Shown: piece after piece, positions 1 through 64,000 of the stretch
Layout of the letters: each line of letters opens with the position of its first letter
Numbering within the stretch: position 1 is the stretch's first letter
IMG/VR virus record: IMGVR_UViG_3300030380_006811
Coordinates: 32,001-96,000 of that record
DNA from: a virus
Length of the DNA: 64,000 nucleotides
Direction: 5' to 3' (one strand)
Translations under genes and position numbers: made by a program
Notes under the pieces: generated by a model
Seen by the model: only the letters and a program-made list of their open reading frames with translations
What the model was told of the DNA's origin: nothing
The model's database searches: none

Positions 1-141
1 GATGATCCTAAACAACTTAAAACTTACAAGGATGCACATGCAAAAGATTGGGCTAAAGTATTAGGTGGGACAGATTTTCAAGTAGTAGAAGAGGACCAAG
101 AAGTAAACGATATTTCACAGTTCGAGAAAGAACCAGAATAG
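1..141 (+). CDS. Partial CDS (C-terminal end); identity unclear, possibly RecA/UvsX-like given its position
   Basis: Open frame 1 from the window edge to TAG at 139-141 (DDPKQLKTYKDAHAKDW...EKEPE). Confidence 0.4.
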   Translation, partial: DDPKQLKTYKDAHAKDWAKVLGGTDFQVVEEDQEVNDISQFEKEPE

Positions 142-148
142 AATCATT

Positions 149-1189
149 ATGAAGCAAAAAGAATTATTTGCGTTGCTGGACGAAGTCCAGGAGCAAGGGG
201 AAGAGACTGTATTAAAAAAACATGATAAAGTATTATTAATAGATGGGTTAAATCTATTTTTTAGAAACTTTGCAATGATGAATATGGTTAATCCTGATGG
301 AGTTCACATTGGTGGGTTAGGTGGGTTCTTTCGTTCTTTAGGTGCAATGATTCGTCAAACCCAGCCAACCTCTGTTTATGTAGTATTCGATGGAGCGGGT
401 TCAACAGCCAACCGAAAGAACCTGCTCTCCGAATACAAGGGAAGTAGAAATTTACAACGTATTACTAATTGGGATGCTTTTGATTCATTAGAAGAAGAAC
501 ACGACTCAAAAGTTGACCAAATAGTACGTGTAATTCAGTATTTAAAATTATTACCTGTTAAAACAACTATAATTGATAAAGTAGAAGCAGATGATATTAT
601 AGCTGTATTAGCAGAAAAATTAGTAAAAAAACATAATTCAACTTGTTTTATTGTGTCATCAGATAAAGATTTTGTACAATTAGTTACTGATAAAATTATT
701 TTATACAGACCAATGGAAAAAGAATATTATACACCTAAAGCAGTAAAAGAAAAATTCGGTGTATCTCCTCAAAATTTTATAATATATAAAACGTTACTAG
801 GGGATAATTCAGATAATATACCGGGAGTTAAAGGATTAGGTGAAAAGGGTATATTTAAAAAATTCCCTGAGTTGAAAGAAAAAGATTTATCATTAGAAGA
901 TATTTTTGATATAGCTACTAGGAAATTTAAAGACCATGTTGTATATTCAAGAATATTACAAGATGAGGACAAATTAAGGACAAGTTTTAAGGTAATGGAT
1001 CTAGGAACCCCTATGATAGATGAAAGAGAAAAGGAGTACCTAGACCAACTAATTACAGATAATTTTCCTGATTTTAACCCTGAAATGTTTATTCAATTTT
1101 ATAATGAAGATAAATTAGGGGGAATGATTAGAAATTTAGATATTTGGTTAAAAGATATATTTTCACAATTTAAAGGTTATAAAGATTGA
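149..1189 (+). CDS. 5'-3' exonuclease / flap endonuclease (T4 RNase H / PolI N-terminal-like)
   Basis: LLIDGLN, VVFDG, EADDII, SSDKDF, LLGDNSDNIPGVKGLGEK (H3TH) motifs. Confidence 0.92.
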   Translation: MKQKELFALLDEVQEQGEETVLKKHDKVLLIDGLNLFFRNFAMMNMVNPDGVHIGGLGGFFRSLGAMIRQTQPTSVYVVFDGAGSTANRKNLLSEYKGSRNLQRITNWDAFDSLEEEHDSKVDQIVRVIQYLKLLPVKTTIIDKVEADDIIAVLAEKLVKKHNSTCFIVSSDKDFVQLVTDKIILYRPMEKEYYTPKAVKEKFGVSPQNFIIYKTLLGDNSDNIPGVKGLGEKGIFKKFPELKEKDLSLEDIFDIATRKFKDHVVYSRILQDEDKLRTSFKVMDLGTPMIDEREKEYLDQLITDNFPDFNPEMFIQFYNEDKLGGMIRNLDIWLKDIFSQFKGYKD

Positions 1190-2556
1190 CATTAAATAGC
1201 ATAAATCAATACGGGCATGAATTCCAGATAAAGATTTTATCATCTTTATTAACTCATAAAGAATTTTTAACTAATATTCATGATATAATATCAGAAGAAT
1301 ATTTTGAAAACCCAGCTCAAAAGTGGGCTATTAAAGAAATTTTAAAGTATTATGATAAGTATCATACTACTCCTTCATTAGATATACTTAAAGTTGAATT
1401 ACAAAAAGTAGATAATGAAGTATTGCAAATATCAATTAAGGAACAATTAAAAGAAGCATATGTAACTTCGGATGAAGATTTAGAATATGTACAAGAAGAA
1501 TTTACTAATTTTTGTAGGAATCAACAATTAAAAAAGGCCCTAATGTCTTCAGTTGATTTACTTAAAGGTGGAGATTTTGATGGTATTCGTTTTTTAATTG
1601 ATAATGCATTAAAAGCTGGTCAAGATAAAAATATAGGACATGAATATATTAAAGACATTGAAGAAAGATATAGAGAAAACTCTAGAACGACTATACCTAC
1701 GCCTTGGGAACGTATTAATGGATTATTACAAGGTGGACTTGGAAACGGAGATTTTGGTATTATTTTTGGTAATCCTGGAGGTGGTAAATCGTGGTCTCTT
1801 GTTGCGTTAGGAGGATATGCAGTTAGATTAGGATATAATGTACTTCATTATACACTTGAATTAGGAGAAGATTATGTTGGTAAAAGATATGACGCTTTCT
1901 TTACTAAAGTACCTGTTAATAAAATAGATTCATTTAGGGAAAAAGTAGAAGAAACAATACCACAATTGCCAGGTCAACTAATTATTAAAGAATTCCCAAC
2001 AGGTAGGGCAACTGTTTCAACTATTGAATCACATATTAGTAAATGCTCAGGAATGGGTATAAAACCTGACATGGTAATTATTGATTATGTGGACTTACTT
2101 TCATCAAGACGTAAAAATAGAGAGCGTAAGGACGAGATTGATGATATTTATACTAGCACAAAGGGATTAGCTAGACAACTTAATATTCCTATTTGGTCTG
2201 TTTCTCAAGTGAATCGTGCAGGAGCACAAGATAAAATAATTGAAGGGGACAAGGCAGCAGGGTCATATGATAAAATGATGATTTCTGATTTCGCAATGTC
2301 TCTTTCTCGTAAGAAAGAAGATAAAGTTAATAACACAGGTAGATTTCATATTATGAAGAATAGATATGGGATGGATGGTCTCACTTTTTCAGTTAATGCA
2401 GATACTTCAACAGGACATTTTGAAGTGTTTGATTATCAGGATAGTGAAGATTCGGAGCAACTAGCACCCCCTTCTAGAGCTAATAAATTTGATACTGATG
2501 TTGATACTTTTGATAAACAGTTACTTAGAAAAAAGTTTTTCGAATTAGAAAAATAA
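1186..2556 (+). CDS. Replicative DnaB/gp41-like helicase
   Basis: Walker A GNPGGGKS, TLE, IIDYVDL, SQVNR, KNRYG; TTG start overlapping the upstream stop. Confidence 0.92.
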   Translation: MTLNSINQYGHEFQIKILSSLLTHKEFLTNIHDIISEEYFENPAQKWAIKEILKYYDKYHTTPSLDILKVELQKVDNEVLQISIKEQLKEAYVTSDEDLEYVQEEFTNFCRNQQLKKALMSSVDLLKGGDFDGIRFLIDNALKAGQDKNIGHEYIKDIEERYRENSRTTIPTPWERINGLLQGGLGNGDFGIIFGNPGGGKSWSLVALGGYAVRLGYNVLHYTLELGEDYVGKRYDAFFTKVPVNKIDSFREKVEETIPQLPGQLIIKEFPTGRATVSTIESHISKCSGMGIKPDMVIIDYVDLLSSRRKNRERKDEIDDIYTSTKGLARQLNIPIWSVSQVNRAGAQDKIIEGDKAAGSYDKMMISDFAMSLSRKKEDKVNNTGRFHIMKNRYGMDGLTFSVNADTSTGHFEVFDYQDSEDSEQLAPPSRANKFDTDVDTFDKQLLRKKFFELEK

Positions 2557-2581
2557 TAATAACAAATTAAACCGAATTAAA

Positions 2582-3568
2582 ATGGCAAAAAAATCATTAT
2601 TGCAGGAAAGAATAGTTTATAAACCCTTCGAATATCCGGAGGCTTTTGATTTTTATATGAAACAACAACAAGCTCATTGGTTATGGACCGAAGTACCTAT
2701 GATGGCTGATGTAAATGATTGGAAACAAAACCTATCAGAAACAGAAAAAAATATTATAGGTTCTATACTTAAAGGGTTCGCCCAAACAGAAACTGTAGTA
2801 AATGATTATTGGTCAACTTTAGTTACTAAATGGTTTAGAAAACCTGAAGTGATAGCAATGGCTGTTACTTTTGGTTGTTTTGAAACTATTCATGCCGAAG
2901 CTTATTCATTATTAAATGAAGAATTAGGATTAGATAATTTTGCCGAATTTTTAGAAGATGAAACAACAATGGCTAAAATTGATGCTTTAATGCAAGTTAA
3001 AGATTCTCATGATGGTACTCCTGATTGGCATGAAAGAGCTAAATCATTAGCTATTTTTTCTGCTTTTACTGAAGGTGTTAACTTATTTTCTTCATTTGCT
3101 GTTTTATTATCTTTTAAATTACAAAATAAACTTAAAGGAGTAGGCCAGATAGTAGAGTGGAGTATTAGAGATGAATCATTACACTCAAATGCGGGTTGTT
3201 GGTTATTTAGAACATTACTAAAAGAACACCCAGAATATGATACACCAGAATTAAGGGCACAAATTGAAGAAGCTGCTCATTTATCTCTAAAATTAGAATT
3301 AGATTTTATTGATAAAGTTTATGAAATGGGTGATTTAGAAGGTTGTACTAAATATGATTTAACTTCTTTTATTAAACATAGATTAAATACAAAAATGGGT
3401 GATTTAGGTTATGGTCCTATAGTAAATGGTATAGATGAAGAAGCAGTACAAAGAATGAGTTGGTTTGATAATTTATCAGCAGGAAAACAACACACAGATT
3501 TCTTTGCAAATAGAGTAACAAATTATAGTAAAGGTGTTCAAAATTGGGACGCAGCAGCATTATTTTAA
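2582..3568 (+). CDS. nrdB: Ribonucleotide reductase class I beta subunit
   Basis: YKPFEYP, ETIHAEAY, TEG, RDESLH di-metal ligands, DFFA..VTNY tail. Confidence 0.95.
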   Translation: MAKKSLLQERIVYKPFEYPEAFDFYMKQQQAHWLWTEVPMMADVNDWKQNLSETEKNIIGSILKGFAQTETVVNDYWSTLVTKWFRKPEVIAMAVTFGCFETIHAEAYSLLNEELGLDNFAEFLEDETTMAKIDALMQVKDSHDGTPDWHERAKSLAIFSAFTEGVNLFSSFAVLLSFKLQNKLKGVGQIVEWSIRDESLHSNAGCWLFRTLLKEHPEYDTPELRAQIEEAAHLSLKLELDFIDKVYEMGDLEGCTKYDLTSFIKHRLNTKMGDLGYGPIVNGIDEEAVQRMSWFDNLSAGKQHTDFFANRVTNYSKGVQNWDAAALF

Positions 3569-3571
3569 AAT

Positions 3572-5287
3572 ATGGAAAACAACGCATTACAAGTAGATTA
3601 TACAAATTGGGAAGCTGGAAAACAGTATCCTGAATGGATGGATGAAATTTCTTTAGCAACAGTATCAAAAGGATACTTATTGCCTGGGGAAACAGTAAAA
3701 ACAGCTTATAGGAGAGTAGCAACTGCAGCAGCTAATAGATTAAAAAAACCAGAATTAACAAATAAATTTTTTAAATTATTTTGGAATGGGTGGGTTGGAT
3801 TAGCATCTCCTGTATTATCAAATATGGGAACTGACCGTGGTTTACCTATTTCTTGTTTCGGCATTGATACACCTGATTCTATACGTGGAATTGGTTTAAC
3901 TAACGCGGAACTAATGAAATTAACAGCATCTGGTGGAGGTGTAGGTATATCATTATCACGCATTAGAAAACGAGGAACAAGTATATCAGGTAATGGTAAA
4001 AGTGAAGGTGTAGTTCCTTGGGCTAAGATTTATGATTCAGCTATTATCGCTACTAACCAAGGTAATGTTCGTAGAGGAGCTGCTTCAGTAAATTTAGATA
4101 TTAATCATGGTGATATTGATGAATTTTTGCAAATTAGAAGACCTAAAGGAGACCCGAATAGACAATGTTTAAATCTACATCAGTGTGTAGTAGTTGATGA
4201 TTTTTTTATGCGTAAATTAGAAGCAAGAGATCCTGAAGCATTAAATACATGGGCAACTATTTTAAAAGCAAGAATGGAAACAGGTGAACCTTATGTAATG
4301 TATAAAGATAATGTTAATAAAGATAATCCTATTGCCTATAGATTAAATAACTTAGATGTAACAATGACAAATATATGTTCAGAAATTACATTATTTACAG
4401 ATGAAGAACACTCATTTATTTGTTGTTTATCTTCTATGAATTTAGCTAAATATGATGAATGGAAAGATACAGACTCAGTAGAGTTAGCTACTTGGTTTTT
4501 AGATGGAGTAATGCAAGAATTTATTGATAAATCGTCTGGTAGGGAATCATTAAAAAGGACCCACAAACATGCTTCTAAAGGTAGAGCATTAGGGTTAGGA
4601 GTAATGGGGTGGCATACATTTTTACAACAAAAAGGATTACCATTTAATTCAATATCCTCTACTGCTCATACACATAATATTTTTAGTAATATTAGAAATA
4701 AAGCAGAAAAAGCATCAATGGAATTAGCTCAAGAATATGGAGAACCACTTTGGTGTAGAGGTACAGGAATGAGAAATACACATTTATTAGCTATAGCCCC
4801 TACAGTATCAAATTCTGTAATTACAGGTGGTATTTCTGCGGGTATTGAACCTCTTCCTGCTAATGTATATACTTTTAATGGTGCTAAAGGTACTTTTATT
4901 AGAAAAAATAAAGTATTACAAAACTTATTACAAGGAAAAAAAGAGGATAAAAATAAATGGTGGGACCAAATGTTGCAAGATGGAGGATCAGCACAAAATC
5001 TTCCAGATACTGTATTAAGTCCCGATGAAAAAGAATTATTTTTAACATTTTCTGAGATAAATCAATTGGAACTTGTGCGCCAAGCTGCAATAAGACAAAA
5101 ATATATTGATCAAACCCAATCTCTGAATTTGTCATTTGATCCTAATGATTCGCCAAAATGGATAAATCAAGTTCATATGGAAGCATGGAAACTTGGGATA
5201 AAAACATTATATTACCTAAGAACTGATAGTGTGATAAAGGGTGATCTTGGCTCAAGAATGGCAGATTGTGTATCTTGTGATGGATAA
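3572..5287 (+). CDS. nrdA: Ribonucleotide reductase class I alpha subunit (no ATP cone)
   Basis: ISCF, TNICSEI, CCLSS, LAIAPT, TLYYLR, C-terminal CVSC. Confidence 0.95.
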   Translation: MENNALQVDYTNWEAGKQYPEWMDEISLATVSKGYLLPGETVKTAYRRVATAAANRLKKPELTNKFFKLFWNGWVGLASPVLSNMGTDRGLPISCFGIDTPDSIRGIGLTNAELMKLTASGGGVGISLSRIRKRGTSISGNGKSEGVVPWAKIYDSAIIATNQGNVRRGAASVNLDINHGDIDEFLQIRRPKGDPNRQCLNLHQCVVVDDFFMRKLEARDPEALNTWATILKARMETGEPYVMYKDNVNKDNPIAYRLNNLDVTMTNICSEITLFTDEEHSFICCLSSMNLAKYDEWKDTDSVELATWFLDGVMQEFIDKSSGRESLKRTHKHASKGRALGLGVMGWHTFLQQKGLPFNSISSTAHTHNIFSNIRNKAEKASMELAQEYGEPLWCRGTGMRNTHLLAIAPTVSNSVITGGISAGIEPLPANVYTFNGAKGTFIRKNKVLQNLLQGKKEDKNKWWDQMLQDGGSAQNLPDTVLSPDEKELFLTFSEINQLELVRQAAIRQKYIDQTQSLNLSFDPNDSPKWINQVHMEAWKLGIKTLYYLRTDSVIKGDLGSRMADCVSCDG

Positions 5288-5354
5288 ACATATGTATTAA
5301 CGTTATTCTTCATAGTTGTTAGTTACATTTTGTTTAACTAAAATCATATATTTT

Positions 5355-5585
5355 ATGGAAATTTTAACTAAGATTGGCTCTTGGGCCAACAAACTGACTG
5401 AAATAGGAATTTCAGTTATTGCACTCGGAGTAGTACTTGAAGTATTATTCGGAGGAGTAGGTATCCCCTTTTGGAAAGATATATCTGTAGTGGATAATAT
5501 TATGGGAATATTAGGTAATCTAGATGGCAAAGGTCTACTGGGATTAGTAGGTGCTTTTGTTCTTATTCATATACTTAAAAAATAG
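5355..5585 (+). CDS. Small membrane protein (2 TM)
   Basis: Hydrophobic ORF; ATG 5355 preferred over upstream TTG; followed by a terminator. Confidence 0.7.
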   Translation: MEILTKIGSWANKLTEIGISVIALGVVLEVLFGGVGIPFWKDISVVDNIMGILGNLDGKGLLGLVGAFVLIHILKK

Positions 5586-5610
5586 TAAATAGATTACGTA
5601 GAAAGATAAA

Positions 5611-5638
5611 AAGGGGTGCACTAGCGTCCCTTTTTTTT
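5611..5638 (+). terminator. Rho-independent terminator
   Basis: AAGGGGTGC-acta-GCGTCCCTT stem followed by a T run. Confidence 0.8.
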
Positions 5639-5646
5639 ATATTTAT
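5639..5646 (+). promoter_or_regulatory. ATATTTAT putative late-promoter motif
   Basis: Recurs upstream of many gene starts (10281, 11591, 46416, 48123, 57994, 59072, 61771). Confidence 0.55.
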
Positions 5647-5673
5647 GATCAAATTATTAAATAAAATTTTATA

Positions 5674-8574
5674 ATGAAAAAATTATTACTATGGTTATGC
5701 TTAGCCTTACCTTTTCTAGGTATAGCCCAAGAAACAGCCCCAGTTGCCTTTAGATTAGATACTGAGCAACTTAATGTTCCCAACCCTGATCAAATGCAGG
5801 TATTTATCCAAACTAATGTTTCTAACTGGGTAGATATTCCAATGGAAGATGTTGGGGGAAATGGAATATGGAGAAAAGTTATTAATATAAATCATCCTAC
5901 AGACGAAAACATAGATGTATTTTATAGATTTAAAATTACATCCTTTGGCAATAATGGATTACCCTGGACAGCTTGGGAAGGAGGATCAAATGTAGATTTA
6001 GAAGACTGTACTATCCCACCAAGTGAATTTGGCCTCGCAGGAGGTTTGGTAAGAGATATAGTAGTACCACAAGAATTAATAGATAACGGTACTTACGTTA
6101 ATCCAACAGGAGAATATAAATTAACTCATTGTTTTAATATATGTGGTAATGCCCCTTGCCCCCCAGAACCTTGTGTAGATGGTTTAACTTCAACTAATGC
6201 TTACCAACAATGTTTAGATGGAGGTCAAGCTTTAATAGTTTTTGAATGGGGAACTGAATGTGAAATTCAATCTGTTGAATATTCTAATGTAGAGGGAGCA
6301 GGTCCATTCACATACCAAGTAGCCCCTGATGCAGTAAATTTTGGGGTTTATGCAGGTTATGGACAAATGCCTCCTAATTGGAGTGTAGAACATCAATTAA
6401 TAGTTAACTTTGTAGATGGTACCCAATCAGAGCCAATAATTTATACACCTGAACCATGTATAGAAGGCTGTACAGATCCAAATTCTGAGTCTTATAATCC
6501 ATGGGCAAACGTAGACGATGGTTCATGTTCTGGTACTACTTGTGATACAGAAGTAACAGATCAAATTACAGTAGAAATTACATTTGATAATTGGCCAAGT
6601 GAAACAGGATGGTCTTTGACAAGTGGTGTTTATGGTGTAATTGGAGAGGAACAAGATGGAACTTATGATTATAATGATATAGGTCAAACTTATACTTATA
6701 ATTTCTGTGTTGACAAAAACGCAGGATTTGAATTTATAATTACAGATACCTATGGAGATGGTTTAGCTGGTTCTACTTCAGGTGGAACTTTAGATGGTTC
6801 AGTAAGAATTTATGATTGTAATGGGGATTTAATTTGGGAATTGGATCCTGATTTTGGAGAAGTAGCTTACTCAGGTCAACAGTTTGGAGTTGAATGTGAA
6901 GGAGTAGAAGAAATTTATGGTTGTACAGACCCAGCATACCAATCTTATAACCCAGAAGCTACTATAGATGATGGTTCATGTACTGAGCTTCATATTGTAG
7001 GGTGTACAGATGAAAATTCAATTAACTACAATCCAGATGCTACAAAACAAGAACTAATTCCTGTTTGTGATTATACTTTAATAATTAAAGATGCAGCTGG
7101 AGATGGTTGGGGTAATTCGTATTTAGGTGTATCTCAAGGTGATGTTCCACTAGGTACTTATACTATGGGACCTGGAGAGTATGAACAAACATTCCCACTA
7201 CAATTATCTTCCTCTGAAGAAATTAAAGTTTATTATTTCCAAGTAGGAGGTCCACAATCAACACCTCAAGAAGTACAATTCCAAACTTGGCATAATTCAT
7301 TTATTATAGAAGGTGCAGATGGAGAAATTTTAATTAGTGAAGGAGAAAATCCATTTGAAAATAATGGACAAGGTGCTTTACAAAATTTTGAATCGCCATT
7401 CTTTATAACATATACAGCTCTACCTTATTGTGGTGATATTTGTATCCCAATAGTAGAAGGGTGTATGACTGAAGGTTCATTAAACTATAATCCTGAAGCT
7501 AACGTAGATGATGGTTCTTGTATACCTTATATTGAAGGTTGTATGAATCCATTAGCATTTAATTACAATCCAGATGCTACAGTAGATGATGGTTCATGTG
7601 AAGAAGTAGTAGTAGGATGTATGGACCCAGAATCATTTAATTACAACCCAGAAGCTAATACAGCGGGAGATTGTATTCCAGTTATAGAAGGTTGTATGAA
7701 TGAATTAGCATTTAACTATAATCCAAATGCAAATACAGCTGGAGAATGTATACCAGTAGTTCAAGGATGTACTGACCCAACTTCATTTAATTATAACCCA
7801 GATGCTAATACGGATGATGGTTCTTGTGAACCAGTAGTTTATGGCTGTACAGATCCTAATTCATTTAATTATGATCCTGAAGCAAATACAGATAATGGAT
7901 CATGTCAAGAATTTGTTTATGGGTGTATGGATCCGGAATCATTCAATTATAACCCAGAAGCAAACGTAAATCAAGTATCAGCTACAGATTTTACAAATCC
8001 TTGTATACCAATAGTATATGGATGTACAGATCCAGAATCAGTAAATTACGATCCTGAAGCAAATGTAGATAATGGTAGTTGTATTACTGCAGTAGTAGGT
8101 TGTACAGATCCTAATTCTTATAATTATGATCCAGCAGCAAATGTTTCAGATCCTGAAGCTTGTTTATATGATGCTGGTTGTATAACAGGTCCAGGTGAAC
8201 CATATTGGTTAAACGATCAATGCTATGCTTGGGTAATTGATGTAGATAATTATTGTTGTGATAACGATTGGGATCCAGTTTGTCAAGAAATGTATAATTA
8301 CTGTGAAAACGGATGGCCAGATGGATTTGATATAAATGGAATGTTTAATAGATCATTTACAAGCATTGTAGTTTATCCAAACCCAACAGATGATATTTTA
8401 AATATTGGTACTACTTTAGATGTAACTTATTCATTAACAGATGTTACTGGTAGAACTATAATTAACAATTCAAATAAAAAAACAGTTGACATGTCAGGTT
8501 TAGAATCAGGAGTTTATTTCCTAACAATAAATCATGAAGGTCAAGTATTTAATAAAAGAATAATTAAACAATAA
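5674..8574 (+). CDS. Secreted Cys-rich repeat protein with T9SS C-terminal sorting domain
   Basis: N-terminal signal peptide; 12 GC(T/M)DP..(F)NYNP.A..DDGSC-type repeats; C-terminal VYPNPT...D.TG...SGVYFL...KRIIKQ typical of T9SS type A CTD. Confidence 0.85.
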   Translation: MKKLLLWLCLALPFLGIAQETAPVAFRLDTEQLNVPNPDQMQVFIQTNVSNWVDIPMEDVGGNGIWRKVININHPTDENIDVFYRFKITSFGNNGLPWTAWEGGSNVDLEDCTIPPSEFGLAGGLVRDIVVPQELIDNGTYVNPTGEYKLTHCFNICGNAPCPPEPCVDGLTSTNAYQQCLDGGQALIVFEWGTECEIQSVEYSNVEGAGPFTYQVAPDAVNFGVYAGYGQMPPNWSVEHQLIVNFVDGTQSEPIIYTPEPCIEGCTDPNSESYNPWANVDDGSCSGTTCDTEVTDQITVEITFDNWPSETGWSLTSGVYGVIGEEQDGTYDYNDIGQTYTYNFCVDKNAGFEFIITDTYGDGLAGSTSGGTLDGSVRIYDCNGDLIWELDPDFGEVAYSGQQFGVECEGVEEIYGCTDPAYQSYNPEATIDDGSCTELHIVGCTDENSINYNPDATKQELIPVCDYTLIIKDAAGDGWGNSYLGVSQGDVPLGTYTMGPGEYEQTFPLQLSSSEEIKVYYFQVGGPQSTPQEVQFQTWHNSFIIEGADGEILISEGENPFENNGQGALQNFESPFFITYTALPYCGDICIPIVEGCMTEGSLNYNPEANVDDGSCIPYIEGCMNPLAFNYNPDATVDDGSCEEVVVGCMDPESFNYNPEANTAGDCIPVIEGCMNELAFNYNPNANTAGECIPVVQGCTDPTSFNYNPDANTDDGSCEPVVYGCTDPNSFNYDPEANTDNGSCQEFVYGCMDPESFNYNPEANVNQVSATDFTNPCIPIVYGCTDPESVNYDPEANVDNGSCITAVVGCTDPNSYNYDPAANVSDPEACLYDAGCITGPGEPYWLNDQCYAWVIDVDNYCCDNDWDPVCQEMYNYCENGWPDGFDINGMFNRSFTSIVVYPNPTDDILNIGTTLDVTYSLTDVTGRTIINNSNKKTVDMSGLESGVYFLTINHEGQVFNKRIIKQ
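6466..8163 (+). repeat. Intragenic ~26-aa GCTDP/NYNP/DDGSC repeats (12 copies, 9 tandem)
   Basis: Counted in the translated ORF. Confidence 0.85.
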
Positions 8575-8575
8575 G

Positions 8576-9643
8576 ATGAGAAAACTATTAATACTACTTT
8601 TAGTTATACCCTTTTTAGGTTTTAGCCAAGAATCTGAATCAAAATTTAAAAAGGAGTTAAAGAAAACACTTAAATTCTCTACTTTTTATGGTGCCATAAA
8701 TGGTGGAACATCTTTATCAGATCAAAATTCGTTTTCAGTTAACACAGGAACCTTAATATCAGATGTAATAGAAACCCCTTTCGACTATTCAGTTGCTTTA
8801 GGAATAAGAAAAATTGCAAGATTTGATTATGAAAATAGAGCTAATGTATTTTATAATGGTACAGAAGAATCTTTTTCGGATAATGCTACAATTGGTAAAA
8901 TAAAAGGATTTGAATTTTTATTTGAAGGTGATTATAGAAGAATTCAAGGTGAAACCTATTTAGATCAACACCACTTTATAAGATATGTTGCTGAAGATTG
9001 GGTTGCTAAAGTTGAATATCTTGTTGGTGGTTTTATTGATATTGAATATTTTCAAGCATCTCAAAGATATAGACATAACATAAATAAAGAATTTTCTATT
9101 AATATAGGAGCAGCTCAAAGATTATCTCAACCTTATGGGTATGATCCTTTAGCTGAATGGATGTTAGATAATGGCAACTTACATTATACTTGGTTAGCTA
9201 TTCAAGAAGGATATACAGTTGACTTTGATGGTCAAGGAGGACAGACATATTACAACCCAGGAGGAGATGTTGTTGCTACAAGCACAGCGGTTTGGGAAGA
9301 GGTTATTATTCCTCAAGTTTTAGTTAATTATGTAGAAAAGAAACAGGATGAAGCTCCGCTTAGATTTGAATATTCTTTGATTGCTGGGTTTGATTACTAC
9401 AAATATTCAAAGAATTTTTGGTTACATGCTTGGGGAAATATAATGCCCATTCATATAAACACCAATAATGAATTTTCTTTCCATAATTATAATGGAGGCC
9501 AATGGACTGATTACTCAGCAGGTTTAATTTTTGGTCATAAATTGACAAAATCACTTGGGTTATTTGCCGAAGGTACTTACAGTAAATATTGGAATAGAAA
9601 TTGGCATAAATTTTCAATGGGAATAAATTATATAATATTTTAA
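8576..9643 (+). CDS. Putative outer-membrane beta-barrel protein
   Basis: Signal peptide, aromatic-rich alternating strands, C-terminal GINYIIF ending in Phe. Confidence 0.6.
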   Translation: MRKLLILLLVIPFLGFSQESESKFKKELKKTLKFSTFYGAINGGTSLSDQNSFSVNTGTLISDVIETPFDYSVALGIRKIARFDYENRANVFYNGTEESFSDNATIGKIKGFEFLFEGDYRRIQGETYLDQHHFIRYVAEDWVAKVEYLVGGFIDIEYFQASQRYRHNINKEFSINIGAAQRLSQPYGYDPLAEWMLDNGNLHYTWLAIQEGYTVDFDGQGGQTYYNPGGDVVATSTAVWEEVIIPQVLVNYVEKKQDEAPLRFEYSLIAGFDYYKYSKNFWLHAWGNIMPIHINTNNEFSFHNYNGGQWTDYSAGLIFGHKLTKSLGLFAEGTYSKYWNRNWHKFSMGINYIIF

Positions 9644-9649
9644 TTAAAG

Positions 9650-9940
9650 ATGGCAAAGTCAAAAGAATTAAGCGAAAGTACGAGTTTTACAGTTAGTATT
9701 CAAACACTAATAGGTATTGCATTTGGTATTGCTACTGTGGTAGGTATGTGGTTCGCTCTACAAGCAGATATTGCAGAGGCTAAAGAACTACCCATTGCCC
9801 CGCCACCAGATGTTACAAGAATGGAATATGATATGAAAGATCAATTAATCCGTCAAACTATTATGTCAACTCAAGAAGATGTTCAGGAGTTAAAAGAAGA
9901 CATGAAACGTATTGAGGACAAGATTGATAAATTAAGATAA
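9650..9940 (+). CDS. Single-TM coiled-coil protein
   Basis: One TM helix then a heptad-like tail. Confidence 0.6.
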   Translation: MAKSKELSESTSFTVSIQTLIGIAFGIATVVGMWFALQADIAEAKELPIAPPPDVTRMEYDMKDQLIRQTIMSTQEDVQELKEDMKRIEDKIDKLR

Positions 9941-9946
9941 TTTATT

Positions 9947-10276
9947 ATGAAAAAATCTATACTAAGTGTTTTACTTTTTATAACCAGTTTACCTTTATTA
10001 GGGCAAATAGAAGTTAAATACTTTAACGCAGCTTGGAATGCAGCTAATGAAATAGAATGGGTAGATAAATTAACTGACTGTGAAATAAAAAAGTATGATA
10101 TAGGGGCTAATCCCGCAGACGCAGGAAAATTTAAAGTAGTAGTTGTACCAACTATATTAGTCTTCCAAGATGGAGAAGAAGTTGAAAGATATCAAGCAGA
10201 TATTAGTTTTAAAATGAGTGCAACTAGAGAAGAAGTACAGGACGAAATAGATGAACTTATAATGAGTGCATTTTAA
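9947..10276 (+). CDS. Exported thioredoxin-fold protein without CxxC
   Basis: Signal peptide; FNAAW..., VVPTILVFQDGEEVER. Confidence 0.6.
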   Translation: MKKSILSVLLFITSLPLLGQIEVKYFNAAWNAANEIEWVDKLTDCEIKKYDIGANPADAGKFKVVVVPTILVFQDGEEVERYQADISFKMSATREEVQDEIDELIMSAF

Positions 10277-10324
10277 TTCAATATTTATAATTGACGAATT
10301 AGTTATTAATTAAATTGTTATTTT

Positions 10325-10591
10325 ATGTTAAACAAATTAAAACAAAAATGGATGGCATTTAAAGATATTTTTAATGACAAAAATGATATCAACGAAAAAT
10401 CAGTAGTTGGTTTCGCAGCATTTGCAATTATGACTATTTTTGCAATAGTAGATTTAGTTACAGGATATGTAGGAAAAGATTTAGTAATTAATGAATTTAT
10501 TTACGATTCATTTTTATTTATTACTTTAGGTTGTTTTGGAATTGCTGAAATTGGACAAATTTTTGGTAAGAAAAACGACAAAGGAGAATGA
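10325..10591 (+). CDS. 2-TM membrane protein, holin-like
   Basis: Two TMs, basic C-terminus, upstream of a putative muralytic gene. Confidence 0.5.
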   Translation: MLNKLKQKWMAFKDIFNDKNDINEKSVVGFAAFAIMTIFAIVDLVTGYVGKDLVINEFIYDSFLFITLGCFGIAEIGQIFGKKNDKGE

Positions 10592-10950
10592 GGAAATTAT
10601 TTTTTATAATCCCACTACTACTATGTTTCTCTTTATCTAACGCACAATTATTAACCGAAAATGATAAACAAAAACACTTTGCTGTTGGTGCAGTTATTGG
10701 TAGTGTGGCATACGGAATAATATTAGAAGAAAGCCAAAATAAAAAAACAGCTTTTATAGCTAGTGTAGCTACTGCTTTTGCTGTTGGATATTTAAAAGAA
10801 ACCTACGACAAAAAAAATGGGTATGGGTTTGATAATAGAGATTTACTAGCAAGTACTTACGGAGGATTAACTATAGGTATTACTTTAGATATCTTTGCTA
10901 AAGAGGGTAAAAAAGGTAAAGGTATATTTAGGTTTAAAAAAAGAAAATAA
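10588..10950 (+). CDS. Membrane protein, YfiM/DUF2279-like
   Basis: DKQKHF..., KE.YD......FD..DL motif. Confidence 0.6.
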   Translation: MRKLFFIIPLLLCFSLSNAQLLTENDKQKHFAVGAVIGSVAYGIILEESQNKKTAFIASVATAFAVGYLKETYDKKNGYGFDNRDLLASTYGGLTIGITLDIFAKEGKKGKGIFRFKKRK

Positions 10951-10953
10951 ATT

Positions 10954-11562
10954 ATGAGTTGTTATACTAGAAAACAAATTAAAGACACAGTAATCACTAA
11001 AGGATATAAATGGTTTGAAAGTGGTAATTATAATCTAAATATTGTAGGAGTAAGAAACTCAAGCACGCTAGGAGTAGTTACTAATAAATTTGATGACTGT
11101 CTAACAGTATCTTATAATTTAGATGGAGAAGAAAAGTTTTATTGTTTTGATGCTACTACTGACCCAGGTTCACATTGGGAAAAAAATATATTGAATAAAA
11201 ATGGAGTAGCAATTTTAAAACCTGGTCAATATAGGGGGTCACATAAAGTTGGACTTCATCAAGGTAAATATGAAGCATTAAGACAACAAAAACCAGTTAA
11301 AGTATATAGAGACAAAAACAAAGACGGTAAGTATGATCTACTAGAAGAAAATGTTTATGAAGGGATTTATGGAATTAATATTCATAGAGCAACAAAATGG
11401 GAAGGTAAAAAATCTACACAAATTGATAAATGGTCTGCAGGGTGTCAGGTAATAGCAGCTAATAACGATTTCAAATTATTTATGGAAATTGTAAATGAAG
11501 CTAAACATACTTGGGGTAATTCCTTTACATACACCCTAATCGAAAGTAAAGATATAGTATAA
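10954..11562 (+). CDS. Putative peptidoglycan hydrolase, L,D-transpeptidase(YkuD)-like
   Basis: GINIHRA...WSAGCQV His/Cys motif. Confidence 0.6.
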   Translation: MSCYTRKQIKDTVITKGYKWFESGNYNLNIVGVRNSSTLGVVTNKFDDCLTVSYNLDGEEKFYCFDATTDPGSHWEKNILNKNGVAILKPGQYRGSHKVGLHQGKYEALRQQKPVKVYRDKNKDGKYDLLEENVYEGIYGINIHRATKWEGKKSTQIDKWSAGCQVIAANNDFKLFMEIVNEAKHTWGNSFTYTLIESKDIV

Positions 11563-11602
11563 TTGTTTGGCTCTTAACTAATCTCTTACTATATTTATAA
11601 TT

Positions 11603-12811
11603 ATGCTTAAGAATATTAAACAAGGAATGTTCCCATTCCTAATTGCATTTTCTGCCCTGTCAGTTTCAGCTTCGGCTGCTTTCTATTCAGTTAGTGGCCT
11701 TAGCAAACTTTTTGCGGGAGCAAGTTTAGAAGTTATTATAATGGCGGGTTCATTAGAGTTTGCTAAATTAGTTACAGCTTCACTTTTATACCAGTATTGG
11801 GATACAATTAATAAAACATTAAGAACTTATTTATCAATAGCTACAATTATATTAGTATTAATTACTAGTATGGGTATTTATGGTTTTTTAAGTGCTGCCT
11901 ATCAAGAAACTTACAATAAATTATCTATTGTTAAAAATGAAAAGGCATTTATCCAACAAAAAATAAACTTTTATCAAAATGATGTTACAAGATATGATGA
12001 AGAACTTAAAAGAATTTCTAATAATATTAGTACTCTTTCCAATGCTAGGTCTCAACAAATCCAGGTACGAGACACCTCGGTGGTTGGAGGCGTTAGAACC
12101 ACAATATCAACTTCCGAACTTAGATTGGCAGCAAGCCGTATCAAAACTGAAGAAGAAAATCGTAAAGGTGTTCAGTTTAAAAGAGAAATAGCAGCTGATA
12201 GCTTACAAAAATTTCAATTACAAGTATTAGAATTAGATAACAACACAGAAGTTGCAGGAGAATTAGGACCTCTTCAATACCTATCTGGGCTTACAGGTAC
12301 CCCTATGGATAAGATTATTAATATACTTTTATTAATTATTATTTTTGTATTTGATCCTTTAGCTATTTCTTTAGTTGTAGCAGCAAACTTTGCTTTTGAT
12401 AAAGCATATCCTAAAAGAAAAACCAGAAAAAACCTATATGGGGAAAATATTCCATTAAAAGAAATAAAAGTAAAAGATTCCGAAGAATTAAAAACACAAA
12501 AGGAATTTATGGAAAATTTAGATAATCTTGAAAAGAAAAAGGGGATGTTTCCTAAAAACTATAATGAAGAAGATGAAAAAAGAATGGACATTATAGGGCA
12601 AAACGGAAATGATGGTGAACATTATGATAAATTAGATGTAAATAAAGATGGAATTATTAGTAATGTAGACCAAGAAATAGCCAGAAGAAGAATTACTGAA
12701 ATAGAAAGAATTCAAAAAGAAAAACCATTAACTCAAGAATGGATGAAAAATTTAAAAAAAGAAAAATCCCAACTTGAAAATAAATTAGATGAGTTAACTA
12801 AAAGATACTAA
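11603..12811 (+). CDS. Multi-TM coiled-coil membrane protein
   Basis: 3 N-terminal TMs, coiled coil, FVFDPLA TM, EF-hand-like DVNKDG. Confidence 0.65.
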   Translation: MLKNIKQGMFPFLIAFSALSVSASAAFYSVSGLSKLFAGASLEVIIMAGSLEFAKLVTASLLYQYWDTINKTLRTYLSIATIILVLITSMGIYGFLSAAYQETYNKLSIVKNEKAFIQQKINFYQNDVTRYDEELKRISNNISTLSNARSQQIQVRDTSVVGGVRTTISTSELRLAASRIKTEEENRKGVQFKREIAADSLQKFQLQVLELDNNTEVAGELGPLQYLSGLTGTPMDKIINILLLIIIFVFDPLAISLVVAANFAFDKAYPKRKTRKNLYGENIPLKEIKVKDSEELKTQKEFMENLDNLEKKKGMFPKNYNEEDEKRMDIIGQNGNDGEHYDKLDVNKDGIISNVDQEIARRRITEIERIQKEKPLTQEWMKNLKKEKSQLENKLDELTKRY

Positions 12812-13002
12812 TGAAAAATTTTTTAAAATTTGCATTAATTTGGTATAGTCAACAAATGGCAATCCCTTTTTGGGTTGTAGGGCATATTCATTTATCAATC
12901 CACACTTATCATAATGTAATAGAAATTTTATCTTCTTTAAGTTTAAATTTAGTTGTAGCAGCTGGGTTTTTTATAGATTATCAAGAAAATGGAAAAAAAT
13001 AA
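12811..13002 (+). CDS. Small membrane protein
   Basis: Coupled ORF, hydrophobic. Confidence 0.55.
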   Translation: MKNFLKFALIWYSQQMAIPFWVVGHIHLSIHTYHNVIEILSSLSLNLVVAAGFFIDYQENGKK

Positions 13003-13363
13003 AATAATACAAATAGCAAATAAAGTGTATCCTAATATTAGAGCATATTATGGTTTGGGTAAAAAAGAATACCCACCAATTGAAGTGCATAAAAATATTT
13101 TAGCTAGATTAAGTGGCGAACCAGATGCTCAAGGTGAACCCGCCGATGCTGAATATGATCGTGAAACAAATAAATTATTTATATATTCAGATTATAATAA
13201 TAGTGTTGAAGACGTAATACGAAGTATTATTCATGAGTATGTTCATTATTTACAATCTGGTTCTTGGATGAAAAGATACTACAGTATGGGCTACAAATAT
13301 GGTAATCACCCATATGAAATCTCAGCTAAAAAGGCTGAAGAAAATTGGAAAATGTTCGCGTAA
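12989..13363 (+). CDS. Zn-metallopeptidase-like protein
   Basis: HEYVH (HExxH) plus downstream HPYEISA. Confidence 0.65.
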   Translation: MEKNKIIQIANKVYPNIRAYYGLGKKEYPPIEVHKNILARLSGEPDAQGEPADAEYDRETNKLFIYSDYNNSVEDVIRSIIHEYVHYLQSGSWMKRYYSMGYKYGNHPYEISAKKAEENWKMFA

Positions 13364-13366
13364 AAA

Positions 13367-13396
13367 TTTGGCTATCAGGGATAGGGTTCGTATATT
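13367..13396 (+). promoter_or_regulatory. Early/host-sigma promoter TTTGG-N17-CGTATATT
   Basis: Exact match to the repeated motif; resembles Bacteroidota -33/-7 consensus. Confidence 0.8.
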
Positions 13397-13416
13397 TACG
13401 TGTTAAAATTTAGGTT

Positions 13417-13524
13417 ATGTTTAAAAAGTACAAAAAAGAGATCGATACAGTAGCAAGTTTTTTGTTTATTGCAGCAATATTTTATACATTATACTTCGCC
13501 CTTTGGGTGTTTTGTCCTTGTTAA
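13417..13524 (+). CDS. 35-aa membrane peptide (not in ORF track)
   Basis: MFKKYKKEIDTVASFLFIAAIFYTLYFALWVFCPC, directly after a promoter and AGGTT-ATG. Confidence 0.6.
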   Translation: MFKKYKKEIDTVASFLFIAAIFYTLYFALWVFCPC

Positions 13525-13525
13525 T

Positions 13526-14026
13526 ATGTTTAAAGTACATCTTAGTAAAAAAGCTATACAAAAAAGACTAGACGAGAACTACCAAAAACTAAATTATAAT
13601 CAGTTTAGGTGGTGGCGTTGGTATGAATCACGAAATAAATCATTACCATATAAGTCTAGTTTTAGGGATAAAATACTAAATGGTGATTATGATACTTCAC
13701 CCTATATGCTTCAGTCACAGTTGTGTGAGCATATGTTGAATGAATTATTAGAAGAATGTGATTCTGATTATCAAAAATATTTAGAAAAAGGTAAGTTATT
13801 AATAGCTCGAAGAAAAAGATTATTAGAGGATTATGAAAAGGATGAATTTAATAAACTAGAGGAAATTTATTCCCAATTTCAAAAAAATTTTGATATTACT
13901 AGAGAACAAGTAGAGGAAGAAGCTATAGAATGCCGTGATGGTCTAATAGATCTTTATTATATTATAGAAGAAAAATATAGAAAAAAACATTATGTCTCCA
14001 AAAGGGGGCGTCCAAGAAAAATATGA
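13526..14026 (+). CDS. Hypothetical protein with C-terminal AT-hook-like RGRPR
   Basis: ATG 13526 preferred to TTG 13469; ends KRGRPRKI. Confidence 0.65.
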   Translation: MFKVHLSKKAIQKRLDENYQKLNYNQFRWWRWYESRNKSLPYKSSFRDKILNGDYDTSPYMLQSQLCEHMLNELLEECDSDYQKYLEKGKLLIARRKRLLEDYEKDEFNKLEEIYSQFQKNFDITREQVEEEAIECRDGLIDLYYIIEEKYRKKHYVSKRGRPRKI

Positions 14027-14829
14027 AAGTAAGTCACGAAGTACCTAGTTGTTTATTAACCGCATCCCCTGAATTTAATGATTACGATTATTGTCTTCCC
14101 CATTTATTAGATCAAGATGAGGATTATTTACAATATTTTAGGAATGCTAAAGAAGCTGGTCGTTATATTATTATGGATAATTCGCTTCACGAATTAGGTA
14201 AAGCATACAACCATAAAAGATTATTACATTGGATTACAGAATTAGAACCAAATGAATTTATAGTACCAGATGTTTGGATGAAATGTTCCCAAACTGCGGC
14301 TCAAGCAAAATATTGGTTGCAGTACAAATACCCTAAAAACACTAAAATAACAGCCGTAATTCAGGGTGAAAATAAAAATCAAGCTTATTTATGTGCTAAT
14401 TTATTAGCTAATTTGGGTTATAGTAAATTATGTGTATCTTATGGTGCTACTTGGTATAATGATTTCTTCCCACACACTAACCCAGATATGGGAAAAGCAT
14501 TAGGTAGAGTACGATTTGTACAGGGATTACTAAATTTAAAACAATTAAAAGATATTAAGTTTCATTTACTAGGTTGTTCAATACCACAAGAATTTGGTTG
14601 GTATGATAATGATCCTAGAATTGAATCAATTGATACTTCAAATCCAATTATGGCTGCTTTAGAAGGTACTTTGTATTCTGAACATGGTTTAAATAGTAAA
14701 CCGAAAGCAAACATGAATGATCATTTTAATATGGATTGGGAAGATATCGAATATGAAAGTATTTTACACAACACAACATTATTTAGAGAAATTAATAATA
14801 TTAAAAAGAGAGATATATGGCCAAATTAA
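14023..14829 (+). CDS. dpdA: TGT-fold DNA guanine transglycosylase (DpdA-like)
   Basis: IIMDNS, IVPDV, AVIQG, FHLLG, SIDTS motifs of the TGT/DpdA fold; next to queC/D/E and folE. Confidence 0.72.
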   Translation: MKVSHEVPSCLLTASPEFNDYDYCLPHLLDQDEDYLQYFRNAKEAGRYIIMDNSLHELGKAYNHKRLLHWITELEPNEFIVPDVWMKCSQTAAQAKYWLQYKYPKNTKITAVIQGENKNQAYLCANLLANLGYSKLCVSYGATWYNDFFPHTNPDMGKALGRVRFVQGLLNLKQLKDIKFHLLGCSIPQEFGWYDNDPRIESIDTSNPIMAALEGTLYSEHGLNSKPKANMNDHFNMDWEDIEYESILHNTTLFREINNIKKRDIWPN

Positions 14830-15017
14830 CAAGAAATGTAAATTATTGTAATTATAGATGGGAAGAATATGTGCTAACAGAAGAAGAATTAGCACAGTGG
14901 AAAACAGGTGATGAAGATCTTCAACAAGAAATCATAGATAATGCAGATTGGGACCTAGTAAGAGATAAACCAATTGATGATTATAGTGACGTAGAATTTG
15001 TAGACGACGAAGAATAA
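14817..15017 (+). CDS. Small acidic hypothetical protein
   Basis: ORF track; coupled to neighbours. Confidence 0.6.
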   Translation: MAKLTRNVNYCNYRWEEYVLTEEELAQWKTGDEDLQQEIIDNADWDLVRDKPIDDYSDVEFVDDEE

Positions 15018-15181
15018 TGAAAATACCTTTAGATTTATATTATTGGACAGCAACAGTCAACCATGAAGTATGGTTAATTGATGCAGCTACAGAAAAAGAA
15101 GCTTACGAGAAAATAGAGCTTGAAGAACCTGGAGCTGATATAGAAAATTTAGTTAAAACAAACATAATAAAAGTCATATAA
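15017..15181 (+). CDS. Small hypothetical protein (54 aa, not in track)
   Basis: TAATG coupling; MKIPLDLYYW...KVI. Confidence 0.55.
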   Translation: MKIPLDLYYWTATVNHEVWLIDAATEKEAYEKIELEEPGADIENLVKTNIIKVI

Positions 15182-15182
15182 T

Positions 15183-15380
15183 ATGGTAGAAGCAGTAAAA
15201 CATGCATTAGGATTTTGTGGTGAACATTGGCACCCAAATCTTTGGACTCTTTTAATAGGAGGGTTTGGAATTGGTACTATTTATTCGTATATTAAATTAT
15301 ATTTTAAGTGTAAACTTAAACAAATAAAAACAGCGTTTGCCTATACGCTTAATAATACCTGGCAAAAATTTAAATTATAA
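15183..15380 (+). CDS. Small membrane protein
   Basis: HALGFCGEHWHPN motif plus a TM. Confidence 0.55.
   Translation: MVEAVKHALGFCGEHWHPNLWTLLIGGFGIGTIYSYIKLYFKCKLKQIKTAFAYTLNNTWQKFKL
15264..15293 (+). promoter_or_regulatory. Early-type promoter upstream of queC
   Basis: TTTGG-N17-CGTATATT exact match inside the upstream ORF. Confidence 0.65.
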
Positions 15381-15384
15381 TAAC

Positions 15385-16179
15385 ATGGCAAAACATTGTG
15401 TAGTTTCGTTAAGTGGTGGAATGGATAGCAGCACCCTATTGTTAAGAGCTATCAACGAATATGATACTGTAACAGGTATCTCATTTGACTATGGTCAAAA
15501 ACACAGAGTAGAATTAGAAAGAGCTCAATCGTTAATTAATTATCTAGCAGATAATGGTCATAAAGTAAATTATAGACAAATTAAACTAGATGGATTAGTA
15601 GATTTATTAGATTCAGCATTAACTGAAGGAGGTAAAGATGTACCTGAAGGTCATTATGAGCAAGATAATATGAAGGAAACAGTTGTACCTAATAGAAATA
15701 AAATGTTTGCTTCTATAGTTCAAGCAGTAGCATTATCTGTAGCTAATAAAACAGGAGAGACTTGTGATATTGCCTTAGGTATTCATGCAGGTGATCATGC
15801 TGTTTATCCTGATTGTAGACAAGAATTTAGAGATGCAGATGATGCTGCTTTTAGAATTGGAAATTGGGATGCTGATAGAGTAGGTTATTTTACTCCATAT
15901 TTAGATACAGATAAATTTGGTATATTACAAAATGGAGAAATTTTATGTGCAAAACTAAAAATTGATTTTGATGATGTCTATTCTAGAACTAATACTAGTT
16001 ATAAGCCTTTTCCTAGTGGGAACAGTGATTATAAATCTGCTTCATCTGTTGAGAGGATTGAGGCGTTTATTGCTTTGGGTAGGAAAGATCCTGTGCAGTA
16101 TGAAGATGAAACTGGTCCTGTGGATTGGGAAATTGCAAAATCAAGTGTTGAAGAAGTTTTAGCTGAACACTCAGCTTAA
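15385..16179 (+). CDS. queC: 7-cyano-7-deazaguanine synthase
   Basis: SLSGGMDSST, FDYGQKH, VPNRN, HAGD..YPDCR; ATG 15385. Confidence 0.92.
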   Translation: MAKHCVVSLSGGMDSSTLLLRAINEYDTVTGISFDYGQKHRVELERAQSLINYLADNGHKVNYRQIKLDGLVDLLDSALTEGGKDVPEGHYEQDNMKETVVPNRNKMFASIVQAVALSVANKTGETCDIALGIHAGDHAVYPDCRQEFRDADDAAFRIGNWDADRVGYFTPYLDTDKFGILQNGEILCAKLKIDFDDVYSRTNTSYKPFPSGNSDYKSASSVERIEAFIALGRKDPVQYEDETGPVDWEIAKSSVEEVLAEHSA

Positions 16180-16184
16180 AAATA

Positions 16185-16296
16185 TGCCCCGTGGAGCAGT
16201 AGGTAGCTCGCTTTGGCTTAACTCGGCGCAAAATAAATACGATCGTGAAAAGCAAAGAGGTCAAGGAGGTCGCAGGTTCGAGTCCTGTCGGGGTCA
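16185..16296 (+). tRNA. tRNA-like gene (fMet-like body) with 39-nt insertion in the anticodon loop
   Basis: Acceptor TGCCCCG/CGGGGTC, D arm GAGC-AGTAGGTA-GCTC, AC stem CTTTG/CAAGG, T arm GCAGG-TTCGAGT-CCTGT; 46 nt between the AC stem halves; no CCA. Confidence 0.75.
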
Positions 16297-16310
16297 GCAA
16301 AATTAAGTAT

Positions 16311-16508
16311 ATGGAAGATTTTAATAATATTGAAAAAGATAGAAAAAACTTAGAACACATGCCTGATCAGAGGTTACATCAGGTTATTAGTTTTATTAAA
16401 TCAGGAATTAGAATAGTTGGATATGGACTTTTACTATATAACGTGCCAATTGCAGTAGGAGTTCTTATATTAAGTGAAGCAATTGGTATAATTGAAGAAT
16501 TAGTATAA
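16311..16508 (+). CDS. Small membrane protein
   Basis: ATG 16311; SFIKSGIRI...AEAIGIIEELV-type motif. Confidence 0.6.
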   Translation: MEDFNNIEKDRKNLEHMPDQRLHQVISFIKSGIRIVGYGLLLYNVPIAVGVLILSEAIGIIEELV

Positions 16509-16756
16509 TGAAGAAAATTTTATATTTTAGTGCTCCTTGGTGTGGTCCTTGTCAAATGCTAGGTCCAACTATGGATTCTGTAGCCAATGAAGTAAATTTT
16601 ACTAAAATTAACGTAGATGAAGACACAAATACCTCAGTTAAATATGGTATTCGTAATGTTCCTACTCTAGTTTTAGTAGATAAAAGTGGTAAAGAAATTA
16701 ATAGATTAATAGGAAATGTTTCCAAACAACAAGTAATAGATTTTTATAATGGGTAA
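16508..16756 (+). CDS. trxA: Thioredoxin
   Basis: WCGPC active site. Confidence 0.9.
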   Translation: MKKILYFSAPWCGPCQMLGPTMDSVANEVNFTKINVDEDTNTSVKYGIRNVPTLVLVDKSGKEINRLIGNVSKQQVIDFYNG

Positions 16757-17213
16757 ATTTCAATCAAGTAAAGTATTTGACGGATTTAGTACAGTGTTTC
16801 GTCAATGGAAGGCAACAACAACACACTGTAGATTTGTTCATGGTTATGGAATTTCATTTAAAGTTTATTTTGAAGGAGAACTAGATGACAGAAATTGGGT
16901 TTGGGACTTTGGAGGAATGAAAAGAGCTAAAACTAAAATAGATGGTAAGTCTCCTAAAGAATGGATGGATTATATGTTTGATCATACTTTAGTGGTAGCA
17001 GAAGATGATCCTGAAGTAGAAGCATTCAAACAAATGGATACTGCGGGTGTAGCTCAAGTAAGAGTAATACCAGCTACTGGTGCGGAAAAATTTGCTGAAT
17101 ATATTTATACCAAATTAAATAGTTTTGTTAAAGCTGAAACCGATAACAGAGTAAGAGTAACGAGAGTGAAATTTATGGAGCACGGTAAAAACGCAGCAAG
17201 CTATAGTGAATAA
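16749..17213 (+). CDS. queD: 6-carboxy-5,6,7,8-tetrahydropterin synthase
   Basis: HCRFVHGY, WVWDFG, FDHT. Confidence 0.88.
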   Translation: MGKFQSSKVFDGFSTVFRQWKATTTHCRFVHGYGISFKVYFEGELDDRNWVWDFGGMKRAKTKIDGKSPKEWMDYMFDHTLVVAEDDPEVEAFKQMDTAGVAQVRVIPATGAEKFAEYIYTKLNSFVKAETDNRVRVTRVKFMEHGKNAASYSE

Positions 17214-17256
17214 AAGTATAATAGTGAATGAAAAACCACTTTAAAAAATTAACAAT

Positions 17257-18042
17257 ATGCATAAGCAACTAAAAAGGGTTACAGACTACAATAAAAGACT
17301 ACCTATTGTAGAAATATACACAGCAGTACAATCAGAAGGAAGCAGAGCAGGATACCCAACAGTAGTAATTAGAACTACAGGGTGTACTCATAGATGTTAT
17401 TTTGGTGAAGGAGGATGGTGTGATAGTTGGTATACAAGTATTCATGCAGAAAAAGGTAAATTTACCTTTAATGATATTATTGCAATGTATAAAAAGAACC
17501 CCCATATATCAGAAATGATGTTAACTGGAGGTTCACCTACTATGCATGGAGCATTAGTAAACGAATTAACACACTTTGCACATGAAAATAATATATTTAT
17601 TACTATCGAAACTGAGGGAAGTCATTTTCTACCCACAGATTACCCTATTAATTTGCTATCTATTAGCCCTAAGTTTTCTAATTCTATACCAGTATTGGGT
17701 GTAAAAACACCACAAGGTGAAGTTACAACTGAAAAAATGATTAAAACACATAATAGGCTAAGGTGTAATTGGGATGCCATTAAAAAATCCATAGCTTACC
17801 ATTCAGATTTTCATTTAAAACCTGTTTGGGATGGAAAAGATCAAGGGGCATTAGCTGAAATTATGGATGCAATAGCTCAATTAGAAATTAAACCTGAAAA
17901 AGTTTGGTTTATGCCTGCAGGTGATTCAAGAGAAGCATTATTTAAATCTTATCCTGTATTATTTGATTGGGTTAGAGATAATGGATATAGAATGACTTGG
18001 AGGCCTCACATTATTGCTTTTGAAGATCAAAGAGAGGTATAA
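17257..18042 (+). CDS. queE: 7-carboxy-7-deazaguanine synthase (radical SAM)
   Basis: EIY..VQSEG, RTTGCTHRC...WCDS, LTGGSP, IETEG, SISPK. Confidence 0.88.
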   Translation: MHKQLKRVTDYNKRLPIVEIYTAVQSEGSRAGYPTVVIRTTGCTHRCYFGEGGWCDSWYTSIHAEKGKFTFNDIIAMYKKNPHISEMMLTGGSPTMHGALVNELTHFAHENNIFITIETEGSHFLPTDYPINLLSISPKFSNSIPVLGVKTPQGEVTTEKMIKTHNRLRCNWDAIKKSIAYHSDFHLKPVWDGKDQGALAEIMDAIAQLEIKPEKVWFMPAGDSREALFKSYPVLFDWVRDNGYRMTWRPHIIAFEDQREV

Positions 18043-18045
18043 GAG

Positions 18046-18216
18046 ATGTCTAAATGGGATGAAATAAATGAAAAATTAGAATTTATTTATCTTAATACTG
18101 ATAGATGCTGTCAAGATTTATGCGAAGGTCAAGAATGTAAATATAGGGTAGAAGAGATAATGGAGTTATTAGTAGATATAAAACAAAAATATGATAAAGT
18201 TAATTTATGGAAGTGA
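18046..18216 (+). CDS. Small Cys-containing hypothetical protein (not in track)
   Basis: MSKWDEINEK...CCQDLCEGQEC; fills the gap between genes. Confidence 0.45.
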   Translation: MSKWDEINEKLEFIYLNTDRCCQDLCEGQECKYRVEEIMELLVDIKQKYDKVNLWK

Positions 18217-18718
18217 TACAGGTAATACTGAACACGTTATAGATAATATACTATTAACAGAGTTAGAAAATAAGGGTTTTGAAATTAATGTAACTTGCGT
18301 TAATGAAGTAACTGAAGAAGATTGGAATCATAATAAATTTATATTAGGTATTCCTACTTGGTATGATGGTGAATTACAAAGTGATTGGGAAGATTATTTT
18401 GATACCTTTAAAGAAATAGACTTTACAGATAAAACAGTAGCTATATTTGGTTTAGGAGACCAAATTGGCTATGAAGAATGGTTTTGTGATGGTATTGGAA
18501 TATTAGCTGAGGTAGTTCTAAAAAACGGAGGTAAAGTTATTGGTTATACTGAAAACGATGATTCGTATGAATTAGATGAAACCCCTAAGTCTTTAGTTAA
18601 TGAAGATACTTTCTATGGGTTATGTTTAGATGAAGATAATCAAGATGAACTAACTGAAGAGAGAATAGAAAATTGGGTTGATAAATTAAAAAAAGAATAT
18701 TATATTAACAATAAATAA
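18191..18718 (+). CDS. fldA: Flavodoxin (long chain)
   Basis: YGSDTGNTE, GIPTW..GELQ.DW, FGLGDQ, GLCLDEDNQ. Confidence 0.92.
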   Translation: MIKLIYGSDTGNTEHVIDNILLTELENKGFEINVTCVNEVTEEDWNHNKFILGIPTWYDGELQSDWEDYFDTFKEIDFTDKTVAIFGLGDQIGYEEWFCDGIGILAEVVLKNGGKVIGYTENDDSYELDETPKSLVNEDTFYGLCLDEDNQDELTEERIENWVDKLKKEYYINNK

Positions 18719-18729
18719 AAGTTATATAC

Positions 18730-19425
18730 ATGGAGAATAAACGTAGAAAAAACCACACAGACTTAGAGGTGGTGCAAGAAGGATTTGCAAATGGTGTTGC
18801 CCCCGGCTTTCCTTTTACGGATAAACAAAAACAAAAAATGATTAATAATGCAGAAAAAGCTTATGGAAAGTTTTTAGATGCATTAAAATGTGATTGGAGA
18901 AATGATCCCAATTCAATGGAAACACCTCGACGAGTAGCTAAAGCTTATGTTAATGATTTATGGGCTGGTAGATACACAGCAATGTCTCCTATTACATCAT
19001 TCCCATCAGATGGTTATGATGGTATTGTTATTGAACGTAATATACCATTAACTTCAATGTGTTCTCACCACCACCAAACAATTGGGGGAGTTGTTCATAT
19101 TGGTTATATAGCAGGAGAAGGTGGACAAGTAATTGGATTATCTAAATTAAATAGAATTGTAGAATTATTTGGTAGAAGAGGAGCAATTCAAGAACAACTT
19201 ACATCAGCTATACATAATGCTGTAGATAAAATTACAGATGGAAATAAAGGTGTAATTGTTACTATTGTAGGAACTCATAATTGTGTAAGTTGTAGAGGAG
19301 TTAAACATCAAGGAGCAGCAATGGTTACAACAAAAGCATCAGGTGTATTTAGAAAAAATGAAAATTTAGCTCGTAAAGAGTTTTTTGATAGTTTAAAAAT
19401 TAATAATGGTGGACACAATATTTAA
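18730..19425 (+). CDS. folE: GTP cyclohydrolase I
   Basis: ETPRRVAK, SMCSHH, GLSKLNR, IQEQLT, HNCVSCRG. Confidence 0.93.
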   Translation: MENKRRKNHTDLEVVQEGFANGVAPGFPFTDKQKQKMINNAEKAYGKFLDALKCDWRNDPNSMETPRRVAKAYVNDLWAGRYTAMSPITSFPSDGYDGIVIERNIPLTSMCSHHHQTIGGVVHIGYIAGEGGQVIGLSKLNRIVELFGRRGAIQEQLTSAIHNAVDKITDGNKGVIVTIVGTHNCVSCRGVKHQGAAMVTTKASGVFRKNENLARKEFFDSLKINNGGHNI

Positions 19426-19428
19426 GTT

Positions 19429-19983
19429 ATGTTAAAAATAGAAGAGAAAAAAATAAAAGTTAGTTGGGATGATGTTGAGGAAGCAGTAAAAAAATTATGT
19501 GATATTATCAAACCTGAAATAGATAATGTTTCCTCTATACATGGAATATCTAGAGGTGGGTTAATTCCTGCTGTTATGGTTTCACATAGATTAGGCCTTC
19601 CTTATGTAGATGTTCCTATTAAAAATACAATGGTAATAGATGATATTTGTGATAGTGGAGTTACATTAAGAGATTATAAAGCAACTTGGAAAGGAGCTTT
19701 ATGGTTTAAACCTAATACCTCATGTTTTACCCCAACTTGTTGGGCAGAAGAACATTTAGGAGATGAGTGGTTAATTTTTCCTTGGGAAAAGTCCAACTCA
19801 GAACCAATTCAGGATTATCTAAAAACAAAGGAATTTAAGGAATTTGCTGAAAATGAAGACAATTCTGTGGTTTGGCCCGAAGAAGATAGTAAATTACACA
19901 CTGTAGGAGGTTTAACTAACGATAAAGAAGGTTCTTTTATGGAATTTTTAAATAAAATTGATAAAAAAAATAAAAATGGGTAA
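19429..19983 (+). CDS. Purine phosphoribosyltransferase (Gpt-like)
   Basis: GISRGGLIPA, VIDDICDSGVT PRPP loop, WLIFPWE. Confidence 0.85.
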   Translation: MLKIEEKKIKVSWDDVEEAVKKLCDIIKPEIDNVSSIHGISRGGLIPAVMVSHRLGLPYVDVPIKNTMVIDDICDSGVTLRDYKATWKGALWFKPNTSCFTPTCWAEEHLGDEWLIFPWEKSNSEPIQDYLKTKEFKEFAENEDNSVVWPEEDSKLHTVGGLTNDKEGSFMEFLNKIDKKNKNG

Positions 19984-20527
19984 ACAATTAGAATTTTCAT
20001 ATCAATGGGAAAAATTAAAAGATGTCCCATTTGTAAACGAAGTAGAACAATTTAATGCCACATTTGGCAAACCAAATAATTATGAACCAACAATACCAGA
20101 AAAAAAGGAATGGCAATTCGTATACGACTTTGTACTTGAAGAACTGGAAGAATATCGACAGGCATGCGAAAACGGAAACATCGTGGAAGTTTTGGATGCT
20201 TTGTGTGATATTACTTATGTTTCCCTTGGGAACGGTACTATGTTACACGGTCTTAAGGATAAGATATGGCCAGCGTATCAAGAAGTACAAGCATCAAATT
20301 TATCGAAGTCTTGCAGCACTGAGAAAGAAGCCATGGAAACTGTCTCCGTCCGCTCTAAAGAACAAAATGAGCCATGTCACTATGAGAAAGTGGAGGAAAG
20401 ATTTGTAGTGTATAGAACACGAGATAAAAAAGTAATGAAATCAATTAATTATTTTAGACCTGACCTAACCCAATTTTTCACAGGAGATGAATTACAGAAA
20501 TTTCATAATACAAGCGCAGGGATCTAA
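19976..20527 (+). CDS. MazG-like nucleoside triphosphate pyrophosphohydrolase
   Basis: EELEE...EVLDALCDI.YV, EVQASNLSK. Confidence 0.8.
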   Translation: MGKQLEFSYQWEKLKDVPFVNEVEQFNATFGKPNNYEPTIPEKKEWQFVYDFVLEELEEYRQACENGNIVEVLDALCDITYVSLGNGTMLHGLKDKIWPAYQEVQASNLSKSCSTEKEAMETVSVRSKEQNEPCHYEKVEERFVVYRTRDKKVMKSINYFRPDLTQFFTGDELQKFHNTSAGI

Positions 20528-22236
20528 TGTATAAAAAATGTTATGCCACTAGATTAGGAAGTAATAAATATAAGATTCATTTATGGGACGAAGGTGGCTA
20601 TGATGAAATCGAATGGTATAATTGTGCTTATCAGGAATGTTCTAAAGAAGATAAACTATACACAGGTTTAGGAGGAGAACCACTTAGAAAAATTTATAAA
20701 TGGGATAAAAATACTCCTAATTTACACTTTCATGATATACCCCCTTATCAAAAATTTCTTATTGAAAAATATGGTATTGATGATAAACCATCTATAGGCC
20801 ATAGAGAATTATTTTTTGACATTGAGTGTGAAATTGGAGGAGCCTTAACAGAAGAATATATTGAAAGGGCTCCTATGCCTATTACAACAATAGCATATTG
20901 GGATAAAACTCCTGATAGTTGGGTTATTTTAGTTCGCGATGATAAAAATGAATTAAAACGAACTAAAGCAAAAAACAAAGAAATAGTCCCATGCAGAACA
21001 GAAAAAGAACTATTAGCTAAGTTTTTAGAACGTTTTAAAGAAATTGATCCTGATATTTTAATTGGATATAATAGTGACTTTTTTGATATACCCTACTTAT
21101 ATTATAGAATGTGTAATGTATTAGGTAAAGAGTGGGCTGATCAATTATCCCCAATTGGTAAAGTAAATGCTAAAAAGAATAATGAATATTTTTTTAAAAG
21201 AAATCAATTTGTAGATATTATTGGGGTCGAATCTCTAGATTATATTCGTTTACATAAAAAATACAGTTGGAAAGATGAACCAAGTTGGAAATTAGATGCT
21301 ATTGGTGAAAAATATGTAGGTGTAGGCAAAGTAGAGTATGAGGGAAATTTAGATCAGTTATTTAAAACTGACCTCCAAAAATATATTCAATATAACTTTG
21401 TTGATGTTGAAATATTAAAACTACTAGACGAAAAACTCCAGTACATTGCTTTAACTAAAAACTTATCCCATAAAGGAAAACATAATTATAGTGAAGTTTA
21501 TGCAAATAGTAAAACCCAAGATGGTGCAATTTCAGCTTATTTATTATCCCAAAATATAATCCCACCAGGTAAGGATCCTAATCCTAGAAGTAAAAAAGGA
21601 TATGCTGGTGGTTACCTTTTTTGCCCTAAAGCTGGATTGTACAAATATATGTTTGATGAGGATTTAACTTCACTATATCCATCTATTATAATGTCTTTAA
21701 ACATTGGTCGTGAAACATTTAAGGGACGTATCATAGATGCTGATGACCGCAATAATAGATTGGGTCTTAATGATTTAAAAGAACGTGATCAAGATGAAGA
21801 ATTATTAGTTGAAAATGTTAAAGGACAACAAACTAGAGTTAATGTTAGAAGATTAATTCGAATGGTTGAAGAAAACAATCTAACATTATCTGCTAATGGT
21901 TCTATGTTTACTACTGATAGACAATCAACTCTATCCACAGTATTAGATAAATGGTTTTCTGAACGTAAACTATATAAGGGCAAAATGAAAGAGGCATATA
22001 AAGCAGGTGATAAAGAAAAAGGTGCCTATTATCATTTAATGCAATATACAATGAAAATTTTACTTAATAGTTTATATGGTGCTACAGCTTTACCATCATT
22101 TAGATATGGATTAAGTTTATCTATATTAAGTGAAGCAATCACACTATCTGGTCACAGAATTATACAAGAATCGGCTCTATGCGCTAATAGACATATGAAT
22201 AAAGTTATGCGTGGGGATATAAAATTAAAAATATAA
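20527..22236 (+). CDS. Family B DNA polymerase, N-terminal part (exonuclease + motifs A, B)
   Basis: FDIECE, GYNSDFFDIPY, YNFVDV, DLTSLYPSII, KILLNSLYG; lacks DTDS. Confidence 0.92.
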   Translation: MYKKCYATRLGSNKYKIHLWDEGGYDEIEWYNCAYQECSKEDKLYTGLGGEPLRKIYKWDKNTPNLHFHDIPPYQKFLIEKYGIDDKPSIGHRELFFDIECEIGGALTEEYIERAPMPITTIAYWDKTPDSWVILVRDDKNELKRTKAKNKEIVPCRTEKELLAKFLERFKEIDPDILIGYNSDFFDIPYLYYRMCNVLGKEWADQLSPIGKVNAKKNNEYFFKRNQFVDIIGVESLDYIRLHKKYSWKDEPSWKLDAIGEKYVGVGKVEYEGNLDQLFKTDLQKYIQYNFVDVEILKLLDEKLQYIALTKNLSHKGKHNYSEVYANSKTQDGAISAYLLSQNIIPPGKDPNPRSKKGYAGGYLFCPKAGLYKYMFDEDLTSLYPSIIMSLNIGRETFKGRIIDADDRNNRLGLNDLKERDQDEELLVENVKGQQTRVNVRRLIRMVEENNLTLSANGSMFTTDRQSTLSTVLDKWFSERKLYKGKMKEAYKAGDKEKGAYYHLMQYTMKILLNSLYGATALPSFRYGLSLSILSEAITLSGHRIIQESALCANRHMNKVMRGDIKLKI

Positions 22237-22237
22237 T

Positions 22238-22531
22238 ATGGAAGATTTTTTAATAGGTTTAGGTTTATTACCAATTTTAATTTTAGTTAATTATGTTATT
22301 TTAACTTTATGTAAGTTTTTTCCTAAACATATCTTAGCAATGAGTGGAGTTATGATAGGATTAGATACTATTATGACTTTAGGTTATACTTTTACGGCTA
22401 AGACTTTTATTACTGACATTAAATTAATGGTAGGAGGAATAGGCCTGTCTATATTTGCAGCGTTAGCACATAAAGTTTTAACTTTTATAAAACAATTAGG
22501 TGAATTAAATAAACATGAAATAGGTAACTAA
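22238..22531 (+). CDS. 3-TM membrane protein
   Basis: Hydrophobic ORF between the polymerase halves. Confidence 0.6.
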   Translation: MEDFLIGLGLLPILILVNYVILTLCKFFPKHILAMSGVMIGLDTIMTLGYTFTAKTFITDIKLMVGGIGLSIFAALAHKVLTFIKQLGELNKHEIGN

Positions 22532-22797
22532 TGGCTTTAAGTAAACAATCAATAAGAAAATCAATGCATATTACTGCAAATGGTGATGAAATTCATAAAG
22601 ATGAACTTATCTTAATAAGTGAAGATTGGACTGAAGTCCAAGAGAATTTTTTTAGGAAAATGTTAAAACAAGGAGGACATTTTAGATTAAAAGGGGTTAA
22701 ATATATAGTAGAACTAGATAGATCCGCTGATACAAGATCAGATGGAAGTAGAGATAGTGGAGTCATTCAAATCCCTGGGGAAGACAGCAAATTTTAA
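22531..22797 (+). CDS. Hypothetical protein
   Basis: TAATG-coupled ORF. Confidence 0.65.
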   Translation: MALSKQSIRKSMHITANGDEIHKDELILISEDWTEVQENFFRKMLKQGGHFRLKGVKYIVELDRSADTRSDGSRDSGVIQIPGEDSKF

Positions 22798-22800
22798 GGT

Positions 22801-23547
22801 ATGAAAATAATTGAAATACAAGCCATAAGAAGATCAGGACATCACGCCTTCGCTAATTGGTTAATTAATAATTTATTAGACACAGATGGCAGTATTGGTT
22901 ATTGTACTGATAAGTATAATATTATTAATGATGGTGAAGTATTATGGGTTAATGAAGCTGAATATGATTTGAATCAAACTAAAAAAGTAATTTCAATAAA
23001 TAAACCAAATTATGTTTTTCTTACTTATGAAGTATTTCTTTATAAACATAATAGTAATTCCAAACCACATGTTAAGGATAATATAAATAGTTTAATATTA
23101 ACCCCTTATTTAGAAAAAAAATGGGGAGTAACAAGTTATCATAACTATTCATTTGTTAGAGAATTTTGGAATAATTTTGCTTCATTATTTACATTATTTC
23201 CTTTTTATCAAGAAGGGAATAAAAATGATGAAGTTCAACAGTGGGTTAATTACTATAAAACTTCTTTAAAGTATAATTATGAAACTAATGGTGGTGTTTT
23301 TGATTTGTGGATTCAAAATAGCGAATATGCCAATGAAATTTCTAATTACCTAATTAATAAAGACAATAAATTAAACCCCTTAAACATAACAGGAACGAAA
23401 TCATCATTTAAAAATTCTGAATTAACAGTAAAAAATTTGTTAAATAGAAGCCAACTTATTACCTTCCCAGATTGGTTTATAGAAATGGTTAACTCAGATG
23501 AGGAATTATTAGAACTTTTAAGTAAACAACAATTATTAATATGCTAG
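22801..23547 (+). CDS. Sulfotransferase-like P-loop protein
   Basis: N-terminal IRRSGHHA resembling the 5'-PSB loop. Confidence 0.45.
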   Translation: MKIIEIQAIRRSGHHAFANWLINNLLDTDGSIGYCTDKYNIINDGEVLWVNEAEYDLNQTKKVISINKPNYVFLTYEVFLYKHNSNSKPHVKDNINSLILTPYLEKKWGVTSYHNYSFVREFWNNFASLFTLFPFYQEGNKNDEVQQWVNYYKTSLKYNYETNGGVFDLWIQNSEYANEISNYLINKDNKLNPLNITGTKSSFKNSELTVKNLLNRSQLITFPDWFIEMVNSDEELLELLSKQQLLIC

Positions 23548-23927
23548 TAGAAATATCAAATGGAGAGTTATTAGATAAAGTTTCAATATTAGAGCTAAAA
23601 ATGCTTAAAATTGAAGATAAAGAAAAATTAGTCAATATTCAAAAAGAATTTGATACATTAAATCCTTTAGCTAAAGAATTATTTGAGCAATTTGGAGGTC
23701 AACTACAAAATCATTATCTTGAGTTGGCTCGTATAAATGGGTTATTATGGGATATAGAAGATTGGATTAGAGATTGTGAACGTGAAAAGAGATTTGATGC
23801 AGAATTCACTCAGTTAGCTAGATCAGTTTATGTTACTAATGACCAAAGAAGTGAAGTTAAAAAACTTATTAATATTATGACTAAATCAGGTTTAGTAGAA
23901 GAAAAATCATATAAAGATTATAAATGA
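23541..23927 (+). CDS. DUF6165-like protein
   Basis: ISNGELLDK..IL, LWDIED.IR, LARSVY.TND.R...K..IN. Confidence 0.75.
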   Translation: MLVEISNGELLDKVSILELKMLKIEDKEKLVNIQKEFDTLNPLAKELFEQFGGQLQNHYLELARINGLLWDIEDWIRDCEREKRFDAEFTQLARSVYVTNDQRSEVKKLINIMTKSGLVEEKSYKDYK

Positions 23928-24880
23928 AGCATTTAGAGGAAACACCTTGGTTTATTTGTGATAAGAATGATGAGAATTATTGTGCTTATGTAGATACTGA
24001 TTCTAATTATTTTAATGCAGAGCCTATTCTAAAACATTTATATCCTGATTTTGAATCACTCTCAGATGAAGAAAAAGATAAGAAATTAGAAGGTGTAGCC
24101 TTAGCATATCAAGATATTATTACTGAACATTATGATAATTTAGCTACTAATTGTTTTAATGTTAAACAATTTGAGTGGTTTGATAAACCTCATTGGCTTG
24201 AAATGAAAACTGAATGTGTAATCAGATCAGCTTATTTTAGAGCAACTAGAAGATATGCCCAATGGATTACTAAACAAGAAGGTATTGCTAAAGAAACTTT
24301 AGATATTAAAGGTCTAGAGTTTATGAAAGCAAATTTTCCACCTATTTTAGGAGATTTCTTTAATAATATTTTACAACAAGTACTTAAAGGAGAACAACAT
24401 AAAAGCATCATTGACCAGATTAAAGTATTTAAAACTCAAATTTTAGATGGAACTATCCCCTTGGCAAAACTAGGTAACCCTACTGCTGTAAAAAAACTAG
24501 ATAAATATAGTGGCAAAAGTGCCCGTGCAGGTGAAATGTTTACTGAAATATTAAAAGGTGCCCCTGCTCCAGTAAGGGCAGCTATTCGTTATAATGATTT
24601 ACTTAGATTATGGCAATTAGATAGAAAATATAATCTAATTACAATGGCTGATAAAGTAAAATGGATCTATTTAAAAGATAACCCCTATAAAATAGAGGCA
24701 TTAGCATTCTTTGATTATGAAATGCCAGATAAAGTAGTTGATTTTTTAGATACTTATGCTGATAGACAAAAAGTATTTGATTCAATATTATTAAATAAAC
24801 TAGAGGGATTTTTTAGTGATTTAGGTTGGTCATTAAATTTAAATCCTTATGTAAACGCTTTAAAATCGTTTGAAATTTAA
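23924..24880 (+). CDS. Family B DNA polymerase, C-terminal part (motif C, thumb)
   Basis: YVDTDS, EMKTE, RRYA, IKGLE. Confidence 0.9.
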   Translation: MKHLEETPWFICDKNDENYCAYVDTDSNYFNAEPILKHLYPDFESLSDEEKDKKLEGVALAYQDIITEHYDNLATNCFNVKQFEWFDKPHWLEMKTECVIRSAYFRATRRYAQWITKQEGIAKETLDIKGLEFMKANFPPILGDFFNNILQQVLKGEQHKSIIDQIKVFKTQILDGTIPLAKLGNPTAVKKLDKYSGKSARAGEMFTEILKGAPAPVRAAIRYNDLLRLWQLDRKYNLITMADKVKWIYLKDNPYKIEALAFFDYEMPDKVVDFLDTYADRQKVFDSILLNKLEGFFSDLGWSLNLNPYVNALKSFEI

Positions 24881-24980
24881 AATAAAATTCGTATATTATG
24901 TTAGGATTATGGGATGCAGTAGTAGTGGTTATATTTGTAATATCATTACCAAAAATAATTGAAGCATTTAAAAAAAGAAA

Positions 24981-25706
24981 ATGATAAGTAAACAACAATT
25001 AAGTTCAGTTATTTCAAAGTATTATTTAAATGGTTTGAATAATCAAGTAAAGTGGAGAATTAAAGATAATACACTTACAATTTATGCTGGTGAAGCAGGT
25101 AGAGTGTGTAGGGTAGTAGCTAATAATTTCCCTTTAGAAGACTCAGAGTTAGGGGTATTTGATACAAATAAATTAAATAAATTATTATCTATTACAAATG
25201 GTGATTTATTAGTATCATTAGAAAAAATGAAGGCAATTTATACTAAAATGCACATTCAGGATTCTAATTTTGATTTAACTTATTCACTAGCTGATACTTT
25301 AATTTTAGGTAAAAATACTTGGTATGATGACCCCGATACATGGGATATAGATCTAAAATTAGAAAATGAAGATGTAGATTCATTAATTAAAGCTAAAAAT
25401 GCTTTAGGTGATGTGAATTCAATGTTAATCACTACAACTAATGATTTTGATGGTAATAATATTTGTGAATTTATTTTTGGTGATAATACAGGATTTTCTA
25501 ATAAAATTACTTACCAAGTAAATGGAGGGGAAATAAAAGACAATACCTTAAGTATTCCATTTAATTCTGATATATTTAAAGATATATTAAATAATAATAA
25601 AGATATGGATAGTTGTTCTTTAAAACTATCAAATACGGGGATATTAAAAATAGAATTTGAATCCGAAGATATTAAAAGTGAATATTTTGTCGCAAGAAAC
25701 GAATAA
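24981..25706 (+). CDS. Sliding clamp (gp45/PCNA-like)
   Basis: 241 aa, clamp-like beta pattern, between polymerase and clamp loader. Confidence 0.7.
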   Translation: MISKQQLSSVISKYYLNGLNNQVKWRIKDNTLTIYAGEAGRVCRVVANNFPLEDSELGVFDTNKLNKLLSITNGDLLVSLEKMKAIYTKMHIQDSNFDLTYSLADTLILGKNTWYDDPDTWDIDLKLENEDVDSLIKAKNALGDVNSMLITTTNDFDGNNICEFIFGDNTGFSNKITYQVNGGEIKDNTLSIPFNSDIFKDILNNNKDMDSCSLKLSNTGILKIEFESEDIKSEYFVARNE

Positions 25707-26082
25707 AAAACCTGATATGTATGCTGAAGATAAGGCAATTATGCCTTATGGTGATAGTGTAGCTGCTCCCAAAATAGAATTAGAAGATACTAATTCGTGG
25801 GTTGCAAAACAAACCGTTGATGTAAATAATTATTTAGCAACCAAATTCAAAGAATTAAAAGAAGAATATGCTAAACTTATTGCTTTATATAAGTGGAATG
25901 AACTTGTAAATAAAGCAGATTTTAGTTTTATCCCCGTTAAGGGGCATATTTATTTTCTTTATCAAAGAGAAAATGGAAATTTATTCTTATCATTAATTGA
26001 ACCTGAATTCTGGAATCAACTTTATGTAGGATCAGTAAAATTAGATTCAGATAATAAATGGATAAAAGTTGAAGATAGGTAG
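25657..26082 (+). CDS. DUF2452-like protein (start uncertain)
   Basis: F.P..GHIYFLYQR....FLSLIEP..W. Confidence 0.65.
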   Translation: MNPKILKVNILSQETNKKPDMYAEDKAIMPYGDSVAAPKIELEDTNSWVAKQTVDVNNYLATKFKELKEEYAKLIALYKWNELVNKADFSFIPVKGHIYFLYQRENGNLFLSLIEPEFWNQLYVGSVKLDSDNKWIKVEDR

Positions 26083-26130
26083 GAATATCAATTTTCCTTT
26101 TTTATATTATATGTATAATAAATAAACACT

Positions 26131-26653
26131 TGTAGCTAGGGCACATTGTTATATTTTTGTTTAATCGAGTTAGCTTAGGCGCTCACAATATAAAATGATA
26201 TGAGTACATTAGAAATCTTTGAAAGGCATATAAGTCCTTTCGATATCCTATTTAGGAATCACTTTAAATCTGACAGCGTATTTAATCCTGTCGCCAATTC
26301 AAAACAACCACACCCCCTTAATATATTCTTTGATGATCAAGGACTTCACTTTGAAGTTGCCTGTACTGGGTTAACTAAAAAAGATGTAATTTTAGACATT
26401 GAAGGCGATATATTAAAAATAAGTTATAAAAAACCAGAAGAAGAAAAGTTTCATGAAGGAACTATTCATAATGGTTTATCTAAAAAATCATTTGATTTAA
26501 GATACAAAATTGCTCCTAAATTTGATTTAGGACAAACCGATGCATCTTTAACAAATGGATTATTAGAAATTTTTATACCTTTAGCTGAGGAAGCTAAACC
26601 AAAAACAATCAAAATTAAGTAATAAGTTTTATTAAAATATGTGTCCTAGCACA
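26131..26653. repeat. Inverted repeat pair bracketing hsp20
   Basis: GCTAGGGCACAT (26135-26146) pairs with ATGTGTCCTAGC (26639-26650), one G-U. Confidence 0.7.
26200..26622 (+). CDS. Small heat-shock protein Hsp20
   Basis: Alpha-crystallin domain, NGLLEIFIP, C-terminal IKI. Confidence 0.9.
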   Translation: MSTLEIFERHISPFDILFRNHFKSDSVFNPVANSKQPHPLNIFFDDQGLHFEVACTGLTKKDVILDIEGDILKISYKKPEEEKFHEGTIHNGLSKKSFDLRYKIAPKFDLGQTDASLTNGLLEIFIPLAEEAKPKTIKIK

Positions 26654-26669
26654 TTGTTTTTCGTATATT
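26640..26669 (+). promoter_or_regulatory. Early-type promoter variant
   Basis: TGTGT-N17-CGTATATT. Confidence 0.6.
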
Positions 26670-26698
26670 CACGTTACAAATTATAAACTAAGTTATAT

Positions 26699-27016
26699 AT
26701 GACTACTAAAAGAAAATCTATCCAAACTATAAAGGATCCATTATTAGAACCTTATTTCATTACTAAAGATGAATATAGCTATACAGTTAAAGAAACGGTT
26801 ACCTCAAATGTTGATCACTTTAGATCTAATGGTAAAAGTAAAACTTATGAAAAATCTTTATACTACTTCCCTCAGTTTGATCAGGCTGTAAATAAAATTG
26901 CAGAATTAAAAAATACAAAAAAGGATTTTAATAGTCTTAATGAATATATTGAAAATTACAAATTAATAAGAAACCAAATTAAAAATTATACAAATGGAAT
27001 TAGAAGCACTGTTTGA
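26699..27016 (+). CDS. Hypothetical protein
   Basis: ORF track. Confidence 0.65.
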   Translation: MTTKRKSIQTIKDPLLEPYFITKDEYSYTVKETVTSNVDHFRSNGKSKTYEKSLYYFPQFDQAVNKIAELKNTKKDFNSLNEYIENYKLIRNQIKNYTNGIRSTV

Positions 27017-27362
27017 TGCAGTTATAGTTAAACCTCAAGAAATAGAAGAAACCACTTATGGATCTATTATTGTTCCTGATATTGGGAAGGATAGAAATGA
27101 GCACGGTACAGTAATAGCTGTTGGTCCAGGAAGACCAACCCAAATGGGGGGATTTATAGAAACCACAGTTAAACCTGGGGATAAAGTAATATTACCTACT
27201 GTTGGTTTTACAAAACTTCAACATGAAGGAGACGAATATTATATAGGCCCAGAAAACCAAATTTTAGCCAAAGTAAAACAAAAAATACAAGTTTCGGAAT
27301 TATTGGAAGAAACTAAAGAAACATTAACTGAAGAAGAAATTAAAGATTTATCAAATGAGTAA
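26994..27362 (+). CDS. groES: Co-chaperonin GroES
   Basis: GSIIVPD, GTVIAVGPG, VKPGDKV. Confidence 0.9.
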   Translation: MELEALFDAVIVKPQEIEETTYGSIIVPDIGKDRNEHGTVIAVGPGRPTQMGGFIETTVKPGDKVILPTVGFTKLQHEGDEYYIGPENQILAKVKQKIQVSELLEETKETLTEEEIKDLSNE

Positions 27363-28977
27363 ACAAGTTGTTTTAGGTTCTGAAGCAAGAACCAATTTAG
27401 TAAAAGGAATTGATATATTAGCAGATGCGGTAGTATCAACATTAGGCCCAAATGGTAGAAATGCAGTTATAGCAAACGATCAGGGTGCTCCACAATCTAC
27501 TAAAGATGGAGTTACAGTTGCAAAATCAATTTCATTAAAGGATCCTAACCAAGAATTAGGAGTTCAATTAGTAAAACAAGCTGCAATTAAAACAGCTGAA
27601 AAAGCAGGTGATGGTACTACAACATCTACTTTATTAGCTAGAGAAATGATTAAAGCAGGATTAACAGCTTTAAATAATAATGAAAATGCAGTTCAAATTA
27701 AAAGAGATATAGATGCTACTGTTAAAGAGGTAGTCAATAATCTAAAAAATAATATTGCGGAAGATATTTCAGGTGAGGAACAATTAGAACAAATCGCTAC
27801 AATATCAGCAAATAATGATCCTGAAACTGGAAAATTAATTGCTACTGCAATAGAAAAAGTTGGAATGGAAGGGGTTGTCCACATAGAAGAATCTCGTACA
27901 GGTGAAACCTACTTAGAAACTGTTGAAGGGTTACAGTTTGATCGAGGTTATAAATCACCTTATTTTGTTACAAATAACAATACTATGACTGCCACACTGG
28001 ACAATCCCTTAATTCTAATAGCAGATCAAAAAATAACCCAAGTAAAAGAACTATTGCCTATTTTAGAGAGTGTATCTTCACAAGCAAAATCTTTATTAAT
28101 TATTGCTGAAGATATTGATAATGAAGCACTAGCAACTCTTATTGTTAATAAAATGAGAGGTACAATGAAAGTATGTGCTGTTAAAGCTCCTGATTTTGGT
28201 GATAGAAGAAAATTAGTTCTAGAAGATATAGCAATTACAACTGGTGGTCAAGTCTTTAGTAAAGAAAAAGGAATGAGGTTTGATAAATTTAGTTGGGAAT
28301 GGTTTGGTGAAGCTAGAACAGCAACAATAGGTAAAGAACAAACAACAATAGTAGATGGAAAAGGAACAGTTGAATCAATTGAAACACGTATTGAAGAACT
28401 ACAGCAACAAATCGACAAAGCAACAACGCCGTTCGAAGTCGAAAAACTCCAAGAAAGACTGGCAAAATTCGTCGGAGGAGTAGCTATAATTCATGTAGGA
28501 GGAAATACAGAAACTGAAATGAAAGAGAAAAAAGATAGAGTTGATGACGCATTACACGCAACAAGAGCTGCTATCGAAGAAGGAATAGTGCCCGGAGGAG
28601 GAACGGCATTATTATATGCCTCTAGTGGCATAAAAGCTAATACAACAGGTGCACAAATTGTAGTTGAAGCATGTGCTAAACCTTTTAACCAAATTTTAGT
28701 TAACGCTGGATATGATGAAGTAAAAGGACAAATTTTAGCTGATAATTTAGTTAATTCTGGTAATGATACTTGGGCAGGATTTAATATTAAAACTGAAGAA
28801 GTAGTTGATATGAAAGAAGCAGGTATTATTGATCCTACTAAAGTAGCTAGAACAGCATTACAAAATGCAGCATCAGTAGCAGGTACAGTTTTATTAACTG
28901 AATGTACAGTAGTAGATGAACCAAGTGAAGATTCAAAACAACCACAAATAGATCCATCAATGATGGGGATGATGTAA
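27355..28977 (+). CDS. groEL: Chaperonin GroEL
   Basis: TLGPNGRN, TKDGVTVAK, AGDGTTT, FDRGY.SPYF, GIIDPTKV, GM-rich tail. Confidence 0.97.
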   Translation: MSKQVVLGSEARTNLVKGIDILADAVVSTLGPNGRNAVIANDQGAPQSTKDGVTVAKSISLKDPNQELGVQLVKQAAIKTAEKAGDGTTTSTLLAREMIKAGLTALNNNENAVQIKRDIDATVKEVVNNLKNNIAEDISGEEQLEQIATISANNDPETGKLIATAIEKVGMEGVVHIEESRTGETYLETVEGLQFDRGYKSPYFVTNNNTMTATLDNPLILIADQKITQVKELLPILESVSSQAKSLLIIAEDIDNEALATLIVNKMRGTMKVCAVKAPDFGDRRKLVLEDIAITTGGQVFSKEKGMRFDKFSWEWFGEARTATIGKEQTTIVDGKGTVESIETRIEELQQQIDKATTPFEVEKLQERLAKFVGGVAIIHVGGNTETEMKEKKDRVDDALHATRAAIEEGIVPGGGTALLYASSGIKANTTGAQIVVEACAKPFNQILVNAGYDEVKGQILADNLVNSGNDTWAGFNIKTEEVVDMKEAGIIDPTKVARTALQNAASVAGTVLLTECTVVDEPSEDSKQPQIDPSMMGMM

Positions 28978-28993
28978 AATAATTTCGTATATT

Positions 28994-29263
28994 ATGGCTA
29001 CAAAGATTGAAGAAAAAAACATATTAATTGCTAGGAGAGTACCACCTGGTGATAAATGGAGATTAGTCGCAAATGAACCAGATGGTCCTGTACATAAGTC
29101 TTTAACTGATACTTTAGAGGCTTATATGGTAAAAACTGGATTTAAAGGGCATTATAGATTAGAACCATTAAAAAGTAGTTTATATGCAATTGATTCTAAG
29201 GAAACAGAAGTAATACCAGAACCAGAAAAGAAATATAGCATTTATGGAGAATATGGATCATAG
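28994..29263 (+). CDS. Hypothetical protein
   Basis: ORF track. Confidence 0.65.
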   Translation: MATKIEEKNILIARRVPPGDKWRLVANEPDGPVHKSLTDTLEAYMVKTGFKGHYRLEPLKSSLYAIDSKETEVIPEPEKKYSIYGEYGS

Positions 29264-30170
29264 TTTATTAGTAGAGAAATTTAGACCTAAAACATTAAAT
29301 AACTACGTTGGTAATGAAAATGTTAAAAAGGCTATAGCATCCTACTTAAACCAAAATGATATACAAAATTTTATATTTTATGGACCTGCAGGTACAGGAA
29401 AAACAACATTAGCAAAGATTATTGTTAATAGCTTAGATTGCGACCATTTATACATTAATGCTTCTGATGAACGTGGTATTGAAACTATTAGGGATAAAGT
29501 CTCTAGTTTTGCATCGGTTGCTTCATTTAAACCCCTTAAAGTAGTTATTTTAGATGAAGCTGATTTTCTTACAATTCAAGCCCAAGCATCACTTAGAAAT
29601 ATAATTGAAACATTTTCACGTACTACAAGGTTTATTATGACTTGTAATTTTATAGAACGTATTATTGATCCTTTACAATCTAGATGCCAAGTACTTAAAA
29701 TTGTACCTCCAACTAAAAAAGACGTTGCTAAACATTTAAGTTGGATTTGCAATGAAGAATCAATTACACATGAAATAAGTGAGTTAGTACCTCTAGTTAA
29801 TCAATATTACCCTGATTTACGTAAATGTATTAATACTATACAGTTGTCAACTGTAGATGGTGGTGCAAATGATTTATATCTTAAATTAGATCAATCAATA
29901 TTAGTATCATCTAATTACATAGATAAAGTTATTACTGCTTTAGCCAATAAATCTAAATTTAATAATATTCGTCAAATTATAGCTGATGCTAATGTAGATG
30001 ATTTTGACGAATTATTTAGGGCATTATATGAGAGAGCATCTGAATACTTACCAGGTAAAGAGGGTACAGTTGCTATTTTAGTTAATGATCACCAATATAA
30101 AGCAAATTTCCGAATCGACAAGGAAATAAATATCATGTCGCTAATTTCAAATTTAATAAATAATAAATAA
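29244..30170 (+). CDS. Clamp loader AAA+ subunit (gp44/RFC-like)
   Basis: VEKFRP, GPAGTGKT, NASDERG, LDEAD, SRC. Confidence 0.92.
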   Translation: MENMDHSLLVEKFRPKTLNNYVGNENVKKAIASYLNQNDIQNFIFYGPAGTGKTTLAKIIVNSLDCDHLYINASDERGIETIRDKVSSFASVASFKPLKVVILDEADFLTIQAQASLRNIIETFSRTTRFIMTCNFIERIIDPLQSRCQVLKIVPPTKKDVAKHLSWICNEESITHEISELVPLVNQYYPDLRKCINTIQLSTVDGGANDLYLKLDQSILVSSNYIDKVITALANKSKFNNIRQIIADANVDDFDELFRALYERASEYLPGKEGTVAILVNDHQYKANFRIDKEINIMSLISNLINNK

Positions 30171-30172
30171 TT

Positions 30173-30415
30173 ATGGAACAACCGGTTCAACAACCTAAAA
30201 TTGATTTATCAAACACTACTGCCTTAAAAAATTTTGATGGTGGTGATACTTTTAAACAAGCATTTATAATCAGAAAAGTCTCTAGATTTGTAACAGGTAC
30301 AGATGAAGACGCTATGATGCCAATTCCAGTGTTTGTATGCACAGAATCAGGAAAAATTGTAGGAGAAGGATTACCACCTGAATTAAGAGAAGAATATAAG
30401 GATCAACTTCTTTAA
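30173..30415 (+). CDS. Hypothetical protein
   Basis: ORF track. Confidence 0.65.
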   Translation: MEQPVQQPKIDLSNTTALKNFDGGDTFKQAFIIRKVSRFVTGTDEDAMMPIPVFVCTESGKIVGEGLPPELREEYKDQLL

Positions 30416-30831
30416 TGAAAAATATTTTTGATTGGTTAAAAGCAATTAATACTACAAAACCTCCCGTAGAGTCCTTTACAGATAAAGATTGGGAGGTTTG
30501 GAATAGTTATATGATTCATAGATTTATTAGTATGAATCTTGATTATTTAGATATAGTAAATTATGTTCAAGAATTTCCTCCACAGGAGAAAAAAATGATT
30601 TATAATATCTATAAAGAATTTATTCCTAAAAACAGTAAATGGAATAAATATATTAAATCAAGCAATAAAGAACCAAATAAAGATTTAGTAGAACACATTA
30701 AAAACTATTACGAATGTTCAGTAAGAGAGGCAAAAGAATATTTATGTATATTAGACCAAATAGATATAAAAAGTATATTATCTAGTATGGGATTAGAAAA
30801 AAAAGAAATAACTAAATTAATTAAATTATGA
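30415..30831 (+). CDS. Clamp loader small subunit (gp62-like)
   Basis: FDWL.AIN, YMIHRF.SM, YY.CS..EAKEYL. Confidence 0.65.
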   Translation: MKNIFDWLKAINTTKPPVESFTDKDWEVWNSYMIHRFISMNLDYLDIVNYVQEFPPQEKKMIYNIYKEFIPKNSKWNKYIKSSNKEPNKDLVEHIKNYYECSVREAKEYLCILDQIDIKSILSSMGLEKKEITKLIKL

Positions 30832-31055
30832 ATTTACAAGTGTATAAATTTTTAAAATCTGAAGCTGAAGCTGATAAAAATAAAGCTTTAGCAAGTATAG
30901 AATTACTAACTAACCATCCAGCGGGAATAGGTGATCATTCAACTAAAGACTATTGGGATAATTGCACTGAAGCATTAAAATTATTATCTTCTGCAGATGA
31001 AAGGTTAGAAATTTTAGAAAAATATTTTCAAATTAAAGATCAAGTTAATGGGTGA
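30828..31055 (+). CDS. Conserved phage protein
   Basis: PAGIGDHS motif. Confidence 0.6.
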   Translation: MNLQVYKFLKSEAEADKNKALASIELLTNHPAGIGDHSTKDYWDNCTEALKLLSSADERLEILEKYFQIKDQVNG

Positions 31056-31518
31056 TAGTGTAAGTAAGTACTATGAATTAGTTAGTGAAGAAGAATTTGA
31101 TAAATTAGTTGAAAATGATAAAGCTGATTTGGGAGCATCTTTAGAAAAACAAGCTAAGCATACTAATTGGGAAGAAGAATATATGGATGTTATAACTCAC
31201 TTTGAAAAGGAATACCCAGAATTATCATCTGAATTTAAATTAATCCAAAAAGAAATGTATGATATGTTTGCTCGCAAACATATGGATTATGGTTTAAATA
31301 ATATTGCTTTAGGTGGTGATTTAACTAATGCGGAAGATAAAAAATTTTCACTTACTGGTTTAGCAATTAGATTAACTGATAAAATTAGTAGATTAAAAAA
31401 CCTCCTTATTAACGGCAAAAATTTTGTTGAAGGTGAAGGAATGGAAGATACGTTTATTGATATAGCCAATTATGGAATAATTGGATTGTTAGTAGGACGT
31501 GACAAATGGAAAAAATAA
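31048..31518 (+). CDS. Nucleotide-modification-associated domain (DUF1599-like)
   Basis: RKH.DYG, RL.DK..RL, DT..DIANY. Confidence 0.75.
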   Translation: MGDSVSKYYELVSEEEFDKLVENDKADLGASLEKQAKHTNWEEEYMDVITHFEKEYPELSSEFKLIQKEMYDMFARKHMDYGLNNIALGGDLTNAEDKKFSLTGLAIRLTDKISRLKNLLINGKNFVEGEGMEDTFIDIANYGIIGLLVGRDKWKK

Positions 31519-31521
31519 ATT

Positions 31522-32490
31522 TTGGCTAGAAAAATACCTAGAATAGTTAGGGAAATTAGAAATAATCCACCCCAAGAGATTAATTTTGCTTATCAAAAAA
31601 ATGTCTCTTATTCGCAAATGTCTATATTTCGTAGTTGTCCCCATCGTTGGAAATTACAATATAAAGATAAAATTAGGGTATTTACATCTTCAATTCATAC
31701 TGTATTTGGGACAGCCATCCATGAGGTATTACAACATTATTTAGATATAATGTTTGATACTAGTGCTGCTAATGCCGATAGAATTGATTTAGAAGAATTA
31801 TTCCAAGAAAAATTTATTGGCGAATACCAAAACCAATATAAAAGAAATAATAATCAACATTTTTCATCTGCTGAAGAAATGAGGGAATTTTTTGAAGATG
31901 GAGTTGGGATCCTAAATTGGTTTAAAAAGAAAAGATCTAGATATTTTTCAAGAAGAGGTTATCATTTAGTAGGATGTGAGTTACCTATAATAATTTCTCC
32001 AAATAAAATGTATAACAACATAAAATACACAGGGTATCTAGATGTTGTATTATATCATGAACCAACTCAGACATTCAAGATAATCGACATTAAAACCAGT
32101 ACTAAGGGGTGGAATGCTAGAGATAAGAAAAATGAAGATAAACAATATCAATTACTTTTATATAAACAATTTTTTAGTGAACAATATGGGGTTCCATTAA
32201 ATAATATTGATATTGAATTTTTTATTGTAAAAAGAAAAGTATTAGATTGGGATGATGAAAATATTATGTCTCCCCATCAAGCTTATAGAGTACAAACATT
32301 TGCCCCACCTAGTGGGAAAATTAAACTAGGAAGAGCTAAAAGAGCAATTACTAACTTTATAAACGAATGTTTTAATGTAAATGGGGATATTAAAGACATA
32401 GAATATCCAAAATCAGTTTCAAAATGGAATTGTATGTTTTGTCCTTTTAAAGAAGATAAAGAAACTTGTGGAGAAGGTATAATTTACTAA
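31522..32490 (+). CDS. Cas4/AddB-like PD-(D/E)xK exonuclease with Fe-S cysteines
   Basis: SYSQ...CP, FGTAIH, GYLD, IIDIKT, QL.LY, CMFCPF....C. Confidence 0.85.
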   Translation: MARKIPRIVREIRNNPPQEINFAYQKNVSYSQMSIFRSCPHRWKLQYKDKIRVFTSSIHTVFGTAIHEVLQHYLDIMFDTSAANADRIDLEELFQEKFIGEYQNQYKRNNNQHFSSAEEMREFFEDGVGILNWFKKKRSRYFSRRGYHLVGCELPIIISPNKMYNNIKYTGYLDVVLYHEPTQTFKIIDIKTSTKGWNARDKKNEDKQYQLLLYKQFFSEQYGVPLNNIDIEFFIVKRKVLDWDDENIMSPHQAYRVQTFAPPSGKIKLGRAKRAITNFINECFNVNGDIKDIEYPKSVSKWNCMFCPFKEDKETCGEGIIY

Positions 32491-32536
32491 ACTCCTAATA
32501 TATGTATATAAAAATAATGTTATTAAAATAAAGATT

Positions 32537-32737
32537 ATGAGTATAAAAAAAGACATGACACTTACAAGTGTTAAAGTTAAAAGCGATCTATTTGAGAATT
32601 TTAAGATTGAGTGTGTGAAACGGAAATTTTCTTTTCAAAAACTTGCCGATCGGGCTTTGTTTTTGTATCTTACTGATGAAGATTTTCGTAAACAAATTAC
32701 TAATCAAATAAATCTCGATATAGAAAATGGACAATAA
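32537..32737 (+). CDS. Small ribbon-helix-helix-like DNA-binding protein
   Basis: TSVKV beta strand followed by two helices. Confidence 0.55.
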   Translation: MSIKKDMTLTSVKVKSDLFENFKIECVKRKFSFQKLADRALFLYLTDEDFRKQITNQINLDIENGQ

Positions 32738-34178
32738 AAATTTTGACTATATACCCAAAGATAAAAGAAAAAAAATTCTTTTAATTTGTGATGATATTAG
32801 AGTACATTCTGGTGTTGCTACTGTAGCAAAAGAAATAGTTACTTATACTGCAAATCACTTTAATTGGGCTCAAATAGCTGGAGCTATTAAACATCCAGAT
32901 AATGGTAAAATTTTGGACCTATCAGATGATACTAATAAAATAGCAAATATTAAAGATTCATATGTAAAGATATACCCAGTTGATGGTTATGGAAATGAAA
33001 TGATTCTTAGAGAAATAATAGGAGTTGAAAAACCCGATGCTATAATGTTATTTACGGATCCAAGATATTTTACTCATATATGGAGAATGGAGGCAGAAAT
33101 AAGGAAAATTTGCCCTATTATTTATTTAAATATTTGGGATGATTATCCTGCTCCTATGTATAATAGTCCTTTTTATGAAGCATGTGATTTATTATTAGGG
33201 ATATCTAAACAAACTGTAAATATTAATAAATTAGTATTACAAGGAAAAGAATCAAATAAGTTATTTAAATATCTTCCTCATGGTAAAAATGAAAATCTTT
33301 TTTACCCCTTAAATGAAAAAGAAAAATCTAGTAAAGAGTTTACTGATTTTAAAACTTCAATTTTTAAGAATATCGATCCTAAATTTGTAGCATTTTTCAA
33401 TTCAAGAAATATTAGAAGGAAACAAATACCAGATACATTATTAGCTTTTAGAGAATTTTTATATTCTTTACCTAAGGAAGAAGCTAAAAAGTGTTTTTTA
33501 ATTTTACATACTGAAATTGTAACTGATCATGGTACTAATTTAGATAGAGTAAAAGAATATTTATTTGATGAGCATTTCCCTGATCAAATTATTTTTAGTA
33601 CTAGCAAATTAGATGAAAAACACTTAAATTATTTATATAATATAACAGATGTTCAGATGTTGTTAACTTCAAATGAAGGTTGGGGTTTAACTATTACTGA
33701 AGCTATATTAGCGGGTACTCCTATTATTGCAAATACAACAGGAGGAATGCAGGATCAAATGAGATTTATAGATAATAAAGGTAAATGGTTTACTCCTGAT
33801 GCTGATATACCTTCTAATCATAGGGGCACTTATAAAAATCATGGTGAATGGGCATTTCCTGTTTATCCAACTTCAAGATCAATTCAAGGGTCCCCTCCAA
33901 CACCCTACATTTATGATGATAGATGTAAGTGGGAAGATGCTTTTGAACGTTTAAAGGAATGCTATAAGTTAGGTAGGGAAGAATTGAAACAAAGAGGTTT
34001 AAAGGGCCGTGAATGGGCTATTAGTAATGAAGCAGGATTTACATCAACACATCAAGCCAATAGATTTGTACAAGGAGTAAATGAATTGTTTAGCACTTGG
34101 AAGCCAAGAGAAAAATATGAATTAGTTAGTGCTAATGAGTATAAAGGTAAATTTTTAAATCATAAAGTTATATATTAA
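32727..34178 (+). CDS. Glycosyltransferase GT-B (GT4-like)
   Basis: RNIRRKQ, NEGWGLTITEA..AGTPII. Confidence 0.88.
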   Translation: MDNKNFDYIPKDKRKKILLICDDIRVHSGVATVAKEIVTYTANHFNWAQIAGAIKHPDNGKILDLSDDTNKIANIKDSYVKIYPVDGYGNEMILREIIGVEKPDAIMLFTDPRYFTHIWRMEAEIRKICPIIYLNIWDDYPAPMYNSPFYEACDLLLGISKQTVNINKLVLQGKESNKLFKYLPHGKNENLFYPLNEKEKSSKEFTDFKTSIFKNIDPKFVAFFNSRNIRRKQIPDTLLAFREFLYSLPKEEAKKCFLILHTEIVTDHGTNLDRVKEYLFDEHFPDQIIFSTSKLDEKHLNYLYNITDVQMLLTSNEGWGLTITEAILAGTPIIANTTGGMQDQMRFIDNKGKWFTPDADIPSNHRGTYKNHGEWAFPVYPTSRSIQGSPPTPYIYDDRCKWEDAFERLKECYKLGREELKQRGLKGREWAISNEAGFTSTHQANRFVQGVNELFSTWKPREKYELVSANEYKGKFLNHKVIY

Positions 34179-35449
34179 TGAATAAACCAGTTTTTGTAAT
34201 AAGTTGTCCGTTTGACACCTATAGTGGGTATGGGGCAAGATCAAGAGATATAGTTAAAGCTATTATTGAATTAGATGAGTATGATGTAAAATTACTACCA
34301 CAAAGATGGGGATCCACTTCATGGGGATTTTGTAATGATCATTCTGAATGGGAATTTTTGTATAACCATCAAATTAAACAAATAACTTCTCAACCCGATG
34401 TTTGGATGCAAATAACTATTCCCAATGAGTTTAGTCCTGTAGGCAAATATAATATTGGTTGTACTGCAGGCATAGAAGCAAACGCCTGCAAACCAGAATG
34501 GATTGAAGGTTTAAATAGAATGGATATGAATTGGGTATCTTCTAATTTTGCAAAAGATACATTTGAAAATATGAATTTTGAGAAGAAGGATAAAAGAACA
34601 AACCAAACTGTAAATGTAGTTAAAGTTGAAAAACCTATACATGTTGTTTTTGAAGGTGTAGATTTAAATGTATACAAACCATTAAAAAATTCAGAATTAA
34701 AAACTTTTGATTTTAGTGATATTAAAGAAGATTTTTGTTTCCTATTTGTGGGACATTGGATGAATGGGGGCATTGGACATGATAGAAAAAATGTTGGAGC
34801 TTTAGTAAAACTTTTTTATGAAAGTTTCAAAAACAAAAAGAAAAAACCAGCATTAATTTTAAAATCATCAACTGGAGTAGCTGGGTATGTAAGTAGAGAA
34901 GAAATACTAGATAGAATAAAACATATCCGAAAAACTATGGATACTAAAAATTTACCTAACATTTATATACTAAATGGAGAATTTGATGATTCAGAAATTA
35001 ATGAATTATATAACCACCCTAAAGTTAAATGTATGGTAAGTTTAACTAAAGGTGAAGGATTTGGTAGACCATTATTAGAATTTACTACAACAGGTAAACC
35101 AGTTATAGCTTCTGGTTGGTCGGGTCATGTTGATTTTCTAAAAGAACATTCAACACTATTGCCCGGAGGATTAGAAAATGTTCATCAAAGTGCTGCTAAT
35201 AACTGGTTAATTAAAGAAGCTCAATGGTTTAAACCTGATATGTCAGTAGCAGTAAACGTATTTAGGGAATATTTTAAAAAACCTAAAGGTTTAAATGAAA
35301 AAGGAAAAAAACAAAAGTACTATACTAAAAAGAACTTTAGTTGGGATGAAATGAAAAAAGTAGTTAATAAACTTTTAACAGATAATCTTCCTAAATTTGC
35401 TAAACAAGTTGAACTAAAATTACCAACTTTAAACTTACCTAAATTATGA
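34178..35449 (+). CDS. Glycosyltransferase GT-B (GT4-like)
   Basis: SGYG, RKN, GEGFGRPLLE...GKPVIAS. Confidence 0.88.
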   Translation: MNKPVFVISCPFDTYSGYGARSRDIVKAIIELDEYDVKLLPQRWGSTSWGFCNDHSEWEFLYNHQIKQITSQPDVWMQITIPNEFSPVGKYNIGCTAGIEANACKPEWIEGLNRMDMNWVSSNFAKDTFENMNFEKKDKRTNQTVNVVKVEKPIHVVFEGVDLNVYKPLKNSELKTFDFSDIKEDFCFLFVGHWMNGGIGHDRKNVGALVKLFYESFKNKKKKPALILKSSTGVAGYVSREEILDRIKHIRKTMDTKNLPNIYILNGEFDDSEINELYNHPKVKCMVSLTKGEGFGRPLLEFTTTGKPVIASGWSGHVDFLKEHSTLLPGGLENVHQSAANNWLIKEAQWFKPDMSVAVNVFREYFKKPKGLNEKGKKQKYYTKKNFSWDEMKKVVNKLLTDNLPKFAKQVELKLPTLNLPKL

Positions 35450-35889
35450 AATACGATGCCCTAAAGGAATGCACTAGATGTGGATCAGATGCTTGTTACA
35501 CCCAGGAAGTAACTAAAGATATTTCTATTGAAATGTGTTATGGGTGTGGATTTCAAAGTAATAGCGTAATTAAAAAAGGAAATGATTTTTTTAATGAACA
35601 ATTTGAAACACTCCCTGAATTGTATAAGGAACTAATGGATGAAGAAGAAGATACAGGTAAAATATGGATGCCCACTATTATCAATTTAAAAGATAAAGGC
35701 ATGGTGTTTGCAGATGGAACTGGAAGGGATAATTGGAAATGGGCTGCAGTTAAAGTAGCTAAAGTACTAAAAGAAGAAAAAGAGAAATTTAAAGGCCAAA
35801 AATATAAACCTGATATGTCAACTATAAAACACTACTCAGAACGTGAGTTTATAGAAGCACTTTCGTATATTGGTGTTTTACCTGAATAA
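35446..35889 (+). CDS. Zn-ribbon protein
   Basis: CTRC...CYGC. Confidence 0.65.
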   Translation: MKYDALKECTRCGSDACYTQEVTKDISIEMCYGCGFQSNSVIKKGNDFFNEQFETLPELYKELMDEEEDTGKIWMPTIINLKDKGMVFADGTGRDNWKWAAVKVAKVLKEEKEKFKGQKYKPDMSTIKHYSEREFIEALSYIGVLPE

Positions 35890-35890
35890 T

Positions 35891-36514
35891 ATGAAAATAA
35901 GTTATGCTATTACAGTTTGTAATGAATTTGTAGAAATTCAAAATTTAGTTTCATTCCTTCTTAAATATAAAAGAAGCAAAGATGAAATAGTAATTTTATA
36001 TGATTCCAAAAATGGTGATGAGGGGGTTGAAGAATTTTTAAGATCTCATTCTGTAAATAATGATTTTATTTGGTATGAAGGAGATTTTAATAACCATTTT
36101 GCTGATTGGAAAAACCATCTAACGTCTTTATGTAATGGTGATTATATTTTTCAAATAGATGCTGATGAAATTCCTCACCAAACATTAATTGAAAATCTAC
36201 CAGTAATTTTAGAAGGTAATCCTGATAATGAAGTTTATTTAATTCCTAGAGTTAACACAGTAGAGGGTTTAACACAAGATCATATTAATAAATGGAGATG
36301 GAATGTTAATGAAAAAGGATGGGTAAATTGGCCTGATTATCAATGGAGACTTTGGAAAAATAAACCAGAAATAAAATGGATAAATAAAGTTCATGAAAGA
36401 TTAGAAGGGTATAAAACGTATGCTCATATTCCTCAAGTAGAAAGGCTAGCTTTATATCATCCAAAAGAAATAGAAAGACAAGAAAAACAAAACGAATATT
36501 ACAATACATTATGA
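35891..36514 (+). CDS. Glycosyltransferase GT2
   Basis: ISYAITV.NE, IDADE, VHE. Confidence 0.85.
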   Translation: MKISYAITVCNEFVEIQNLVSFLLKYKRSKDEIVILYDSKNGDEGVEEFLRSHSVNNDFIWYEGDFNNHFADWKNHLTSLCNGDYIFQIDADEIPHQTLIENLPVILEGNPDNEVYLIPRVNTVEGLTQDHINKWRWNVNEKGWVNWPDYQWRLWKNKPEIKWINKVHERLEGYKTYAHIPQVERLALYHPKEIERQEKQNEYYNTL

Positions 36515-37338
36515 TAGGGATTATAGGACAAGGGTTTGTAGGTAATGCTATATATCAAAAATTTAAAAACTTTTTTGATGTAAAAACGTATGATTTAAAA
36601 GTAAAATTATGTAATTCAACATTTGAGGAAGTTGCCAGACAAGATATTATATTTGTTTGTTTACCAACACCAATGGATAAAGATGGAAGTTGCCATATAG
36701 GTTTAGTAGAACAAACACTTCATAATATATCAGTTGCTAAATCACCAAATTTATTTAGAACAGTAGTAATTAAATCAACAATCCCTCCAGGTACAACAAA
36801 AAAACTAAACGTTAAATATCCAAATCTACATATAGCATTTAATCCTGAATTTTTAACTGAAGCAAATGCAGTATTAGATTTTGAAAACCAAAACAGAGTT
36901 ATCTTGGGAGGACATAGAGAAGCAACCACTAAACTCAGAAGAATATACTCAAAAGTATTTCCCACAGCTCATATTATTAAAACATCTTCTACCCATGCTG
37001 AAATGGTAAAATACTTAACAAATGCTTTTTTAGCTACTAAAGTATCATTTGCAAATGAAATGTATCAAATATGTGAAGGATTAGGTGTTGACTATGATAA
37101 AGTTATAGAATATGCTATGTTAGATGACAGACTAGGAAATACTCATTGGAACGTCCCAGGACCAGATGGAGATTTTGGATATGGAGGACATTGTTTTCCT
37201 AAAGATATTAAAGCATTAATTAAAGTAGCAGAATCTTTATCTGTTCATCCTACTGTATTAATATCAACTAATACAAAGAATAATGAAGTTAGGGTTAATA
37301 AAGATTGGGAAAATATGAAGGGAAGAGCAGTAATATAA
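36511..37338 (+). CDS. UDP-glucose/GDP-mannose dehydrogenase family protein (short form)
   Basis: GQGFVG, CLPTP, KST.PPG, NPEFL, GGHCFPKD. Confidence 0.9.
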   Translation: MIGIIGQGFVGNAIYQKFKNFFDVKTYDLKVKLCNSTFEEVARQDIIFVCLPTPMDKDGSCHIGLVEQTLHNISVAKSPNLFRTVVIKSTIPPGTTKKLNVKYPNLHIAFNPEFLTEANAVLDFENQNRVILGGHREATTKLRRIYSKVFPTAHIIKTSSTHAEMVKYLTNAFLATKVSFANEMYQICEGLGVDYDKVIEYAMLDDRLGNTHWNVPGPDGDFGYGGHCFPKDIKALIKVAESLSVHPTVLISTNTKNNEVRVNKDWENMKGRAVI

Positions 37339-37348
37339 TTATAAAGGA

Positions 37349-38392
37349 ATGAAAAATACAGTATTAATAACAGGTGTAGCAGGTTTACTAGGTAGTCGCT
37401 TAGCTGATTGGATAATTCAAAACCAACCAAATACAACAGTAATTGGTGTTGATGATTTAAGTGGAGGCTTTGAAGAAAATATCCACCCAGATGTTAAATT
37501 TTGGCAAATGGATTTAGTTAACCACCCAATTGAAAACATATTTGAAGCACATAAAATTGACTATGTATATCATTTTGCGGCATATGCTGCTGAAGGGTTA
37601 TCGCCTTTTATACGTGGATACAATTATGATAACAACTTAAAAGCAACAGCACGCCTAGTTAATGAATGTATAAAACATGACGTTAAAAGATTGATTTTTA
37701 CGTCTACTTTAGCTGTATATGGTCATGGTTATGGTGGTATATTTGATGAAAAACAACAACAAGCACCAATTGATCCTTATGGGGTAGCAAAATATGCTTG
37801 CGAAATGGATATTCAAATTGCAGGTGAACAACATGGTTTAGATTGGTGTATAATTAGACCTCATAATGTTTATGGTATTAAACAGAATATCTGGGACAAA
37901 TACAGAAATGTACTTGGTATCTGGATGTTCCAGTATTTAAATGGTATGGATATAACCATATTTGGTGATGGTGAACAAACAAGAGCATTTAGTTATATAG
38001 ATGATTCATTAGAACCATTATGGAATGCTGCTGTTAAACCTGAGGCAAGTAAGGAAATTATCAATTTAGGTGGAATAAAAAGTTATCCTATAAATGTGGC
38101 AGCTGAGACGTTAGTTGAAGTATTACAGGAAGAAGAAGGTATAAGTGATTTTGAAATCCCAATTTTATATCTAGAAGGTAGACATGAAGTAAAACATTCA
38201 ATCCCTACATGGCAAAAATCAATTGATATATTAGGATTTGAACATAAAACTGATCTAAAAGAAGGATTAAGACAAATGTGGAATTGGGCTAAAAAACAAC
38301 CTATGAGAGATAGATTTGTTTGGCCTAGTTATGAATTAGAAAAAGGTATATATAGTTTTTGGAAAAATGAAACTAAAAAAATTAATAAATAA
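37349..38392 (+). CDS. NAD-dependent epimerase/dehydratase
   Basis: TGVAGLLG, YGVAK, RPHNVYG. Confidence 0.9.
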   Translation: MKNTVLITGVAGLLGSRLADWIIQNQPNTTVIGVDDLSGGFEENIHPDVKFWQMDLVNHPIENIFEAHKIDYVYHFAAYAAEGLSPFIRGYNYDNNLKATARLVNECIKHDVKRLIFTSTLAVYGHGYGGIFDEKQQQAPIDPYGVAKYACEMDIQIAGEQHGLDWCIIRPHNVYGIKQNIWDKYRNVLGIWMFQYLNGMDITIFGDGEQTRAFSYIDDSLEPLWNAAVKPEASKEIINLGGIKSYPINVAAETLVEVLQEEEGISDFEIPILYLEGRHEVKHSIPTWQKSIDILGFEHKTDLKEGLRQMWNWAKKQPMRDRFVWPSYELEKGIYSFWKNETKKINK

Positions 38393-39161
38393 AAGTTATT
38401 ATTGTTCTATAGGTTATATAAGTAGTGAAGATGATCTCCCACTCCTAGAAAGATATATATTACATAATTTACCTGTCCTTAAAGAGTTTAAACAACATAT
38501 AATAGTTACTAATTACTCAGGTGACTATAAAACTCAAAATTCTGAATTATGGGTGAAATATTTCCCTAATTGTATATTAATAGACTTAGAAAAAAATAGA
38601 GGTCATTCATTTGGGATAGCAGATCAAGAAAATACTATAATTGATTATTGCCACAAAAACAATATTAAATGGATCTGTAAGTCGGCACATGATGTAATTT
38701 TTACTAAAGAAATATTAAATACTAAAATTGATAAAGATAATGATTTTTATTATATGAATGGTATTGGTTATGGAGGAATGGAAAAATATAATTTTGATTT
38801 AGATAAAGTTGAAAAAAATGATTTTTACCCCCAGACAAATTTTTATTTTTTAAATACAAGTAAAATAGATTATCTTTATGATAAAAAATATGTAGATGAA
38901 ACTTATGATTATATCCAAGATATAGAAGATTATAACGGAAAAGTTTGGCATTATATTGAAGGGTGGTCATGTGAGGATTTTTTAAAAAAATGTATTATTA
39001 GGAATAATTTATCTAAATATCACTTGATCCCAAATGAAAAATATCGTATATTATTAGAAACAGTAAAAACAGAAAAGATTATAGACTCCAGCCATAAAAA
39101 TATTATGATAGAAGGAATATGCCACTATCAAAATGCTAATGAACCAGTTTTAGTTATATGA
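38367..39161 (+). CDS. Putative GT-A-fold protein
   Basis: In the glycosylation island; NRGHSFG...K...D pattern. Confidence 0.45.
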   Translation: MKLKKLINKSYYCSIGYISSEDDLPLLERYILHNLPVLKEFKQHIIVTNYSGDYKTQNSELWVKYFPNCILIDLEKNRGHSFGIADQENTIIDYCHKNNIKWICKSAHDVIFTKEILNTKIDKDNDFYYMNGIGYGGMEKYNFDLDKVEKNDFYPQTNFYFLNTSKIDYLYDKKYVDETYDYIQDIEDYNGKVWHYIEGWSCEDFLKKCIIRNNLSKYHLIPNEKYRILLETVKTEKIIDSSHKNIMIEGICHYQNANEPVLVI

Positions 39162-40441
39162 GAGTAATTTATAGAATATCAGACGCAGGTTATAAAAAAG
39201 AAAAACCTAATTATATTAATAATGAAAAATGTTTGTATAATGCTGCCCTTACATTTCAACAAGCACAATGGAGTATTATAGCAGATAATATATCGGCGGA
39301 TACTGATGATATGATTCAGAAATATTTTAAAAAACACCTTATTAAACATGTTAATGTGGGTCATGGAGCTGGTACTTTTAATTTAGCATTAGATGAAGCA
39401 TTAACTTATGATGATGATGAAATAGTATATTTTATAGAAAATGACTATTTACATAAACCTATTTCATTTAGAGTTTTAAATGAAGGATTTAAGTTAGGAG
39501 CATCATTTGTGTCATTATATGATCATCCAGATAAATACCTTGATCCCGAAAAAGGAGGAAATCCTTATTGTAAAGGTGGAGCTGAAGATACAAGAGTTTA
39601 TTTAACAAATTCTTGTCATTGGAAAATAACAAATAGTACTACTATGACTTTTGCAGCTAAAGTATCTACATTAAAGCGTACAGAAAAAATACTTCGTAAA
39701 CATACTAGTGAGAGACATCCTAATGATTTTAAAATGTTTTTGGAATTAAGAGCAAATAATGAATTATTAATAACTCCCTTACCTGGATACTCAACACATG
39801 GAGAAACAGCTTGGTTAACACCTTTAACAAACTGGAAAAATTATGATTACGAAAAATCCACTAAAAGTTTACAAGAAATATTTGAAACTCACTCAGCACA
39901 AGCTAGGGGAAAAATGAGATGGGGTGCAGGGCATGGAGATAAAGGTACTGTACATTCTTACATCCCTGAGTATGAAAGATTATTTAGTCCTTATAGAGAC
40001 AAAAAAATTAATTTTTTAGAAATTGGTGTTGCTTTTGGTGAATCTTTAGAAATGTGGTACGAATATTTTTCAAAAGAATCTAAAATACATGGCTTAGATA
40101 ACCAAACTAAAGAAATAGCAACAAAATTAGAAGATAATAGATTTGATATCACTATAGAGGATCAAACAGATCCTAATATTGTATCTAAATTAGGTAATAA
40201 AAAATTTGATATTATTTTAGATGATGGTAGTCATGTTTTTGAACACCAAATAAAATCATTTCATTTACTAAAAGATAGTATTAATAAAGGAGGTCTTTAT
40301 GTAATTGAGGATATTGATAATATAGATGAAAAGTATAATGATTTTATGGAATTAAAAAAATATTGCTTAGATTGTGAAATTATAGATCTTAGAAAACAAA
40401 AAAATCGCTATGATGATGTTATAGCAGTATATAAATTTTAA
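39158..40441 (+). CDS. Glycosyltransferase-methyltransferase fusion
   Basis: N-terminal YFIENDYLH; C-terminal LEIGV..G, DIILDDGSH, GGLYVIED. Confidence 0.75.
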   Translation: MRVIYRISDAGYKKEKPNYINNEKCLYNAALTFQQAQWSIIADNISADTDDMIQKYFKKHLIKHVNVGHGAGTFNLALDEALTYDDDEIVYFIENDYLHKPISFRVLNEGFKLGASFVSLYDHPDKYLDPEKGGNPYCKGGAEDTRVYLTNSCHWKITNSTTMTFAAKVSTLKRTEKILRKHTSERHPNDFKMFLELRANNELLITPLPGYSTHGETAWLTPLTNWKNYDYEKSTKSLQEIFETHSAQARGKMRWGAGHGDKGTVHSYIPEYERLFSPYRDKKINFLEIGVAFGESLEMWYEYFSKESKIHGLDNQTKEIATKLEDNRFDITIEDQTDPNIVSKLGNKKFDIILDDGSHVFEHQIKSFHLLKDSINKGGLYVIEDIDNIDEKYNDFMELKKYCLDCEIIDLRKQKNRYDDVIAVYKF

Positions 40442-40444
40442 ATT

Positions 40445-40999
40445 ATGACAAAAGAACAACACTTACAACACTTAGAAAAAATGTCTCGAGCAGTTACTGG
40501 GGAAGTAGATTATGATAACCATTGGCAAGTATTAAAATCAATGTGTGATATTGCAAAACCAAAAAATATCCTAGAGTTAGGATTTAATAGAGGATCTAGC
40601 TGCTTAATGTTTTTATACGCTAGTGAAGCCCAAATACATAGTATAGATATACTACCAGAAATAGCAGTTCAAAGTTCATTAGAAGAAATAAATAAACATT
40701 TTGGTGATAGATTTAAATATACTACACTTGATCATAAGGATATAGGAGGACAAATAGATAATTTTAAAGATAAATATGACTTTGTTTTTATAGATGGAAA
40801 TCATACCTATGAAGGGATGCTTAGAGATGCTAAAAACGCTATTAGTATGAATGCTAAATACTTAGGTTTTGATGATTATTACCACCCAGCTCATAGTAAG
40901 GATTGTCATAAAATAGTGGAAGAATTAGGATTAGAAATGGTAATAGAATACAAAAATTATACGGGTCAAGCATTAACTATAAATCCAAACCATCAATGA
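40445..40999 (+). CDS. SAM-dependent methyltransferase (Methyltransf_24-like)
   Basis: LELGFNRGSS, DFVFIDGNH. Confidence 0.82.
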   Translation: MTKEQHLQHLEKMSRAVTGEVDYDNHWQVLKSMCDIAKPKNILELGFNRGSSCLMFLYASEAQIHSIDILPEIAVQSSLEEINKHFGDRFKYTTLDHKDIGGQIDNFKDKYDFVFIDGNHTYEGMLRDAKNAISMNAKYLGFDDYYHPAHSKDCHKIVEELGLEMVIEYKNYTGQALTINPNHQ

Positions 41000-41790
41000 T
41001 ATCAGTAATAATACCAACGTATAGAAACCCAGAATATTTAGATATTTGTTTAAAATCAGCTATTCAATATCAAAGATATAGTAATGAAATTATTGTAGCA
41101 GTAGATGGTTATATAGAAGAGAGTCAGTCTGTATTAGATAAGTATAAAGATAATATCAAAATATTAGATTTAGGTGAAAATCAAGGAATGCAACAAGCTC
41201 TTAATTTAGCTGTGATGAATGCTAGTAATGAAATCATTTTTGTTGTTAATGATGATAATGTATTTTGTGTTGATTATGATTTAGCCATTGAGAAAAACAT
41301 AAAAGAAAAATCAGTACTTACCTTAAATCAAATTGAACCAGAAGGTCCTGGCATTTTTAAATTTCCAGTTAAAGATTTTGGACGTACCCCAGAAGCATTT
41401 GATTATGATGCGTTTATAGAGTATGAACAATCAATTAGAAAAGATGAGCTAACTATTGATGGTGGTATTTTTCCATTTGCTATGTACAAGAAATATTATA
41501 TGGCTGCTGGTGGATTTGATGTAATGTATAGATCTCCTTTTATTTGTGATTGGGATTTTTTCTTAAAGTTAGATTTAATGGGTCTTAGTTTTAATAGAAC
41601 ACATGAAGCACACTTATATCATTTTGGGAGCACAGCAACTAAAAATGGTAAAGAAGGAATAAGATTTAAAGAATCAGAACGACCAGCAGCTGAATTATTT
41701 AATTATAAATGGGGTCACCCACCATCATTATTTAAAAATAATTCACATAGTCCAAAAGGAAAAACCATAAAAGGTATAAAGTATTGTTAA
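40996..41790 (+). CDS. Glycosyltransferase GT2
   Basis: ISVIIPTY, VDG, VNDD, GGFD, DWDF. Confidence 0.88.
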   Translation: MISVIIPTYRNPEYLDICLKSAIQYQRYSNEIIVAVDGYIEESQSVLDKYKDNIKILDLGENQGMQQALNLAVMNASNEIIFVVNDDNVFCVDYDLAIEKNIKEKSVLTLNQIEPEGPGIFKFPVKDFGRTPEAFDYDAFIEYEQSIRKDELTIDGGIFPFAMYKKYYMAAGGFDVMYRSPFICDWDFFLKLDLMGLSFNRTHEAHLYHFGSTATKNGKEGIRFKESERPAAELFNYKWGHPPSLFKNNSHSPKGKTIKGIKYC

Positions 41791-41796
41791 AATATA

Positions 41797-41826
41797 TTTG
41801 GTTTCCCAATAAATAGTTCGTATATT
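41797..41826 (+). promoter_or_regulatory. Early-type promoter
   Basis: TTTGG-N17-CGTATATT. Confidence 0.8.
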
Positions 41827-41855
41827 TACCCAAATTTTTAAAAGGTTATATATTT

Positions 41856-42206
41856 ATGCAACAGACTATTGAAATCCCCCAAAAAATGAAAATGATTCCT
41901 TGCTCACAATGTGATGCACCAATGCCAGAGCTAAGATTAACTAAATATGGTTATGATTTTTGCGTTGAATGTTCGACGGTAGGAGCTAAACGAGGTGTTC
42001 CTATTATGAGAGGATCTGGCGATCATACATGGACAGAAACAGTTATAATGGAAGAAGAACAATATGAAGAATATGTAGTGGCATCCGCTATTGAACGTGG
42101 TGATAAAAATGCTGCAAAAGCAGAAATGTTAAATATGGATAAAGAAGAACGTAATCTGCAAGGGCCATTCCAAATTATTAATAATACAGATAAAGATAGA
42201 AGCTAA
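41856..42206 (+). CDS. Zn-finger protein (DksA/TraR C4-like)
   Basis: CSQC...P..RL......CVEC. Confidence 0.6.
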   Translation: MQQTIEIPQKMKMIPCSQCDAPMPELRLTKYGYDFCVECSTVGAKRGVPIMRGSGDHTWTETVIMEEEQYEEYVVASAIERGDKNAAKAEMLNMDKEERNLQGPFQIINNTDKDRS

Positions 42207-42820
42207 TGCCTAAGGCAAAACCCCTATCCAAAGAACAAATTTTAGCAGCACAAGCCAAAACAAAATCTAATATGGCGGCAGCTAGGTATCTTCATGTTTC
42301 ATACCAACATTATAAGAAGTGGGCTAAATTATATAAATTATTTGCTGGACATAAAAACCAATCAGGTAAAGGTATTCCTAAATTTTTAAAAGGACCGAAA
42401 AAAATGCCTCATATGATTGAAATAATTGAGGGTAGAATAGCCGCATCATCTTTTGATCCTAATAAACTTAAGTATGCTTTAATAGAACAGGGATATTTAT
42501 CAGAAGAATGTGCTATATGTTCCTTTAAAGAGAGGCGGGTATTAGATTATAAAATGCCTCTATTACTCCATTTTAAAGATAATAATAGTAACAATTATAG
42601 TTTAGATAATGTTCAGTTACTATGTTATAATCACTATTTTTTGACTGTAGGTGATATTTTTAATTCCAAAGATATTAAACAAATAGAATCAAAACAAGAG
42701 CATTTTGGAACCTCAGAAAAAGTAGAATGGGAAGTTGATGATTATCATTTACAACGTTTAAAAGAATTAGGTTTGGATGATGATGAGGATGATGTTAACC
42801 AATATATTTCAAGAATATGA
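42206..42820 (+). CDS. HTH + HNH-like protein
   Basis: AAARYL.VSY HTH; CAIC; H.KD....N..L.N...LCYNH. Confidence 0.7.
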   Translation: MPKAKPLSKEQILAAQAKTKSNMAAARYLHVSYQHYKKWAKLYKLFAGHKNQSGKGIPKFLKGPKKMPHMIEIIEGRIAASSFDPNKLKYALIEQGYLSEECAICSFKERRVLDYKMPLLLHFKDNNSNNYSLDNVQLLCYNHYFLTVGDIFNSKDIKQIESKQEHFGTSEKVEWEVDDYHLQRLKELGLDDDEDDVNQYISRI

Positions 42821-42996
42821 AAAAAGCCAGAAGAGCAAGATCGCTAAATAAAAAGCATCATAAAATAACTCAAGATTATGATAAACAAAAAAGTAAGCAT
42901 TTAGAAAAATTAACTGATAAAATGCTTAAAAATGATGAAAAAGCCCAACAGTTAAAATCTAAAACAATAAAGGGTGATTTTTTAAAAAACTTTTAA
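42817..42996 (+). CDS. Small basic protein (59 aa, not in track)
   Basis: ATGA coupling; MKKARRARSL...KNF. Confidence 0.55.
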   Translation: MKKARRARSLNKKHHKITQDYDKQKSKHLEKLTDKMLKNDEKAQQLKSKTIKGDFLKNF

Positions 42997-42998
42997 TT

Positions 42999-43517
42999 AT
43001 GAGAACTTTTATATTATTATTTGTATTATTAATCCCTTCTCCTAAACCAATACCCGTTATAGAGGAAAAAATTATAGTTGAGGAAAAAGTGGAGGAAATT
43101 AGGGGAATGAATGAATTTTTGTACGCTATGGGGCATCAAGAATCAGGTAATAGATACTTTGTTGTTAATAGATTTGGATACATGGGTAAATATCAATTTG
43201 GTAAATCAACATTAAGAACATTAAAAATTAAAGTAACTAAAGAGGCATTCTTAAATAGTCCTGATTTGCAGGAATATGCTATGCAACAAAATTTATTATA
43301 TAATAAAAAGAAATTACAAAAATATATAGATAGATTTGATGGGTGCCTTATTGATGGTATATTAGTAACGGAATCAGGTATATTAGCAGCAGCTCATTTA
43401 GGTGGACCTGGTAGTGTTAAAAAATGGTTCAGATCAGGAAAAATAGCTAAAGATGGCAATGGAGTAAAAATAACTAATTATATGAGGCGATTTTCTGGTT
43501 ATGATTTATATTTATAA
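42999..43517 (+). CDS. Lysozyme-fold/transglycosylase-like protein with N-terminal anchor
   Basis: QESGN.Y, GKYQFG, AAHLGG. Confidence 0.72.
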   Translation: MRTFILLFVLLIPSPKPIPVIEEKIIVEEKVEEIRGMNEFLYAMGHQESGNRYFVVNRFGYMGKYQFGKSTLRTLKIKVTKEAFLNSPDLQEYAMQQNLLYNKKKLQKYIDRFDGCLIDGILVTESGILAAAHLGGPGSVKKWFRSGKIAKDGNGVKITNYMRRFSGYDLYL

Positions 43518-43528
43518 TCAAAAAGATT

Positions 43529-43663
43529 ATGGCAAGAATAGTTTTAAATGATTACACTCCCTCAAAAAGAAAAAAAAGACCTGGTGTACATGCAAAAAGT
43601 AAATCTAGTAAATTAAAAAATAGTAAAAATTATGTCAAAGCTTATAGAGGCCAAGGGAAATAG
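43529..43663 (+). CDS. Small basic peptide ending KAYRGQGK (44 aa, not in track)
   Basis: MARIVLNDYTPSKRKKRPGVHAKSK...YRGQGK. Confidence 0.6.
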   Translation: MARIVLNDYTPSKRKKRPGVHAKSKSSKLKNSKNYVKAYRGQGK

Positions 43664-43664
43664 A

Positions 43665-43817
43665 ATGGAATTAAGTACAATAGCATTATTTAATCATATG
43701 ACAGATGAAGATTTTTTAGCAATACATAATGCTGGTCAATTAGAAAATCTATGCCAAGCCCTTAGTTTGGATTTACAACCTAAAGACTATGAAAAAAATT
43801 ACACTTACACAGCATGA
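43665..43817 (+). CDS. Small hypothetical protein
   Basis: ATG 43665 just after the upstream stop. Confidence 0.5.
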   Translation: MELSTIALFNHMTDEDFLAIHNAGQLENLCQALSLDLQPKDYEKNYTYTA

Positions 43818-43905
43818 ATGGTATGATGCCATGAAACTTCCTACACCTCATAGGAATAAGAAAAAATACTATAGAAAAGAAAAACATAAGAAACGTGGGA
43901 GCCAA

Positions 43906-43935
43906 TTTGGTTCCCACAATTATTTTTCGTATATT
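43906..43935 (+). promoter_or_regulatory. Early-type promoter overlapping a hairpin
   Basis: TTTGG-N17-CGTATATT; hairpin 43895-43917. Confidence 0.8.
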
Positions 43936-43955
43936 TACAGAGTAAAATTAAGGTT

Positions 43956-44393
43956 ATGGCTCTTTGGGAATTCAAAAATTTAAATAAGCACGGAAATTAT
44001 AGAACTAGGGTAGTACACACTAATGGTGCTTTAAGTATACCTGGAAGTGGTTTTGGTCCTTCTGTATTTGCTAGAAGATTTAAATATAAATACGAACACC
44101 CAGTTATGCCTCCTACAATATTTAAAAATAATGGTAAAACATATTTAATGCCATTATGGAAAGAAGTTATTGAAGGTACTACTGTTGAAGATATAGAATG
44201 GATTAAACCCAAACCTAAAAGATTAGATCCAATAATTGAAATGAATGTTAGCGGTAGCAACCCAGATATTAAATATAAAACATCATATTATCCTGGCTCA
44301 AATAATTACTATTGTAATTGTCCTGGTAAGTGGATGGCTAAGGATGGTAAATGTAAGCATATAAAAGCATTAGAAGCAAAAATAAATAAATAA
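43956..44393 (+). CDS. SWIM zinc-finger protein
   Basis: CNCP........CKH. Confidence 0.75.
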   Translation: MALWEFKNLNKHGNYRTRVVHTNGALSIPGSGFGPSVFARRFKYKYEHPVMPPTIFKNNGKTYLMPLWKEVIEGTTVEDIEWIKPKPKRLDPIIEMNVSGSNPDIKYKTSYYPGSNNYYCNCPGKWMAKDGKCKHIKALEAKINK

Positions 44394-44398
44394 AGGTT

Positions 44399-45664
44399 AT
44401 GAAAGAACTACACACATTTATAGAAGAAATGAGAGCTACAAGTAGTAGCACTGATAAAGTACAAATAATTAAGGAAGCAAGTCCATTTGTACATAAAGCA
44501 TTAGAGTATACTTATAATCCGTTTAAGCAATTCTATGTTACAAGTAAAACCTGTAAGAAAAACCCACATTTATTTGGGGGTGATGCCATTGATTGTTTTG
44601 AGATATTAGATAAATTAATGAATAGGGAAGTTACTGGGCATGATGCTATTAAATTAGTTAACACTTATGCTAACCTAAAAGGTTATAAAGATTTAATTTA
44701 TAAAATTATAGATAAAAATTTAGATATTAGAGCTGGGGATAAAGTTATTAATAAAGCAATTCCCAATTTAATACCAACATTTTCAGTTGCATTAGCTAAA
44801 GAATATGATGGTAAATGTGATTGGCAAAATGATACTTGGTGGGCATCAAGAAAATTAGATGGTGTTAGATGTTTGGCAGTAGTTAATTATGAAGGTGAAT
44901 GTACACTTTATTCTAGAATGGGTAAAGAATTAACTACACTAAATAAGGTTAAAGAAGCGATTGAAGCAACAGGTATTATTAATACTGTATTTGATGGTGA
45001 AATTTGTTTAATTGATGAAAATGGAAATGAAGATTTTCAAGGTGTAATGAAACAATTAAGACGTAAAGATCACCAAATTGAAAATCCTGCTTATATGATA
45101 TTTGATATGATTCATAAACCTAATTTTGATAACCAAAAAGGAGGTCCTATATTAAGTGAAAGATTAGCAGCATTAAGAGGATTTTTAACAGGTAGATATA
45201 TTACAACTAATATTTTACGTTATACAGATCAATTCCAAATAACAGATGGTAGACACTTTGATAAATGGGGTCAAATAGCAACTGATAATAATTGGGAAGG
45301 ATTTATGATACGTAAAGATGTTAGTTATGAAGGTAAACGTACTAAAAATTTGCTTAAAGTAAAGAAATTTTATGATGCTGAATATGAAGTAATTGATTTT
45401 GATATTGATGATCACGAAGTAGTTAGAGATGGTAAATCTGAAACACTTAAAATGTTATCTCAAGTATGGATTGAACATAAGGGGCATAAAGTAAAAGTTG
45501 GTAGTGGTTGGACCCAAGATCAACGTTTACAGTATATGGATGGTTCAATTGTAGGTAAAGTAATTACTGTTCAATATTTTGAAGAAACTAAAAATGATAA
45601 AGGTGGAATTAGTTTAAGATTCCCAACTGTAAAAATAGTACATGGAGATAAGAGAGAAGTGTAG
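44399..45664 (+). CDS. ATP-dependent DNA ligase
   Basis: KLDGVR, FDGEI, EGFMIR, LLKVK, VGSG, SLRFP. Confidence 0.93.
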   Translation: MKELHTFIEEMRATSSSTDKVQIIKEASPFVHKALEYTYNPFKQFYVTSKTCKKNPHLFGGDAIDCFEILDKLMNREVTGHDAIKLVNTYANLKGYKDLIYKIIDKNLDIRAGDKVINKAIPNLIPTFSVALAKEYDGKCDWQNDTWWASRKLDGVRCLAVVNYEGECTLYSRMGKELTTLNKVKEAIEATGIINTVFDGEICLIDENGNEDFQGVMKQLRRKDHQIENPAYMIFDMIHKPNFDNQKGGPILSERLAALRGFLTGRYITTNILRYTDQFQITDGRHFDKWGQIATDNNWEGFMIRKDVSYEGKRTKNLLKVKKFYDAEYEVIDFDIDDHEVVRDGKSETLKMLSQVWIEHKGHKVKVGSGWTQDQRLQYMDGSIVGKVITVQYFEETKNDKGGISLRFPTVKIVHGDKREV

Positions 45665-46025
45665 AGTAACTTGGTGTAATAATCCTAGAAAAATACGTTC
45701 TACAGTTTGTGAGTTACATTCACAGTATAAACACATTTGTGGTGCTGCTATTAGATTAGATAGACCTCATTTAATGTATAAAGTAGAAAAATGGCTAAAA
45801 GGAGAACATCAATGTGAAAGTTGTGGTTTTGATCCTGTAGAAGCTTATCCTACATTACATACTAAAGCACAATCATCAATGTTAGATGTTGATCATATTG
45901 ATTCAAATATTAAACGCACATTAGAAGGTGAACAACCAAGTAATTATCAATTAAATTGTAAACACTGTCATATAGTTAAATCCCATTTAGAAGGAGATTA
46001 TGTGGCTAAAAAATATAGAAAATAA
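45642..46025 (+). CDS. HNH-like Zn-binding protein
   Basis: CESC, DVDHID, N.QL.CKHCH. Confidence 0.7.
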   Translation: MEIREKCRVTWCNNPRKIRSTVCELHSQYKHICGAAIRLDRPHLMYKVEKWLKGEHQCESCGFDPVEAYPTLHTKAQSSMLDVDHIDSNIKRTLEGEQPSNYQLNCKHCHIVKSHLEGDYVAKKYRK

Positions 46026-46408
46026 TGGCAGAAAATAGAGGTAGACCAAGTGAAAATGTAGTTAAACTTACAAAATGGAATCTAGATACAGATGATTCTA
46101 TATGGAAATATGATATGGATAAATCAACTAATGGTCCTTACTTAGTAGAACAAAAATTCCAAGCTGGTAATAAACAAGGAAAATTTAAAGTTGATCAAAA
46201 ACCTTATGGGAAACATCCGGTTGTAATGGTATTTAAAACATCAAACCGTTCAAATGCTAAAACTAAAATTAAAGTATTTAATAAAAATATTGATTATATC
46301 ATTAGCGCTAAAAAGCTACCTGGTGTACCTGAAAAGGCGGAAATAATTGATTTAGCTGTTGGTAAATCATTTATCAGTAAATATAAACAAAAATATAATT
46401 TAACTTAA
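46025..46408 (+). CDS. Hypothetical protein
   Basis: ORF track. Confidence 0.65.
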   Translation: MAENRGRPSENVVKLTKWNLDTDDSIWKYDMDKSTNGPYLVEQKFQAGNKQGKFKVDQKPYGKHPVVMVFKTSNRSNAKTKIKVFNKNIDYIISAKKLPGVPEKAEIIDLAVGKSFISKYKQKYNLT

Positions 46409-46450
46409 CTTTTATATATTTATAACAAAATATTAATTAATAAATTTATT

Positions 46451-46729
46451 ATGTTAAAAATTATAGGTCTTATAGTAGTAGTTTTAGTAATAGGAGCAGC
46501 CGTTTATTATTTCGGTTTCTATAAAAGAGGCAAAATTAATGATAGAGATGGAGATTTAATACCTGATGAGGTTGAAGATGCAGTTGAAGAAGCTAAAAAG
46601 AGAGTACAATCAGTAAAAGTAGAAGCTAAACAGGTTGGAAAAGCAGTAAAAGCAGCATCTAAAGAAATCAAAGATGTAGTTAAAGCAGCTAAAGGAAAAA
46701 AAAGAAGAGGTAGAAAACCTAAAAAATAA
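46451..46729 (+). CDS. Membrane-anchored basic protein with RGRKP tail
   Basis: TM, DRDGD.IPD, basic C-terminus; ATATTTAT upstream. Confidence 0.65.
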   Translation: MLKIIGLIVVVLVIGAAVYYFGFYKRGKINDRDGDLIPDEVEDAVEEAKKRVQSVKVEAKQVGKAVKAASKEIKDVVKAAKGKKRRGRKPKK

Positions 46730-46732
46730 AAT

Positions 46733-47815
46733 ATGAGTAAATATAACTTATCAGAATTACTTACTGAAGTAGCAGGAGGTAGAATTGGAACATTAGAAAT
46801 TTCGGCTAGAGATTTAGTTCGTAAAATGGAAGATCTTGAAGATAAAGGTGTTCGAGTAGAACGTTTTGATGGTCTTTCTCCTGATGGTAAAACATATATT
46901 GAATTCCATGTTCACCCAATAAGAAAATATGATGAAGATTATTCATTTTCAGTTTACGACTTTAAATTTGGATTTGATCCTATGAGCCCAGAACATTCTG
47001 ATCAAGAATACCCATTTAGTGTAGGTGGTAGATCATCAGCACGTGATAGTGCAGAAACAACACTTAGAGGAGGAGATATGGGGTTTGAGCTTAAAGAAGC
47101 TAAAGAAGAACCTAGAGATGGAGTTAAAAGTGCTGCAGCTAAACTAGGAATGAAACCAAGTCATGTAAAAGAAAACATGTCTAAAAAAGATACATTAAAG
47201 AAAGAAATGATGATTCATGTTGACCAATTAATAGATGGTAACATAGACATGAACGACTTTATGAATGTAGTAGAAGATATAATGGATGAATTAAATCCAG
47301 GGGATGATTTCGAACAAGAAGAATTTACAGCTATCCCTGAAGAAGATTCAATGAAAGAAGATTTAGATGATTTGAATGATGACGAATATGATGATGGTCC
47401 TGATGGTAAATTTGTTAACGAACTAGATAATACTTTAAATGTTGATAAAGTTGCCTCACCAGATGCTAAAGCACATGATTACGGAGCTGAAATTAAAGGT
47501 ATATCTGATGAAGATGATACTGAAGAAAAGTATGCTCATGGGATGGTATTACCATTAGAAGAAGATTCAATTGATGAAGCAGATAATATGGAAGTTGTTG
47601 CGTTATTAAATAATATAAGAAAGCATTTAAATGATAAATTTGATCGCAAATATAGTAAATCAGAAATCGATTTATACATGGATTCTTTAAAAAGAGATAT
47701 TGAACGTGGTGAATTTGATGGTGTTGAATCTATTTCAATGGAAGACCATGAAGAGGATTTTGAAAATTACATTGCTGATAAATCATTACAAGAACATTTT
47801 AAAAGATTTTTATAA
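46733..47815 (+). CDS. Highly acidic protein, possible capsid-internal protein
   Basis: Asp/Glu-rich, many (L/I/V/M)xE sites, C-terminal LQEHFKRFL. Confidence 0.55.
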   Translation: MSKYNLSELLTEVAGGRIGTLEISARDLVRKMEDLEDKGVRVERFDGLSPDGKTYIEFHVHPIRKYDEDYSFSVYDFKFGFDPMSPEHSDQEYPFSVGGRSSARDSAETTLRGGDMGFELKEAKEEPRDGVKSAAAKLGMKPSHVKENMSKKDTLKKEMMIHVDQLIDGNIDMNDFMNVVEDIMDELNPGDDFEQEEFTAIPEEDSMKEDLDDLNDDEYDDGPDGKFVNELDNTLNVDKVASPDAKAHDYGAEIKGISDEDDTEEKYAHGMVLPLEEDSIDEADNMEVVALLNNIRKHLNDKFDRKYSKSEIDLYMDSLKRDIERGEFDGVESISMEDHEEDFENYIADKSLQEHFKRFL

Positions 47816-47828
47816 TAAAATCTATTTT

Positions 47829-48055
47829 GCCCGCTTTTCCGGGCCTGTAAAGTGGGCGTTATGCGGAGATTATTGCACGCCCTTGAAAAATGCTAGATTA
47901 AAACTCTTCACCCATATTTATGGTTGATTTGTTTTTTTCAAACATTTTTCAAAAGGTTACTTGCTGTCAGTTAGGCTGAGTCCGTGTTTAATTGGCATGG
48001 GACCTTGAGTAACCCCAGTGTTGACAGCGCTTAGGACGCCTACAAATACAGGCCC
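47829..48055 (+). ncRNA. Candidate structured, pseudoknotted ncRNA
   Basis: Intergenic GC-richer island with at least six complementary segment pairs, two interleaved; followed by a terminator. Confidence 0.7.
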
Positions 48056-48062
48056 TCAAATA

Positions 48063-48091
48063 CAGAAAGGAACCTCACGGTTCCTTTTCTG
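48063..48091 (+). terminator. Rho-independent terminator (possibly bidirectional)
   Basis: CAGAAAGGAACC-tcac-GGTTCCTTTTCTG. Confidence 0.75.
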
Positions 48092-48151
48092 ATTCTAAAA
48101 TTTGTATTTTTATTAGTTGTATATATTTATTATTGTATTTACCCAAATCTT

Positions 48152-48496
48152 ATGAAAATAGATATAATTGGTTTTAGATTACCAACGGCTACCCCTGATC
48201 CTACAAGACATCCTTCTTGTGGTTGGGTTGCTATCTGTAATGATAAAGAAATTGGTTGGTGTAATATGACCTTCTTACCTAATAATGTATTAAAACTTGA
48301 AGATGCATTTATACATCCAGACTATAGAGGTAAAGGAATATATAAACAATTATGGAATAAACGTTATGATTATATTCAGGAGCACTTTAGTAATTACAAA
48401 TTAATAGCTTACTGTAAACCAACTACACTAGAATTTTATAAAAAACAGGGGTTTATTGTAAAAGAAACTATAACTCTTGTTGAGAAGCCCGCGTAA
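48152..48496 (+). CDS. GNAT acetyltransferase
   Basis: IHPDYRGKGI, FYKKQGF. Confidence 0.85.
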   Translation: MKIDIIGFRLPTATPDPTRHPSCGWVAICNDKEIGWCNMTFLPNNVLKLEDAFIHPDYRGKGIYKQLWNKRYDYIQEHFSNYKLIAYCKPTTLEFYKKQGFIVKETITLVEKPA

Positions 48497-48499
48497 AAA

Positions 48500-48529
48500 T
48501 GTGGTTACCTGAATAAGGATTCGTATATT
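48500..48529 (+). promoter_or_regulatory. Early-type promoter
   Basis: TGTGG-N17-CGTATATT. Confidence 0.75.
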
Positions 48530-48569
48530 TACCATGTTGATAATTAAGTCAACGCATTAAATAAAGGTT

Positions 48570-49373
48570 ATGTCAAATATAGTAAAAATAAAAAGAGGTC
48601 GTCCAAGTAAAAAAGTTGGTAAAATTGTAAAAAGATTTAAGCCAACTACTATGAAAATGGATGATTTTAAATTCGATCCCCAATTATTCATTCCTATGAA
48701 AACAGGTACTAAAATTGATAATTTACTTTCAAGTGAAGGTGGAATGATGAAAGGTACTAATGTTGCATTTGTAGGAGATCCTGGTGTTGGTAAAACTACG
48801 GTTTTATTAGATATGCTTGCTAATATGCAGAATAATGGTAATAAAGTATTATTTATATCAGGTGAGATGACTCAGATTGATATGGTAGGAATGGTTAAAA
48901 GATTTCCTAAATTTGGTCAATTACCTATTTTATTTATGGGTGATTTTATTGAAAATGATCCACTTGTTATTTTGAAATCTATTCTTCATGAAGGATGGGA
49001 TTCAGTTCTTGTAGATTCATTTGCTGAGCTTGCAGTTGCTGTTCAAGATTTTCATGGTGGTACTATGAAAAACGCTGAAACTCAATTACTAAATTTATTT
49101 GAAAAACATAATAAAGCTGAAAATCAAAGTGGTAAAAATACTAACTTTATGATCATTCAGCAGGTTACTAAAGGTGGTGAGTTTGCTGGTAGTAACCGAT
49201 TTAAACACATGATTACCGCAATGGCTCATATTAAATTTCAACCTGAAGGTGGTAGAGCTATTTGGTTTAGTAAAAACCGAAGAGGTGGTGAAATGAATAA
49301 ATTATTCTTTAGTTTAGATGCTAGAAATCACGTAGGATGGTTATTCACCCAGCCATTAAATTTAATGGGATAA
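48570..49373 (+). CDS. RadA/Sms-like RecA-family ATPase
   Basis: GDPGVGKT, ISGE, VDS, TKGG.FAG....KH, KNR. Confidence 0.85.
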   Translation: MSNIVKIKRGRPSKKVGKIVKRFKPTTMKMDDFKFDPQLFIPMKTGTKIDNLLSSEGGMMKGTNVAFVGDPGVGKTTVLLDMLANMQNNGNKVLFISGEMTQIDMVGMVKRFPKFGQLPILFMGDFIENDPLVILKSILHEGWDSVLVDSFAELAVAVQDFHGGTMKNAETQLLNLFEKHNKAENQSGKNTNFMIIQQVTKGGEFAGSNRFKHMITAMAHIKFQPEGGRAIWFSKNRRGGEMNKLFFSLDARNHVGWLFTQPLNLMG

Positions 49374-49374
49374 A

Positions 49375-49404
49375 TTTGGATATTTAAAAAAAAATTCGTA
49401 TATT
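49375..49404 (+). promoter_or_regulatory. Early-type promoter
   Basis: TTTGG-N17-CGTATATT. Confidence 0.8.
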
Positions 49405-49424
49405 CACAGTATAAAATTAAGGTT

Positions 49425-49571
49425 ATGAACGAACAATTTATTAAAGCAATTACAATTGCAGTAGACAAAAAAATGATTACTATGTCTCAAGGGTTTGAAA
49501 TTATTAGAGAACAAAGTGAGGAGCGTAGTAAAGTTGTTAACGAAACTATAGGTTTCAATCAAAAAAGATAG
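49425..49571 (+). CDS. Small hypothetical protein (48 aa, not in track)
   Basis: AAGGTT-ATG after a promoter. Confidence 0.55.
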   Translation: MNEQFIKAITIAVDKKMITMSQGFEIIREQSEERSKVVNETIGFNQKR

Positions 49572-49573
49572 TT

Positions 49574-49801
49574 ATGATAGTAGAAACTATAGAAGATGGA
49601 TGGGATTGCGAACCAAAACTAAATCTCGCAGTTGAAGCAATTGAAAAGTGTGATCACTTTAAATATGAAATTAAAAATTGTGTACGTGAATCTGAATTAG
49701 ATTATATGGTATATGAAATGATTGATTTTCTTAAAGAAGCAATTGACGAATTAAAGTCAATTGACACTAATCAAGAATTTAAAACAGTAGAAGATGAATA
49801 A
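49574..49801 (+). CDS. Hypothetical protein
   Basis: ORF track. Confidence 0.6.
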   Translation: MIVETIEDGWDCEPKLNLAVEAIEKCDHFKYEIKNCVRESELDYMVYEMIDFLKEAIDELKSIDTNQEFKTVEDE

Positions 49802-50084
49802 AACATTTAATGATTTAAAATTTAAAGTACACCCTGTTACTAAAAAAGGGATACATGCATCACTTGAGCTGAAACCTAATGTGTTTATCTCAGTTGTAGC
49901 TGGTGAAGGTTTTTATAGTGGTGGTAAAAATGGAGTTAGAGGTCCAGTTACTAAATTGGAAGAAGCTACTACATTTGAAGTTGCTATTATAGATGAAAAT
50001 TTACCTGATGATCAGCAAGAATGGGATGTTTTAGGATGGCAATCAAGAGATGATATTAATAAATTAATGATTGATAATGGATAA
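49794..50084 (+). CDS. Hypothetical phage protein
   Basis: ISVV.G...Y....FEVAI.....DV.GW pattern. Confidence 0.6.
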   Translation: MNKTFNDLKFKVHPVTKKGIHASLELKPNVFISVVAGEGFYSGGKNGVRGPVTKLEEATTFEVAIIDENLPDDQQEWDVLGWQSRDDINKLMIDNG

Positions 50085-50310
50085 TACTATGTTTTATACT
50101 AAAGATAAGCGTTATACTGTTGAATTAGACATGTTTATAACAGCAGATAATGATTATCATGCTAGAATGATAGCACATAAAATAAAAAATGCCATTAAAG
50201 ATGGTTATAATGTTGAGATTAGATCAATAAATGATACTCCATTTGCATCATTTAAAACTAGAAAATTAGATGATATTTCGGAACCAACTAAAGAAAAAAT
50301 ACCGTTTTAA
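50071..50310 (+). CDS. Hypothetical protein
   Basis: ORF track. Confidence 0.55.
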   Translation: MIMDNTMFYTKDKRYTVELDMFITADNDYHARMIAHKIKNAIKDGYNVEIRSINDTPFASFKTRKLDDISEPTKEKIPF

Positions 50311-50311
50311 T

Positions 50312-50461
50312 ATGAAGTGTGTAGTTTGTGAAATAAAAATTAAAGATTATGGACATAATCCAGATCCATTAAATAATGGTAAAGGTAGATGCTGTGATAC
50401 TTGTAATGTTAAGTATGTTATCCCAGCTAGAATATATCAAATGAAAGAAGCTTATGATTAA
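50312..50461 (+). CDS. Small Zn-binding protein
   Basis: CVVC..GHNP.P....CCD.CN...V.P.R. Confidence 0.65.
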   Translation: MKCVVCEIKIKDYGHNPDPLNNGKGRCCDTCNVKYVIPARIYQMKEAYD

Positions 50462-50587
50462 AGAAGGAGATTGGATTATTGTTGATGATTATAGACGTAA
50501 AAAATGTTTTGGTGTGACAGAAAGAGGCAACTACCTCATCAAAATGTATAATAAATTAATGCAAGTGCCTCCAAATAGAGTTAAGTT

Positions 50588-50818
50588 ATGGCAAACATAG
50601 AAAAACAAAATTTACATTATTGCTTGGATCAGGCAAAGGAATTTATTAAATTAGGGGAGCGAGATAAAGCTAGAGACTATTGTGATATGGGAATAGCTTA
50701 TGTTGCTGGAAAAAAATTAGATGGGGCAACAGGAGATGATTTAATTGAGGATGTTAGAATTAATCTTTGGTTAGAACGCTTTTGGATGTTTTTAGAGAAT
50801 AAAAACCTAATGTTATAA
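50588..50818 (+). CDS. Hypothetical protein
   Basis: ORF track. Confidence 0.6.
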   Translation: MANIEKQNLHYCLDQAKEFIKLGERDKARDYCDMGIAYVAGKKLDGATGDDLIEDVRINLWLERFWMFLENKNLML

Positions 50819-50819
50819 T

Positions 50820-51125
50820 ATGTGTATGTCAGGAGCCCATTATACTGAAGAAAATTTAAATTGTTCTTATTCAGGTTTATCCTCTGTTATGAGTTATACT
50901 TTAGATATAGATAGAATAATTGAAATGGCTTGGGAAGATAGAACGCCATTTGATGCTATAGAATTTCAATTTGGTATTAAGGAAAACCAAATAAGGAAAA
51001 TAATGCGTGAAAATTTAAGTGAATCATCATTTAAGTTATGGCGTAAAAGAGTAAAAGGAAGAAAAACAAAACATAGTAAAACATCTGAATCAATCAGATT
51101 TAAAAGTAAAAATCAAAAATTATGA
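50820..51125 (+). CDS. TIGR03643/DUF2805-like protein
   Basis: IDRIIEMAWEDRTPFDAI..QFG..E...SFKLWRKRV.GR.TKH. Confidence 0.8.
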   Translation: MCMSGAHYTEENLNCSYSGLSSVMSYTLDIDRIIEMAWEDRTPFDAIEFQFGIKENQIRKIMRENLSESSFKLWRKRVKGRKTKHSKTSESIRFKSKNQKL

Positions 51126-51355
51126 AACAAGTAATATTTTATTTAAAACTATACTACCCAGTAGTATTATCATTTATTTCATTTCTATATTCAGTAGGGT
51201 TATGGTTTAGTGGTTATCAATTAGAAGGTATTTTTGTTGGTATTTGGGTACCATCCATTTTAGCATTTGCTATTTGTATTAGACAAAGAAGAAATGATTA
51301 TTATAGAGCATTAGCTGCTAGTAAAAAATATAAAAAATATAAAAGAAAAAGATGA
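51122..51355 (+). CDS. Small membrane protein
   Basis: S..LWF.G....GIFVGIWVPSIL. Confidence 0.65.
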   Translation: MKQVIFYLKLYYPVVLSFISFLYSVGLWFSGYQLEGIFVGIWVPSILAFAICIRQRRNDYYRALAASKKYKKYKRKR

Positions 51356-51669
51356 ATTTATTTATAATAACAACTAACATGAAAGTTATGTTTGCTGTAG
51401 GTTTTATTATATTTGTAGTTTACATTTATGCTTTGTTAAGAGCAATAAAATGGGGGCATGACTCACAACGTAAGGATTTATTAAATGATCCTGAACTAAG
51501 AAATTATTATGGTAGACATGGCATGCCTGATGATATAGATTATGATGGTCATGGTAATTGGGGAAGGTTTCCTGATAATCCTTATGAGAAAAAACCTAAA
51601 CGAAAAAAAGGAAGTCAAAGCAGGATGAAAAGTTATTTTTGGCATGAAAAAAAAGAAGATTTAGAATAA
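51352..51669 (+). CDS. Membrane-anchored hypothetical protein
   Basis: TM then DYDGHGN.GRF. Confidence 0.55.
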   Translation: MNLFIITTNMKVMFAVGFIIFVVYIYALLRAIKWGHDSQRKDLLNDPELRNYYGRHGMPDDIDYDGHGNWGRFPDNPYEKKPKRKKGSQSRMKSYFWHEKKEDLE

Positions 51670-51820
51670 TGAGTAGAATAGAAGAATTAGTTTATAGCGC
51701 TTATGACCATGGTAAAAGAGAACCCTTACTTAAGGAAGTAAGCAAAATAAAAACAGAGTACCCACATATGAACTTAAATGATATATATGAGGAAGCATAT
51801 AAAAATATAATGAATACGTA

Positions 51821-52177
51821 ATGATAGATTATAGTAAGTTATTAATAGGGAGTTTTTGGTTTATATTAGGCCATATTGCAGTATTTTTTCAATTAAATGG
51901 GCAATTTAAATGGGATTGGTTTGCTAAAAATGAATGGGTATTAGCCACAGCTGGTTTAATTATATCATTTTTCTATATTTGGGGAACTAAATATACAGTT
52001 CTAGCATTTGAAGGATTATTATGGCCTGCTAGATTTATTGGTTTTGGTATAGGAATGATTGTATACGCAGTTGGAGTTTGGTTTTTCTTTAAAGAAGGTA
52101 TTACAAATAAAACATTTATTAGTTTATTGCTGTGTACTATTTTAATAGCAATTCAAGTATTATGGAAAACGGATTAA
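51821..52177 (+). CDS. 4-TM membrane protein (SMR/DMT-like size)
   Basis: Four hydrophobic helices. Confidence 0.6.
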   Translation: MIDYSKLLIGSFWFILGHIAVFFQLNGQFKWDWFAKNEWVLATAGLIISFFYIWGTKYTVLAFEGLLWPARFIGFGIGMIVYAVGVWFFFKEGITNKTFISLLLCTILIAIQVLWKTD

Positions 52178-52178
52178 T

Positions 52179-52802
52179 ATGAAATTAAATTTATTAAACG
52201 GTTTATTTTTTTCAAGACATGAACTAGATTTAGATCATGATTCTATCTATCAAGAAGTTTTAGATTCAAGATATAAACCTAAAGATAGTACTCATAATAG
52301 TAGACCACACTTTAAAGATGTATTTCCTGGTCATACTTTTTATGAAGACACTAATTTGTATGATGAAACTTATTTAACTATGAAAGGAGCAGTTGTTAGT
52401 CTTATTAATGGTATTTTTGGAGAAGGAATGTTACATCAAAGTGAAATATGGGGTCATATTATACCCCACAAAGACCAAACAGTAGTACATGCTCATAGGG
52501 ATGTTTTTAATGACGCCCCAGGTTTATCTTGGGCGTATTATCCTCATAGACCAGAAAATTCCGGTAATATAACCTTTATTACAAATGTAAATGGGTTTGA
52601 TCATAAAGTTCCAGTTTACCCTAAAAAAGGAGAATTACTATTATTTTCAAATACTTTATTACATTTTACCCCTAGAAATGATAGTGGGGAAGATAGGGTT
52701 TCAGTTAGTGGGAATTTAAGTATTACAGATAAGTTAAAAGATATATTATATGAAGATATGGATTATAAAAACCCATATTGGTATTATAATGGAAGATGCT
52801 AA
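52179..52802 (+). CDS. 2OG-Fe(II) oxygenase-like protein
   Basis: HAH...S..YYP...G.LLLF...L.H......RVS.SGN. Confidence 0.75.
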   Translation: MKLNLLNGLFFSRHELDLDHDSIYQEVLDSRYKPKDSTHNSRPHFKDVFPGHTFYEDTNLYDETYLTMKGAVVSLINGIFGEGMLHQSEIWGHIIPHKDQTVVHAHRDVFNDAPGLSWAYYPHRPENSGNITFITNVNGFDHKVPVYPKKGELLLFSNTLLHFTPRNDSGEDRVSVSGNLSITDKLKDILYEDMDYKNPYWYYNGRC

Positions 52803-52952
52803 ATATAAAATTATGAATAATCATTGGTACAACGAAGGTAAAGAAATTTTAAATCAGGGTAGAACTGAAAAACAATATAAAAGTTCAGCAATTGGAGCTT
52901 TTGTTAGTGGCTTATCCCTTATTATTATTTTTATTTTAATAGCAATTTTTGG

Positions 52953-53222
52953 ATGAGCAAAATTAAAGCGAGATGGATGCCTATATTAAGGGCAATGGTT
53001 CGAGATAGGAAATTAAATCCTATAGAACGTTTATCAACCAGAGTAGGTTATATGGGTGTAGGATTTTTAATAGCAGGACAATGGACTGTTGAACCTATTC
53101 TATTTATAATGGGGTTTTGTTGTGTACTAATTCAAGTATTAGTTCGTAGACAATGGAACCTAGTAATATTACAACTTAATGGTCTAATAGCTTGGACTAT
53201 ACATTTTATAAACTCAATATGA
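52953..53222 (+). CDS. Membrane protein
   Basis: Hydrophobic C-terminal half. Confidence 0.55.
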   Translation: MSKIKARWMPILRAMVRDRKLNPIERLSTRVGYMGVGFLIAGQWTVEPILFIMGFCCVLIQVLVRRQWNLVILQLNGLIAWTIHFINSI

Positions 53223-53349
53223 CAAAACAAAATAAATTAGAGGCAATTAAAGCACTACAAGAAGCAATTTTACAACTTAAATTAAGCCCAGAAGCTAAAA
53301 GTAAAAAAACAATTCAACAATTACAACAAAAATTAGACGAATTAACATC

Positions 53350-53583
53350 ATGAAACATAAAGTTGATTTGCATGGAATGTCTATCAGAAGCGCTGTTGCT
53401 AAAGCGGAATCATTTTTAATTGAAGCATCATTTGATAAACATATGAATGTTGAAGTAATAACAGGTAAATCAGGCAACATGCAGGAGCATATAATTAAAG
53501 AAGTACTTGAACCCTATAAATTTGATTATTATATTCCACCTCATAATACAGGAACAATAATTGTAACTCAAAATGAATTATAA
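53350..53583 (+). CDS. Smr-domain protein
   Basis: VDLHG, VITGKS, N.G. Confidence 0.8.
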   Translation: MKHKVDLHGMSIRSAVAKAESFLIEASFDKHMNVEVITGKSGNMQEHIIKEVLEPYKFDYYIPPHNTGTIIVTQNEL

Positions 53584-53779
53584 TATAATTTATTATGAAA
53601 ATGATGCTTATGAAGTTATACATGATATAGCTGTTCATATGTTTCTAAATAAAGATAAATCAGTAAACCAACAAGTGTTAGGTTTATATGTTCACGATTG
53701 GCAAGCGGATAAAGTATTACAAAAGGATAATAAATTCTTAATATGCAAGAAAATAGAGGAAGCACAAATAATAGGATAG
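53573..53779 (+). CDS. Hypothetical protein
   Basis: ORF track. Confidence 0.55.
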   Translation: MNYNIIYYENDAYEVIHDIAVHMFLNKDKSVNQQVLGLYVHDWQADKVLQKDNKFLICKKIEEAQIIG

Positions 53780-54321
53780 CATTTTGTATTCCAGGAAATA
53801 CATTCAGTGGTACATTTTTAAAATGTTGGACTCATTTAATTAAACAATTACCACCTAATATGGATTGGTTTTTAATTAATGGTTATGCTCCAAATATAAC
53901 TTATAGTAGACAATCACTGCTGATTAGAGCTCGAATGTTAAGACCAACTCATTATATGTGGATTGATGATGATCAAGTATTTACTTATGAGCAGTTTAAG
54001 ACATTATATGATCATAACTTAGATATTGTAAGTGGAATATATAGAAAATCGGATGATTTATTTGCATGTTGTAAATTAAATGGAGAAACATTAACAACAG
54101 AGGATAAAATAGTAGAAGGAGTAAGTGAAGTTATGGCTAATGGTTTTGGTTTTATGTTGGTTAAAGCAGAGGTATTTGATCGCATAGATAAACCATTTGA
54201 ATACTTAAATGAGGACCAATGGGAAGATTTTGGTTTTGCAAATAAAGCAAGACAACTAGGATATAAAGTAAACGTTGATTCAAACATAGTGGTGGGTCAT
54301 GAAAAAAGTCGTATATTATGA
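53743..54321 (+). CDS. Glycosyltransferase GT-A-like
   Basis: MWIDDDQ, GFGFMLVK, EDFGF, VGHEK. Confidence 0.8.
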   Translation: MQENRGSTNNRIAFCIPGNTFSGTFLKCWTHLIKQLPPNMDWFLINGYAPNITYSRQSLLIRARMLRPTHYMWIDDDQVFTYEQFKTLYDHNLDIVSGIYRKSDDLFACCKLNGETLTTEDKIVEGVSEVMANGFGFMLVKAEVFDRIDKPFEYLNEDQWEDFGFANKARQLGYKVNVDSNIVVGHEKSRIL

Positions 54322-54635
54322 GTGGAGAAGATATTATAGAACGAGTTAATCAAATAAAAGAATTAATAATTAGGAATCCGGATGGTGGAGATTTAGCTCT
54401 AAAGTATTGTGATTACCTAATTGATGATATTTACTTATATAGAAAACAATGTTTATGAAAAAAAAGAGAGAATACAATGGCATAGAATTGCAATCACCTT
54501 TATATCAACAAGTAGCTAGAGAAATGGCGGCAAAAAGGGGGGATAAAAAAGTGATAAATGAGTATAGAACAAAAAGAGGCAAACGAAGCTCTTTATAACA
54601 CACATCAATAATTTAATACGTATATACAGGATATA

Positions 54636-54971
54636 ATGTGGAGGGAAAAAAGAAATCATTGTAGTTGGTGTGGTAAACCTACTCATATGGAAGCAATGCA
54701 GTTACCAGAGACGCCTATATTGGAATTTATGGAGGAAAAAATAGACGAGCATGGTAGAAATAAAATATGGGGTGAAGATGGTGATTGGAGCAGCCAAAAC
54801 TTGGATTCAGACTTTGAAGCCGAGTTATTAGTGTATGATAATATGTTAAGTTCTATTTCAAGTAAAATAGTTTGTATAACATGTTTACACGATGATGATA
54901 AATTGTGGGAAAAGTATTATGGTGAAGAACCAGATAATGATGTTGAAATAAGATTTGATGCGGATTTTTAA
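54636..54971 (+). CDS. Zn-binding hypothetical protein
   Basis: CSWC ... CITC. Confidence 0.55.
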   Translation: MWREKRNHCSWCGKPTHMEAMQLPETPILEFMEEKIDEHGRNKIWGEDGDWSSQNLDSDFEAELLVYDNMLSSISSKIVCITCLHDDDKLWEKYYGEEPDNDVEIRFDADF

Positions 54972-55128
54972 ACGTGGTTGGAGATTGTGGGCTAAAGCCT
55001 TGGGTGAGAAGCAGGGCAATAATAGGGAAGCAGATAAGATAGCGGCGATGAGAACATTAATAGTAATTCAGGCGATAATAACGAACGTTCTGATTGCGAT
55101 AAACATAATAATAAACTGGATAAAATAA
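54958..55128 (+). CDS. Small membrane protein with WAKALGEK motif (not in track)
   Basis: MRIFKRGWRLWAKALGEK...AD.IA..RT. Confidence 0.6.
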   Translation: MRIFKRGWRLWAKALGEKQGNNREADKIAAMRTLIVIQAIITNVLIAINIIINWIK

Positions 55129-55423
55129 ATATGAGCAAAACATTTAAATTAAAGTACACTGAATTAATAGGTGAGGATCAAGAACGTGATGGGGAAATGA
55201 TCATTAAAACAAAAAATATACAATGGACTATGGAGCAGTTCTGTAGAAATAGACATGTAATAAAAATGGATTGGAAACAAATTAAACATTAAATAATATG
55301 AGTAAAAATAGTCATAAACAAATGTACGAGCAATTGGTACAATGGTTACCTACGTTGAGTAGCAAACGTAAAAAACGTGTTAAATCAAGGAATACTGGGC
55401 AACGCAAAGCGTATAATCGCTAA

Positions 55424-55504
55424 GTGTGACAATCATATTCTAAAGTGTGACATACGAATATAGTAATATTCAAATGTACATAAATTTAGATATAATGTGT
55501 GACA
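55424..55504 (+). repeat. Three direct GTGTGACA repeats in a non-coding gap
   Basis: At 55424, 55445, 55497. Confidence 0.7.
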
Positions 55505-55707
55505 AAAAATGGTGGTGTTACGTGAACTAAAAACGAGGGGGTATTAACCCCTGTGCATCGCAAGCCAACCTATTTCGACTCGACGAGTATATATTTGTGA
55601 ACAATGCAATGTTCATAGGTGATCATAACGTTTCACTTGAGGATACGTCAATAAAACATTAGATACGTTGTGAATACAACAATAATAATAAAATAATGAC
55701 GTAAACA

Positions 55708-55737
55708 TTTGGATACCAGGGTAATGGTTCGTATATT
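55708..55737 (+). promoter_or_regulatory. Early-type promoter
   Basis: TTTGG-N17-CGTATATT. Confidence 0.8.
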
Positions 55738-55762
55738 TAGGTGTTAATTGTTAATAAAGGTT

Positions 55763-56047
55763 ATGTATACAGTAAGAGAATTAGATTTAAGCATGGTAAA
55801 CGAATTAAAGCAATTCGAGGGTAAGATATTTAGTGATAATTCAAGCAACACCGGTAGTAGCCTGTGTTTGAAAGTTGACCGTAATGAAGGTAGGGTATAT
55901 TACCAGGAATGCTATAGTGAATATGCTAATTTCAACGGTAAAAATCGTGACGGTGCTCCTCGCACCGATAAACTATACCACCCAACACCTGGATTAAATA
56001 CAATGACGTTAAGCCAATTCTACGGTTGCGCTATAGGTTGGGTATAA
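55763..56047 (+). CDS. Hypothetical early protein
   Basis: AAAGGTT-ATG at 55763. Confidence 0.65.
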   Translation: MYTVRELDLSMVNELKQFEGKIFSDNSSNTGSSLCLKVDRNEGRVYYQECYSEYANFNGKNRDGAPRTDKLYHPTPGLNTMTLSQFYGCAIGWV

Positions 56048-56421
56048 ATTAATTAATACAAACATATTACTTACCACCATGGTACTCCTTACCGCGGTGG
56101 TACTTCCCTACGTATACCTTACTACATACTGGATATATACTTAATATTATAATTACGCCGGTATACCGCCATATATATACATACATAATCCCATACGCGT
56201 TGGTGTCCATATATGCGTGTATACGCAAAGAAAGGGTGTAGCACAATTTATGGCTCGTACACGATTTTACACATCGGATTGTATATACTTATATTTGTGT
56301 ACCTATGTAAATTAAGAGAATTGTCAATATGGCTATTAGACACGCCATTACTAGACTAACACTAGCCATTAACTTTATTATTAGACCTAATTGTTTTCTA
56401 TTTTTCATATTATAATATTAT

Positions 56422-56445
56422 AGACCCCCCGAAGGGGGTCTTTTT
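56422..56445 (+). terminator. Rho-independent terminator
   Basis: AGACCCCC-cgaa-GGGGGTCT then TTTT. Confidence 0.8.
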
Positions 56446-56528
56446 CCATTTAACGCCAAAATTTAGAAAATAGTAAAATGGCAACCTTCTTTTTTCAAAA
56501 CCTTTTTGGCGTCGAGGAAAATATATAC

Positions 56529-57143
56529 TTATCTATACCAACCTTTTTCGGTAGCTAGTTCTACGGGTATATAGTGTCCAAAACTACACATTAATCTATT
56601 TCTGTCACCGTCAATTCTGGATGACCCATGTTCATATAACCCAGCTAATACTACCCAAGGTTCATTCTCTTCCACATATATTTCTTCACCATCATTTATA
56701 GGATTACCTCCACTTTCAGGTTTTTGGATTTGGATATTAAATCTACAGTGAATTTTATCTTTAATTTGGTATATGTCGTCTACTTTTTCGTATTTTGATT
56801 CATCAGGACCATCAGCACATACATTAGGGTCTTTATGCATATGAGTAGAATGACCCTTATAAAATGATGCTAACATAAATCCATAATTATCATCAATAGG
56901 TAAATCCAGTGGTATGTCGAATGTTTTAAGTATTATATTTCTTAATTCAAAAAACTCATCAAATGGAAAACCACCATCAATTAAATCTTGAGGTTTTAAA
57001 TCAACATTAGGCCTTGCTATAACCCTTCCCCCCTCATGTGGAGGTTCTAATGTTAAATACTTTTCTAGATTTTCTTCTACCGACATCCATTTTAATATAG
57101 CTTCGGTATACTTTTTATCTATTATAACCCCACTTCTCATCAA
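56529..57143 (-). CDS. 2OG-Fe(II) oxygenase-like protein
   Basis: HKD...RFN..IQKP..GG.P...H.S......R...SFG. Confidence 0.75.
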   Translation of the reverse strand: MMRSGVIIDKKYTEAILKWMSVEENLEKYLTLEPPHEGGRVIARPNVDLKPQDLIDGGFPFDEFFELRNIILKTFDIPLDLPIDDNYGFMLASFYKGHSTHMHKDPNVCADGPDESKYEKVDDIYQIKDKIHCRFNIQIQKPESGGNPINDGEEIYVEENEPWVVLAGLYEHGSSRIDGDRNRLMCSFGHYIPVELATEKGWYR

Positions 57144-57547
57144 TATCTATTATTAAAATTAGGATCTTCCTTCAATGCCCTAATCATCCCCTGTGTATTT
57201 TGTATCTCGTTATGAAGTTTTTTTATCTCCGCTTCCGTTAAATCTATAAACTGATTTGTCCTCTGTTGATATCCAATAAATGCCCCCTTATTATTTTCAA
57301 TCCTTTTTCCTAAATCCGTTATTTCAATATAAGAGTCCTTTTCCATCTTCTCCTTCACATCTCGTATATATAAATTCAGCTCATCTAATTTTTCTACGTT
57401 CTCCCCATACCTAATAGAGGAGATATTTGATGATGATTGTAGCGACGTCAGTAATTCATTATATTTAATTTTCACCGAACGTAAGTATACCGCACTGTAA
57501 ACCGCTATCACCGTAATAATCCCACTAATAAAATATATCAATTCCAT
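57140..57547 (-). CDS. TM-anchored coiled-coil protein
   Basis: N-terminal TM plus heptads. Confidence 0.65.
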   Translation of the reverse strand: MELIYFISGIITVIAVYSAVYLRSVKIKYNELLTSLQSSSNISSIRYGENVEKLDELNLYIRDVKEKMEKDSYIEITDLGKRIENNKGAFIGYQQRTNQFIDLTEAEIKKLHNEIQNTQGMIRALKEDPNFNNRY

Positions 57548-57550
57548 AAT

Positions 57551-57868
57551 TTACAAATATTCATCGTTAATAATTTTCTCTATATCAAACCAAAGAGTAT
57601 TATAATCAACTGTTGCCTTATAATATCCTTTTTCAAATAACACTATTGTTGGGTAGTGTGTTATTGGTTTTGGATATAATTGTGTCGATCTTGGAAACAT
57701 TGGTGCCTCTATATAAACCATAGGTAATAGATCACTTACGTTTTTTAACATTGGTTTTAGATTAACACAAGTTTTACAACCTCTAGAACCAAAAATTACT
57801 AATAATTTAGGTGCTGTAATAAAATTAGAGAGATTATCCCTTGTTAGTTCAATAAAACTTTTACTCAT
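57551..57868 (-). CDS. Thioredoxin-like protein
   Basis: CKTC, YPTIVLF..G. Confidence 0.7.
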   Translation of the reverse strand: MSKSFIELTRDNLSNFITAPKLLVIFGSRGCKTCVNLKPMLKNVSDLLPMVYIEAPMFPRSTQLYPKPITHYPTIVLFEKGYYKATVDYNTLWFDIEKIINDEYL

Positions 57869-57874
57869 GTAGAC

Positions 57875-57904
57875 AATATACGATTCTGTATTGGTTTTTC
57901 CACA
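57875..57904 (-). promoter_or_regulatory. Early-type promoter for the minus-strand operon
   Basis: Reverse strand TGTGG-N17-CGTATATT, 6 nt before the ATG. Confidence 0.75.
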
Positions 57905-58028
57905 TAATTTTATAAAATATCTTATAATATACTGTATATACGTATTTATAGATTGAATATTGTAAAAGAGAGTAAGTTTTTAGGACTTTTTATATATTTA
58001 TAATAAAACAAATATAATTCAATAAACC

Positions 58029-59018
58029 ATGGTAAACACTCACTTAGTAACTTGGCAAGAATTTCTAAAAGAGAAGGAAAATAAAAACCTTCCTATTATG
58101 GAAGCCAAAGCAAAATATTTAAAACTTCAAAGAAAGTTTAATTTACTTATGGAGGCCGAAGTTGCTGCTTACAATGCTGTGGCTTTGAATTCTGTAACAC
58201 ATGGATCCCAAGGTGGTGATCCTTCCTTAGTCAACCCAATTAAAAACATCTTTTTCTCGGATATTCCAACTAAAATAGAGGATGGTAATGATCCTGTAGC
58301 AATAACTTTAGTATTTCAATATCCTGTATTAGTTACTGGTAATCCTGCTATTAAAATTGCAAATGGACAGCAAGGTGGAGGAACTGAAAATAATATAGTA
58401 TTAGCATATGATAGTGGAACTGGTACTGATACACTTGTATTTAATTCTACTCAAGTTTCTGCCAATGTAGATGGTGATCAACCAATTGGAGCAGGAAAAT
58501 TATTAGTAGGACAAGATATAGCTAGTATTGTAGTACAAGGAATTACTGGTATTAATGCAGCAGGTACAACAACTGGTGTTTCTGGGGTAGCAGCAGCAGC
58601 TGGAGGTGGTGCAGGAACAGCTCAACAAGATGTTGTATTAACAATTGTTAATGATGTTGCTGGTAACTTTGATTCAGCTACAATTACTTCTATTGCAAGT
58701 ACTTCTACTGCTTATTATAATGTAGGTGATACAATTACTGTTGCAGCTTCTGAATTATCAGCAGTTGGTGGATCAGGTGGATCTGCAGTATTTACTATTA
58801 CAAATGCTACTTTAACAGGTGATACTTTAGGAATACCTAGAGGTATTGAAATTGTAGAAAACCCAGGAACAGTATCATCCCCATCACTTGGAACAATTGC
58901 TTTTGATGCCACTAATTTTATTACCCTTCAATCTGGTGAAAAAATAGGATATGAAAATTATATGACATATTCTAACGCTATAGTAGGAGGTAATGTTAAT
59001 GCAGAAGCCGACGGATAA
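58029..59018 (+). CDS. Gly/Thr/Ala-rich beta protein, probable virion component
   Basis: V.VTG.P...Y.SGTGT..LVF Ig-like motif, Y.VGDTIT; ATATTTAT upstream. Confidence 0.6.
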   Translation: MVNTHLVTWQEFLKEKENKNLPIMEAKAKYLKLQRKFNLLMEAEVAAYNAVALNSVTHGSQGGDPSLVNPIKNIFFSDIPTKIEDGNDPVAITLVFQYPVLVTGNPAIKIANGQQGGGTENNIVLAYDSGTGTDTLVFNSTQVSANVDGDQPIGAGKLLVGQDIASIVVQGITGINAAGTTTGVSGVAAAAGGGAGTAQQDVVLTIVNDVAGNFDSATITSIASTSTAYYNVGDTITVAASELSAVGGSGGSAVFTITNATLTGDTLGIPRGIEIVENPGTVSSPSLGTIAFDATNFITLQSGEKIGYENYMTYSNAIVGGNVNAEADG

Positions 59019-59040
59019 TAGATAATATTTAAATAAATTA

Positions 59041-59070
59041 AAGGGATAAACGTTAGTTTATCCTTTTTTT
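59041..59070 (+). terminator. Rho-independent terminator
   Basis: AAGGGATAAAC-gtta-GTTTATCCTTT plus T run. Confidence 0.8.
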
Positions 59071-59093
59071 TATATTTATAATAAAATACTATT

Positions 59094-59474
59094 ATGGCAC
59101 AAATTTACGATTCAGCAGAATTAAGTGGGGCAGGAACTTTATTAAAAGATAATCTGCCTGTAGGGGTAAATAAATTTCTGTTTGACACTAGATTTAATGA
59201 AGGTACTGTTTATTTTATTTTTGAGACAGTTAGAAATAATGATGGTTTTTATGATTCTAGTTCTTCTACTAATGCCAGTGGTCTTGTACGTATTGATCTC
59301 CCACCTGTGGGGGCAACATTAGTTCCTATTGATCTTATTCAATCTGATTATATTTGGGGTGTTGTATTACCACCTGGAGGAACTGTTGGGTTAACATTTA
59401 TCCCAACAACACAAGTTGATGCTGGGGCAGTATTTTTAAGAGGTACCGGTGAGGTTACATTAACAATTTCTTGA
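59094..59474 (+). CDS. Beta-rich hypothetical protein (possibly structural)
   Basis: ATATTTAT upstream; composition. Confidence 0.55.
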   Translation: MAQIYDSAELSGAGTLLKDNLPVGVNKFLFDTRFNEGTVYFIFETVRNNDGFYDSSSSTNASGLVRIDLPPVGATLVPIDLIQSDYIWGVVLPPGGTVGLTFIPTTQVDAGAVFLRGTGEVTLTIS

Positions 59475-59492
59475 TAATTTCCTGCGCATCTA

Positions 59493-59522
59493 TTTGGCTA
59501 CCCAGGAAACGGTTCGTATATT
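59493..59522 (+). promoter_or_regulatory. Early-type promoter
   Basis: TTTGG-N17-CGTATATT. Confidence 0.8.
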
Positions 59523-59549
59523 TACCCCATATTAATAATAATAAAGGTT

Positions 59550-59840
59550 ATGTCAAATTTAAACGAAGTGTTAGCATTCATTAAAAATGCAAATAGATCC
59601 GAATTAAAAGAAATTTATAATGCTTATGCAATTGGAATGTCAGTTGTAAGACACGAGCAAAAAGAATCATTTAAAATTGGTGATATTGTTAAAATTAATC
59701 ATAAAACGGTTAATGATAATGATAGATTTAGAGTAATTAAAATTATGTCTAAAAATATTAAAGTAGTAAAAACTAATGTTCCTGAAGGTCGTATTGCAGG
59801 AGAAATTAGAGTTTCACCAGGTTTATTAGAAGTTGCCTAA
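59550..59840 (+). CDS. Small SH3/KOW-like protein
   Basis: FKIGDIV...VIKI..KNIKV...RVSP.LL. Confidence 0.6.
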   Translation: MSNLNEVLAFIKNANRSELKEIYNAYAIGMSVVRHEQKESFKIGDIVKINHKTVNDNDRFRVIKIMSKNIKVVKTNVPEGRIAGEIRVSPGLLEVA

Positions 59841-59858
59841 AAAGTAATGCACAGGGAG

Positions 59859-59888
59859 CTTGGCTACCCAGGCTCCCTTTCGTATATT
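59859..59888 (+). promoter_or_regulatory. Early-type promoter embedded in a terminator-like hairpin
   Basis: CTTGG-N17-CGTATATT; hairpin 59853-59878. Confidence 0.75.
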
Positions 59889-59926
59889 TACCCCATATTA
59901 ATAATTTAAAAATTAAAATAAGAGTT

Positions 59927-60811
59927 ATGTTAGATTTAAGTAAAAGTCAAGAGTTAAGTAAAGATGAGTTAAGAGAGATCGCTCCAAGTATCTTCTCAAC
60001 TAAGCCTTCTCCCGAGGTATCAAAGAAATATTCACATATTCCAACTGATAAGTTAATTGATGATATGAAATTATTAGGTTGGAAAGCTATTGATGCTAAG
60101 GAAGTTAATGCTAGACAAAAAAGTACTAGAGGTTTCCAAAAACACCTTGTAGTATTTAGAAATCCTGATATTGTAATTAATCATAATCCAAATGGTTTAA
60201 CTAAAGATAGTACTTCTCCTACAGGATGGAGAAATTCAGATGGTACTTTCGGTAAGAAAAATAGTGTTGATACTGTTTTTCCACAAATCCTATTAACTAA
60301 TTCACATGATGGTAAAAATGCATTTACCTTTACTGCAGGATTATTTAGAATGATCTGTGAAAATGGTTTAGTTGTTTCTACTAATGAATTTGAAAAAGTA
60401 GCAATTAGACATATGGGGTATGATTTTGATGAATTACAAAAGCAAATTACTGAAATGGTTGAAAAATTACCATTAACTGTAGAATCAATGAATAAAATGA
60501 TTGATACTAAAATGGAGCAAAAAGCAATTGTTGATTTTGCTAAAGATATGCTTGCAGTTAGATTCCCAGAAGAGGAATTAAAAAGAATTACTATTGATAT
60601 GGATGAATTTATTACTCCAGTTAGACCTGAAGATAAAGGGAAAGATTTATGGAGTGTATTTAATGTAATTCAAGAAAAAATCATTGAAGGTGATTTTGAG
60701 TATACAGTAGGTAGTAAGCATAGAAAAGCTAGACAAATTAAAAACTTTAAACAAGATATGGATTTGAATAGTAAAATGTTTGATATTGCACTTGAATACG
60801 TTAATGCTTAA
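59927..60811 (+). CDS. DUF932/DUF945-like protein
   Basis: S.KY..IPT, KH...F, NSHDG, G.FR..C.NGL, LW.VFN.IQE. Confidence 0.82.
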   Translation: MLDLSKSQELSKDELREIAPSIFSTKPSPEVSKKYSHIPTDKLIDDMKLLGWKAIDAKEVNARQKSTRGFQKHLVVFRNPDIVINHNPNGLTKDSTSPTGWRNSDGTFGKKNSVDTVFPQILLTNSHDGKNAFTFTAGLFRMICENGLVVSTNEFEKVAIRHMGYDFDELQKQITEMVEKLPLTVESMNKMIDTKMEQKAIVDFAKDMLAVRFPEEELKRITIDMDEFITPVRPEDKGKDLWSVFNVIQEKIIEGDFEYTVGSKHRKARQIKNFKQDMDLNSKMFDIALEYVNA

Positions 60812-61443
60812 TGAAAAAGTTTATTTACATAACCTTAATAAGTTTCCTTTGGGCGTGTAGCCCAGAGGAGCTTATTGAAAATTACCCATGTATAGGGGAT
60901 TGTGATACAGCTTTTTATATTGATCCTTTAGTATCACCTGGTGTTTATCAAGACGAAAATGGATATTGGCATATTGAACATCAAGGATATAATTATTTTA
61001 CTATTAAAGGTAATACTAGTGAATTGCATCCTGATTATGTTGTTAATGATGTTCCCTTAATTGAAACCGTTTTTGATTCTAATTATTGGGTTTGGATTGA
61101 TAGTATAACATTTACAGTTCCATTATATAGTGTATTAAGTTATTTTACAGATGGTAATTATAATAATCCAATTCCTATAGGCAATTTAACATATACTATA
61201 GAGGATATGGCTGATGTTCATCCTCCCTTAAATATTGTTGGTTATTCGGTAAACCCCAATCAGTGTTTTGATTGTCCTTATTCTGAAACACTTATAGGTA
61301 CTTATAGTAAGTATAATTATACACCTCAACAACAAATATTTTTTGATAATGAAATGGTAGGAGATACAGCTACAGTATTTGTAAAAACGGTATTTAATAG
61401 TGAAATTGAAGTTGAAAAAGAATTTAATATTATATTTGAATAA
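60811..61443 (+). CDS. Putative lipoprotein
   Basis: Lipobox-like LWAC. Confidence 0.65.
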   Translation: MKKFIYITLISFLWACSPEELIENYPCIGDCDTAFYIDPLVSPGVYQDENGYWHIEHQGYNYFTIKGNTSELHPDYVVNDVPLIETVFDSNYWVWIDSITFTVPLYSVLSYFTDGNYNNPIPIGNLTYTIEDMADVHPPLNIVGYSVNPNQCFDCPYSETLIGTYSKYNYTPQQQIFFDNEMVGDTATVFVKTVFNSEIEVEKEFNIIFE

Positions 61444-61584
61444 TGAATTATCAAATTAAAGAACAATTGTATTTAAAAATAAATAAAGCCATTGATTCAT
61501 TGGAATCTAGAGATATAAATGGTACCTTACTAATATTAGAAAGTTTAAGAAAAGAAATACAGGATAATATTTACGATTAAAATT

Positions 61585-61767
61585 ATGACAAAAGAAGAAC
61601 AAAAAATAGAATTAATTAATGACCTAATTGCTACTTCAACCGTGTTAGATGAATTATGGAATTATCACCCTAATAACCCTGATAGAAAAGATGTGGTTAA
61701 TGAATATGAAACTCTTAAGAAAATTCAGAGTGATATTGAAAAAGAAATAGCTGAGTTGGAGAAGTAG
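61585..61767 (+). CDS. Small hypothetical protein
   Basis: LW.YHP.NP motif. Confidence 0.6.
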   Translation: MTKEEQKIELINDLIATSTVLDELWNYHPNNPDRKDVVNEYETLKKIQSDIEKEIAELEK

Positions 61768-61792
61768 TACATATTTATAACCAAACGTTATT

Positions 61793-62137
61793 ATGTACAT
61801 ATATAAAGCAAAATGTTTAAGAGTCGTTGATGGAGATACCGTTGATGCTCAAATAGACTTAGGATTTGATACCCATAAAGTCATCAGAATAAGATTAGTT
61901 GGTGTTAATGCTGCCGAATCTCGTACTCGTGATCTTGAAGAAAAAGCAAGGGGTTTAGCTGCTAAACAATTTGTAAAAGATATTTTAAGTAAACATAAAA
62001 ATGAATTTATTTTGCACTCTCAAGGTGTTGGTAAGTATGGAAGATGTTTAGGAGAAATATTTTTAGGGGATGTAAAACTAAATGATTTATTAATTACAGA
62101 AGGACATGCTGTAGAATATTTTGGAGGTAAAAGATGA
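61793..62137 (+). CDS. Thermonuclease (SNase-like)
   Basis: RVVDGDT, RL.G..A.E, GKYGR.L. Confidence 0.88.
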   Translation: MYIYKAKCLRVVDGDTVDAQIDLGFDTHKVIRIRLVGVNAAESRTRDLEEKARGLAAKQFVKDILSKHKNEFILHSQGVGKYGRCLGEIFLGDVKLNDLLITEGHAVEYFGGKR

Positions 62138-62559
62138 TAGATAAGGATAAAATATTTCAATTGTTTGTTGATGGGAAAGAAATTAGTGATGAAAAAACTA
62201 AATCTGAGATAAAAGAATTTATGAACGGCCCATTTGCTAAGATTGGAATGTTTGTTAAATTAATCCAAAACCATAAAATATTCCATCAAAAACTTGAAAA
62301 ATTTCTTAAAAAAGAACAACCTAATTATAATGTCCAATCTACTAAAGAAGCATCGGAACATACGATTTATAACAGATCGTGGTCATATATTAAAAATATT
62401 AGTTTAGATGATAGTGATGATGTAAATGCAATTATAAATTTTGACAATAAGGTATTCAATCAGGCATTAGAAGGTGCTATTAGATTTTTTGAACAGTATG
62501 AGGAATATGAAAAATGTGCCCATCTCCATAATATTCAGGAAGTAGTTAAAAGAATTTAA
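62134..62559 (+). CDS. Hypothetical protein with UVR-like tail
   Basis: EEYEKCA. Confidence 0.6.
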   Translation: MIDKDKIFQLFVDGKEISDEKTKSEIKEFMNGPFAKIGMFVKLIQNHKIFHQKLEKFLKKEQPNYNVQSTKEASEHTIYNRSWSYIKNISLDDSDDVNAIINFDNKVFNQALEGAIRFFEQYEEYEKCAHLHNIQEVVKRI

Positions 62560-62566
62560 AAAATAA

Positions 62567-62596
62567 TTTGGATTAGTAAAATACTCCACGTACCTT
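62567..62596 (+). promoter_or_regulatory. Early-type promoter variant
   Basis: TTTGG-N17-CGTACCTT. Confidence 0.55.
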
Positions 62597-62692
62597 AGGA
62601 TTACAGGTTTGTTAGAAAAAAGGGAATAAGAAGGAGTGGGAATAAAGGTAATAAAAGGGTTATGAGACACCCTGTTAATCAATAAAATAAAT

Positions 62693-62857
62693 ATGAAAAA
62701 TCAAGAATACGTTATCAGATTACTTGAAAGGTTAGAAGATAAATTCGCACAATTAGAATTTATAACTACCAGACAAGAACCATTAGAAACTTATAAGAAA
62801 GTTATTAATGAAAGCAAAGAAATAATATCAGACGTTAAATCAGCAATAGAAAGATAA
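62693..62857 (+). CDS. Small coiled-coil protein (54 aa, not in track)
   Basis: MKNQEYVIRLL...AIER. Confidence 0.55.
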   Translation: MKNQEYVIRLLERLEDKFAQLEFITTRQEPLETYKKVINESKEIISDVKSAIER

Positions 62858-62870
62858 ATAAATAAAGGTT

Positions 62871-63644
62871 ATGAAATTAACAGCAGAACAAATCCAATCA
62901 AATTGGGAAGTATTCCTAAACAATATAAAAGTACACATCCCAGGAAATAGGGGTGAGCAATTGATTAATTTTTATAAACGTTACGAAGAACGTGTTATAT
63001 TAATGCCAGCTGCTCATAAAAAAGAATATCATGGGGCATTCCCAGGAGGTTATGTTGCTCATGTAAATAGAGTAGTTGATGGATCCCTTAGATTATATGA
63101 TATGTGGGAAGAAATGGGTTGTGATATGACTACATTTACTAAAGAAGAATTAGTATTCTCTGCTATTAATCATGACCTAGGTAAAATGGGAGATAAAGAC
63201 CATGAATCATATATCCCTCAGACCGACCAATGGAGAAAAGATAAGCTAGGTGAGGATTACATGTTTAATAAACAATTAGCATTTTGTTCTGTACCTGATA
63301 GAGGTTTATTTTTATTACAACAGCATGATATTTCTTATTCATTTAATGAAATGGTAGCCATTCAAACTCATGATGGTTTATACGATGATGCTAATGTAAA
63401 ATATCTTAAAACTTTCTTACCTGAACAAAAACCCCGTACATCACTTCCATATATCTTACACCAGGCAGATTTAATGGCTGCTCGTATAGAATTTGAACAG
63501 GAATGGTTACCTAAATTAAAAGAAAAAAATAGCGTGGAACCACAAAAAAAGAATTTTACCTTAAAGTCAAAATCAACAGCAAAATCAAAGGCCCTAAATA
63601 CAGTTTCAAGCCCAGGGTTGAAAAATATGCTAGATAGTTTATGA
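62871..63644 (+). CDS. HD-domain phosphohydrolase
   Basis: H.AFPGG...H, HDLGK, HDG, H.AD. Confidence 0.85.
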   Translation: MKLTAEQIQSNWEVFLNNIKVHIPGNRGEQLINFYKRYEERVILMPAAHKKEYHGAFPGGYVAHVNRVVDGSLRLYDMWEEMGCDMTTFTKEELVFSAINHDLGKMGDKDHESYIPQTDQWRKDKLGEDYMFNKQLAFCSVPDRGLFLLQQHDISYSFNEMVAIQTHDGLYDDANVKYLKTFLPEQKPRTSLPYILHQADLMAARIEFEQEWLPKLKEKNSVEPQKKNFTLKSKSTAKSKALNTVSSPGLKNMLDSL

Positions 63645-63916
63645 TATTAGAGATTATAATTGGAATATTGGGTTTATTAGTCGTTATCTTAGGGTATACG
63701 ACTTTTAACCTTTTACGTAAAAATGAAAGAGCAGAAGATATTATAGTTCAGTATAATGATTATTTAACTGAATTTAATAAACAGATTTCATTTACAAGTG
63801 AACGTTTATCTAAAATAGATGCTAAGGGTACATTTGAAAGTGATGATGAAATTGGTTGGTTTTTTAAGCAAATAAAAAATTTACAGGAGGGAATAGATAA
63901 ATTCCGCATTAACTAA
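63641..63916 (+). CDS. TM-anchored coiled-coil protein
   Basis: TM, F.SDDE.GWFF. Confidence 0.6.
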   Translation: MILEIIIGILGLLVVILGYTTFNLLRKNERAEDIIVQYNDYLTEFNKQISFTSERLSKIDAKGTFESDDEIGWFFKQIKNLQEGIDKFRIN

Positions 63917-63919
63917 CTA

Positions 63920-64000
63920 ATGGTAAGAAAAAGAAGAAAAAAGAGTAAAAATTATTTTACTCAAGAGACAGAGGACTATATTGTAAAATACAATAATGAA
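63920..64000 (+). CDS. Partial CDS, possibly phage (late) sigma-factor N-terminus
   Basis: MVRKRRKKSKNYFTQETEDYIVKYN; truncated by the window end. Confidence 0.35.
   Translation, partial: MVRKRRKKSKNYFTQETEDYIVKYNNE

Follow-up and report, generated by a model that had tools for sequence, protein, structure and literature searches.

A tRNA-shaped gene of uncultured marine phages with a folded arm in place of the anticodon loop

To our knowledge, the tRNA look-alikes of phages T4 and T5 have been known for decades and no function has been assigned to them. RNA1 and RNA2 of T5 (NC_005859 30501-30644 and 32959-33083) are annotated as "tRNA-like stable RNA with unknown functions". They are encoded among tRNA genes, and in both an acceptor stem and a T arm surround extra folded RNA. 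In T4, species 1 (rnaC, 139 nt) and species 2 (rnaD) are small stable RNAs that end the phage tRNA cluster, and rnaC combines a canonical T arm with an acceptor-like stem that closes it. The functions of the two T4 RNAs are called "yet unknown" in a passage of PMC9697503. In addition, a section of PMC6784885 describes tRNAs of the Lak megaphages of Bacteroidota that contain short inserts, which are conserved across cohorts and whose mechanism of removal is unknown.

We analysed a tRNA-like gene in a 64,000-nt stretch of viral DNA (referred to below as the window), and our best reading is that it is the same kind of element as T5 RNA1 and RNA2 and T4 species 1 RNA. We think it probable that the gene encodes a non-decoding small RNA built on a tRNA scaffold, in which a folded "cargo" arm replaces the anticodon loop. 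Like RNA1 and RNA2, it is phage-encoded, lies among tRNA genes in its relatives, and has an acceptor stem and T arm around extra folded RNA, and ARAGORN with the intron option (-i) reads T5 RNA1, too, as a tRNA with an insert in the anticodon region (40 nt). The sequences are unrelated to those of the T5 RNAs and of T4 rnaC, and the body of RNA1 is Leu-type, including a long variable arm, in contrast to the initiator-type body described here. We know of no self-complementary hexamer motif in the T5 RNAs comparable to the one described below. T4 rnaC shares the T arm and the acceptor-like closing stem but falls short of the tRNA model (best score 17.5 bits, to tRNA-Sec, E=0.55), in contrast to the full cloverleaf, above the cut-off, of the element studied here. 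The Lak tRNAs, as that section of PMC6784885 describes them, are otherwise typable and have anticodons, which sets them apart.

The tRNA body and its initiator ancestry

The window contains a complete tRNA cloverleaf around an enlarged anticodon loop. The gene aligned end-to-end with the Rfam tRNA model RF00005 at 16185-16296 on the + strand (33.7 bits, with a gathering score of 29; E=1.4e-5). All 71 model positions (1-71) were covered, and 46 nt stood where the 7-nt anticodon loop belongs, an excess of 39 nt. ARAGORN with the intron option reported "tRNA-Leu(taa) i(37,37)" at 16185-16296. Both programs thereby confirmed the original prediction of a tRNA-like gene with an insert in its anticodon loop, and these details of it were present: the U1xC72 mismatch, the D arm, the variable loop AGGTC and the T arm (Table 1). 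Detection depends on permissive filters or on the ARAGORN intron option: neither default ARAGORN nor an Rfam scan at the gathering threshold, each over the whole window, called the element.

Table 1. Coordinates of the element, its parts and the upstream gene in the window
Feature	Position	Strand	Remarks
QueC gene	15337..16179	+	PF06508, E=1e-36; stops 5 nt before the RNA gene, same strand
Whole tRNA-shaped RNA gene	16185..16296	+	112 nt, CCA not encoded; RF00005 and ARAGORN -i ends agree
Acceptor stem, 5' strand	16185..16191	+	pairs with 16289-16295; discriminator A at 16296
D arm, GAGC / AGUAGGUA / GCUC	16194..16209	+	same in a Flavobacteriaceae initiator tRNA
7-bp helix, 5' strand	16211..16217	+	anticodon stem 27-31 plus two extra pairs; partner 16260-16266
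4-nt bulge, UUAA	16218..16221	+	conserved; remnant of the initiator loop ...AUAA/C39 (alignments)
P1, 5' strand, CUC	16222..16224	+	pairs with GAG 16257-16259
Cargo loop	16225..16256	+	candidate closures: GC/GC or CGC/GUG
Self-complementary ACGAUCGU	16239..16246	+	core CGAUCG 16240-16245; proposed RNA-RNA self-pairing site
Variable loop AGGUC and T arm GCAGG / UUCGAGU / CCUGU	16267..16288	+	alignment

Several other identities were considered for this stretch. A 40-aa open reading frame (16184-16306) overlaps the element; we rejected it because its ATG is missing in many relatives and the 28-32 nt added in the long relatives break the frame. An antisense match to HPnc0260 (43.4 bits, below the cut-off of 59) corresponds to the T arm and acceptor stem read in reverse complement, and we treated it as an artefact. 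ARAGORN found no tmRNA in the window, and the sole tmRNA match was a sub-threshold hit on the T arm of one relative. There was no match to the Y RNA or YrlA families at E<=10, and the TROVE domain (Rsr) was absent from the phage record. A scan for promoters and terminators gave no more than the shuffle level.

The RNA structure is supported by covariation and not by thermodynamics, since the folding energy of the single sequence was ordinary (z = -0.21). We aligned 30 distinct copies that carry the same type of cargo (cargo A, see below) and found 96.3% of cells paired, versus 79.4% in shuffles. None of 500 shuffles reached the observed level, and sliding the partners gave 34-54%. Changes on both sides of a pair occurred at 19 of the 28 pairs, and the insert was conserved along with the arms. 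The D-stem, the T-stem and the 7-bp helix were each paired in 100% of cells, with covariation at three of four, three of five and five of seven pairs, respectively. The argument that intact arms speak against simple decay was therefore correct, and the stems do covary among relatives. The anticodon stem had also been predicted to extend by 4 bp into the insert. The first half of this extension held, with 32:38' and 33:x paired in 30 of 30 copies, but the next two bases belong to the conserved bulge, and beyond the 4-nt bulge there is a covarying 3-bp helix (P1) instead of a continued anticodon stem.

The top of the acceptor stem is degenerate. Pairs 3:70 to 7:66 were kept in 29-30 of the 30 relatives, with double changes, and position 1:72 was unpaired in 21 copies and 2:71 in nine. 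In the window copy, the mismatch U1xC72 is followed by a G2-U71 wobble. Adjacent tRNA-Gln and tRNA-Ala genes in the relatives have flawless 7-bp acceptor stems.

The body is, judging from its sequence, descended from a Flavobacteriaceae-type initiator tRNA-fMet gene. It has the D arm, G26, variable loop AGGUC and T loop UUCGAGU of the Flavobacteriaceae tRNA-fMet, bearing out the predicted close likeness, and it shares with that tRNA the 1x72 mismatch, A11:U24 (present in the window copy and kept in 22 of 30 family copies), a similar 3' trailer and the lack of an encoded CCA. When the 5' half was compared with the 754 distinct tRNAs of the loci analysed, the closest was the initiator tRNA-Met of a sister phage (L057), which lies at the same spot after QueC and also has U1xC72. 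The CAU anticodon was present in all 19 distinct cargo-less phage genes that share the D arm of the element.

The element differs from tRNA-fMet in the features that decode, as well as in its 39 extra nt and other acceptor pairs. CAU is gone, leaving the loop remnant GCUUAA; position 33 is C and not U; and the anticodon stem is CUUUG/CAAGG, without the three G:C pairs of host and phage initiators (GGG/CCC or similar). No consistent anticodon could be recognised, as the sequence of the bulge varies from copy to copy. The requirements for charging and codon reading (CAU, U33, the three G:C pairs and a closed acceptor top) thus appear to have been lost. Because a folded module with predicted self-pairing replaces the codon-reading loop, we conclude that the element probably has no codon-reading function.

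The cargo arm and its palindromic hexamer

The cargo arm consists of the 7-bp helix, a bulge ending in UAA, the 3-bp helix P1, and a loop in which some bases are invariant and a hexamer is self-complementary. In relatives the bulge is UAAA, AUAA or UUAUAA, invariably with UAA at its end and then C. P1 was paired in 100% of the 30 sequences, and two of its pairs had 13 and 14 double changes. There are two options for closing the cargo loop, a weak GC/GC closure (16228-16229 with 16252-16253) and CGC/GUG (16227-16229 with 16245-16247); both are almost invariant, so the choice between them is beyond covariation. The unpaired bases of the cargo are invariant, and the longest invariant run of the whole element is in the cargo loop. 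The insert measures 39-46 nt in the window copy and up to ~76 nt in relatives, and the family contains two unrelated types of cargo, A and B, at one site in near-identical bodies.

A palindromic hexamer was present at the cargo site in all 63 distinct family copies, in five variants: CGAUCG (55 copies), CGUACG (2), CGCGCG (1), AUGCAU (4) and GUGCAC (1). These variants differ by symmetric double changes, which suggests that two RNA copies pair with each other, a prediction of dimerisation behind which there are only three independent symmetric changes of the hexamer. Judging from these substitutions, the partner of the hexamer is most likely its counterpart in another molecule of the RNA. Dimers folded with RNAcofold gained -10 to -12 kcal/mol, mostly through trivial strand swaps in the T arm; the program was uninformative about dimerisation, as it also predicted strand-swapped T-arm dimers.

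We also compared the cargo with other RNAs and with the rest of the window. No Rfam family matched it. By-eye inspection did not find the defining bases of a kink-turn or a hammerhead, and a preQ1 riboswitch was rejected on the grounds that there was no Rfam match and that the bulge has no G. No site in the window was complementary to the 21-nt core of the cargo at <=3 mismatches.

Genomic setting and distribution

The element lies in a queuosine-type gene neighbourhood, as predicted: QueC is on its 5' side, and thioredoxin, QueD (PTPS), a radical-SAM QueE-like gene, flavodoxin and FolE are on its 3' side. QueC was upstream in 32 of the 55 loci that bear the element. In relatives, the element sits within ordinary tRNA arrays, directly after tRNA-Gln, tRNA-Ala or tRNA-Met, and the que neighbourhood is a tRNA hotspot of this phage group. 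The original prediction had also raised the possibility of a ligand for TGT or DpdA; this is unlikely, as the bulge has no G and the que genes merely mark the hotspot. We clustered the open reading frames within 2.5 kb of the 55 loci in search of a partner protein and recovered nothing beyond the syntenic que, thioredoxin and small-membrane-protein genes.

All 63 distinct relatives were in uncultured marine phage contigs. A blastn search of a 201-nt region against 50,697 phage records matched 637 records, all in T arms only and over <=22% of the query, and in the same search no cultured phage isolate had the element. An exact 29-nt T-arm pattern gave no matches in viral contigs. Among 185,579 bacterial and archaeal species genomes there were 27 pattern matches, none of which was the element, and there is thus no sign that it is used as a prophage attachment site. 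A full-text literature search found no description of this RNA family.

The supply of codons does not explain why the element is kept, because the large phages that carry it are almost without ordinary tRNAs. One element-bearing phage genome of 176.6 kb, estimated to be 100% complete, has only two ordinary tRNAs, and the 119-kb record from which the window was taken (estimated to be 73% complete) has none.

Competing explanations and possible function

We consider it quite unlikely that the element is an intron-containing tRNA, with the insert of 38-46 nt removed by a host or phage endonuclease and ligase or by a very small ribozyme. ARAGORN -i does model it as an intron-bearing tRNA, the unrelated inserts at one site in near-identical bodies resemble mobile introns, and the helix-bulge-helix at the boundary is faintly like a bulge-helix-bulge motif. 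That motif has a 3-nt bulge, a 4-bp helix and a 3-nt bulge at the splice sites, whereas in the element a 4-nt bulge is followed by a 3-bp helix and then by an asymmetric internal loop (1-3 versus 2-3 nt). Group I introns are ~200 nt or longer and have a P1-P9 catalytic core; the insert is, as predicted, far too short (about fivefold), and no intron or ribozyme family matched at E<=10. "Enigmatic" short tRNA introns are reported for the Lak phages of Bacteroidota in the section of PMC6784885 cited above, and host enzymes may splice, RtcB having been found in a Bacteroides control. The 119-kb phage record itself, estimated to be 73% complete, has no gene of the EndA, RtcB or Rnl1/Rnl2 families (profiles PF01974, PF01139, PF09414 and PF09511). 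The EndA profile matched only the four archaeal controls, and the absence of PF09511 says little because its profile matched no control. Splicing would produce the loop GCUUAAU (anticodon UUA) or, in the register of ARAGORN, CUUAAGG (anticodon UAA). The joined loop would carry C33 and a Watson-Crick 32:38 pair, its would-be anticodon varies among copies, and all 19 distinct cargo-less genes that share the D arm lack such a loop. Identity as tRNA-Leu is opposed by the missing long variable arm, and in most copies the top of the acceptor stem is unpaired. With the standard code, 96 open reading frames cover 90.6% of the window and end in TAA (70), TGA (20) or TAG (6); a UUA suppressor makes no sense here, as it would read through the main stop codon. 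Finally, contigs from RNA libraries retain the junction between body and insert, and the insert was skipped in none of the 15 joints listed of 50. The predicted protein-spliced intron is thus disfavoured by the lack of a ligase or endonuclease gene in the record, the lack of a cargo-less allele and the retained junction.

Two further explanations leave the cargo without a role as RNA. It is very unlikely that the element serves only as a processing signal that RNase P and RNase Z cut to release the queC message from the genes behind it, as in the punctuation of mitochondrial transcripts by tRNAs, the insert being functionless. The position would suit such a signal: the element is 5 nt from the queC stop codon and 14 nt from the next ATG, on the same strand, with no promoter-like or terminator-like site standing out, and the features for recognition by RNase P are the best conserved of the element. 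However, the cargo is superfluous for cutting, yet its palindrome is maintained, its helices covary and its loop contains the longest invariant run, and in relatives the ordinary tRNAs around the element already supply cutting sites. This idea, also part of the original prediction, fails to explain the conserved cargo. We regard it as extremely improbable that the element is a decaying tRNA pseudogene or a site acting at the DNA level, such as an integration target or a palindrome to which a dimeric protein binds. Anticodon and acceptor top have indeed been lost, short palindromes are classic protein-binding sites, and the folding energy is ordinary. On the other hand, compensatory changes across six helices show selection on RNA pairing, and a protein site would be expected to keep its sequence, whereas the hexamer keeps its symmetry through several variants. 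CGATCG was also neither enriched nor avoided in the window (2 observed versus 3.7 expected), and the element was absent from the cellular genomes that matched the pattern.

Based on these comparisons, we favour a non-decoding RNA with a tRNA scaffold. This agrees with one of the alternatives in the original prediction, an anticodon-less tRNA mimic, which fits the initiator-derived body, the conserved and covarying insert, the absence of a consistent anticodon and the degenerate acceptor top. The retained 5-bp acceptor core, D arm, variable loop and T arm would fold into the L shape of a tRNA, and host tRNA-processing enzymes would cut the element out of a transcript of the same strand. The cargo would be the working part, and the tRNA body its scaffold and processing handle. 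Engineered "tRNA scaffolds" carry a cargo RNA in the anticodon arm, where it shares the processing and the stability of the tRNA; palindromic or complementary loops join RNA copies in the HIV-1 DIS and phi29 pRNA. The likeness to these systems points to a possible mode of working and not to membership in a family.

What the cargo would do is a more tentative matter. Our preferred guess, to which we give a rather low probability, is that the element acts as a sponge or decoy aimed at a host factor with specificity for the initiator anticodon arm, for instance a VapC-like anticodon nuclease. More specifically, and in our view unlikely, it could be an anti-defence decoy in which a dimer joined by the palindrome traps a dimeric nuclease directed at initiator tRNA or another tRNA-binding immune sensor. 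Such a particle would be symmetric, both of its ends being formed by a tRNA elbow. Each copy would display UAA followed by the C of a helix, mimicking the junction between loop and stem in the initiator anticodon arm (38/39), which we take to be the site where VapC-type nucleases cleave initiator tRNA. An arms race would have shaped the swappable cargoes A and B, whose hexamers differ, into variants of different specificity.

The family is an unusually clean case for study, with a scaffold of traceable origin, a strongly covarying cargo and two exchangeable cargo types, and the symmetric hexamer predicts a self-pairing that can be tested directly. Should the element turn out to act as a decoy or to self-assemble, it would represent a new class of RNA-based counter-defence and would account for a whole group of phage tRNA calls labelled "intron-containing" or "odd". 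We advise against annotating such genes as tRNA-Leu or as suppressor tRNAs.

RNA libraries contained sequences related to the element. In each of two runs from one study, one contig spanned the junction between body and cargo, at depths of ~1297 and ~1758; these runs are assemblies that possibly include DNA, and the contigs are from relatives and not from the phage of the window. Two other RNA runs (X17 and X18) had zero or near-zero cover over 16171-16337, which proves nothing. The junction-spanning contigs are a hint of expression.

Setting and distribution of the element

The element, a small-RNA gene in the shape of a tRNA, reads as a full cloverleaf, but with 46 nt in place of the usual 7 inside the anticodon stem. 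Default ARAGORN and an Rfam gathering-threshold scan of the whole window gave no match there. A permissive Rfam scan of 16100-16400 aligned the tRNA model end to end, with 46 nt replacing the loop (33.7 bits, E=1.4e-5; the model's cut-off is 29 bits), and returned exactly the coordinates at which a tRNA-like gene with an enlarged anticodon loop had been predicted. ARAGORN with its intron option, a check proposed at the time, called 'tRNA-Leu(taa) i(37,37)'.

The element is not a member of a codon-supply set. It is the sole match to the tRNA model across its 119,075-bp source record (an IMG/VR virus with an estimated completeness of 73%), which has no ordinary tRNAs, and an element-bearing phage genome of 176.6 kb, 100% complete by estimate, has only two. 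The surrounding DNA is similar to Flavobacterium phage immuto and Cellulophaga phages.

The predicted location among que genes was correct: queC ends 5 nt before the element, and thioredoxin, QueD, a radical-SAM QueE-like gene, flavodoxin and FolE come after it. Of the 80 best QueC-neighbourhood loci on viral contigs, 10 have a homologue just downstream of QueC. At most of the remaining loci an ordinary tRNA-Gln, tRNA-Ala, tRNA-Ser or tRNA-Met occupies that spot, indicating that the position is a tRNA hotspot and that the que setting is probably incidental.

The family is real and conserved. We refer to the folded insert in place of the anticodon loop as the cargo and to the tRNA-like remainder as the body. 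Pattern scans of viral contigs found 35 distinct copies, 30 with type-A and 5 with type-B cargo. A metagenome scan (at least 120 stretches) added at least 27 loci with at least 23 distinct family sequences, among the matches listed. None of the 27 pattern matches in 185,579 bacterial and archaeal species genomes (one genome each) was a family member.

Covariation, cargo types and a palindromic hexamer

In an alignment of the 30 distinct type-A copies (A2), 96.3% of cells in the proposed structure were paired, compared to 79.4% in shuffled controls, of which 0/500 reached the observed value, and 34-54% in slid-partner controls. Both-sided changes occurred at 19 of 28 pairs. The D, anticodon, P1 (3 bp, after a bulge) and T helices were 100% paired, with 13 and 14 double changes at two pairs of P1. 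This conserved insert with covarying helices rules out decay, which had been doubted from the intact arms.

The anticodon stem is longer by two pairs, 32:38' and 33:x (tRNA numbering), in 30/30 copies. Of the 4-bp extension originally proposed, these two pairs stand, and the remainder gives way to a conserved bulge, mostly UUAA and otherwise UAAA, AUAA or UUAUAA, always ending in UAA before C. The cargo loop is ~22 nt with nearly invariant bases, and is weakly closed by one of two candidate pairings, GC/GC or CGC/GUG. Long forms (140-144 nt; 18/30 copies) have an added branch of two helices, for which support is modest (92.9% paired, double changes at 3 pairs); the loop of its inner hairpin contains self-complementary ACGU in all cases. 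No cargo had an Rfam match at E<=10.

Type-B cargo is unrelated in sequence to type A and has the same layout: a bulge, a covarying P1 of 5-6 bp, a hairpin and a conserved single-stranded segment. Bodies of the two types are at times nearly identical, and the AAAAGGG.../...CCCTTATG lineage has either type; therefore, cargo has been exchanged between otherwise similar genes.

Other inserts were seen. Inserts of 20-80 nt lie close to the anticodon arm in phage tRNA genes at L155, L142, L146, L150, L135, L164, L158, L185 and L198. These genes are on unrelated, higher-GC contigs, have perfect 7-bp acceptor stems and in some cases (e.g. L155) an encoded CCA, and may be either genuine tRNAs with introns or additional scaffold RNAs. 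The L155 insert has a segment resembling the type-B core around another palindrome, TGTACA. A tRNA-shaped gene at L225 and L227 has a third unrelated insert of ~80 nt with an 8-nt palindrome, TTCTAGAA, and may represent a further cargo type built on the same principle.

The cargo contains a hexamer that equals its own reverse complement in 63/63 distinct copies (metagenome ones among the matches listed): CGAUCG (55) or CGUACG (2) in type A, CGCGCG (1) in a divergent A-like cargo (L228), and AUGCAU (4) or GUGCAC (1) in type B. This count leaves out three regex rows, two later A-run catches in CGATCG-bearing copies and one adjacent-tRNA pair. The variants are related by symmetric double changes, as predicted for pairing between two RNA copies. 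A DNA site bound by a protein would be expected to conserve its sequence and not symmetry alone, and the hexamers keep symmetry. Because only three events are independent and RNAcofold was uninformative on this pairing, we go only as far as to infer that two RNA copies may pair through the hexamer.

Relationship to initiator tRNA, decoding and splicing

When the element's 5' half was compared with 754 distinct tRNAs of the fetched loci, an initiator-type tRNA-Met of a sister phage (L057) matched best; it lies at the same spot after QueC and also has U1xC72. This tRNA, used as a probe, led to an initiator tRNA in a Flavobacteriaceae genome, to which the element is identical in the D arm, G26, variable loop and T loop (A3, the alignment of the element with initiator tRNAs). 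We found 19 distinct cargo-less phage genes (30 loci) that share the element's D arm and T loop; every one of them has CAU, and 17 have the loop CUCAUAA. A duplication origin fits, as an initiator-like tRNA-Met is immediately upstream of the element in two loci. The bulge UUAA|C aligns with the initiator's ...AUAA|C39 in A3, and judging from this alignment the anticodon was destroyed and the 3' edge of the loop retained.

We think that the element is non-decoding and unspliced. The acceptor top is open (1:72 unpaired in 21/30 copies, 2:71 in 9/30), and adjacent genuine tRNAs have seven perfect acceptor pairs. The element has no encoded CCA, as is the norm in the phage group and the host gene alike. 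Removal of the insert would in any case leave a loop with C33 and with 32:38 as a Watson-Crick pair, and the would-be anticodon varies among copies. The leucine identity called by ARAGORN was rejected, as the long variable arm would be missing. An ochre suppressor is implausible because no recoding was seen in the window and TAA is the stop of 70 of its 96 ORFs (90.6% of the window, standard code).

As originally noted, the insert falls far short of the length of a group I intron. The intron call would suit a protein-spliced tRNA, one of the original suggestions, and the other results go against it. The insert boundary differs from a 3-4-3 bulge-helix-bulge. RtcB, Rnl2-type and Rnl1-type ligases and splicing endonuclease were not found in the record (the PF09511 control matched nowhere, and the search is weak there). 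None of the 19 distinct cargo-less genes has the predicted joined loop. One contig in each of two metatranscriptome runs from one study (depth ~1297 and ~1758) crosses the body/cargo junction, with small differences that are those of a relative's copy, and none of the 15 RNA-library joints listed skips the insert. These contigs are assemblies, possibly with DNA, and are only a hint against splicing. Other RNA-library contigs, from relatives, skip 302 or 767 nt, so some related phages are without the element and neighbouring genes, a difference in gene content and not a product of splicing.

Known RNAs and neighbouring genes

Based on these results, we conclude that initiator tRNA gave rise to this family of phage tRNA-scaffold RNAs, in which the exchangeable cargo arm has a site of probable self-pairing. 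The family falls within a known, unexplained kind, the phage tRNA-like stable RNAs, and is apparently uncatalogued; we found no description of it in the literature or Rfam 15. The annotation of T5 lists RNA1 and RNA2 as tRNA-like stable RNAs with unknown functions, and RNA1 is interpreted by ARAGORN -i as a tRNA whose anticodon region contains a 40-nt insert. In T4, rnaC combines a T arm with an acceptor-like closure and falls below the tRNA model; PMC9697503 calls its function 'yet unknown'. The element has no sequence similarity to any of these three. Lak megaphages of Bacteroidota have 'enigmatic' short introns in tRNAs, in the wording of PMC6784885, and are set beside the element by description only. 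A Y RNA/YrlA design was looked for and not found. VapC cleaves at position 38/39. Phage tRNAs are proposed, in PMC10264068, to counter anticodon nucleases including VapC, whose target is initiator tRNA, so a decoy role is conceivable.

Positions of the element and of other features
Feature	Position	Observation
Element	16185-16296 (+)	112 nt
Cargo-loop segment with hexamer	16239-16246	ACGAUCGU
7-deazaguanine (preQ0) cluster, extra genes interleaved	14023-19983	QueC, thioredoxin, QueD/PTPS, radical-SAM QueE-like, flavodoxin, FolE, weak phosphoribosyltransferase-like ORF
268-aa ORF	14023-14829	no Pfam match
65-aa ORF	16311-16508	C-terminal half hydrophobic; no Pfam match
Discriminator 3' context	16296-16302; L380:1497-1500; 30 cargo-less initiator-type loci	
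Joint in relatives	16161-16464	302 nt skipped
Joint in relatives	16052-16820	767 nt skipped
Inner hairpin of long-form branch	L097:9290-9377 (-)	read as D-arm-like by tRNA model, 17.8 bits, E=0.23
Non-coding gaps	~54-56.5 kb	several, 300-780 nt each
Reversed GC and AT skew	56001-60000	only such stretch

C(U/A)A or CUAA usually follows the discriminator base in host and phage tRNA genes of the group and in the element, and may provide a context for 3' processing. The plus strand carries all but 3 of the window's 96 long ORFs. At 20 of 55 loci with the element, relatives of the 65-aa ORF (up to 88 aa) lie downstream of it.

What the first reader, a model, noticed from the sequence alone, without database searches (positions are those of the whole stretch)
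47829..48091. Candidate novel multi-helix, pseudoknotted ncRNA (~260 nt) with alternative 5' fold
Seen in an otherwise AT-rich, gene-dense genome: closing helix GGGCCTGTA 47841-47849 / TACAGGCCC 48047-48055 (9 bp perfect); GGGCGT 47854-47859 / ACGCCC 47877-47882; TTGAAAAATG 47883-47892 / CATTTTTCAA 47943-47952 (10 bp perfect); interleaved GGTTACTT 47955-47962 / GAGTAACC 48007-48014 and GCTGTCAG 47963-47970 / TTGACAGC 48021-48028 (a pseudoknot); hairpin 47980-48003; possible third crossing TAGGC 47972-47976 / GCCTA 48038-48042; then a terminator. GCCCGCTTT 47829-47837 / AAAGTGGGC 47849-47857 competes with the second helix, like a switch. G-U pairs fit the + strand. I recognise no hammerhead, HDV, group I/II, tmRNA or RNase P consensus. 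It ends a late-type operon and contains an internal ATATTTAT (47914). Inference: a new ribozyme, scaffold or virion-associated RNA.
Basis: partly seen in the sequence, partly recalled or inferred. Interest (0 to 1): 0.88.

Follow-up and report, generated by a model that had tools for sequence, protein, structure and literature searches.

The report
Orphan folded RNA in marine phage
An uncultured marine phage carries, just behind one of its replication-region genes, a stretch of about 215 bases that folds tightly, turns up as RNA in seawater samples and fits no catalogued RNA family; no distant relatives were found, so its fold and its job remain untested.

Summary
The stretch (GC 0.43 in a 0.31 genome) folds far better than shuffles: z = -5.8 on the + strand and -5.0 on the - strand. 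It matches no Rfam family, tRNA or tmRNA, and has no credible ORF.

Contigs from two metatranscriptomes of two studies lie within it. The natural variants I laid differ only at the tip of the AU-rich hairpin, where a 4-bp stem is replaced by an unrelated 7-bp stem.

The context claim is wrong. The element ends a small operon in the replication region (ligase, HNH, DnaB-like ATPase), not a late operon. It is a lineage-specific cassette: 0 of 16 distinct related phage loci carry it, and four of them have only an 85-86-nt terminator-promoter spacer at that site.

I found no diverged homologue in IMG/VR, JGI metagenome contigs, GTDB genomes or 151 Bacteroidia genomes. Covariation, the pseudoknot, the "switch" and any ribozyme activity are therefore untested or unsupported.

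Best reading: a real, transcribed, orphan structured small RNA of unknown function. This scan has already reported several similar orphan phage RNAs on other DNA. Moderate interest.

The parts
46411..46423 (+). Promoter-like motif TTTATATATTTAT, one mismatch to the motif in front of the GNAT gene. It is the likely start of the two-gene operon that the RNA ends (inferred).
   Evidence: The motif as a whole is not enriched in the window: 27 matches against a mean of 20.3 in shuffles.
46451..47815 (+). Operon body: a 92-aa ORF (46451-46729) and a 360-aa ORF of unknown function (46733-47815). The RNA begins 14-26 nt after the stop codon of the second ORF.
   Evidence: no Pfam, PHROG or PDB assignment. 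Homologues in L002, L025-L028 and L032 end with the same ...EHFKRF(M/L) C-terminus.
47829..47857 (+). 5' alternative hairpin GCCCGCUUU/AAAGUGGGC. It would sequester the 5' strands of P1 and P2. It may form transiently during transcription but is not populated at equilibrium.
   Evidence: Duplex -13.2 kcal/mol; pair probability 0.000.
47841..48055 (+). Core of the structured RNA (215 nt), closed by P1 (47841-49/48047-55) and P2 (47852-60/48035-43). Its GC is 0.43.
   Evidence: pair probabilities P1 0.99 and P2 0.96.
47861..47882 (+). Junction segment between P2 and P3, weakly paired in the MFE. It contains ACGCCC, which can alternatively pair with GGGCGU 47854-59.
   Evidence: alternative pairing probability 0.005.
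47883..47952 (+). P3, an AU-rich 70-nt hairpin. Its tip (47894-47924) is hypervariable in nature, while the lower stems are kept.
   Evidence: (probability 0.97); all differences of the X10 contig fall in 47894-47924 (7 substitutions and 10 inserted letters); the variant refolds with the same lower stems and a new 7-bp tip stem, -23.2 against -19.3 kcal/mol.
47955..48014 (+). P4 domain: stem 47955-62/48007-14 enclosing hairpin P4b (47981-88/47994-48001).
   Evidence: probabilities P4 0.70 and P4b 0.60.
47963..48028 (+). Candidate pseudoknot helix GCUGUCAG 47963-70 / UUGACAGC 48021-28, crossing P4.
   Evidence: Duplex -12.4 kcal/mol. P4 with these strands left free gives -69.0, against the nested MFE of -77.6. 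P4 plus the knot (-81.4 before loop penalties) is therefore about equal in energy to the nested fold. No covariation test was possible.
48038..48065 (+). Tandem 14-nt direct repeat, GCCTACAAATACAG then GCCCTCAAATACAG (86% identical), spanning the 3' strands of P2 and P1 and the spacer before the terminator. Unexplained.
   Evidence: family D1.
48063..48091 (+). Terminator-like hairpin that belongs to the cassette. It differs from the terminator of the relatives.
   Evidence: (I10). Pair probability 0.62.
48118..48136 (+). Conserved promoter-like motif TGTATATATTTATTATTGT in front of the GNAT gene. It marks the 3' boundary of the variable cassette site.
   Evidence: the motif core is conserved in L025-L028 and L032.
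48152..48496 (+). GNAT acetyltransferase gene, the downstream conserved flank.

Best explanation
The element is a genuine, transcribed, structured non-coding RNA of about 215 nt (47841-48055). It is carried as a lineage-specific accessory cassette (the RNA plus its own terminator hairpin). The cassette was inserted directly behind the stop codon of a conserved gene in the replication region of an uncultured, AT-rich marine phage of about 160 kb.

Shown:
- The helices exist and the stretch folds far better than chance.
- It does not code for protein and matches no catalogued RNA family.
- It occurs in RNA libraries.
- Nature varies only the tip of one hairpin and keeps that tip a hairpin.
- Related phages lack the element at the same site.

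Inferred:
- It has no promoter of its own. It is made as the 3' end of the orf92-orf360 transcript.
- It is then trimmed to a molecule whose 5' and 3' ends are locked together in the 18-bp P1/P2 stem, which would protect it from exonucleases.
- It acts in trans as a protein-binding or decoy RNA during infection rather than as an antisense regulator. I found no above-chance complementarity to the phage's own genome.
For: Structure: z = -5.79, with 0 of 200 shuffles as stable. There are 5 WC stems of 7 bp or more against a mean of 1.35; 11 of 1000 shuffles reach 5. Pair probabilities are P1 0.99, P2 0.96 and P3 0.97.

Composition: GC is 0.43 against 0.306 for the genome. A GC-rich island is the classic mark of an RNA gene in an AT-rich genome (established knowledge).

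Non-coding: no ORF of 25 aa or more lies inside the element, apart from a spurious out-of-frame ORF running in from the upstream gene. The natural allele differs by a 10-nt insertion, which is not a multiple of three.

Strand: several G-U pairs occur in P2, P4, P4b and the knot, and the + strand MFE is 5 kcal/mol lower.

Expression: a 202-nt contig in the RNA library X10 covers 47864-48055. A 163-nt contig in the RNA library X13, from another study, covers 47891-48020 with adapter letters at both ends.

Structure-preserving variation: in the X9 DNA and X10 RNA contigs the tip stem CCAU/AUGG is replaced by an unrelated 7-bp stem while the lower P3 stems are kept. X10 shows no other difference across 47864-48055. 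The X11 contig is identical over 47925-48041.

Cassette: no credible match to model R1 in any of the 9 loci found through the upstream protein or the 8 found through the GNAT gene (16 distinct contigs). None in the 5 whole related IMG/VR records either, apart from one 9-bit match at E = 0.26. L025-L028 have only an 85-86-nt terminator-promoter spacer at the site.

No own promoter: no sigma-70-like site on the + strand in 47600-48300. The phage's TATATATTTAT motif occurs at 46411 and 48118 but not in front of the RNA.

No antisense target: complementary 11- to 13-mers to the rest of the genome are within the range of shuffles and all but one lie in the AU-rich hairpin; the exception is one 11-mer at 48038.
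Against: No diverged homologue was found, so there is no covariation support for any helix except the swapped hairpin tip.

The minus strand folds almost as well (z = -4.98). Contigs cannot show strand, ends or level, and an RNA library can contain DNA (caveats).

With G-U pairs allowed, the count of long stems is not unusual (21% of shuffles).

Processing to a 215-nt end-paired molecule rests on a single contig end at 48055, which is only a weak hint.

A trans-acting protein-binding role is pure inference. No partner protein is linked, and both flanking genes occur without the RNA in relatives.

The low diversity could mean a recent insertion rather than selection.
Confidence: 0.5

Rival explanations
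1. The element is a cis-acting 3'-end structure. A compact, knotted fold placed between the stop codon and the terminator blocks 3'-to-5' exonucleases and so stabilises the orf92-orf360 message. The RNA seen in libraries is merely the decay-resistant remnant and has no trans function.
For: It lies 14-26 nt after the stop codon and 7 nt before the terminator hairpin. No promoter of its own was found. Contigs from RNA libraries lie within the element.
Against: Relatives manage with a plain terminator at the same place. A 215-nt multi-domain fold with a hypervariable hairpin tip is far more than exonuclease protection needs. The RNA contig ends at 48055, before the terminator (weak hint).
Confidence: 0.2
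2. The element acts at the DNA level: a replication origin or priming site, a recombination site, or the scar of a MITE-like insertion. Its transcript is incidental.
For: Both strands fold well. It has 9-bp perfect terminal inverted repeats, extendable to 12 of 14 (I4). An AT-rich core sits between GC-rich arms inside the replication gene region. There is a 14-nt tandem repeat at 48038-48065. It is present or absent among relatives like an insertion.
Against: There is one copy in the record and none elsewhere in IMG/VR, JGI contigs or GTDB genomes by six exact-word or gapped patterns (the two 20-mer hits are chance matches). I saw no target-site duplication around the inverted repeats. G-U pairs favour RNA on the + strand. 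No iteron array is present. Cumulative GC skew does not turn here.
Confidence: 0.12
3. The element is a selectively neutral or very recent insertion of foreign GC-richer sequence. It happens to fold and is transcribed by read-through.
For: It is an orphan: no credible homologue in 16 distinct related loci, 5 related records or 151 Bacteroidia genomes. There is almost no sequence diversity outside one hairpin tip.
Against: A z-score of -5.8 and five long WC stems are not expected of random inserted DNA. The tip was replaced by another hairpin rather than by random sequence. The element is held in laid runs of four studies.
Confidence: 0.13
4. The element is a self-cleaving ribozyme, for example an HDV-like nested double pseudoknot formed by P4 and the crossing helix, that processes the transcript.
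For: The strand order P4-5', knot-5', hairpin, P4-3', knot-3' resembles the P1/P2 interleaving of HDV-like ribozymes (the resemblance is recalled).
Against: No ribozyme family matches, even at E up to 10. There is no 3-bp P3 abutting the P1 3' strand. Only a 6-nt linker (48015-48020) stands where P4 and the J4/2 region with the catalytic C should be (inspection). RNA-library contigs run unbroken across 47954/47955 and every other internal position.
Confidence: 0.03

Closest known systems
T4 small stable RNAs RNAC and RNAD
   Same: They are phage-encoded, discrete, structured small RNAs with no assigned function. Passages of PMC9697503 read call them 'RNAs of yet unknown functions' and report validation by Northern blot.
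   Different: The T4 RNAs lie in the tRNA region and are tRNA-like (recalled). This record has no tRNA gene, and ARAGORN sees no tRNA-like domain in the element even at lowered thresholds. Sequence similarity could not be tested, because I held no T4 RNA sequence from a tool.
3'UTR-derived small RNAs of bacteria (e.g. CpxQ, SroC; recalled)
   Same: The element sits between a stop codon and the operon's terminator with no promoter of its own. It would be released from the mRNA by processing.
   Different: Those sRNAs are short, Hfq-dependent antisense regulators that keep the terminator as their 3' end. This one is a 215-nt multi-domain fold. I detected no antisense target in the phage, and the one RNA contig that reaches the 3' side stops before the terminator.
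PeSL promoter/terminator cassettes of T4-type phages (PMC2839356, PMC4122927; search listing and start of abstracts only)
   Same: The RNA occupies a terminator-promoter joint where related phages swap content. Variants seen are a plain 85-nt spacer, a small minus-strand ORF, or this RNA.
   Different: PeSLs are repeated many times in a genome and are themselves the recombination substrate. Here the cargo, not the joint, is the finding, and the motif is not significantly repeated in the window.
Orphan ornate RNAs of phages and prophages (GOLLD, ROOL; Rfam)
   Same: They are phage-borne, highly structured, GC-enriched, of unknown function, and were found first by computation.
   Different: There is no match to either family. 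This RNA is two to three times smaller, and unlike GOLLD and ROOL it has no known diverged relatives.
6S RNA
   Same: It is a stable RNA of about 200 nt whose ends pair in a long closing stem, and a decoy role is conceivable.
   Different: No 6S model matches at E up to 10. The predicted fold is a closing stem with two side-by-side domains, not a rod with a central bubble.

Membership tests
Any Rfam 15 family (4227 models) | Score at or above the family's gathering threshold | tested here: not met
   There were 0 matches in the window and 0 in the rest of the record. At E up to 10 over 47700-48200 there were only 14 sub-threshold hits to eukaryotic snoRNA, miRNA and AT-rich rRNA models, and 0 hits for 47950-48060.
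tmRNA | tRNA-like domain formed by the paired ends, plus a tag reading frame | tested here: not met
   ARAGORN found none in the window, none in the rest of the record, and none at lowered thresholds on 47800-48120.
6S RNA | Rod-like fold with a large central bubble, and a match to the 6S models | tested here: not met
   No 6S model appears among the hits at E up to 10. The MFE is multi-branched.
HDV-like self-cleaving ribozyme | Nested double pseudoknot with a 7-bp P1, a 3-bp P3 abutting P1, a P1.1, and a catalytic C in J4/2 (features recalled) | tested here: not met
   Only the P1/P2-like interleaving is present. No short P3 abuts the P1 3' strand, and only a 6-nt linker lies at 48015-48020. 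No HDV-type model hit was found. RNA contigs are unbroken across the expected cleavage site.
Y RNA / YrlA | Ro (TROVE) protein partner, and a tRNA-like module | tested here: not met
   No TROVE domain was found in the 119-kb record, while the control genomes rang; the record is only about 73% complete. There is no tRNA-like module and no Rfam hit.
Retron msr-msd RNA | Adjacent reverse transcriptase | tested here: not met
   No RVT_1 match in the record.
phi29-type packaging RNA (pRNA) | Match to the Rfam pRNA model, in a phi29-like small phage | tested here: not met
   No Rfam match. The record is a 119-kb fragment of a larger phage.
MITE-like mobile element | Terminal inverted repeats, target-site duplication, and several copies | tested here: not met
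   Inverted repeats are present: 9 bp perfect, 12 of 14 when extended. There is a single copy in the record and no other copy in three public collections (the two 20-mer hits are chance matches). I saw no flanking duplication.
3'UTR-derived sRNA | Co-transcribed with the upstream gene and released by processing | not testable with these tools
   The position and the lack of a promoter fit. Contigs cannot show 5' ends, 3' ends or strand.
PeSL-type exchangeable cassette site | Conserved terminator/promoter joint flanking variable cargo among related phages | tested here: inconclusive
   Variable cargo between conserved flanks is shown. Repetition of the joint within this genome is not shown.

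The most novel reading that the evidence does not exclude
The element founds a new class of phage small RNA. It would be an end-locked, pseudoknotted 215-nt molecule released from the 3' end of a replication-region message. Its conserved 3' domain (P4, the knot and P2/P1) would bind and neutralise a host protein such as a defence or RNA-decay factor. Its hypervariable hairpin tip would be the allele-specific face of an arms race.
Probability: 0.15. Interest if true: 0.7.

Novelty: new variant of a known kind. Interest (0 to 1): 0.45.

Why it matters
Phage-encoded structured RNAs of unknown function are turning up often, and this scan has already logged several on other DNA. Almost none has a mechanism. 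This one is small enough (215 nt) for probing, mutate-and-rescue tests of a pseudoknot, and pull-downs. It also comes with a natural presence/absence polymorphism at a fixed site and a natural hairpin-tip swap, which are useful handles. If it binds a host factor, it would add an RNA-based accessory function to marine phage biology. If not, it is one more orphan. Until relatives are found or the RNA is probed, it cannot answer any long-standing question.

Tried and rejected
Homologue hunting found nothing usable.
- blastn (distant mode) against 50,697 phage records: no match.
- Exact or gapped words in IMG/VR: the 16-mer gave 8 hits, all chance, with no extension beyond 20 nt. The 18-, 21- and 20-mers gave 0 hits.
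- JGI metagenome contigs: the gapped P4/knot pattern gave 0 hits. The 5' 20-mer gave 1 hit, L023, a high-GC contig with 36 nt at 89% identity in front of an unrelated gene.
- GTDB genome contigs: the 22-mer gave 0 hits. The 20-mer gave 1 hit inside a membrane-protein ORF of a Muribaculaceae MAG.
- One hit per collection is about what a 20-mer gives by chance, so I rejected both hits as homologues.
- Model R1, built from the single sequence, found only itself among 15 sources. It found nothing credible in 5 related IMG/VR records, where the best hit was E = 0.26 and 9 bits. It found nothing in L025-L032. In 151 Bacteroidia genomes it gave one hit at E = 0.08 to the AU hairpin part only. Bacteroidia was chosen only because a handle was at hand and another first-reader note guessed Bacteroidota; the host is unknown.

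Other negative or unusable results.
- Ro/TROVE and reverse transcriptase: absent from the record.
- Antisense targets in the phage genome: none above the shuffles.
- The upstream 360-aa protein stays unassigned: PDB best E = 0.41, Atlas scores under 0.9.
- A coarse z-score scan of 21 intergenic gaps cut the element's closing stem (z = -3.47) and put 55332-55551 slightly ahead (z = -3.76). It does not show the element to be unique.

Read-laying caveats.
- In X10 and X13 the flanks 47500-47840 and 48058-48400 have no cover.
- The X10 contig end at 48055 is a single weak hint of a 3' end.
- Runs with small shares that I did not lay (X12, X14-X20) are no evidence of habitat or expression.
- X1-X7 may be the source of this DNA and are not independent.
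- No head-to-tail or other joint was reported inside the element.

Literature.
- I read the outline and abstract of PMC10690425, which reports 10,006 candidate structured RNAs from IMG/VR. Its supplementary lists are closed, so I could not check whether this locus is among them.
- Two full-text searches turned up no description of this RNA. That is not proof that it is unpublished.

Full report
WHAT IS THERE

The window is bases 32001-96000 of a 119-kb IMG/VR virus record, estimated 73% complete, with GC 0.306. The finding lies in the 336-nt gap between the stop codon of a 360-aa ORF of unknown function (46733-47815) and a GNAT acetyltransferase gene (48152-48496). All genes here run on the + strand.

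The neighbours are an ATP-dependent DNA ligase (44399-45664), an HNH nuclease, two small unknown ORFs and a DnaB/RecA-like ATPase (48570-49373).

P2 stacks on the 9-bp closing helix P1 (-16.4) and is part of the minimum-free-energy fold.

The fold consists of:
- the P1/P2 closing stem;
- a 22-nt junction;
- the 70-nt AU-rich hairpin P3 (47883-47952);
- the P4 domain (47955-62/48007-14) enclosing hairpin P4b.

The 8-bp helix 47963-70/48021-28 crosses P4.

Evidence that this is more than chance:
- The + strand of 47820-48095 folds at -94.7 kcal/mol, z = -5.79, with 0 of 200 dinucleotide shuffles as stable.
- Watson-Crick-only stems of 7 bp or more number 5, against a mean of 1.35 in shuffles; 11 of 1000 shuffles reach 5.

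Evidence against:
- With G-U pairs allowed, stems of 8 bp or more are not unusual: 13 against a mean of 10.1, reached by 21% of 300 shuffles.
- The minus strand also folds well (z = -4.98).

Pair probabilities in the nested ensemble are P1 0.99, P2 0.96, P3 0.97, P4 0.70 and P4b 0.60. The 5' alternative hairpin (0.000), the local GGGCGU/ACGCCC hairpin (0.005) and the 'third crossing' (0.000) are not populated. The 'switch' therefore has no thermodynamic support, though a transient co-transcriptional role cannot be excluded.

The pseudoknot is energetically plausible. P4 with the knot strands left free gives -69.0 kcal/mol and the knot duplex adds about -12.4, against -77.6 for the best nested fold. 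It remains undemonstrated.

WHAT IT IS NOT

- No Rfam family reaches threshold in the window or in the rest of the record. At E up to 10 only noise appears, and the 3' domain alone gives nothing.
- There is no tRNA or tmRNA, even at lowered ARAGORN thresholds.
- There is no credible ORF.
- The record has no Ro/TROVE and no reverse transcriptase.
- By inspection the HDV-like features (recalled) are not met.

EXPRESSION AND NATURAL VARIATION

The word index lists 20 public marine runs from 12 studies that hold the stretch or part of it. Seven of these runs may be the source sample. I laid four runs from four studies.

- The RNA library X10 holds a 202-nt contig covering 47864-48055.
- The RNA library X13, from a different study, holds a 163-nt contig covering 47891-48020, with adapter letters at both ends.
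- The DNA runs X9 and X11 hold it too.

All 7 substitutions and all 10 inserted letters of the X10 contig fall in 47894-47924, the tip of P3. The X11 contig is identical over 47925-48041.

I rebuilt the X9/X10 allele in a script. The lower P3 stems are kept, and the 4-bp tip stem is replaced by an unrelated 7-bp stem; the hairpin goes from -19.3 to -23.2 kcal/mol. This is the only structure-preserving change available. The 10-nt indel argues against coding.

Contigs cannot show strand, ends or level, and an RNA library may hold DNA. Expression is therefore indicated, not proven.

A LINEAGE-SPECIFIC CASSETTE

Related contigs in X9 and X11 diverge from the window at 47820/47826 and again at 48100/48101. 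One contig replaces 47764-48167 with 188 other letters.

In IMG/VR, 9 loci found through the upstream protein and 8 found through the GNAT gene (16 distinct contigs, since L002 and L032 are one contig) give no credible match to the covariance model. Nor do 5 whole related records.

Four loci (L025-L028) have the same upstream gene, ending ...EHFKRFM. It is followed by only 85-86 nt: a different terminator, then the conserved TGTATATATTTAT motif and the GNAT gene. L031 and L032 carry a small minus-strand ORF at that site instead.

So the RNA and its own terminator hairpin form an accessory cargo inserted at a terminator-promoter joint that swaps content among relatives. This is the behaviour described for PeSL cassettes of T4-type phages (PMC2839356 and PMC4122927, seen as search listing only) and noted by this scan in related marine phages (e1-5680309).

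NO DISTANT RELATIVES

Six exact or gapped word patterns across IMG/VR, JGI metagenome contigs and GTDB genome contigs found nothing. The two single 20-mer hits turned out to be chance matches. Model R1 found nothing credible in 151 Bacteroidia genomes. Covariation therefore could not be tested.

HOW IT MOST LIKELY WORKS

No promoter-like site precedes the RNA on the + strand. The phage's TATATATTTAT motif occurs at 46411 and 48118 but not at the RNA.

I therefore infer that the RNA is made as the tail of the orf92-orf360 message and ends at its own hairpin (48063-48091). It may then be trimmed back to the P1/P2 stem; the X10 contig stops at 48055, which is only a weak hint.

A molecule whose two ends are locked in 18 bp is built like the stable RNAs that work by binding proteins. 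I found no above-chance complementarity to the phage genome. I therefore favour a trans-acting protein-binding or decoy role over antisense regulation. The step from 'stable folded RNA' to 'decoy' is inference only.

The rivals are:
- a cis-acting 3'-end protector of the message;
- a DNA-level element or MITE-like scar;
- a neutral recent insertion;
- a ribozyme, which is least likely.

COMPARISON AND VERDICT

The closest known things are of the same kind rather than the same family:
- T4 RNAC and RNAD, still 'of yet unknown functions' (PMC9697503, passages read);
- 3'UTR-derived sRNAs;
- the orphan ornate RNAs GOLLD and ROOL.

The element belongs to none of the families tested. This scan has already followed up several comparable orphan phage RNAs on other DNA, so the kind is no longer surprising.

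The finding is real and worth a wet-lab look because it is small and has natural alleles. Without relatives or probing it stays an orphan. Interest 0.45.

Noticed in passing
window 48038-48065: There is a tandem 14-nt direct repeat, GCCTACAAATACAG then GCCCTCAAATACAG, spanning the 3' strands of P2 and P1 and running into the spacer before the terminator. It could be a duplication left by the insertion or a protein-binding pair. It is unexplained.
   Followed up: no
window 48118-48136; L025 2487-2505 and the equivalent sites in L026-L028 and L032: The motif TGTATATATTTAT(TATTGT), about 16-30 nt before the GNAT start codon, has its 13-nt core conserved across phages whose GNAT proteins are only 63-83% identical. 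One-mismatch copies lie before other genes at 46411 and 57989. It is probably this phage group's promoter, although the 13-mer is not enriched in the window as a whole.
   Followed up: partly
L031 2150-2400 and L032 (= L002) 4315-4542, minus strand: At the site where this phage has the RNA, two relatives carry a small minus-strand ORF (75 aa in L002) instead. The joint therefore accepts different cargo in either orientation.
   Followed up: partly
L025-L028 and L032, first 15 nt after the stop codon of the orf360 homologue: A conserved non-coding word, GCAGGT(G/A)CACATTT, directly follows the stop codon in five relatives and is missing in the window. MAFFT aligns it loosely with ACAGGCCCTCAAAT at the 3' end of the RNA.
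   Followed up: no
L023 730-763 (minus strand): A high-GC metagenome contig shares 36 nt at 89% identity with 47833-47867 (the 5' strands of P1 and P2). The shared stretch lies just ahead of a Shine-Dalgarno sequence and a gene with a GESGERKSS P-loop-like motif. I judged it chance (about one 20-mer hit is expected), but the match extends beyond the seed.
   Followed up: partly
window 55332-55551: This intergenic stretch had the lowest z-score (-3.76) in a coarse 220-nt scan of the record's gaps. It lies in the palindrome-rich zone that other first-reader notes flag as a possible origin or genome end.
   Followed up: no
L022 1328-3075 (record 117328-119075, beyond the window): The last 1.7 kb of the record has GC 0.41 and no ATG-started ORF of 70 aa or more. 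It has no Rfam or tRNA match. It may be a gene running off the contig end or another non-coding region.
   Followed up: partly
window 46733-47815: The 360-aa protein is very acidic. Residues 150-188 form a short core, around the YDFKFGFD word, that is 87-92% identical in four otherwise divergent IMG/VR contigs (56-71% over longer spans in two more). It has no Pfam, PHROG or PDB assignment.
   Followed up: partly
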